From an uncultured Deinococcales bacterium (GTDB lineage Bacteria > Deinococcota > Deinococci > Deinococcales > JAAFIG01): DNA of 28,641 nucleotides. The notes beneath the pieces were generated by a model. It saw only the letters and a program-made list of their open reading frames with translations. It had not been told where the DNA came from and searched no databases. A program made the position numbers and the translations under genes. Location: assembly GCA_964247135.1 (NCBI GenBank), contig CAXTTL010000032.1, forward strand, positions 1-28,641, given 5' to 3'. Of the stretch, positions 1 through 28,641 are shown one piece after another (the first letter of the stretch is position 1; each line of letters begins with the position of its first letter).

Positions 1-328
1 GGTGTTGGGCGCGGAGTATGTGCGCGCCGCCCGCAGCAGGGGCCTCGGCGCCTTCCGCGTCGCCGGCGTGCTCGCCTTCCGCAATGCGCTGATCCCGGTG
101 GTGACCGTGATCGGCTTGCAGGTCGGCACGTTGCTGGGCGGTGCGATCATCATCGAAGAGATTTTTGGACTGCCCGGCATCGGACGTTTTGCGCTCGAGG
201 GGATCAACTTGCGCGATTACCCGGTCGTTCAGGGCGCGGTGTTGGTCGTCGCGGGGGCATTCGTGCTCGTGAACGTTCTGGTGGACGTGCTCTATGCCCT
301 GATCGACCCGCGCATGAGGTACGACTGA
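1..328 (+). CDS. Peptide/nickel ABC transporter permease (DppB/OppB-like), 5'-truncated by the window edge
   Basis: EAA-loop region 'EYVRAARSRGL...FRNALIPVVT', 'IEEIFGLPGIG', 'RDYPVVQG' and C-terminal 'YALIDPR'. The TGA stop overlaps the next ATG (TGATG at 326-330). Confidence 0.93.
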   Translation, partial: VLGAEYVRAARSRGLGAFRVAGVLAFRNALIPVVTVIGLQVGTLLGGAIIIEEIFGLPGIGRFALEGINLRDYPVVQGAVLVVAGAFVLVNVLVDVLYALIDPRMRYD

Positions 329-1203
329 TGGCATTGATCTTAGAAAACCCGCGCAGTGAACCTCGAGCCAGCCGTGCTTTTTGGCGCGGTTTTATGGCTT
401 CGCCGAGCGCCGTGACGGGCTTGGTGTTGGTTGCGTTGGTGGTTGCCGCCGCCATTTTTGCGCCGCTGGTCGCGCCGTTTGATCCCGTCAAGTACAACCC
501 GATTGATCGCCTGCAAGGACCCAGCCTCAGGCACATTTTGGGCACAGATTTGTATGGGCGCGACACCTTCTCGAGGGTGATTTTTGGCGCTCGAATTTCA
601 CTCTCGGTCAGTGCGCTTGCCGTGACGATGGCGCTCATCGTCGGCGGAGGTTTGGGGGCACTCAGCGGCTTTAGATTGGGTTGGTTTGACACGCTGGTGA
701 TGCGGTTGACCGATGTGTTGCTGGCATTCCCCGCAATCTTGCTGGCAATTGCGCTGCTGGCTTTTCTTGGCGGAGGATTCTGGAACCTCACGCTTGCCAT
801 TGCCATCGTCTATTCTGCGCCGTTCGCTCGAGTCGCGCGTGCCGCCGTGCTGCGCGTGCGCGAGGATGCGTTTGTCGAGGCGAGCCGAGCGCTTGGCGCG
901 TCGAACCCTCGAGTCTTGTGGCGGCACATCTTGCCAAACGCCTTTGCGCCGATGTTGATCGAAGTGACCTTGCGATTGGCTTATGCCATCCTCTCGGAAG
1001 CCAGCTTGAGCTATCTGGGACTCGGCACGCCGCCGCCAGCACCAGCCTGGGGGCAGATGATCGCCGATGGAAGACGCACGCTCGAGCTTGCCCCGTGGGC
1101 GTCGATTGGACCTGGTTTGGCGATCATGATTACGGTGTTGGGCTTTAATCTGTTGGGCGACGGTCTGCGCGATGTGCTCGATCCGCGTTTGCGCAAACGC
1201 TGA
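328..1203 (+). CDS. Peptide/nickel ABC transporter permease (DppC/OppC-like)
   Basis: Motifs 'HILGTDLYGRD', 'FVEASRALGAS...RHILPN', 'EASLSYLGLG' and 'FNLLGDGLRDVLDPR'. Confidence 0.95.
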   Translation: MALILENPRSEPRASRAFWRGFMASPSAVTGLVLVALVVAAAIFAPLVAPFDPVKYNPIDRLQGPSLRHILGTDLYGRDTFSRVIFGARISLSVSALAVTMALIVGGGLGALSGFRLGWFDTLVMRLTDVLLAFPAILLAIALLAFLGGGFWNLTLAIAIVYSAPFARVARAAVLRVREDAFVEASRALGASNPRVLWRHILPNAFAPMLIEVTLRLAYAILSEASLSYLGLGTPPPAPAWGQMIADGRRTLELAPWASIGPGLAIMITVLGFNLLGDGLRDVLDPRLRKR

Positions 1204-1344
1204 CAGCTCAAAGTCGCTCGAGCTTCAAACTACGATTTTTAGACGCAACCTGATTTCAATTCTCGAGCCGCCATTCGCCAATGACTTGATTGAAGCAATC
1301 GTGGTAAAAGTAAAGCGCACTAAATTATTGCAGGGCAGGTAACT

Positions 1345-1351
1345 AAGGAGG
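1345..1351 (+). promoter_or_regulatory. Shine-Dalgarno site of the substrate-binding protein gene
   Basis: AAGGAGG 6 nt upstream of ATG 1358. Confidence 0.85.
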
Positions 1352-1357
1352 AATCGT

Positions 1358-2893
1358 ATGAACAGATTTCGCTGGCTAAGCCCCCTCATCGTGGTCGTGT
1401 CACTCGGAGCCATTCTCTCAAGCGGGGTCATGACGCAAAAGTACGGCAACATCTTGCGGGCGGGAATGCAGACCGATCCCGTCGGACTTGACCCGCACGT
1501 GACCGAAGCCACCTCGACCCGAAATCAACTCGAGAATGTCTACGACACCCTGGTCAAATTTGATTCCAAGGGCAAGATCGGACCGTCTTTGGCGCGAAGC
1601 TGGCGGGTCAGCAAAGATGCCAAAACCTGGACGTTTGCCCTGCGGACGGGCGTGAAGTTTCACAACGGACGGACGTTCGTGGCGAGCGATGTGGTCTACT
1701 CGATCAACCGCATCAAAGACCCGAGCGTCAAATCACCTCGAGCCGAAGATTTCGCGGTGGTCGATTCGATTACGGCGACCAACAACAACACGGTGGTCAT
1801 GAAACTGCAAAAACCGTTCGCGCCTTTGCTGGCGAAACTTGCGCAAAGCTTGAACGTGATTGTCCCCAAAGAGGCAATCGCCACCATCAATTCCAAGCCC
1901 GTCGGCACGGGACCGTTTATGTTTGTCGAATACGTTCCAAGCACCCGCATGGTGCTGAAAAAGAACCCTGACTACTGGGAAAAAGATGCCAAAGGCAACA
2001 AACTGCCCTACCTGGACGGCATCACCTATTCGTACCTGCCAGACCCGACCGCCCGAACCACCGCCCTGCGCACAGGTCAGGTTGACTGGATCGAGTACGT
2101 GCCAGCCGCCGATGTCGCCACCTTGCGCAAAGACGCGTCGCTGCAAATTGTCGGTGGCTTGTCCTCAAATTTTCGCGCCATGTACTTAAACGTCAAACAA
2201 AAACCGCTCGATGATGTGCGGGTGCGCCAAGCCATCGCTTACGCCATCGACCCGCAAGAGGTCGTCGATGTCGCGCTGTTCGGTACGGGCGGCGTGGCAG
2301 CAAAAGGCACAACCATTCCGGCTGGTAATTTTTATGCGTACACCAAAAGTCCTTACGGCACGGTTAACATCGAAAAATCCAAAGCCCTTTTAAAAGAGGC
2401 GGGATTGCCGAACGGCTTTACCCTGGATTTAAAAGTCACCAGCACCTACGACTTTTTGCGCACCCCAGCCGAGGTGATTCAGGCGCAACTCGAGAAGGTC
2501 GGGATCAAAGTCAACATTCAAGCCGAGGAGTGGAGCGTCTACCTGCCCAATTTCTTGAAAGCCAATTACATGTCCACCGTGATTGGAAGCTCAGGATTGA
2601 GCGACCCAGACGATTACTTGTACAACACTTTTAATACCGATTCGGGCGGCAAGTACAACAACTTCTCCGATCCCGAAATCGATAAATTGCTCGATCAGGG
2701 GCGATTGGTTGCCGATCAGAACAAGCGCAAAGTGATTTACGATCAAGTCCAAGCTCGAATCTTGCAACTCGTTCCGATGGTGTTCTTGTTCCACTCGGCG
2801 CAGTACGAGGGTCTGGGCAAGAACGTGAGGGGTTTTGAACACTTCCCCAACACCTCGTACCTTGGATTCCGCACGACCTGGCTCGAGCCTTAA
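1358..2893 (+). CDS. ABC transporter substrate-binding protein, family 5 (DppA/OppA-like)
   Basis: Signal peptide; motifs 'LDPH', 'YDTLV', 'LARSW', 'LRTGVKFHNG', 'PVGTGPF' and 'VRVRQAIAYAID'. Confidence 0.95.
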   Translation: MNRFRWLSPLIVVVSLGAILSSGVMTQKYGNILRAGMQTDPVGLDPHVTEATSTRNQLENVYDTLVKFDSKGKIGPSLARSWRVSKDAKTWTFALRTGVKFHNGRTFVASDVVYSINRIKDPSVKSPRAEDFAVVDSITATNNNTVVMKLQKPFAPLLAKLAQSLNVIVPKEAIATINSKPVGTGPFMFVEYVPSTRMVLKKNPDYWEKDAKGNKLPYLDGITYSYLPDPTARTTALRTGQVDWIEYVPAADVATLRKDASLQIVGGLSSNFRAMYLNVKQKPLDDVRVRQAIAYAIDPQEVVDVALFGTGGVAAKGTTIPAGNFYAYTKSPYGTVNIEKSKALLKEAGLPNGFTLDLKVTSTYDFLRTPAEVIQAQLEKVGIKVNIQAEEWSVYLPNFLKANYMSTVIGSSGLSDPDDYLYNTFNTDSGGKYNNFSDPEIDKLLDQGRLVADQNKRKVIYDQVQARILQLVPMVFLFHSAQYEGLGKNVRGFEHFPNTSYLGFRTTWLEP

Positions 2894-2914
2894 ATTTCAA
2901 GTTGTTCGTTGTGG

Positions 2915-2951
2915 TGCTGTCTCGAGTTCTTGAGGCAGCATTGTTTTGTTT
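2915..2951 (+). terminator. Rho-independent terminator after the SBP gene
   Basis: Stem TGCTGTCTCGAG/CTTGAGGCAGCA (two G-U pairs) followed by TTGTTTTGTTT. Confidence 0.65.
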
Positions 2952-2977
2952 CACGGGTTGATCCCGCCATCAATACC

Positions 2978-3013
2978 AAACCGTCTCGAGCTTGCTTGGC
3001 TTCGAGACGGTTT
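2978..3013. terminator. Hairpin between convergent genes, probable terminator
   Basis: Perfect 12-bp inverted repeat AAACCGTCTCGA (2978-2989) / TCGAGACGGTTT (3002-3013). Confidence 0.6.
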
Positions 3014-3061
3014 CAAAGCATTTATTGTGGTTGCTCGAGGCAGACAACCCCGAGTCAAAAC

Positions 3062-5065
3062 TTATTTGCTGATTTCATCCCAGAGCACATCAGGAATGGT
3101 GACCACATTGTCCGGCGGCAAGTCGGTAAAAATCCCGTAACTGATCGTGTACGTCCCAGGCACAACCCGCCCAAGGTTAAACGTGTTGCCCTCGAGCTTC
3201 CAATTGACGGCGGTGGTCAGGTTGTTGACCAAGCCTTGCACGACTGGGTTTGGACGCCGCACGGCTGGACTCGAGCCGCCGGATGGCAGTTGATCGACGA
3301 TCCGCAGGTTTTCAACAATCCGTTCCACGGTCACGGTCAGGTTGACCACATAACCCAGATTGTCCTGCGAGAAACTCTTTTGCACGCGCACAGCGCCCTT
3401 GTTGACATCGGTCACCCGAGCCACGGTCACACCGGCTGGCGGCAAGACGCGCACCGAGCCGTCCACGCTCAAACCAACCGGATCAAGGTTGGCGGTGACC
3501 GTACCCGAACTGCACACCCGAGCCGGAATTTGAAGGCTGGCTGGTTTTCCAGCCTGCATCTCGCTTGAACCCTCGAGCACGTTGGCGCTGCTGATACCGG
3601 TGGGCAATTTGAGTGACAGGGTGACTGGAATTGGGTACGGGAAATCGCTGGTGGCTGTGGCGGTCAGTAAGGTTTGCGCACAGGGCGCGACCACATTCGG
3701 GGCAACCTCGAGTTTGAGGTTGGTGAACACGCGATACTCGATGGTGACCTTGGTGGTCTGATTGTCAACCACGGTGCCGCTGCCAGGTGCGGTGACAGAG
3801 CCAGGCAAGGGAGTTGGCGTGACCGGATAATCGTTGGGCGATAACGGCAAAGTCACTGGAGTCTTAAGGGTTAAACCTGCCACTTTGACTGGAATTCCCT
3901 CGAGTGGAACGCGTTTTTTGCCAATCAATGCCACGGTTTCGACGACCAACGTTCCCAAAATTTGCCGCGCCACAAAACGAACGTGACCCGCCCCAGGCGA
4001 GATTCTGACCTGGGTGGGGGAGACGACCGTGCCGCCGCCCGAAAGGATGCTGGCGCTGACTGGAACATAGCCTTTGGGCAAGGTTGGACCCGTTTGACGT
4101 TCGTCATCGCCCTCCAACGTATAGCCAGCCCCAGGAATCACCCGTCCGTTTTGATCGACCACTTCGACGATCAAAGGCTCGAGTAGTTTGGCTTCCGGCG
4201 GCGCGATAAAGGCGGGCAGGTCGGCATAGACTGGCTCGTTACCGGCACGCAATTTAAAATTAAATGCGTTCGAGTATTGTTTGGTGGTCGCCACAATTCG
4301 CGCCAAGATTGTCCACTCGCCCACCAGATTGCTGGTGATCTGAAAAGAATCGGTGGCATTTTTATTGTTCTCCGACGAGGTGAGTTTGCGCCTGACCCCA
4401 TCTGGTGAAACCACGAACAGCTCGAGTTCGGTGATGCCGTCGGCGTCATAATTGGTCAAATCAAAACGCTTACCGACCAGGGAATCTGGAATCCGAACTT
4501 TCGCCGCCAGCAAATCTGTGCCAGGAATACCCCTGGCATTGACCGTAAACTGTGCGGCTTGCACGCTGTAAGGCGGCGAAACCCGTACCGCGAAGGCATT
4601 TTTGCCCTGTCCGGTCGAGGCAATCTTGAGGTTGTACGTGCCAGCCGCAGGGGCAGCGCCGATCAATCGTTCCCACAAGTGCTTCTGGGTGGTGTTGTAC
4701 TTTCGCTCGAGCACTTTTGCGCCGTTGCTGCCCGTCAAACTGAAGGTGGTCGAAAACGGCAGGTTTTTGCCGTAAATCTCGTCGCCGTAATAGCCGTTGG
4801 CGGCGCGACCGTTGACGTAATCGTTTAAATTCAAGCCTGGGCTGTAAACCTCGAGGTTTAGCGGTGCGTCAACGCCTTGTGGCACAACAATTCGGTAATC
4901 TTCGGTCGGGGTCGCCCACGTAAAATCTGAGCCGACACTCGCCATCGGCAGACCGCCACCCGCCTGCGCCAGGGCGCCACCTGCACCGAGCAATAGCGTG
5001 GTGAGAATGCCCGTGGTGGTTCGGTTAAGACTCGAGCGCCAGTGGTTCAAAAAGTTTCGTTTCAT
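3062..5065 (-). CDS. Secreted beta-rich hypothetical protein, probably cell-envelope associated (resembles Deinococcus DUF11-type proteins)
   Basis: 667-aa ORF with a signal peptide ending 'GALA-Q', an N-terminal 'LEVYSP...YYGDEIY' segment and V/T/P/G-rich Ig-like repeats. Family resemblance is from memory only. Confidence 0.6.
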   Translation of the reverse strand: MKRNFLNHWRSSLNRTTTGILTTLLLGAGGALAQAGGGLPMASVGSDFTWATPTEDYRIVVPQGVDAPLNLEVYSPGLNLNDYVNGRAANGYYGDEIYGKNLPFSTTFSLTGSNGAKVLERKYNTTQKHLWERLIGAAPAAGTYNLKIASTGQGKNAFAVRVSPPYSVQAAQFTVNARGIPGTDLLAAKVRIPDSLVGKRFDLTNYDADGITELELFVVSPDGVRRKLTSSENNKNATDSFQITSNLVGEWTILARIVATTKQYSNAFNFKLRAGNEPVYADLPAFIAPPEAKLLEPLIVEVVDQNGRVIPGAGYTLEGDDERQTGPTLPKGYVPVSASILSGGGTVVSPTQVRISPGAGHVRFVARQILGTLVVETVALIGKKRVPLEGIPVKVAGLTLKTPVTLPLSPNDYPVTPTPLPGSVTAPGSGTVVDNQTTKVTIEYRVFTNLKLEVAPNVVAPCAQTLLTATATSDFPYPIPVTLSLKLPTGISSANVLEGSSEMQAGKPASLQIPARVCSSGTVTANLDPVGLSVDGSVRVLPPAGVTVARVTDVNKGAVRVQKSFSQDNLGYVVNLTVTVERIVENLRIVDQLPSGGSSPAVRRPNPVVQGLVNNLTTAVNWKLEGNTFNLGRVVPGTYTISYGIFTDLPPDNVVTIPDVLWDEISK

Positions 5066-5168
5066 CCGCCTTTAGTTTAGCGAATTTGCTGGGTGAATGT
5101 ATATCCTTAAATAATGTGGGTGGTCAAAGTATTGCCCTGAAATCGTGTTGACGGGTTAAACTCTTGTC

Positions 5169-5771
5169 ATGGCAATCAATTATCCTCTGAAAGCAACGTT
5201 CAAACTGATGGCACTTTCACCAGAAGTCCAGGTTCAAGACGCCCTTGGGGCTGTGCTGATGCAGGTCAAACAGAAATTGTTTACCCTAAAAGAGGACACC
5301 ACCATTTTTGCCGACGAGCAAAAAACCGTGCCTTTGTACAAAATGAAGGCAGACCGCGTGATCGGATTTCGTGCCGTGCACAACATCACCCGCGTCAATG
5401 ACAACGCCAAAATTGGGGCGGTCAAAGCCGACGGTATGCGCTCGATCTGGCGTGCGCGTTACACCGTGACTGACGCCAACGACAAAACCATTTTTAACAT
5501 TAAAGAGGAAAATCCCTGGATTAAAGTCATCGATGCTGTGTTGTGCGAAATTGATTTGATCGGACCGTTTATTGCCATGTTCATCAACCCACGCTATTTG
5601 CTCTCAGACGAAAATGGCGTTTTGCGTTACATCATCGCCAAGAAACGCAGTTTTTTCGGGCGAAATTTTACGCTCGAGCAAGTCAGCAAAGAAGAAAACG
5701 ATCAATACGACGAACGTCTGATTGCGCTGGCATTGATTCAAACCATTTTTCTCGAGCATCGACGCGGTTAA
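5169..5771 (+). CDS. LURP-one/scramblase-like (Tubby C-like) hypothetical protein
   Basis: 'VKQKLFTLKE', 'GMRSIWRARY' and 'IKEENPW' in a repeated beta-hairpin pattern; -10-like TAAACT 6 nt before the ATG. Confidence 0.6.
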   Translation: MAINYPLKATFKLMALSPEVQVQDALGAVLMQVKQKLFTLKEDTTIFADEQKTVPLYKMKADRVIGFRAVHNITRVNDNAKIGAVKADGMRSIWRARYTVTDANDKTIFNIKEENPWIKVIDAVLCEIDLIGPFIAMFINPRYLLSDENGVLRYIIAKKRSFFGRNFTLEQVSKEENDQYDERLIALALIQTIFLEHRRG

Positions 5772-5788
5772 GGTTCTTGATCAAATTT

Positions 5789-5819
5789 AACCCGCGCATG
5801 TTGCTCGCGCGGGTTTTTT
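5789..5819. terminator. Terminator between convergent genes
   Basis: Inverted repeat AACCCGCGC (5789-5797) / GCGCGGGTT (5807-5815) followed by a T run. Confidence 0.75.
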
Positions 5820-6555
5820 ATTGTGGCAGCAATTCATTTAAAAAATACGGCAATTGCTTGCGCCACCAAACCCAATCGTGATTGACGTCCTGCCCCCAGA
5901 ATTCCACCCGCGCCGGAATGCCCTTACGCTCGAGCAGCGATTGCATGGCTTTGGTATCCCGAATCATGGCGTCCTCAAATGCGCCCCGTCCCGTGCAAAA
6001 AACAATCCTCGAGTTTCGGTAACGGTTTAAAATCTGTTCGTCGTTCATGTGCTCGAGATACCACAACGGCGCATTAAAGTACGCGGCTTCGCCGCCCGCA
6101 TCGCCGACAAAATCGTGCGGTTGGTACAAGCCCGACAGCGCGATCACGCCGTCAAAAGCCTCGGTGTGTTTGAAGAAAAAATTGCTGGCATGAAACGCGC
6201 CCATGCTGCAACCGGTCGTCCACATGGTTTTCAAACCCGTGTTGTTTTGCACCCAAGGCACGATCTCTTGCATGATGTGACGGTCATAGTCTTCATGACG
6301 CCGTGCGCGGTCGGCTGGATGCGCACCTTGATTGGTCCACGATTGCCAATCGATGCCGTCCACCGCAATGATTTTCACCCGACCCGCGTCGATCAAACCA
6401 GCACTTGCCTCGATCATGCCGAAATTCTCGAAATCGTAGTATCGCCCTTCCTGGGCGGGAAACGCCAGCACAGGCTGACCGTAATGCCCGTACACTTTGA
6501 AGCTCATGTCGTGACCCAAAGCGCTCGAGAACCAATTGTGGTATTCAACGTGCAT
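5818..6555 (-). CDS. Putative esterase (alpha/beta hydrolase)
   Basis: Nucleophile elbow GCSMG, 'YGHYGQPVLAFP' and C-terminal 'HDWVWWRKQL'. Confidence 0.85.
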   Translation of the reverse strand: MHVEYHNWFSSALGHDMSFKVYGHYGQPVLAFPAQEGRYYDFENFGMIEASAGLIDAGRVKIIAVDGIDWQSWTNQGAHPADRARRHEDYDRHIMQEIVPWVQNNTGLKTMWTTGCSMGAFHASNFFFKHTEAFDGVIALSGLYQPHDFVGDAGGEAAYFNAPLWYLEHMNDEQILNRYRNSRIVFCTGRGAFEDAMIRDTKAMQSLLERKGIPARVEFWGQDVNHDWVWWRKQLPYFLNELLPQ

Positions 6556-6673
6556 AAAAGATCATAAGCGATTCTCGAAGTTGGTGATAGGGCATCAGGC
6601 TCGAGCACTGTCCTCACCACAACTTCAAATGCTACAAATTCTTCAAGCGTTCTGATCAATGATTATTGAACGT

Positions 6674-7093
6674 TTACAGTTTTGTTTCTAAAACCAATCC
6701 ACTGTTTCGTTTCTCGAGTCGTATCGTCACGTCAAACTCGAGTTCATGCGCCACCCGCACAAAACTCCCAACTTCCAAATTCGTGTCCGCCGCCTCGAGC
6801 TTGCGCAACCTTGCGTGGTTCATACTGAGACGTTTCGCTGTTGCCCGTCCGCTCAAGTTCGTTTGCAACCTGGCTTGCTCGAGCAAGGCGCCCATGCGTC
6901 GTCGGGTCACTTCATTGTCGATGGTTTCACGCAGTTGTGCCAGGCTGATTTCAGGGTTTGAAGCTGCTGTTTGAGTCGTGAAAATGGGTTCACTTTCAGC
7001 CAAGGCTTGCTCGAGTTCAGCTTGTTGTGCTGGACTCAATTGCTCGAGATTCCGAAGTTTCACGCCGTTTACGGTTGTGGTTTTGCTTTTCAT
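6674..7093 (-). CDS. XRE-like HTH protein, putative antitoxin
   Basis: 'LEQARLQTNLSGRATAKRLSMNHARLRKLE...NLEVGSFVRVAHEL' is XRE-HTH-like. Its ATG overlaps the stop of the upstream gene (ATGA). Confidence 0.75.
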   Translation of the reverse strand: MKSKTTTVNGVKLRNLEQLSPAQQAELEQALAESEPIFTTQTAASNPEISLAQLRETIDNEVTRRRMGALLEQARLQTNLSGRATAKRLSMNHARLRKLEAADTNLEVGSFVRVAHELEFDVTIRLEKRNSGLVLETKL

Positions 7094-7491
7094 GATTCAT
7101 CCTTGCCTTCTGGTTTGAAGAGTTCTTGCTTGTTTTGAAATGCCCGAATGATTTCCAAGGTTTTGTGCAGCAGGATTGCGTTTGCGTCGTTACCTGTTTT
7201 GCATTCTGGGTAGCACAAGTAAAAAGTTTCAATGGCGGTTTGAAACAAGTACACCCTTGCGCCGCCTTTGTCACCACCTCGAGAGGCGGTTTTTAACTCG
7301 AGGAAAGGACCTTTCATTTTTTTGAGGTAACGGCTGTCTGAACCGTTGGTTTTGAGGTCTGCGATCATGTTGATGATTTGGGTCACGCACTGTTGGTGTT
7401 CTGTAAACTCGAGTTCGATCAAGTGTTCAATCAGGGGTGGGTGTTTGGCATTCAGGTGTTGCGGATGGAATGGGTATTGGATGATTGCCAT
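7090..7491 (-). CDS. RelE/ParE-superfamily (HigB-like) toxin
   Basis: 'YLKKMKGPFLELKT...GGARVYLF...FYL...K' fits the RelE fold. It lies upstream of and is coupled to an HTH gene. Start moved to ATG 7491 on promoter geometry. Confidence 0.7.
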   Translation of the reverse strand: MAIIQYPFHPQHLNAKHPPLIEHLIELEFTEHQQCVTQIINMIADLKTNGSDSRYLKKMKGPFLELKTASRGGDKGGARVYLFQTAIETFYLCYPECKTGNDANAILLHKTLEIIRAFQNKQELFKPEGKDES

Positions 7492-7526
7492 TTGGATACT
7501 TTGAAGTATCCAAATGTTTTTGTCAA
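7489..7526 (-). promoter_or_regulatory. TA promoter with overlapping palindromic operator
   Basis: Minus strand TTGACA-N17-CAAAGT-N6-ATG. A perfect 13-bp inverted repeat CATTTGGATACTT-TG-AAGTATCCAAATG (7489-7516) covers the -10 box and start codon. Confidence 0.75.
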
Positions 7527-7602
7527 CCCTCACCCCCAGCTTTGTCAGTACCACTTCCCTCGAAATTCCTGCCAGTCGCCCATCGCCAGCACAATCACAT
7601 CT

Positions 7603-7977
7603 TCAATCTCGAGCCAGCAGCAATTCCTTCAATGACTGCATTGCGCCTATTGCCCGAGGAAACCCCAAGTACGGAATCGCAAACAAAATCACTTCACGCA
7701 ATTCTTGTTCGCTCGCACCAGCGTTCAACGCCCCTTGCAAATGCGTTTTAATCTCGAGCGTGTTGCCCAAAGCCATCAACATGGCGGTTGCCAGAAATTC
7801 TTGGGTTTTGGTGTCCAAACCCGATTCTCGACTCGAGCGCTGGTAAATTTCGCCGTAAGCAAACTCGCGCACGTAGCGTTCCAAATCTGGGTCGAGGTGC
7901 GTCAAACGCCGTTCGATGGCGCGTTTGGCTTTTCCCCAGATGATGTCTCGAGGGTCTGGTGGAATCTTGTCACTCAT
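7603..7977 (-). CDS. Carboxymuconolactone decarboxylase (CMD/AhpD-like) family protein
   Basis: 'FAYGEIY.R..GLD.KT', 'HLQGALNAGAS..ELREV' and 'YLGFP'. Confidence 0.88.
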   Translation of the reverse strand: MSDKIPPDPRDIIWGKAKRAIERRLTHLDPDLERYVREFAYGEIYQRSSRESGLDTKTQEFLATAMLMALGNTLEIKTHLQGALNAGASEQELREVILFAIPYLGFPRAIGAMQSLKELLLARD

Positions 7978-8002
7978 GACTCGAGCCTAACAAGTGCGGG
8001 GC

Positions 8003-8041
8003 AAAATAAAAGTCTCGAGCGCAACATGTACGCTCGAGACT
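8003..8041 (-). terminator. Rho-independent terminator of glgC
   Basis: Perfect 11-bp inverted repeat AGTCTCGAGCG (8011-8021) / CGCTCGAGACT (8031-8041). The adjacent AAAATAAA reads as a U tract on the minus strand. Confidence 0.8.
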
Positions 8042-8054
8042 GCATCAACGGCAA

Positions 8055-9299
8055 TTATTTAAACTTGTAACTTTTGGGCACGACCACAATGCCAGATTCG
8101 GTAATCTTAAAACCTCGAGCGATATCGGCTTCATGGTCAACACCAATTTGGGTGCGCGATGGCACGGTCACGTCCTTGTCGATGATGGTGTTGCGAATTT
8201 CGCAGTGACGACCGATTTCAACTTCGTCAAACAAGACGCTTCTGTTGACGTTCGAGTACGAGTTGACCCTGGCGCGACGGAAGAGAATGCTTTCGCGCAC
8301 GGTGCTGCCCGAAATAATCACGCCGCCGGCAATCAAGGAATTGAAAGCTTGACCCGTGCGGTCGCCGCCCTCGTGGACAAATTTGGCGGGTGGACTGTCG
8401 GTGTTGACGGTGCGGATGGGCCATTCGGGATTGTAAAGGTCAAATTCTGGAACGGCGGAAACCAAGTCCATGCTGGCTTCGTGGTAGGCGTCCAGCGTCC
8501 CAACGTCTTTCCAGTAGGTGTTGGCTTTGTCGGTGCCCGGAATTGGGTTCTTGGCAAAATCGTAGGCTTGAATGTGATAACCGTCGCGCAAGGCGCGGGG
8601 CAAAACGTCCTTGCCGAAATCGTGGCTCGAGCCTGGGGTGCGGGCGTCGGCGTCGAGCAGTTCCTCGAGGGTTTTGCGGTTGAAAATATAATTGCCCATG
8701 CTGGCGAGCGCCATGTCTGGACGGTCTGGCATGGGGCTTGGGTTTTTGGGTTTTTCTTGGAATTCGATCACCCGACCACGGTTGTCGACCTGCAAGACCC
8801 CAAACCTCGAGGCTTCGGCGAGCGGCACCGGGAAGGCGGCAATTGAAATGTCGGCTCGAGCGTCCTCGTGTTGGTCGATGGTGTGCGCGACGTTCATTTT
8901 ATAAATGTGATCGCCCGAAAAAATGGCGACCAATTCGGTTTTGTGGTTGTCCACCAGGTGCATGTTCTGGTAAACGGCGTCGGCGGTGCCCCTGTACCAG
9001 ACCGCGCCAAGTTCTTCAAAGCGGTACTGCTGGGCTGGCACGAGGGTGATAAAGTAATCGCTCAAAAAACTGCCAAAGCGCCAGCCGCGTTGAATGTGCT
9101 CGGTCAGGGACTGGGCTTTAAATTGCGTCAGCACATAAATCGAGTAAATCCCAGAGTTGATGAAATTGTTGAGGGCAAAATCGATGATGCGGTATTTGGA
9201 ACCAAAAGGGACGGCGGGTTTAGAGCGCTTGGCGGTCAATGGTGCAAGGCGAGAGCCTTGTCCCCCTGCCAGAATCATTCCGAGGGTGCGGGTAGCCAT
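8055..9299 (-). CDS. glgC: Glucose-1-phosphate adenylyltransferase (ADP-glucose pyrophosphorylase)
   Basis: '[30 protein letters not shown]', 'WYRGTADAV', 'SGDHIYKM', 'FQEKP', 'ASMGNYIF', 'DFGKDV' and 'YWKDVGT'. SD AGGAGG upstream. Confidence 0.97.
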
Positions 9300-9466
9300 G
9301 AAAATTCCTCCTGATGATTTAGTATAACGCGACTTCGCAGGGCAGTGCGCAAGTTCTGGGAAAATACATTAAATTCGACCAGTTGAAGCCTCGAAACTCG
9401 AGGGTCTGGATTTGAAATGTTTTACACCTGCCAAAACGATCAGCAATTTGGCTCGGGTTTGAATTC

Positions 9467-12400
9467 TCAATTGGAGCGTTGACGTTCACCGATTTCTTGT
9501 AAGGTTCCAGTCAGTCCAGTCACCCGTCCTCGAGCATTTTTGATGGGCCAGGCGGTGATTTCGACCAGACCGACGGAAACGTCTTTTTTAAAGTAGCGTA
9601 CCTTGCACCATAAACTCTCAGAATCGCCTTGCAGCAGCGCCTCGAGCAAGATGCGCAATTGTTCGACGTCACTCGGGTGAATCAGGGTGATGAAAGCCTG
9701 CCCGAGCGCCTCGGAAATCTCAAAACCGGTAATTTTATGCCAGGCTGGACTGAGAAAACGCAATTTTGCATGTTCGTCGGTTTGAAAAATGACCTCTTCG
9801 ATGCCCTCGAGAATATCCTTGTACTGATTTTCGGCGTCTCTGGCTCTGCTGAATTGTTTGGCACGAACGATGGCGTTGGAGACGCGGTCTGCCAGGGCGC
9901 TGAGCACCCGCAGATCGTGCTGGTTTAAGATCAAGTCGTCAATGGTTTCGACGTTTAATACGCCCACCACCACGTTTTCATCGAACAGTGGGACGCAGAC
10001 TTCGCTCGAGAGTCCTTCAAAAGCGCCAATAAAATCGGGTTCGGTACTGATATCTTCGACCAAAATGGCTTTGGCGGTGCGGGCAACTTTGCCCATGACG
10101 CCGTGGTTGATGTTGACCCGATCAATCACATCTGGATAACCTACGGCGTGTTGCAAGACCAGATCAACACCCTCGAGCAGGTAAATGCTGACCAGTGGAT
10201 AATGGAAGAGTTTTGAGGTCAACTCGACAATCGTTTTGATCACATTTTTTGGGTCTAATTCCCTGGACAAGGCATTGCGGACCTGCTCGAGCAACTCGAG
10301 TTCGCGGGTTTGTTGTTGGCTGATGGCGAGCAGGCTGCGGTAACGCGCCTCCGATTCGCGCAGTTCAAGCTCGCGGCGGTTTTGTTCGGACAAATCGGTC
10401 AGCACCAGCACGGTTCCAATCACCTTGCCGGCGATCTTGCGCGGAATGCCGGTGACCGCCACCTCGAGCCTGGAGCCATCTTTTTTGATCATGGTGTTTC
10501 TTAAATTGGTGCTGATGCCGCGTTTGCGTTGCGCCCTCGCCATGCGAATCAGATCGTGTTCCTCGGGAACGATCAGTTCAATTGAATTCCTGCCAATGAA
10601 TTCTTCAACGCTGTAACCGAGCATTTTGGCAAAAGCGGGGTTGACATATTCGTACAATCCGTCGTTGTTGGTGATTGCCAGACCTTGCGACACAATGTTG
10701 GTCACCGACAGGGCATAATCGCGCTCCTGTCCCAAAGCCTCGATGGTTTGCTCGAGCTGAATGGTGGTGCTTTGCAACTCGAGTTCCTGAATTTTTTGTT
10801 CGGTCAACAGCGTCAAAACGCCAACCGTGCCTCGGAATTCGCCGTTGACCATTCTGGGAAAACCGTTCGCCAGCACTTCGATGATTTTCCCGTCGTTGCG
10901 GCGCACCCGATTGCGGTAGGCGCTGGAAACCCCGGCACGGCGCGAGACTGTTTCTTGCAGGTGAATCTCGAGGTCGCCTGGCACGATAAAATCTGTCGGC
11001 TTGCGCCCGACAAGCTCTTCGGGATTGGCAAATCCCAAGATTCTGGCTGCCGCAGGGTTGCTGTATTCGATAAAGCCCTCGCTGTTGGTGACACTCAGTC
11101 CCTGATCGACCACTTGGGTGATCAACAGGGCGTAATCCTGTTCGGCTTTCAGTTGTTTTTCCGCCTCGAGCAACTTTTCAACCGTGGCTTGCAGCTCGGT
11201 TTGAATCAGCATTTCGCTGGTTTGGTTGGTGATTAATGCCGTCGTTCCCTGATAGATGCCATTTTCAAACAGCGCCGAAACCGAAACCCGAGCGTAATAC
11301 TTGCCCCATTGTACGTTCGTGTCAAATGTTTGTCCTTGCAGGGCGCGTCTGACCGCCGCGAGGGCGTCAATGTTGTCTTGAAAAATCGTCTCGAGCGGCA
11401 GACCGATCATCTGATCGGGATTGGCGCTCAAAATATCAATCGCATTGCCTTCGATGCGGGTCAAGTTGCCGTGTTGGTCGCAGGCAATCAAAATAATTGG
11501 CAGTTGATCGATCAAATACTCGAGGCGCTCTTGGGTGCTTTCCAAATCTTTTTGCGCCCTGGTGCGCTCAGAGACGTCCACCGCCAAACCGCGTCCACCG
11601 ATCACCTTGTCGTCTTCAAGAATGGGCGACATGAAGACCTCATAGTAATTGTTGTCGCGCTCGAGGGTGTAATGCAATTTCTCGCCTGCCAGCACGGCAT
11701 TTAAACGATCATCGGCACCCATAAATCCGAATTCTTGGACTGGGCGCCCCAAAGACTTTGCCGAGACTTCGGGGGTCACGTCGCGCCCTTCGAGTAAGGT
11801 CACAATACCGTCTTGATCGTAGCCAATAAACAACACGGGCATGGCGGTGATGATGCTGGAAAGTTGTGCCTCGCGGGCTTTAAGCCTGGTTTCGGCAACG
11901 CTTCGGTCGGTCACATCGACGGCAATCAAACTGGTTCCAACCTTGCGGTGGTTCTCGACAATTGGGGTCACCCGAACCTCCAAGTGCTGCTCTTGCCAAA
12001 AAACAATGGTGCTGAACGATTCGCCAGCCATCGCCCGACGACCAATCTCGAGCAATGCCGGAAACTCGCGGTAGCTGTCAAAAAAGCTGCTGCCAACGAT
12101 GCTCAACGAGGAAATTCGGTTTTCAGTCAGACCGCGTCCCTCAAAAAAAGTGACGCGTCCAACGCGGTCAAGTTTCAAAATAATCACGGGTAAACTCGAG
12201 AGTAAAGTCTTGAGTTCGGTTTGCGCGGCTTCGGCTTGGGTTTCAGCCAGATGGCGGTCGGTCACATCGGCGGCGATGCAACTTGCGCCGATCATGACCC
12301 CATTTTCGATGATTGGACTGACCCAGGTTTCAAAATAGCGCCCGTTCCATTCCAACACCTCATCAAAGGTTTCACCTGCCAGGGCGCGTTGTATCGCCGC

Positions 12401-14194
12401 CAAGACCGAAGGACGGGTTTGGAATTCAGCCATGATGCTGTGACCAACAATTTCGTGATGCTCCTGGGGCACACCCATCTGCTGCAAGATTGCCAGGGCG
12501 CCGCCACCGAAGTAGGTGATCTGCCCTTGCAAATTGGTTTTGACCATCAAAATGGGCAGGCTCGAGGTGATGTTTGAAAGTTCGGCTTGGGTTCGCGCCA
12601 AGGCTTCGCGCGATCTGAACTCTTCGCTGATGTCAACTATAATTGCCGTTGCGCCGGTAACAAGCCCGTCAGGGTTGGCAATCGGCGACACCCAACATTC
12701 GCGGTAGGCACCCTCCCATTGGATGACCGCCGTGAACGACTCTCCGGCCAATGCGCGTTTTAAACCTGCAACCACGGTTTGATTTGAGCCGAACACCTCG
12801 AATGCCGAGCGACCCACCCGCTCGAGGCTGGTTTGCGGGGTGACGTCCCGACCCTCATAAAGGCTGATGATGCCATTAATATCAATCCGAGCGACCCGAA
12901 CAGGCAAGGCATCAATGATTTCGCGCAGTTGCATGTCGCTGGTGGATAAGGCGGTTTGGGCTTTGATGCGGTCGGTGATGTCAAAGGCAATTGCCCGTAG
13001 CCCAGTGCGTTTGTCACCGTCGAGCACTGGGGTCAGCCAGGTTTCAAAATGCCGTCCGTGCCAGCCAAAACTAAACGACAAACCTTCGCCGCGAATGGCG
13101 GCTTGAACCGCCTGAAGCATCTGCGGTTGTCCTTCAAAGACATCTTGCATCAATCGACCCACCAAGTCCCTGGACTCAAAGCCCAACATGCTGAGCGCCC
13201 GACCTTCGGCAAGGGTGATCGAACCGCGCATGTCCGTGCCGAGCACAAAAATCGGCAAATTGGATGTCAGCTCCCACAACCTCGCCTCGGAGCGCATCCC
13301 TTTCATTTCACTCGGGGCGCCCGTGATCGAGACGACGCCGACCACACTGTGAATGGTGTCCAAAATCGGCGACATCGAAACCCGAACGTTGACCCGAAAA
13401 CCGGACTTGTGAACCCGCTGGGTTTCAAACGGGGCAATTTTCTCGCCGAGCATCATGCGTTGAATAAAACCCTGCACCGAGGTGTTGTTGGCTCGAGGGA
13501 TCAGAAAACTGATGTGCTGCCCAACCGCCTCGGAGGTCGCGTAACCAAACATTTTTTCGGCACCAATATTCCAGGAGGTCACAATCCCCTGCAAGTTCTC
13601 GGTGATGATCGCCTCATCGGTCGAATTCACCACCCGCTCGAGGATGCTGCGGTTGAGGGCATCCATCATTTCCCTGGGGGTTTCTTTGGCTTGCACCAAT
13701 TCGAGTCGCAAATCGAGTTCGCCCATCAAGGACTCTGACAGGCTCTCGAGGATCGTGACCTCGCTTTCGGTCAAGCTGCGCTCTCGGGTGTCGAGCACGC
13801 ACAAACAACCCAGGACTTGCCCTGTCGCGGTGCGCAGCGGCGAACTGGCAAAAAACCCCAGGCGTTCGATGCTCGAGGACAACAGGCTCGAGATGGTTTG
13901 CAGGTCGCTCGGGTCACGCGATTGCACCAAACCCTCGGGCAAAAACAACGATAAACGTTTTGGCAGGGTGCGCGGCAACAGGTCATTGAGTTCCAGCCCG
14001 TAAGCGCCAGCAAAGCGCAGGCTGGCTTCTCCGACCCAACAAATCAGTGCGCCTTTGGCGTTTAAACTCTTGGCGGCAAGTTTGGCGACCCGTGCAAAAT
14101 TTGCGGAAGCATCTTGACGAACCGACCCGTAACGCCGGAGCGCAGCCAGGCGTTCAGGGTCGGTGAGACTCGGCTCGCTGACCTGGGTTCGCAT
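9467..14194 (-). CDS. Large GAF/multi-PAS sensor protein (GAF-PASx9-GAF-PAS) with no output domain
   Basis: N-terminal 'ERLAALRRY...FFASSPL...LGCLCVLD' GAF, repeated PAS units ending in D(I/V)TDR, and a second GAF 'GVMGKVART...SEVCVPL...VVGVLNV'. Start set at ATG 14194 on promoter geometry. Confidence 0.85.
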   Translation of the reverse strand: MRTQVSEPSLTDPERLAALRRYGSVRQDASANFARVAKLAAKSLNAKGALICWVGEASLRFAGAYGLELNDLLPRTLPKRLSLFLPEGLVQSRDPSDLQTISSLLSSSIERLGFFASSPLRTATGQVLGCLCVLDTRERSLTESEVTILESLSESLMGELDLRLELVQAKETPREMMDALNRSILERVVNSTDEAIITENLQGIVTSWNIGAEKMFGYATSEAVGQHISFLIPRANNTSVQGFIQRMMLGEKIAPFETQRVHKSGFRVNVRVSMSPILDTIHSVVGVVSITGAPSEMKGMRSEARLWELTSNLPIFVLGTDMRGSITLAEGRALSMLGFESRDLVGRLMQDVFEGQPQMLQAVQAAIRGEGLSFSFGWHGRHFETWLTPVLDGDKRTGLRAIAFDITDRIKAQTALSTSDMQLREIIDALPVRVARIDINGIISLYEGRDVTPQTSLERVGRSAFEVFGSNQTVVAGLKRALAGESFTAVIQWEGAYRECWVSPIANPDGLVTGATAIIVDISEEFRSREALARTQAELSNITSSLPILMVKTNLQGQITYFGGGALAILQQMGVPQEHHEIVGHSIMAEFQTRPSVLAAIQRALAGETFDEVLEWNGRYFETWVSPIIENGVMIGASCIAADVTDRHLAETQAEAAQTELKTLLSSLPVIILKLDRVGRVTFFEGRGLTENRISSLSIVGSSFFDSYREFPALLEIGRRAMAGESFSTIVFWQEQHLEVRVTPIVENHRKVGTSLIAVDVTDRSVAETRLKAREAQLSSIITAMPVLFIGYDQDGIVTLLEGRDVTPEVSAKSLGRPVQEFGFMGADDRLNAVLAGEKLHYTLERDNNYYEVFMSPILEDDKVIGGRGLAVDVSERTRAQKDLESTQERLEYLIDQLPIILIACDQHGNLTRIEGNAIDILSANPDQMIGLPLETIFQDNIDALAAVRRALQGQTFDTNVQWGKYYARVSVSALFENGIYQGTTALITNQTSEMLIQTELQATVEKLLEAEKQLKAEQDYALLITQVVDQGLSVTNSEGFIEYSNPAAARILGFANPEELVGRKPTDFIVPGDLEIHLQETVSRRAGVSSAYRNRVRRNDGKIIEVLANGFPRMVNGEFRGTVGVLTLLTEQKIQELELQSTTIQLEQTIEALGQERDYALSVTNIVSQGLAITNNDGLYEYVNPAFAKMLGYSVEEFIGRNSIELIVPEEHDLIRMARAQRKRGISTNLRNTMIKKDGSRLEVAVTGIPRKIAGKVIGTVLVLTDLSEQNRRELELRESEARYRSLLAISQQQTRELELLEQVRNALSRELDPKNVIKTIVELTSKLFHYPLVSIYLLEGVDLVLQHAVGYPDVIDRVNINHGVMGKVARTAKAILVEDISTEPDFIGAFEGLSSEVCVPLFDENVVVGVLNVETIDDLILNQHDLRVLSALADRVSNAIVRAKQFSRARDAENQYKDILEGIEEVIFQTDEHAKLRFLSPAWHKITGFEISEALGQAFITLIHPSDVEQLRILLEALLQGDSESLWCKVRYFKKDVSVGLVEITAWPIKNARGRVTGLTGTLQEIGERQRSN

Positions 14195-14201
14195 GGGACG
14201 C

Positions 14202-14230
14202 AGGATGACTCGGGGTTTTACGAGTGTCAA
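14202..14230 (-). promoter_or_regulatory. Sigma70-type promoter of the PAS gene (leaderless geometry)
   Basis: TTGACA (14230-14225)-N17-CATCCT (14207-14202)-N7-ATG (14194). The ORF-track TTG start coincides with the -35 box. Confidence 0.6.
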
Positions 14231-14422
14231 AAATTACCTCAGAGAAACGAAAAATATGAAATGCAAAGAAATCTTAAAATTGAGTTTTGAAGTTGAAGTC
14301 CGACCTCCCCAGTTTACCTGAGCGTTTGATTATGACAAGGCAAGAATCTACTTTGCCAACAAACGTTAAAGGATTCAACGAAAACCACAGTGCCATGGCG
14401 ACAAATCGGTCAGAATAAGACC

Positions 14423-16024
14423 ATGAACCTCAACCATCAACCGTATCCCTCAAATCGCAGTCCAATCCTCGGCGCAAAGGGTGCCGTCGCCACCAGTCAA
14501 CCCTTGGCAGCCCAAGCCGGACTCGAGATGCTAAAAGCCGGTGGCAACGCCGTCGATGCCGCCATCGCCACGGCGGTTGCGCTCACGGTGCTCGAACCAA
14601 CCTCCAACGGTATCGGCGGTGATGCGTTTGCACTGGTTTGGGACGGCAACAAACTGCACGGTTTGAACGCTTCGGGTCGAGCGCCCGAACGCATGAACCC
14701 CGAGTTGTTCTCGGCTCGAGGGTTGTCCGAAGTGCCCAGACTCGGTTGGTTGCCCGTGACCGTACCCGGTGCGCCCAGCGCCTGGCGCGATTTGCACGCC
14801 AAGTTTGGCAAACTCGAGTTTGAAGCTTTGTTTGGACCGGCAATTTATTACGCGCAACATGGCTATCCAGTCTCTCCAACGTTGGCACAAAATTGGCGGC
14901 GTGCCGCGCAGGTGTACTCGGGTTTGACAAGTCCAGAATTTCTACCCTGGATGCAGACGTTCACCCGAGACGGTCAGGCACCAAAAGCGGGTGAAATGTT
15001 CTCGCTGCCAGATCACGCGAAAACCCTGGCAATGATTGCCAAAACCCGAGCGCAAGCCTTTTACGACGGCGAACTTGCCGGTCGGATTGAAGATTTTGCG
15101 GCGCAAACCGGTGGTTTCATCACCCGCGCCGACCTCAGGGCGCACACTGCCGATTGGGTCGAGCCGATCAGCACCAACTACCGTGGCTACGATGTCTGGG
15201 AAATCCCACCCAACGGACAGGGCATCGCCGCATTGGCGGCACTCAATATTCTCCAAGGATTTGACCTCTCGACACACGCTCGAGATACCGTTGAGAGTTA
15301 TCATTTGCAAATTGAAGCCATGAAACTGGCGTTTATGGACGCTCGGGCTTTGGTTGCCGACCCCAGCCAAGCCGAAGTGCCGACGGCTGGAATGCTCGAC
15401 AAGAATTATGCCGAAGTGCGCCGCAAATTGATCCTCGAGACGGCGCTTGAACCCAGCGCGGGAACGCCACCGCGCGGCGGCACGGTCTACCTTTGCACCG
15501 CCGATCAGGACGGCATGATGGTCAGTTACATTCAAAGCAATTACGCCGGTTTTGGCAGTGGCATCGTGATTCCAGGAACCGGAATTGCCCTGCAAAACAG
15601 GGGTGCAAATTTTAACCTGATTCCAAACCACCCCAACCAGATTGCCCCAGGAAAACGCCCGTACCACACCATCATTCCTGGGTTTTTGAGCAAAGACCAA
15701 CAAGCCATCGGACCCTTTGGCGTAATGGGCGGCTTTATGCAACCTCAAGGTCACGTTCAAATGATGGTCAACACCGTTGATTACCACCTCAACCCGCAAG
15801 CCAGCCTCGACGCGCCGCGCTGGCAGTGGTTGGAAGGCAAGAATATCGAACTCGAGCTTCACACGCCCACCCACATTGCCGAGGGTTTGCGTGAACGCGG
15901 ACATCAGGTCACGATGCAGCTCGAGAAAGGTTCGTTTGGACGCGGGCAGATCATTTGGCGAATCAATGACGTGTTGGTGGCGGCTTCGGACTCGAGGACG
16001 GACGGTCAGGCGTTGGCGTTTTAG
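14423..16024 (+). CDS. ggt: Gamma-glutamyltransferase family protein
   Basis: 'VATSQPLAAQAG...GGNAVDAAIA', 'GIGGDAF', 'EIPPNGQG', autocleavage/catalytic Thr in 'GGTVYL', 'KRPYHTIIPG' and 'GVMGGFMQPQG'. ATG 14423 is preferred over GTG 14390. Confidence 0.92.
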   Translation: MNLNHQPYPSNRSPILGAKGAVATSQPLAAQAGLEMLKAGGNAVDAAIATAVALTVLEPTSNGIGGDAFALVWDGNKLHGLNASGRAPERMNPELFSARGLSEVPRLGWLPVTVPGAPSAWRDLHAKFGKLEFEALFGPAIYYAQHGYPVSPTLAQNWRRAAQVYSGLTSPEFLPWMQTFTRDGQAPKAGEMFSLPDHAKTLAMIAKTRAQAFYDGELAGRIEDFAAQTGGFITRADLRAHTADWVEPISTNYRGYDVWEIPPNGQGIAALAALNILQGFDLSTHARDTVESYHLQIEAMKLAFMDARALVADPSQAEVPTAGMLDKNYAEVRRKLILETALEPSAGTPPRGGTVYLCTADQDGMMVSYIQSNYAGFGSGIVIPGTGIALQNRGANFNLIPNHPNQIAPGKRPYHTIIPGFLSKDQQAIGPFGVMGGFMQPQGHVQMMVNTVDYHLNPQASLDAPRWQWLEGKNIELELHTPTHIAEGLRERGHQVTMQLEKGSFGRGQIIWRINDVLVAASDSRTDGQALAF

Positions 16025-16061
16025 AATGCTCGGAAACCACCAACAGCTTGACAAGGACGCC

Positions 16062-16823
16062 ATGCAAGCCCTGCAAAATATACCCAAAAATATTTCCAAT
16101 CTTGCACCAATCATCATTTCATCACCCACCACCCGATGCGGCACAACGCTGTTGCAACGTTTGCTGTGCTCGAGCCAGAACGGTGTGGTGTTTGGTGAAT
16201 TCTGTGCGATGGACATGGATTCGTATTTGGATGTTTTTCTGAAACACATCGAGCGCTATCAGAACCATCGTCAGCATCTTGACCTCAGCCTCGAGAAATT
16301 TAGCAATGGTCAGCTTAACGACTGGATTCTGGATTTAACGCCCGAATTGGAACCATATTTGATGGTACTCGCCAAGGCATGTTTTTTGGGTTTGGAACAT
16401 TGCGAAGCCCAAGCCTTGGCGCTGGGTCGCACAGTTTGGGGGATCAAAAAGCCAGGTTTTAAACCAGCCTCACTGAACGCTTTGAAGTTGATGATGCCGA
16501 ATTTTAAACTGCTCTACATTTACCGCGATGTCTTCGAGTGTGCGCAATCTGCCAAAGCCCGAGGCGATTTGAAATCGCTCGAGGATTTCAAAACCTATAC
16601 GCAAGTTTGGGTGCAAAACCTGTTGTTTGTCCTTAAATTTTACCAATTCGAGAACAAGCTCTTGATCCATTACCGCGACCTTATTCAACAACCGGAGGTT
16701 TGGTTGGAACAAATCTCGAGCTTTACCCTCATGGAAGGCATGGACAAAAGCATTCTCAATTTTAAGGTGAACACCAACCGCAACCAGACCAATCCAGAAG
16801 GTTATATTCAACCCGCCGTCTAA
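16062..16823 (+). CDS. PAPS-dependent sulfotransferase-like protein, possibly truncated 22 codons early
   Basis: 5'-PSB loop 'TRCGTTLLQRLL', 'WGIKKP', 3'-PB 'YIYRDVFECAQS' and 'IHYRDL'. AAGGA precedes ATG 16062 (alternative ATG 16026). Confidence 0.75.
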   Translation: MQALQNIPKNISNLAPIIISSPTTRCGTTLLQRLLCSSQNGVVFGEFCAMDMDSYLDVFLKHIERYQNHRQHLDLSLEKFSNGQLNDWILDLTPELEPYLMVLAKACFLGLEHCEAQALALGRTVWGIKKPGFKPASLNALKLMMPNFKLLYIYRDVFECAQSAKARGDLKSLEDFKTYTQVWVQNLLFVLKFYQFENKLLIHYRDLIQQPEVWLEQISSFTLMEGMDKSILNFKVNTNRNQTNPEGYIQPAV

Positions 16824-16962
16824 ACCAAAACAGAATGGCAAGCGATTGAAACGCTGAGTGCGAATGTCCGCAAACACCTGATCAAATGACCAGTGGGCAG
16901 TTTCAGACAATTTGCCGAAAAATGGCACCATCAAATCTATGTTACATTCAAGCCAAATCAAC

Positions 16963-17418
16963 ATGAAACAAAGCAAACATCCGGCATTCGACATTCCCAA
17001 ACCCGAAACCAAAGCCTGGTCGCTCGAGGATTGGGGGTTGTTGCTCGAGGCTGGTTTCACCCTGGCAAGGGCGCGTCTTTTGGTGCGGCGCACGCCATTT
17101 CCCAAGTTGGCAAAACGCTTCGGGCAACTGGATTTGGAAACGCCCAAAGACACCCCAAACCAAAAAGCTGAAAAAATAGGTTGGGCGGTCAAGACCGCTG
17201 CCAAGTGTGTGCCGTGGCGCAGCGAATGCCTCGAGCAAGCGGTCTGTGCCAAACTGACGCTCAAGCAAAAACGCTATCCGAGCACCATGTATTTTGGGAC
17301 GTTGCGCAATGGTTTGGCGTTGCAAGCCCACGCCTGGGTGCGTTGTGGCAATCTGGTGGTGGTGGGCGATGTTGGGCATCAGGTTTTTATTCAAATCGCT
17401 GTTTACGGCGATGATTAA
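16963..17418 (+). CDS. Lasso peptide leader peptidase (B2 protein, transglutaminase-like)
   Basis: 'PWRSECLEQA' with the catalytic Cys, 'MYFG' and 'AHAWVRCG' with the catalytic His. Adjacent to the RRE and cyclase genes. Start codon uncertain (16939 or 16963). Confidence 0.9.
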   Translation: MKQSKHPAFDIPKPETKAWSLEDWGLLLEAGFTLARARLLVRRTPFPKLAKRFGQLDLETPKDTPNQKAEKIGWAVKTAAKCVPWRSECLEQAVCAKLTLKQKRYPSTMYFGTLRNGLALQAHAWVRCGNLVVVGDVGHQVFIQIAVYGDD

Positions 17419-17432
17419 ATTTTGGAGGTTTT

Positions 17433-17714
17433 ATGGGCTTAACTTTGGATTCAACCGTGTGGCTCGAGCAACAAAAGTTTGTCGAAGCCCCCGAAGGAGA
17501 GGTGTTGTACATGATGAACCAGCAAACGGGTTCGTACTTGTACCTCAACGAGGTCGCCACCGTCATCTGGAAACAACTTAAAAGTCCAATTCAAGTCTCG
17601 AGCCTTTGTCAGCACTTCGAGCGGAAGTTTGAAGTCAGTCCCCACGAGTGTCAGGCGGAGGTCTTGCGGGTGCTCGGGCAACTCGAGCGAATGGGCAGTT
17701 TGCAGGTTCGATGA
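17433..17714 (+). CDS. RiPP recognition element (lasso B1 / PqqD family)
   Basis: 93 aa, 'YLYLNEVATVIWKQL...FEVS...EVLRVLGQL..MG'. SD GGAGG at 17424-17428. ATGA overlap with the cyclase start. Confidence 0.9.
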   Translation: MGLTLDSTVWLEQQKFVEAPEGEVLYMMNQQTGSYLYLNEVATVIWKQLKSPIQVSSLCQHFERKFEVSPHECQAEVLRVLGQLERMGSLQVR

Positions 17715-19642
17715 GTGCCATTTTTGGCGTGTGTCGATTGGATGGCAGCCCTGCCGAAACTGATTTGAGCGCCATGCAGTAGGCTTTGCGCCATTGGGGA
17801 AACGATGGCGGTTCGGTCTGGACTGAAAGGCATGTGGGTTTGGGACTGTGCTCGAGGCAGATCACACCGGAATCTGTGTTTGAAAAATCCTCGTATCAAA
17901 TTTGTGCTGGCACGGTCAGTTTGGTTGCCGCCGCGCGTTTGGACAACCGCAGCGAACTCTGCACCGCGTTTGGATTGGATTCCAGCCAAAGTGCCATCAC
18001 CAGCGACCTCGCGTTGATCGCTCGAGCCTATGAACGCTGGGGGCAAGATTGCGTGCATCGCTTGCTTGGCGATTGGTCCTTTGCCGCCGTTCACCACCAG
18101 ACAAATCGCTTTTTTCTTGCCCGCGACCATTACGGCAACACGGGTTTGCATTACTGCCAGGTGGGGAACCATTTTGCCTTTGCTTCGGGCATTGAAGGTT
18201 TGTTGGCGATCAAAGGAATGCCGAAAAAGGTCAACGATCAAAAAATTGCCCAAATGCTGATCGTTTGGCTGCACGACGGCTCGAGCACCTATTACCAAGA
18301 CATCATGCGCCTGCCCCCCGCGCACAGTCTCAGTTTTGAAAACGGCACACTCAAACTCGAGCGGTACTGGCAACTCGAGAACACGCCAAGTCTGCGTTTG
18401 CGCTCGAGCCAAGAGTATGTCGAATGTTTTTTAAGTATTTTTCGGACTGCCGTGCATGACCGAATGCGCTCGAGATTTCCTGTGGCAACCACGCTCAGTT
18501 CGGGTTTGGATTCTGGGGCGGTGACGGTGCTGGCTGCCCAAGCCGCTCGAGAGCGCAACGAACGCTTGACCGCGTTCACCTCCGTTCCGGTGCATGACCT
18601 GGATTTCCCCGATCAAGCCCGCCTGGACAACGAATGGGATTTGGCACACCTGACCAGCGTTTTTACTGGCAACATCGATCACGTGCCCATTCCCGCCAGT
18701 CAGCCGACACCGATTGCGGCAATTCGCTTGGCAACTGGCATCTTGCACGAACCACCATTTGCGGCGGCGAACGGTTATTGGATTCAATCGATCCTCGAGC
18801 AAACCCGTGCCAGTGGTTTTGGGGTGTTGTTGACCGGATAACTCGGCAACGGTGCGGCATCGTATTCGGGTGGTTCGTTCGTGGTTTGGCACGCGCTGCG
18901 GCAATTGCAGTTTGGTTTGGCAACTCGTGCGTTTTCTTCGGCTGCAATAATGCAAGGCAGCGTGTTTAAAACCGTGCTCTCCGAGATCGTGCAGCCTTTG
19001 GTGAAGTCGCTCAAAGCCTCGAGCGCTTTCATTTCGGGAACACGTTTTGACAACCCACAATGGGCGCTTCATGCCCACATTTCCTGCAACTTGATAAACC
19101 GAATTCAGTTGCTCGAGCAAGTTAAAAAAGCCAATTGGCTGGGCGGAGAAAACCAAAATCTGTCTTCTCCTCGAGCGCAAATGTTTGACTTGTTGCAGCC
19201 CCGCACAATGGTTGTTGGCGCGGCTTGGAACAGTTACTCGGGGGCTTACGGCATCGAAATTCGTGACCCCACGATGGACAAACGGTTGCTCGAGTTTTGC
19301 GTGGGTGTCCCCACGGAACAGTTTATTGGGAAAGGTTACAGCCGTTTTTTAATGCGTCGCGCCATGCAAGGTTTGCTGCCCAAACAAGTACAATGGAACG
19401 TCAAAAAAGGGGTTCAAGCCGCCGATCTTGGCGAACGGCTACGGCAAACCGCTCCAGAAGTCGAAGCGGCTTTGCTCGAGATTAAGTTACAGCCAAACGT
19501 GGGAAATTATCTTGACCTCAACCGTCTCGAGTCCACTTGGCAACGCCTCAAACATCACAACCCAGAGAAATTGGATGCCAATTCGTTGCTGCGAGCGATT
19601 TCGATGGGTTTGTTTTTGCTCCAATTCGAGGATTGTTCTTAA
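17711..19642 (+). pseudogene. Lasso cyclase (asparagine synthetase-like, C protein) interrupted by two in-frame stops
   Basis: A single 643-codon frame from ATG 17711 (MSAIFG...) with 'ARLDNR.EL', 'GDWSFA', 'LARDHYG', PP-loop 'LSSGLDS', 'LLTG*LGN', 'RDPTMDKRLLEFC' and 'LMRRAMQGLLP'. Stops: TAG 17780-17782 and TAA 18839-18841. Confidence 0.9.
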
Positions 19643-19654
19643 CAGCAATTTTAT

Positions 19655-19684
19655 TGCTAGAATGTGGAATCAATTTCAAGGAGG
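19655..19684 (+). promoter_or_regulatory. Extended -10 promoter and Shine-Dalgarno site for the precursor gene
   Basis: TGcTAGAAT at 19655-19663; AAGGAGG at 19678-19684; ATG at 19689. Confidence 0.6.
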
Positions 19685-19688
19685 GTTT

Positions 19689-19847
19689 ATGAATCTCGAG
19701 CCAAAAAATTCAAATGCCACTGAGGTCCAAAACGATGTGCCACGCAAAACCTGGATTGCACCCGTGGTTGAAGAAATCGAGTTTCGAGATACCAGCTTTG
19801 GCGCAAACTCCACTTTTGTTGATGGCTCATTTGTGAGTAGCACTTAA
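19689..19847 (+). CDS. Lasso peptide precursor (A), 52 aa
   Basis: MNLEPKNSNATEVQNDVPRKTWIAPVVEEIEFRDTS-FGANSTFVDGSFVSST. It has a paeninodin-type WxxPxV leader motif, Thr at -2, Asp at core position 9 and a strong SD. Confidence 0.88.
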   Translation: MNLEPKNSNATEVQNDVPRKTWIAPVVEEIEFRDTSFGANSTFVDGSFVSST

Positions 19848-19888
19848 CCAAACATTTTGATCGATCACAAAATGTCACGGGTTTTTTC
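19846..19888 (+). terminator. Hairpin plus U tract directly after the precursor gene
   Basis: Stem ACATTTTG/CAAAATGT with a possible outer AACC/GGTT pairing, followed by a T run. Confidence 0.5.
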
Positions 19889-19902
19889 ATTTCACGCAGC
19901 AA

Positions 19903-19940
19903 CCCCTCGAGCAATTTTAAAGCTCGAGGGGCTTTGATTT
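19903..19940 (+). terminator. Second hairpin after the precursor gene, built from two CTCGAG copies
   Basis: Perfect 10-bp inverted repeat CCCCTCGAGC (19903-19912) / GCTCGAGGGG (19922-19931), then CTTTGATTT. Confidence 0.65.
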
Positions 19941-20015
19941 GAGCCTTTGTGCTTGTTACACTTGGACAGTCATGAAGATGAAGACCGCTCGAGAAATTTT
20001 GAAAACGGAATCGTT

Positions 20016-20993
20016 TTGAAGTCTTTTTACGACCACCAGGTTTTTGGCTGGCATCTGCGATCCAACATCGCCCTGCCATGTCAACCCCGCCTCGAGCCTG
20101 GAACACCAGATTGCGTTCTGGATGTGATCGAAACCTTCAATTTTACCGAAACCAACCCAGCATTCTCGAACATTGATGTGCTTCGGACTTCAAAAATTCA
20201 AACGGTTTGGAAGAACGCCGCTGGGGACTGGCGGCTCGAGTACCAAATACCAGAACACGATCTTCACATCCGGGTGGACGTGACTGGCGTGGGTCGGCGC
20301 ATTCTGGTGCGTTACAACCAGTCTAAAAGTTTAAAAAGTCTTCCATTCATGGTGTTGGGGTCGGTGCTGGCGGCTTGTTTGTGGCAGGCTGGCAAGGTCT
20401 GCTTGCATGGTGGCATGGTGGTTTCTGGCGGCACTGGTCTGATGGTCATGGGGGCTTCTGGGGCGGGAAAATCCAGCACGCTCGGCGCTCTTATGCAGCT
20501 TGGTTGCCCAATCCTGACCGAAGATGTGGTGGTGCTTGCGCCCAACGATTTGAATGCGCCTTGTGGACCCATTTACTTGCGATTGTGGTCAGATTCGGCG
20601 CTCGCACTTGGTTTTGACCCAAGCACCATGCCGCTCGTGTTCCAACCCGAAAGCAATTTGGGCGAGAAGCGTTACCTCGAGTTGGCTGCAACTCGGTTTG
20701 AGCAAAACCTCAAAAGTGTGCCCCTGTCGCACGTGTTCATTTTGGCTGGCAGGAAAGAAATATCCAAACCAAAGCTGACCACCTTAAGCCCAAAAGATGC
20801 CGTGCCACAACTGATGAACAACCTCTATCGAGGCATTCGATTTGATCTTGAACTTCGCAGTCAGCAGGCTTTTGCCACCTGCGTGAATCTCGCACACCAA
20901 TGCCGCGTCAGTTTGGTGAAGGTGCCTGCCAACCTCGAGCGACTTCCAGAACTGGCAGATTCGCTGCTCGAGGCTATGGAACTTGTGGCTTGA
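20016..20993 (+). CDS. HPr-kinase-like P-loop kinase (lasso peptide kinase type)
   Basis: N-terminal 'VFGWHLRSNIALP', 'CLHGG', Walker A 'GASGAGKSST' and 'ILTEDVVVL'. Directly downstream of the precursor. Start uncertain (TTG 20016 versus TTG 19947). Confidence 0.8.
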   Translation: MKSFYDHQVFGWHLRSNIALPCQPRLEPGTPDCVLDVIETFNFTETNPAFSNIDVLRTSKIQTVWKNAAGDWRLEYQIPEHDLHIRVDVTGVGRRILVRYNQSKSLKSLPFMVLGSVLAACLWQAGKVCLHGGMVVSGGTGLMVMGASGAGKSSTLGALMQLGCPILTEDVVVLAPNDLNAPCGPIYLRLWSDSALALGFDPSTMPLVFQPESNLGEKRYLELAATRFEQNLKSVPLSHVFILAGRKEISKPKLTTLSPKDAVPQLMNNLYRGIRFDLELRSQQAFATCVNLAHQCRVSLVKVPANLERLPELADSLLEAMELVA

Positions 20994-21006
20994 GTTTAGC
21001 CAGGTT

Positions 21007-23814
21007 TCAAACCAACACGGCAAGGGGTTCATCTTGCACAGGCTCGAGCGCCAAAGCCACAGCGTCTTGAAAACCCAAACTCGAGGCGTCCAATTCGATC
21101 CGAGCGACTTCAATCGCGTTTAAACCATGCTCGAGTTTCAAGTATTGGGTGCTGGATTTGACCCTTTCATTCAACTTTGAGCCGATCCGATTCAGGATGG
21201 TTTCCGCCGCAAGTAACAACTTTAGCGCCTTTGACGTTCGTCCCAGACCATGCTCGAGTTGCGCGAAATCGACCAAGACGTGCGCCGCAGACCATTGCCG
21301 CCCGAGTTGCACAACCGTTTGCAAGGCTTCTCGCAAATGGTTTCGAGCCGCGATAGACTGCCCGTTTCGTCTTGCCAAATTCCCCAAAGCTTGCAGACCG
21401 TTGGCGATGCCCTGAACGTCGTTCGCCTCGCGTTTGACCTTTAAAGATTGCTCGAGCAGACTGGTCTCCAAGCCGGTGTCGCCCTGCAAACCGGCAATAT
21501 TTCCCAGATAACCCATCGAATACGCCGCGCCAATTGGATCGTTCAGGCTGCGTTTTAAAGCCAGCGCTTTGGCAAAACACACTTTGGCAGCCTCGAGATC
21601 GTTCTGGTACAAGAACACCAAGCCAAGATCGTTGTTGCACATCGCAATCTGATTGGTGTTGGCGTGTACTTCATGCAGGGCAATTGCAGCCTCGAGATGG
21701 TCTTTGGCGGCGGTTAAATTCCCGAGGTCGCGTTCAATCAGACCAAAAAACTTTTGAGAATTGGCGCGTAGTTGCGAATCGCCCAGCGCCTCGCCAATCG
21801 CTTGATATTCGACGACTGCGGCTCGAGCCACCCCGTACTGCGATTGCTCTTTGCCCAAACTGGCGATCATCCAGAGCAAATGCGCCCGAACCCAATCCTG
21901 GGTTTGGGTTTGTGGACATGCCGCAAAACGCTGTCCCCAACTTAAACCCTCTTTGTGATGACCGCGCGTGTTCCAAAAATGCTCGAGCAACCCCACCGTT
22001 TCCGCCCCAAGCCTGGGGTTGTGCGTCAAACACCACTCGAGCGCTGGGCGAATGTTCTCGAGTTCAAGTTCTACGCGGCGACTCATTTCGGCATGTCGGA
22101 TGCTGTTGCGTTCTGGATACCAAGCCCGGCTTAAACCGAGCGCAAGTTCGCTCAAATTGCTCATGGCGTCATGTTTTGCTGGGTCGCCGAGTTCCAAAAA
22201 TGCGTACTGCCGGATCAACTCGTGCAAATAAAACCTCGAGTCACGTTTGGAGACCATCGATTTGTTGATCAATTTCAAGACCACATTGAGGCTCGAACCA
22301 CCGACCTTCAGCGCCCAGTCACGGCTAAAACTGCCACGAAACACGCTCAAACGCGCCAAGGCGGTTTTTTCGGATTCGGTCAATAAAATCCAAGAATAAG
22401 CAAAGGTCGCGGCAAAACTGCGTTGACGTGCAGGCACGTCCGAACGGTCTGTCTCGAGGAGGTTTAAACTGGTTTCGAGTTCGCCTGCAATCTCGGTCAG
22501 GGTCAGCGCCCGCACCCAACTTGCCGCCAACTCGAGTCCGAGCGGAATGCCCGACACGGCGCGGTAAATTCGGGTAAAACTGTGAATGTCATCCTCAAAA
22601 TGAAAATTTGGATCGACGCGCTGCGCCGCTTTGAGAAACACCAGCGCAGCATCCTGAGTCTCGAGCGGAAAAAGATTATCAGGGGCGGGCAAACCCGCAA
22701 TCTCAATCAGGTTTTCAAAACTCAAGCCAAGCGCCTCACGGCTGGTTGCCAAAATGCGAAGCTGGTGGCATTTTTCCAAGAGCATTGCCACGAATATGTC
22801 AATGCCTGGAAGATGCTCGAGGTTATCCAGCACCAAAAACAATTCTCGCTCGCTCAAGACCTCGAGCAGCATGATGGTGGAATTGACCGAACCGCTGACC
22901 CCCAAAGCCTCGAGGATACTGTCTGGTACAAGGTCAACGCTACCAACGCCGGCGAGCGGCACAAAGCACGCGCCGATTGAAAATTGTTGCTGATATTGCG
23001 TGGCAATCGCGATTGCCAAACGGGTTTTGCCCGCGCCACCCACGCCGACCAAGGTCATCAATCGGCAAGTCTGGTCTTGAAAGCGCTCGTCGATCAGTTG
23101 CAGTTCAGAATGTCGCCCAATCAAATCCGTTGTTGAGATCGGTAAGTGGGCTGAGATTTGCGAAACGCTCGAGTTTGAACCAGCCAATGTTCTTAAGATT
23201 TCGTCGCTCGGCTCGAGGTCAAGGTCGCGCAAGGCTTTGGCGTGAATGGCAAAGGTTTTCTGACGTTGCTGAACGTTGGTGCATAAGCCCAGGTGAGCCT
23301 GCAACAACTCCTCGGACAATGGTTCTAGTTGAATGGCATTTTCCAGCATTGAAATGGCGGAATCTGGCTCGAGTATGCCCACAGCCTTTAAAACGGCATC
23401 GCGGTACGCAGCAGCCATTTTTTCACGCTCGAGCATCAAGATTGCCTCGAGGTCATTGAGGTTGGGCAAGTCTGCACCGTGTAAGAATTCGCCCCGATAA
23501 AGCGAAATCGCCTCGAGCCAGTTATGGTTGTTGATTGCGGCTCGGAATGCCGACACGTCGCTTAAACCATCGAACCGCACACGGTTGGCGTCGGCGACCA
23601 AACCAAGACCATATTCAAAACCTCGAGCGCGATACAGCAATTGCCGCAGGCGTTTGCGCCCAATGTCTTCGGGGACATCACCCCACAGCAACAACACCAG
23701 TTCGGCTCGAGACACCCAGCTTCGGCGGCAGATCAACACAGCGATCAAAAAAGTGACGCGCTCGAGCGGAACGGCGGTGTTTGAAAATCTGGCTTCGCCC
23801 AAAAGTCTTAACAC
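21007..23814 (-). CDS. BTAD/SARP-like + NB-ARC-type ATPase + TPR regulator (STAND class)
   Basis: N-terminal 'SRAELVLLLW...LRQLLYR...SDVSAF...LYRGEFL', 'LIGRHSEL', Walker A 'GVGGAGKTRLA', Walker B 'LVLDNLEH', 'GIPLGLELAA' and C-terminal TPR repeats. Confidence 0.88.
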   Translation of the reverse strand: MLRLLGEARFSNTAVPLERVTFLIAVLICRRSWVSRAELVLLLWGDVPEDIGRKRLRQLLYRARGFEYGLGLVADANRVRFDGLSDVSAFRAAINNHNWLEAISLYRGEFLHGADLPNLNDLEAILMLEREKMAAAYRDAVLKAVGILEPDSAISMLENAIQLEPLSEELLQAHLGLCTNVQQRQKTFAIHAKALRDLDLEPSDEILRTLAGSNSSVSQISAHLPISTTDLIGRHSELQLIDERFQDQTCRLMTLVGVGGAGKTRLAIAIATQYQQQFSIGACFVPLAGVGSVDLVPDSILEALGVSGSVNSTIMLLEVLSERELFLVLDNLEHLPGIDIFVAMLLEKCHQLRILATSREALGLSFENLIEIAGLPAPDNLFPLETQDAALVFLKAAQRVDPNFHFEDDIHSFTRIYRAVSGIPLGLELAASWVRALTLTEIAGELETSLNLLETDRSDVPARQRSFAATFAYSWILLTESEKTALARLSVFRGSFSRDWALKVGGSSLNVVLKLINKSMVSKRDSRFYLHELIRQYAFLELGDPAKHDAMSNLSELALGLSRAWYPERNSIRHAEMSRRVELELENIRPALEWCLTHNPRLGAETVGLLEHFWNTRGHHKEGLSWGQRFAACPQTQTQDWVRAHLLWMIASLGKEQSQYGVARAAVVEYQAIGEALGDSQLRANSQKFFGLIERDLGNLTAAKDHLEAAIALHEVHANTNQIAMCNNDLGLVFLYQNDLEAAKVCFAKALALKRSLNDPIGAAYSMGYLGNIAGLQGDTGLETSLLEQSLKVKREANDVQGIANGLQALGNLARRNGQSIAARNHLREALQTVVQLGRQWSAAHVLVDFAQLEHGLGRTSKALKLLLAAETILNRIGSKLNERVKSSTQYLKLEHGLNAIEVARIELDASSLGFQDAVALALEPVQDEPLAVLV

Positions 23815-23948
23815 TAGGATTCAGTATGCAAGATTTAGCCAACAGATTCAATTCAAAACCCACATTGTGAATGCTGACAAAACCAAAGCTCGAGCTTGAA
23901 ACACCAGTGCCACAATTGAGGGTGGCGAAATGATGGAAAATAGCCTTC

Positions 23949-24476
23949 ATGTCTGTTCAGGAATTGCTCGAGTTTCGAAGCCGCAAGGACGCTTTTTTCG
24001 CGTCTTCTCAATCACCTTTGCCAGAGGCGGCAAGACACGGGTTTGCAGGTTTAGTTTATTTTGAATTTCAACCCAAAATGGTTTTTGAGCCTGCACTCAA
24101 ACCCGTTCAAGATTTCGAGCACGTCGGAATGGAAACCTCAAACGGTGTGCGAAAATTCTTTATTCGGGCTGGAACGCTCGAGTTTGCGGCGGCTGGTGAA
24201 ATCCTGCACTTGACGGCATTTTCAAACCCAGAATCCGAAGACGCTGGGTTGTTCATTCCCTTTCGAGATGCAACCAGCGGAACCCAAACATACGGTTCGG
24301 GGCGTTACCTCGATTCCGAACTTTCCGCCGACGGAACGGTGCTGCTCGACTTTAACCTGGCTTACAACCCGTACTGCGCCTATTCGGACGGTTGGTCTTG
24401 CCCGATACCGCCGCTCGAGAACTGGCTGCGTGTGCCGATTCTGGCAGGCGAGAAAGCATTTGAGGCAAGCCCATGA
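23949..24476 (+). CDS. DUF1684 family protein
   Basis: 'LFIPFRDATSG..TYGSGRYL' and 'LDFNLAYNPYCAYS..WSCPIPP.EN.L...ILAGEK'. Confidence 0.9.
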   Translation: MSVQELLEFRSRKDAFFASSQSPLPEAARHGFAGLVYFEFQPKMVFEPALKPVQDFEHVGMETSNGVRKFFIRAGTLEFAAAGEILHLTAFSNPESEDAGLFIPFRDATSGTQTYGSGRYLDSELSADGTVLLDFNLAYNPYCAYSDGWSCPIPPLENWLRVPILAGEKAFEASP

Positions 24477-25273
24477 ACGCCATTCCCGAAGCCGCAGATT
24501 GGCGCTCATCGCTCGAGCGTCATCAATTTGAGGAGGCGCTGGCACGCTTGAAGGCACTCAGTCTGGTCGGACAAGGTGATGTTGAGCATCAAGACGCGCT
24601 CGAGCGGCTGGTGATGTTTTTTGAAAGCCTGAGGGCAAAAAATTATTTGGCGGCGGGGCGCGTCAACCGTTCAGGCTGGAGCGCCCTCGATGTCCAAGTG
24701 CTGGGCTTGGACGAGATGCTGGCGGCGCTGGTCAACGCCGAAGAAAGCTGGCGCAACGGCGACGAGCGCGTCAGGGCTGCCTTACAACCCGCACTCGAGC
24801 ATCCGTTGACCCGAGCGGAGGCGATGAATCAACTTGGGGTGCTCGAGGCGGTCTGCGAAAAACCAGATTTGGCGCGAACGCACTTTCAAGCGGCACTCGC
24901 CAGCGACCCGCGACACTACCGTGCCATCACCAATCTGGGCAACCTCGAACTCGAGTCTGGCAATCTTCAAACCGCCGAAATGCGTTACCGTGAATCGCTC
25001 AAACTCAACCCAGAGTACAGCGTGGCGTACAACAACCTGGCAGCCGTTTTAAAACGCCAGGGCAAACGCGGCGAGGCGGTGGACATGCTGAAAAAATCGC
25101 AACGCATGAGCCTGAAAGAAATCCGCCAACTCAGCAGAAAAGGCGTCCCGACCTCGAGCAACGGCGCCCCAAACTTACAAACTCGAGCGGCTGAACTTTG
25201 GGCGAACACCACCGTCCGAACGGTGATTGTTGTGGTGTTGATCGTGGTCGCCTACCAAATATTCAAACACTAG
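24473..25273 (+). CDS. TPR-repeat protein with a C-terminal membrane anchor
   Basis: TPR motifs 'AITNLGNL...YRESLKLNPEYSVAYNNLA', a hydrophobic C-terminal helix and an ATGA overlap with the DUF1684 gene. Confidence 0.8.
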   Translation: MNAIPEAADWRSSLERHQFEEALARLKALSLVGQGDVEHQDALERLVMFFESLRAKNYLAAGRVNRSGWSALDVQVLGLDEMLAALVNAEESWRNGDERVRAALQPALEHPLTRAEAMNQLGVLEAVCEKPDLARTHFQAALASDPRHYRAITNLGNLELESGNLQTAEMRYRESLKLNPEYSVAYNNLAAVLKRQGKRGEAVDMLKKSQRMSLKEIRQLSRKGVPTSSNGAPNLQTRAAELWANTTVRTVIVVVLIVVAYQIFKH

Positions 25274-25283
25274 CACTCGAGGT

Positions 25284-26048
25284 TTATTCGACTGGCAAGT
25301 CAGCTTGAGTCAGCCACTCGTTCATGCTGCCCAAGTAATTCTTAACCTTAAAGCCTTGACTTTTGAGCGCCTGAAACAACACGGCACTGCGTGCTCCAGA
25401 TTGACAGTGAACGATGATTTCTGCGTCTTTTGGAATCTCAGCCAAGGTATGCTCGAGTTCCGATTCAGTCTGAAAGCCTTGGCTGTTCATGACCCGAGTC
25501 CATTCAAAATGCTGTGCCCCAGGAATATGTCCCCCTCGGGTCGCGCCCGCCGGAATTTTGATGCCCGCAAACTCTTGGGCGTCTCGAGCATCGAGCACAA
25601 CAGTGTCGCTCGAGCGGTTCAGCACTTCATCGGCGGTCGCCAAAAATTCTGGGTGTGGCTCGAGTTTAAAATCTGAAGTTTTTACATGCGGTATTTCACT
25701 CGAGATTGGCAAACCCGCCGCCGCCCACGCCTGAAAACCACCGTTTAAAATGCCGACCTCAAACCCTGCGTACTCGAGCGCCCAAGCGGTTCTGGCGGCT
25801 CGAGAATCGACGCCCGAATCGTAAACCACCACTTTCGCACCAACTTCCAAGCCAAGGCTTTGCACCCAGGATTGCAGCGTGCCCTGAAAATCCTCGAGTC
25901 CAGTTTGATCCCGAATGACAAATTTGGGCGTGACAAATTCGGCGTGAAGCGCTCCTGGAATGTGCCCACTCGAGAATTGCGGCTCGGTGCGGGAATCGAG
26001 AATGACTGCATCACTTGGGATTTCATTGGTGGTTAGAAGTCGTTTCAT
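25284..26048 (-). CDS. Tandem-domain rhodanese / sulfurtransferase
   Basis: Two 'GHIPGA' motifs, 'LDAR', active-site 'HCQSGARS' and 'YLGSMNEW'. Confidence 0.92.
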   Translation of the reverse strand: MKRLLTTNEIPSDAVILDSRTEPQFSSGHIPGALHAEFVTPKFVIRDQTGLEDFQGTLQSWVQSLGLEVGAKVVVYDSGVDSRAARTAWALEYAGFEVGILNGGFQAWAAAGLPISSEIPHVKTSDFKLEPHPEFLATADEVLNRSSDTVVLDARDAQEFAGIKIPAGATRGGHIPGAQHFEWTRVMNSQGFQTESELEHTLAEIPKDAEIIVHCQSGARSAVLFQALKSQGFKVKNYLGSMNEWLTQADLPVE

Positions 26049-26054
26049 GCTCTA

Positions 26055-27230
26055 TTAAACGCCATTAGACCCAGCTTTTGCCAGTGTCCGTAACCAGATC
26101 GAGGAGCACAACGCCAGCAAAGCACACGCCGCCAATGCTATCGGAATCACGGGCGCCCCAAAGACTTGCTTTAAAACGCCAAGCAAGGGCGCAATCAACA
26201 ACGCCCCAACCGAACCAGACACCAAAAACACCGAACTGGCGGCGACGCTCGAGTATTCGCGGTTGATCCAGACCAAACCGGTCGGGAAAACTGGCGCAAA
26301 AAACAGCCCTGCGGCAACAAAAGCGGGTGTTGCCAACGAGGGAATTTGTGCGGTCAGCAATGCCATGAGCGACAACAGCAAACACCCCATAATCATTGTG
26401 GCGTTCGAGAACCGCAAACTCAGCGGAATCGAGAGGAAACGCCCGACCGTCAACGCCTGCCAGAACCAAGACGCCACACGCGCCGATTGTGCCAAATCAA
26501 AACCGATGCTTTGCAAATAGCTGGGCATCCAAAAACTGACGCCTTGTTCGGCACAGACGTAAAAAAGGCACATCAACACAAAGCCGATCAGCTTTGGACT
26601 GAGTGTCATGCTCGAGCCTGAAGTTCGTTCTAAAACAGTATCTCGAGCGGGCAGCATCACCAGAACAATCGCGGCGGCGAAGATACCGACCGCCAGAAAC
26701 ATCAATCCAAAATGCTCAAGCAACCAAACCACCACCAGCGGTCCAGCGATAGAGCCAAACGAAAAAGAGGTGCTCATGACGTTCATGACCGCGCCAGAGC
26801 GATTGCCGAAACCCCTGGAAAACAGCGTGGCATAATCGACCTGAAACATGCCCAGCCCAAATCCCAACAGCAACACCGAAGCCAGCGCCATAAACCAAAA
26901 TTGAGAGACAAAAAACAGCAGGCAACCCGCACCAAACAACGCCACACCGATTGCCATGCGCGACCCAGCTTGAAAACGCTTCTCGAGAAAACCGGTGGCA
27001 ACATTGCCCAGCACGCCACCCAAAGATTGGGCGCTGCCCAGCAAACCGACGCTGGCATCGGAGATCAAAAACCGCAATTTGATAAAGCTGACCGCCGAAC
27101 CCCAACTCGAGCCGATCATGCCCACCGAAAACAAAGTCATGAAGGTTGCCGCAATCAACACTGGGGTCAAACTGGGATTGGCAACTCGGGTTTCGCTTGA
27201 TTTTTTAGGGTTGGCTCGAGCATCAGACAC
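26055..27230 (-). CDS. MFS transporter (FucP/TsgA-like)
   Basis: About 12 hydrophobic helices; 'FYVCAEQGVSFW', 'TVGRF' and 'APVFPT'. TATACT lies 6 nt before the GTG start. Confidence 0.85.
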   Translation of the reverse strand: MSDARANPKKSSETRVANPSLTPVLIAATFMTLFSVGMIGSSWGSAVSFIKLRFLISDASVGLLGSAQSLGGVLGNVATGFLEKRFQAGSRMAIGVALFGAGCLLFFVSQFWFMALASVLLLGFGLGMFQVDYATLFSRGFGNRSGAVMNVMSTSFSFGSIAGPLVVVWLLEHFGLMFLAVGIFAAAIVLVMLPARDTVLERTSGSSMTLSPKLIGFVLMCLFYVCAEQGVSFWMPSYLQSIGFDLAQSARVASWFWQALTVGRFLSIPLSLRFSNATMIMGCLLLSLMALLTAQIPSLATPAFVAAGLFFAPVFPTGLVWINREYSSVAASSVFLVSGSVGALLIAPLLGVLKQVFGAPVIPIALAACALLALCSSIWLRTLAKAGSNGV

Positions 27231-27258
27231 AGGCTAAGTATAACCGTACCCACATAAT

Positions 27259-28569
27259 TTATTTTTTTGAAAGTCGGTAAACCGTTCCGCTGTGATCGTC
27301 TGAGATTAACAAGCCGCCGTTTTTGTCGGGCACAACATCCACAGGTCGTCCCAAAACTTGTCCGCCCTCGAGAAAGCCGCTCACCAAATCTTGTTCGGCG
27401 CCTGGTTTGCCCTCTTTCCAAGGAAAGAAAATCAGTTTGTAACCCGTTTTGCTGGCGCGATTCCAAGAGCCGTGCAAGGCAATGACCACACCATCACGGT
27501 ACGGATTTGGGAAACTCGAGTCGCCTAAAAAACTTAAGCCGAGCGGAGCGCTGTGGGCTTGAATTCCTTTGGAGACGCGGTCAATTTTGTTGCAATCGCG
27601 GCTAGCACCGTCTTTGTTCATGTCCAGATCGCGGTCAAACGGCAGGTTGTCCACGCCAGCCTGGCTGTTCGAGTTGCAAAAGGGCCAACCGTAATCGCCG
27701 CCGTCCCTGATTTTGGTAAACGGTTCTATCGGGTAATTGTCCACAAACGATTGCATCACCCGTCCGTAATCGCTGGCACCGTCGCCGTCGAAATCTTTTT
27801 GGTACGGATACGGCGCGTTGTCGCGGTTGTTGATGACCGCCCACAGCTCGTTCGTGCCAGGCACAAGATCAAGTCCCTCGGCATTGCGAATCCCTCGAGC
27901 GAATAACCTGGCGTTTTTGCCGTCAGCATCGTAAACATAAATCGAACCGCGTACCGGATTGGCGGTCGTGTCATTCAGGCAAACGTTGCAACTCGAGCCG
28001 ATTGAAACAAACAAACGGTCTTTATTGTCGATGGCAATGTTTTTCAGCGCGTGACCGTACTTTCCCCCCAATTCTGGCAGGCTGGCACTCGGTAAATCCT
28101 TAATCACGACCTCTAAATTTTTGCCGCTCGAGTCGCCACTGCTGTAGCTGTAACGAATCACACGGTTGGTTTCAGCGACATAGACAAACATTTTTGACCC
28201 AATTGTATGAAAAACCATGTCGTGCGGCTGGTTTAAACCGCTTGCAAAATCGGTCACGCTCGAACCTCGAATCAATTTGATGCTGCCAGTGGCGGGTTGC
28301 GATACCAGAATATCGCCATCGGGTGCGACCGCCATAAAACGCGCTTTTGGAATTCGGGCGAGGATTGAGATTTGAAAACCCTTGGGCACGTTTAGCGTTC
28401 GTTCGCGGTCGAACGGTGAACCGCGCCAGATTTCGGGAACGCCGACTTTAACGGCTTCAAGTCCATTTGAATTGGTTTGAGAACTGGCATTGTCTCCAGA
28501 AAACCAGGCGCAAGTCGTTCCCAAAACGGTGACCACTCCAAGACCCCATAATTTCACTTTGCTGAACAT
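27259..28569 (-). CDS. Secreted glucose/sorbosone dehydrogenase-family beta-propeller protein
   Basis: 'SIGSSCNVC', 'ARGIRNAEG', 'YGWPFC', 'HSAPLGL', 'HGSWNR', 'GRPVDV' and 'ISDD'. Signal peptide; SD GAGGAGG upstream of ATG 28569. Confidence 0.88.
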   Translation of the reverse strand: MFSKVKLWGLGVVTVLGTTCAWFSGDNASSQTNSNGLEAVKVGVPEIWRGSPFDRERTLNVPKGFQISILARIPKARFMAVAPDGDILVSQPATGSIKLIRGSSVTDFASGLNQPHDMVFHTIGSKMFVYVAETNRVIRYSYSSGDSSGKNLEVVIKDLPSASLPELGGKYGHALKNIAIDNKDRLFVSIGSSCNVCLNDTTANPVRGSIYVYDADGKNARLFARGIRNAEGLDLVPGTNELWAVINNRDNAPYPYQKDFDGDGASDYGRVMQSFVDNYPIEPFTKIRDGGDYGWPFCNSNSQAGVDNLPFDRDLDMNKDGASRDCNKIDRVSKGIQAHSAPLGLSFLGDSSFPNPYRDGVVIALHGSWNRASKTGYKLIFFPWKEGKPGAEQDLVSGFLEGGQVLGRPVDVVPDKNGGLLISDDHSGTVYRLSKK

Positions 28570-28641
28570 CAGTATTCCTCCTCGAGCACAACTTAATTGT
28601 GAAACTCGAGTCTGAGAAAGCACTGAAACTGCCCTAAATTT

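Follow-up and report, generated by a model that had tools for sequence, protein, structure and literature searches.

Does this locus encode a lasso-peptide pathway that combines a kinase with a sulfotransferase, can its host still use that pathway, and is the peptide the substrate of the sulfotransferase? The window that we analysed is a 28,641-nt stretch of a metagenome-assembled genome (MAG), here G000. The original prediction had placed it in a probable Deinococcota host and proposed an undescribed route to a phosphorylated and/or sulfated lasso peptide. The host assignment agrees with the title 'MAG: Deinococcales bacterium' on contigs from three sister genomes in the genus.

A six-gene lasso-peptide cluster with a kinase and a sulfotransferase

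Six genes occupy 16062-20993, all on the plus strand, in the predicted order and at the predicted coordinates. A gene for a PAPS-type, TPST-like sulfotransferase (16062-16889; pseudogene or truncated) is followed by open frames for a transglutaminase-like B2 leader peptidase (16912-17418) and a PqqD-like B1 RRE (17433-17714), a pseudogene for the lasso cyclase, an asparagine-synthetase-like lactam synthetase (17711-19642), a gene for a 52-aa precursor peptide (19689-19847), and an open frame for an HPr-kinase-like lasso kinase (19947-20993). The true stop of the sulfotransferase gene lies 22 nt from B2, B2 lies 14 nt from B1, and the B1 stop overlaps the cyclase ATG (ATGA). This arrangement is masked in the ORF track, as had been claimed: the sulfotransferase is contained in an ORF at 15777-16823 and the precursor in one at 19428-19847. 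The flanking genes were also found as predicted, with ggt (gamma-glutamyltranspeptidase; 14390-16024, plus strand; PF01019, E 5e-159) upstream and a convergent AfsR/SARP-like regulator (21007-23814, minus strand; profile matches to BTAD, AAA, NB-ARC and TPR) downstream. Paralogues of this regulator are numerous in G000.

Profile searches assigned five of the six to families; the exception was the precursor, which matched nothing in Pfam or NCBIfam. When checked against lasso profiles, B2 (NF033537, 81.7 bits against a cut-off of 33; PF13471, E 8e-21) and B1 (PF05402 PqqD, 50.1 bits against 23.4) exceeded their cut-offs, whereas the best NCBIfam model for B1, NF033536 lasso_PqqD_Bac, scored 45.2 bits under a cut-off of 80, and B1 also fell short of the lineage-specific NF033530. 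NF033535 was the best model for both pieces of the cyclase (271 and 106 bits; E 2e-80 and 2e-30); cyclases scored 377-411 bits with it, under the cut-off of 525, the lower figure being that of the intact orthologue in the sister genome G005. Intact orthologues returned the same best models as the G000 proteins. The sulfotransferase matched PF13469 (E 9e-11) and PF00685 (E 1.6e-7).

The kinase matches were weak and under every curated cut-off (PF07475, E 9e-5, 22.5 bits against 33.3; TIGR04352, E 1e-4). The protein aligns to the HPr kinase structure 1jb1 across the His, P-loop and Asp segments, and H152, K173 and D191 are invariant in 13/13 aligned sequences. Passages of one study give the motif of paeninodin-type HPr-kinase homologues as His-Lys-Asp-Asp (PMC9266682); in G000 and G005 it is Glu that precedes D191, against Asp-Asp in 10 of the 13 aligned sequences. 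The true start of the kinase may be a TTG near 20016. Distant relatives of the kinase carry a precomputed PF27840 annotation.

The precursor gene is preceded by a ribosome binding site (AGGAGG) and followed by a 10-bp GC-rich hairpin (19903-19931, plus strand) with CTCGAG within each arm. The interval 19845-19950 folds at -33.7 kcal/mol (z -4.67), and none of 200 shuffles was as stable. Similar CTCGAG hairpins lie 3' of both G005 precursor genes, and the element is likely an attenuator or a transcript stabiliser. Rfam gave no match within the window at the gathering threshold, a scan of 14100-21200 for promoters and terminators gave counts at or below shuffle expectation, and the window holds no tRNA gene. 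The block contains neither an exporter gene nor a nucleotidyltransferase gene.

The predicted lasso cluster, with split B1/B2, a gene of the HPr-kinase type and a sulfotransferase gene beside them, is upheld, and we regard the six-gene pathway as real.

The cluster is gained or lost as one block

Comparison within the genus defined the limits of the cluster. The search for an intact syntenic relative led to G005:C20. Gene order there matches that of G000, from ggt through sulfotransferase, B2 (72% identical), B1, cyclase and two precursor genes to kinase and regulator. The cyclase is intact, an open frame of 666 aa with 73% identity to that of G000, and by sequence G005 carries a working version of the cluster. 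The block is absent from G002:C483 and G003:C604, where ggt converges on the regulator with 5 bp between them, and from G001:C982, where ggt is followed by a remnant of the regulator. Because ggt stands beside the regulator or its remnant without the block in three genomes, the 4,982 bp between the ggt stop and the regulator stop (16025-21006), sulfotransferase included, are a single insertion/deletion unit, present or absent as a whole within the genus.

We considered ggt as a member of the cluster and the regulator as specific to it, and rejected both; each is present at the empty sites. The block ends showed no mobile-element signatures other than short chance repeats around CTCGAG. As predicted, the density of this hexamer is that of the host: the 4,932 bp of the cluster contain 34 sites, and 833 windows of that size across the genome average 32.8 (sd 7.9).

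Three nonsense codons interrupt the G000 pathway

The split in the cyclase had been predicted, and it results from two in-frame stops without a frameshift: TAG at codon 24 (17780-17782) and TAA at codon 377 (18839-18841). At these codons G005 has CGA and CAG, and the second position is Gln in 4/4 homologues. A third stop, absent from the original prediction, is the TAA at 16821-16823, which replaces a nearly invariant Leu at codon 254 of the sulfotransferase; beyond it the frame remains open to the TGA at 16887-16889, so that 21 homologous residues are lost. The cluster thus holds three internal stops in 1,579 codons, against two in the 61,716 codons covered by 198 other genes of G000 (Poisson P ~2e-5 in a post hoc test). 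This baseline was drawn from alignments of G000 with G005 after a codon-position filter and end trimming, which dropped 228 of 426 ORF alignments.

Could the stops be errors of consensus or the product of a strain chimera, leaving the pathway intact and active? The MAG consists of 386 contigs and is 84% complete, the stops are known from its assembly alone, and the cluster has neither frameshifts nor an excess of G000-specific amino-acid changes, which is odd for a decaying locus. One DNA sequencing run contained 0.05 of the sampled words, with a single 35-base piece at 18029-18063 at 80% likeness. However, the same assembly yielded only two internal stops in all the other aligned codons, three independent substitution errors inside 2 kb are hard to obtain by chance, and the lasso genes of G005 carry inactivating lesions too: its second precursor gene contains a TAA, and its second cyclase a frameshift. 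We therefore regard assembly error as quite improbable.

Readthrough of the stops, by a suppressor tRNA or by programmed decoding of TAA and TAG, would also yield full-length enzymes. All three G000 stops and that of the second G005 precursor are TAA or TAG, two of these four stand at Gln positions, and G000 has three tRNA-Gln(UUG) genes. Against this, the 66 tRNAs found in the 84%-complete assembly include none with the anticodon CUA or UUA, the remaining two stops stand in place of Arg and Leu codons, and the same triplets end ordinary genes of the window (ggt, TAG; cyclase, TAA; precursor, TAA). Two stops in one gene would moreover require efficient readthrough, and we give this explanation almost no credence.

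The excess of stops over the rest of the genome and the lack of a suppressor tRNA indicate that the pathway is most likely dead in G000. Its cyclase carries two nonsense codons and its sulfotransferase one, and we expect this block to yield no lasso peptide. The knock-out appears recent, since the cluster shows no excess of G000-specific amino-acid changes. In the comparison of G000 with G005, all five enzymes have dN/dS values of 0.11-0.23; the values for ggt and the regulator are 0.10 and 0.15. The reading that we favour, and consider quite probable, is of a kinase-type (paeninodin-like) lasso cluster that acquired a sulfotransferase, behaves as a unit block and was recently knocked out in G000.

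Precursor peptides lack the expected acceptor residues

The G000 precursor has a WxxPxV leader (WIAPV), Thr35, Asp45 as its sole acidic residue, and Ser-Ser-Thr at its end. We found six precursor genes, with a conserved leader and a hypervariable core; four of the six were aligned, the relatives lying 3' of the cyclase in G005, G004 and G014. K20, W22, P25, E28, I30, E31, F32, D34 and T35 are invariant in all four aligned sequences. Lasso precursors are expected to have a (Y/W)xxPx(L/V) leader with Thr at -2, a core that opens with a small residue, and Asp or Glu at core position 7-9 (known ranges as given in passages of PMC6993621 and PMC12670498), and a section of a further paper describes WxxP as nearly invariant among paeninodin-like leaders (PMC13381572).

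Two placements of the conserved Thr were compared. Counting Thr as -2 makes Phe the first core residue and gives a ring of 9 residues in G000 and of 10 in three paralogues; counting it as -3 gives rings of 7-9 residues, which fit the known range, but puts Thr at an unusual position. To our knowledge, neither a core that starts with Phe nor a 10-residue ring has been reported. For a core beginning at Phe or at the residue after it, the calculated neutral monoisotopic mass of the lasso is 1603.7154 or 1456.6470 Da in G000 and 1311.6207 or 1164.5523 Da for the first G005 precursor; a phosphate would increase it by 79.9663 Da and a sulfate by 79.9568 Da.

The C-termini bear on the kinase. The last residue is Thr in G000, His and Asn in the two G005 precursors, and Asn, Thr and Phe in the paralogues; a C-terminal Ser is absent from all six precursors found, and Ser stands at the next-to-last position in five of them. 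Portions of the work on kinase-linked precursors describe a C-terminal Ser as extremely conserved (PMC9266682). Tyr, for its part, is missing from the G000 precursor and from both G005 precursors. Thus, the sites of the kinase and the sulfotransferase must differ from those of the characterised examples. The phosphorylated or sulfated lasso product of the original prediction stands in so far as genes for both enzymes are present; the three nonsense codons and the lack of Tyr and of a C-terminal Ser count against it.

We infer the following order of steps from the characterised families. The B1 RRE would bind the 52-aa precursor through its WxxPxV leader, and the HPr-kinase-like enzyme would phosphorylate a Ser in the short C-terminal tail, for which the penultimate Ser is the best candidate. 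B2 would then remove the leader after the conserved Asp-Thr-Ser region, and the ATP-dependent cyclase would close the ring by coupling the new N-terminus to the single Asp. The sulfotransferase would use PAPS to sulfate the hydroxyl of a Ser or Thr in the peptide, the least secure of these steps, to which we give a roughly even chance.

The sulfotransferase and its candidate substrate

The sulfotransferase retains conserved motifs of its family ahead of the premature stop. The invariant P-T-x-R-x-G-T-T-L-L-Q-R-L-L segment and R155/S163 are kept in the G000 protein, and R25, G27, T28, T29, R155 and S163 are invariant in 24/24 sequences. We take these residues to be the 5'-phosphosulfate loop and the 3'-phosphate Arg...Ser pair that bind PAPS, and alignment with TPST1 agrees. 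G000 also has an APS kinase. The best solved relatives of the family profile are protein-tyrosine sulfotransferases (E 2e-8). TPST1 and TPST2 (PDB 5wrj, 3ap1), which sulfate peptides, share the R-[SC]-G-T-T-L type of 5'-phosphosulfate loop and the R...S segment, although the match is weak (37 bits over ~100 residues) and the lasso precursors here offer no Tyr acceptor.

In the family tree, the lasso-linked pair forms a clade with 100/100 support, sister to stand-alone copies that include three from Deinococcales MAGs. The gene is a lineage-specific duplicate from a TPST-like family that otherwise has no lasso link. Since it arose locally by duplication of a stand-alone gene, and none of the 53 loci found in a profile and pattern scan for the family bears a Bacillota title, its recruitment was probably independent of that in the Firmicute clusters.

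Adjacency, joint presence and absence in the block, and purifying selection are the sole basis on which we infer that the enzyme sulfates the peptide. The sulfotransferase could instead be a passenger in the block with another cellular substrate, as presumably holds for its stand-alone relatives, in which case the peptide would be phosphorylated only. A profile and pattern scan found lasso genes at just one of the 53 family loci (34 of which span at least 12 kb), 37 neighbour proteins at eight loci included no RiPP genes and no recurrent partner, and a 52%-identical paralogue at G000:C5 sits amid genes for a SpoU methylase, a histidine kinase and a sigma factor. The precursors, moreover, lack Tyr, the residue that TPSTs modify. 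Several features nonetheless tie the gene to its neighbours: it belongs to the block that is gained or lost as a unit, it lies on the strand of B2 and close to it, and it is under purifying selection (dN/dS 0.17). The stem that follows the duplication is long (0.64 versus 0.22), a pattern that a change of substrate would produce, and sulfotransferases recur beside Firmicute kinase-type lasso clusters, as parts of two reports describe (PMC8498205, PMC4289311). On balance, we rate the passenger explanation as a serious one that falls somewhat short of an even chance.

Comparison with known systems

Paeninodin (Paenibacillus dendritiformis) and pseudomycoidin (Bacillus pseudomycoides), phosphorylated lasso peptides of Bacillota, have in common with this cluster the split B1/B2, the cyclase, the HPr-kinase-like kinase and the WxxP leader, and the best model for B1 is the Bacillus-type NF033536. 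The differences are the order sulfotransferase-B2-B1-C-A-K, the lack of an ABC exporter and a nucleotidyltransferase in the block, a precursor that ends in Thr (His or Asn in G005) rather than the C-terminal Ser that their kinases use as acceptor, the Glu-Asp of the kinase, and the Deinococcales host.

Kinase and sulfotransferase genes have been paired before. Passages in two reports place a putative sulfotransferase of uncharacterised role at the start of some Firmicute kinase-type clusters (PMC8498205, PMC4289311), in agreement with the original statement that some such clusters carry sulfotransferases. By these descriptions (Zhu et al. 2016, via PMC8498205; PMC4289311) the pairing is the same as here, with the sulfotransferase first; 'undescribed pathway' was therefore an overstatement, the combination having been noted in Firmicutes in 2014-2016. 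A non-exhaustive survey of the literature on lasso peptide sulfotransferases and sulfation, some of it in excerpt, returned no report of a function for a lasso-linked sulfotransferase.

The bsf cluster of Bradymonas sediminis is likewise of the kinase type and outside Bacillota, and its kinase uses Ser3 and not a C-terminal Ser (PMC10368454). It has Ile(-2) in place of Thr(-2), as does the second G005 precursor, together with a YxxPxL leader, Gly1-Asp8, and relatives with N and D genes; its description includes no sulfotransferase (PMC10368454).

Implications

The most far-reaching interpretation concerns G005. There, the TPST-like duplicate would O-sulfate Ser or Thr of a very short, Tyr-less core of 14-16 residues, and sulfate together with phosphate on the conserved penultimate Ser would form a bulky plug that holds a tail of small residues threaded. 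A ring beginning with Phe would be possible, as would, in the paralogous clusters, one of ten residues, and the G000 stops, which come with no added missense change, would reflect a selected switch-off and not drift. We regard this combination as unlikely.

The pathway is broken in this window, and its intact orthologue is that of G005. At five kilobases the block is a compact system for testing, and the genus supplies a clean natural control, since two genomes have the block and two lack it precisely. Should O-sulfation of the peptide at Ser or Thr prove true, this lasso peptide would be the first known to be sulfated, and the type of acceptor would be new to the sulfotransferase family.

Gene content and organization of the cluster

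The lasso-peptide cluster occupies positions 16062-20993 of the window, which is contig C32 of a metagenome-assembled genome (G000; 5.09 Mb, 386 contigs, 84% completeness), and consists of six co-oriented genes on the forward strand. These encode a sulfotransferase (PF13469, E 9e-11; PF00685, E 1.6e-7), a B2 peptidase (NF033537, 81.7 bits against a cut-off of 33), a PqqD-like B1 protein (PF05402, 50.1 bits), an asparagine-synthetase-like cyclase in two pieces (17711-19642; NF033535 was the top model throughout, scoring 271 bits for one piece and 106 for the other), a precursor (52-aa ORF preceded by the ribosome-binding site AGGAGG) and an HPr-kinase-like kinase (PF07475, E 9e-5; TIGR04352, E 1e-4; both below cut-off). 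For B1, the top NCBIfam model was the Bacillus-type NF033536, with a score below its cut-off. Packing is operon-like: B2 and B1 are 14 nt apart, the B1 stop overlaps the cyclase ATG, and 46 nt separate cyclase and precursor. A 10-bp hairpin with one CTCGAG per arm lies 3' of the precursor gene (fold z-score -4.67; 0 of 200 shuffles folded equally well). The six-gene lasso cluster of the original prediction is confirmed and extended.

Very long spurious ORFs that overlap real genes on the wrong strand or in the wrong frame mask short genes here, including a 435-aa ORF antisense to ggt (14942-16249, reverse strand). Elsewhere in the window, a reverse-strand gene (9467-14230) encodes a 1,587-aa protein that is nearly all PAS domains plus one GAF domain, in which Pfam recognized no output domain.

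Premature stops and an intact orthologue

The cyclase frame, which opens at ATG 17711 and closes at TAA 19640-19642, contains in-frame stops at TAG 17780-17782 and TAA 18839-18841, bearing out the proposed split of this gene. A third in-frame stop, TAA 16821-16823, ends the sulfotransferase early at a position occupied by Leu in 22 of 24 family members; 21 clearly homologous codons continue in frame beyond it, up to TGA 16887-16889. None of the 66 G000 tRNAs found by ARAGORN has a stop-reading anticodon. Also in that set are one tRNA-Ile whose anticodon is TAT and three copies of tRNA-Gln(TTG).

A search of relatives for an intact syntenic cluster, suggested with the original prediction, succeeded in G005, a genome of the same genus. 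Its contig C20 has the G000 order (ggt, sulfotransferase, B2, B1, cyclase, two precursor genes, kinase, regulator), and its cyclase is an open frame of 666 aa, 73% identical to that of G000. At the three stop positions the G005 orthologues read CGA and CAG (cyclase) and TTG (sulfotransferase), and no frameshifts were found in the G000 cluster relative to G005. An in-frame TAA also interrupts the second G005 precursor gene (L013:8173-8331), at the codon read as CAA in G000, and the cyclase of a second G005 cluster (L014:7163-7429) changes frame near its 3' end.

As a baseline, ORFs from ~365 kb of G005 were aligned to G000; 198 of 426 alignments, those with substitutions mainly at third codon positions and fewer at second than at first, were retained, and their first 70 and last 10 columns were removed. 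G000 had 2 internal stops in 61,716 baseline codons versus 3 in 1,579 cluster codons, a Poisson probability of ~2e-5 that, the test being post hoc, should be taken as an order of magnitude.

Between G000 and G005, with dS near saturation, dN/dS was 0.17 for the sulfotransferase, 0.15 for B2, 0.11 for B1, 0.20 for the cyclase and 0.23 for the kinase, and 0.10 and 0.15 for the flanking ggt and regulator. Relative-rate tests on the cluster genes, with paralogous clusters or stand-alone sulfotransferases as outgroups, revealed no surplus of G000-specific amino-acid changes (cyclase, 24 G000-unique changes versus 43 or 39 G005-unique; other genes, p > 0.15). Together, the low dN/dS and the lack of a G000-specific excess argue that the genes were functional through most of their history and that the knock-outs are recent. 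As assembled, the G000 cluster is best read as a recent pseudogene cluster. Three nonsense codons without additional missense changes or frameshifts are somewhat more than simple drift would be expected to give; strain-level knock-outs merged in the consensus may have produced this pattern, as may selection for loss.

The block as a single unit

The cluster lies between ggt (14390-16024, forward) and a convergent AAA/TPR regulator (21007-23814, reverse). In two other genomes of the genus (G002:C483 and G003:C604) 5 bp lie between the converging ggt and regulator genes; in G001:C982 ggt is followed by a remnant of the regulator end, and in G004 ggt was not found. These occupied and empty sites mark the 4,982 bp at 16025-21006, sulfotransferase included, as a single insertion/deletion unit that ggt and the regulator only flank. 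No repeats or tRNA marking the block ends were found. The 935-aa regulator has at least 10 further matching places in G000, at 27-39% identity.

The 4,932-bp cluster contains 34 CTCGAG sites versus a mean of 32.8 (sd 7.9) in 833 genome windows of the same size, so block composition is native. The predicted match to the host thus held, and the block may have been either gained long ago or lost from the other genomes, alternatives that only a rooted species tree would separate. CTCGAG is the commonest hexamer in G000 (33,925 sites, 6.66 per kb; 181 in the window versus 4.8 expected from shuffles), more than twice as frequent as the overlapping hexamers that rank next and ~10 times as frequent as the next palindrome. 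Intergenic hairpin stems in G000 are built from it. A single literature search found no description of this over-representation in Deinococcota.

Precursor peptide and kinase

The G000 precursor reads MNLEPKNSNATEVQNDVPRKTWIAPVVEEIEFRDTSFGANSTFVDGSFVSST. Small homologous genes lie 3' of the cyclase in G005 (two) and in the paralogous clusters G005:C74, G004:C185 and G014:C92. Alignment of four precursors showed K20, W22, P25, E28, I30, E31, F32, D34 and T35 to be invariant and the C-terminal part to be hypervariable; WxxP is described as nearly invariant among paeninodin-like leaders (PMC13381572). Each precursor core has a single acidic residue.

Almost all known lasso precursors carry Thr at -2. 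With Thr35 there, the core begins at Phe36 and the ring-closing position is 9 (Asp) in G000, 8 for the two G005 peptides and 10 for each of the three paralogues; a cut one residue later gives rings of 8, 7, 7, 9, 9 and 9. Reported lasso rings have 7-9 residues (PMC6993621), and reported first core residues are Gly, Cys, Ser, Ala and, recently, Asn (PMC12670498).

The last residues of the six precursors are Thr, His, Asn, Asn, Thr and Phe; none is Ser, the C-terminal residue reported as the target of paeninodin-type kinases (PMC8498205, PMC9266682); the penultimate residue is Ser in five of six. The reported target of BsfK is Ser3 (PMC10368454), a precedent for phosphorylation at other sites. 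The precursor tails have 7 residues, few of them bulky. By analogy with pseudomycoidin, whose modifications are said to aid in keeping the thread in place (PMC6993621), tail modifications may help hold the thread in G000-type peptides too.

The kinase aligns with Lactobacillus casei HPrK (1jb1) across the His, P-loop and Asp-Asp segment (E 0.03). H152, K173 and D191 are invariant among 13 aligned relatives; D191 is preceded by Glu in G000 and G005 and by Asp in 10 of the 11 others. The family is small: besides the window's own, only four proteins among 5.8 billion sequences were at least 41% identical.

Origin of the sulfotransferase

A word-indexed search returned 27 sulfotransferase relatives at E <= 1e-5, and a scan of one genome per species, not exhaustive because it used a single peptide pattern, gave 53 loci (34 of at least 12 kb) in Deinococcales, Acidobacteriota, Chloroflexota, Pseudomonadota, Bacteroidota and others, with no Bacillota-titled locus. 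Lasso genes (B2, B1, cyclase or kinase; tblastn E <= 1e-3) accompanied one of the 53, the G005 orthologue. At eight loci (37 proteins scanned) we found no RiPP genes, and the neighbours were mutually unrelated.

G000 has a second, intact copy (C5:39319-40146; 52% identical) beside SpoU methylase, histidine kinase and sigma factor genes. Maximum-likelihood analysis places the two lasso-linked sulfotransferases in one clade (100/100, stem 0.64) whose sister (98/92) is a stand-alone group (47-54% identity, stem 0.22). The best solved relatives of the family profile are protein-tyrosine sulfotransferases (TPSTs; E 2e-8), with cytosolic sulfotransferases ranking lower. We interpret the lasso-linked copies as the outcome of duplication of a resident TPST-like gene and its recruitment to the lasso block, probably independently of the Firmicute cases. 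An APS kinase gene (E 8e-60) indicates that PAPS can be made in G000. The peptide has no Tyr, so any sulfation would necessarily fall on Ser or Thr; that the enzyme acts on the peptide in this way is plausible but unproven, at near even odds.

Lasso clusters across the phylum

Of 41 relatives surveyed, G005 (two places), G004, G016 and G014 have close homologues of the cyclase (E <= 1e-120). NF033537 scores above cut-off in 123 genomes out of 364 from Deinococcota (a tally that includes the unpublished G327, on which no conclusion depends); this should not be read as the number of lasso clusters, because many matches lie in ~450-aa open frames and the model also responds in D. radiodurans. Among the literature matches listed, none dealt with lasso peptides in Deinococcota. 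In G014, the IMP dehydrogenase gene (L016:2939-5629) encodes an 896-aa protein with a Hint (intein-type) domain inside its IMPDH domain.

The original prediction of a lasso cluster with both kinase and sulfotransferase stands; its description as an undescribed pathway does not, since kinase-type lasso pathways with a sulfotransferase are already known, and the G000/G005 cluster is a new variant of that kind. The paralogous clusters lack a sulfotransferase. Instead, their precursor and kinase genes are separated by a gene fusing a PqqD-like RRE to a TylF-type O-methyltransferase and then by one for a ~545-aa protein without a Pfam match (L014:7760-10422 in G005:C74, L015:2740-5399 in G004:C185 and L016:8617-11270 in G014:C92). 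The lineage thus swaps tailoring genes on a shared scaffold of B2, B1, cyclase, precursor and, finally, kinase, and the intact G005 orthologue is the object worth testing.
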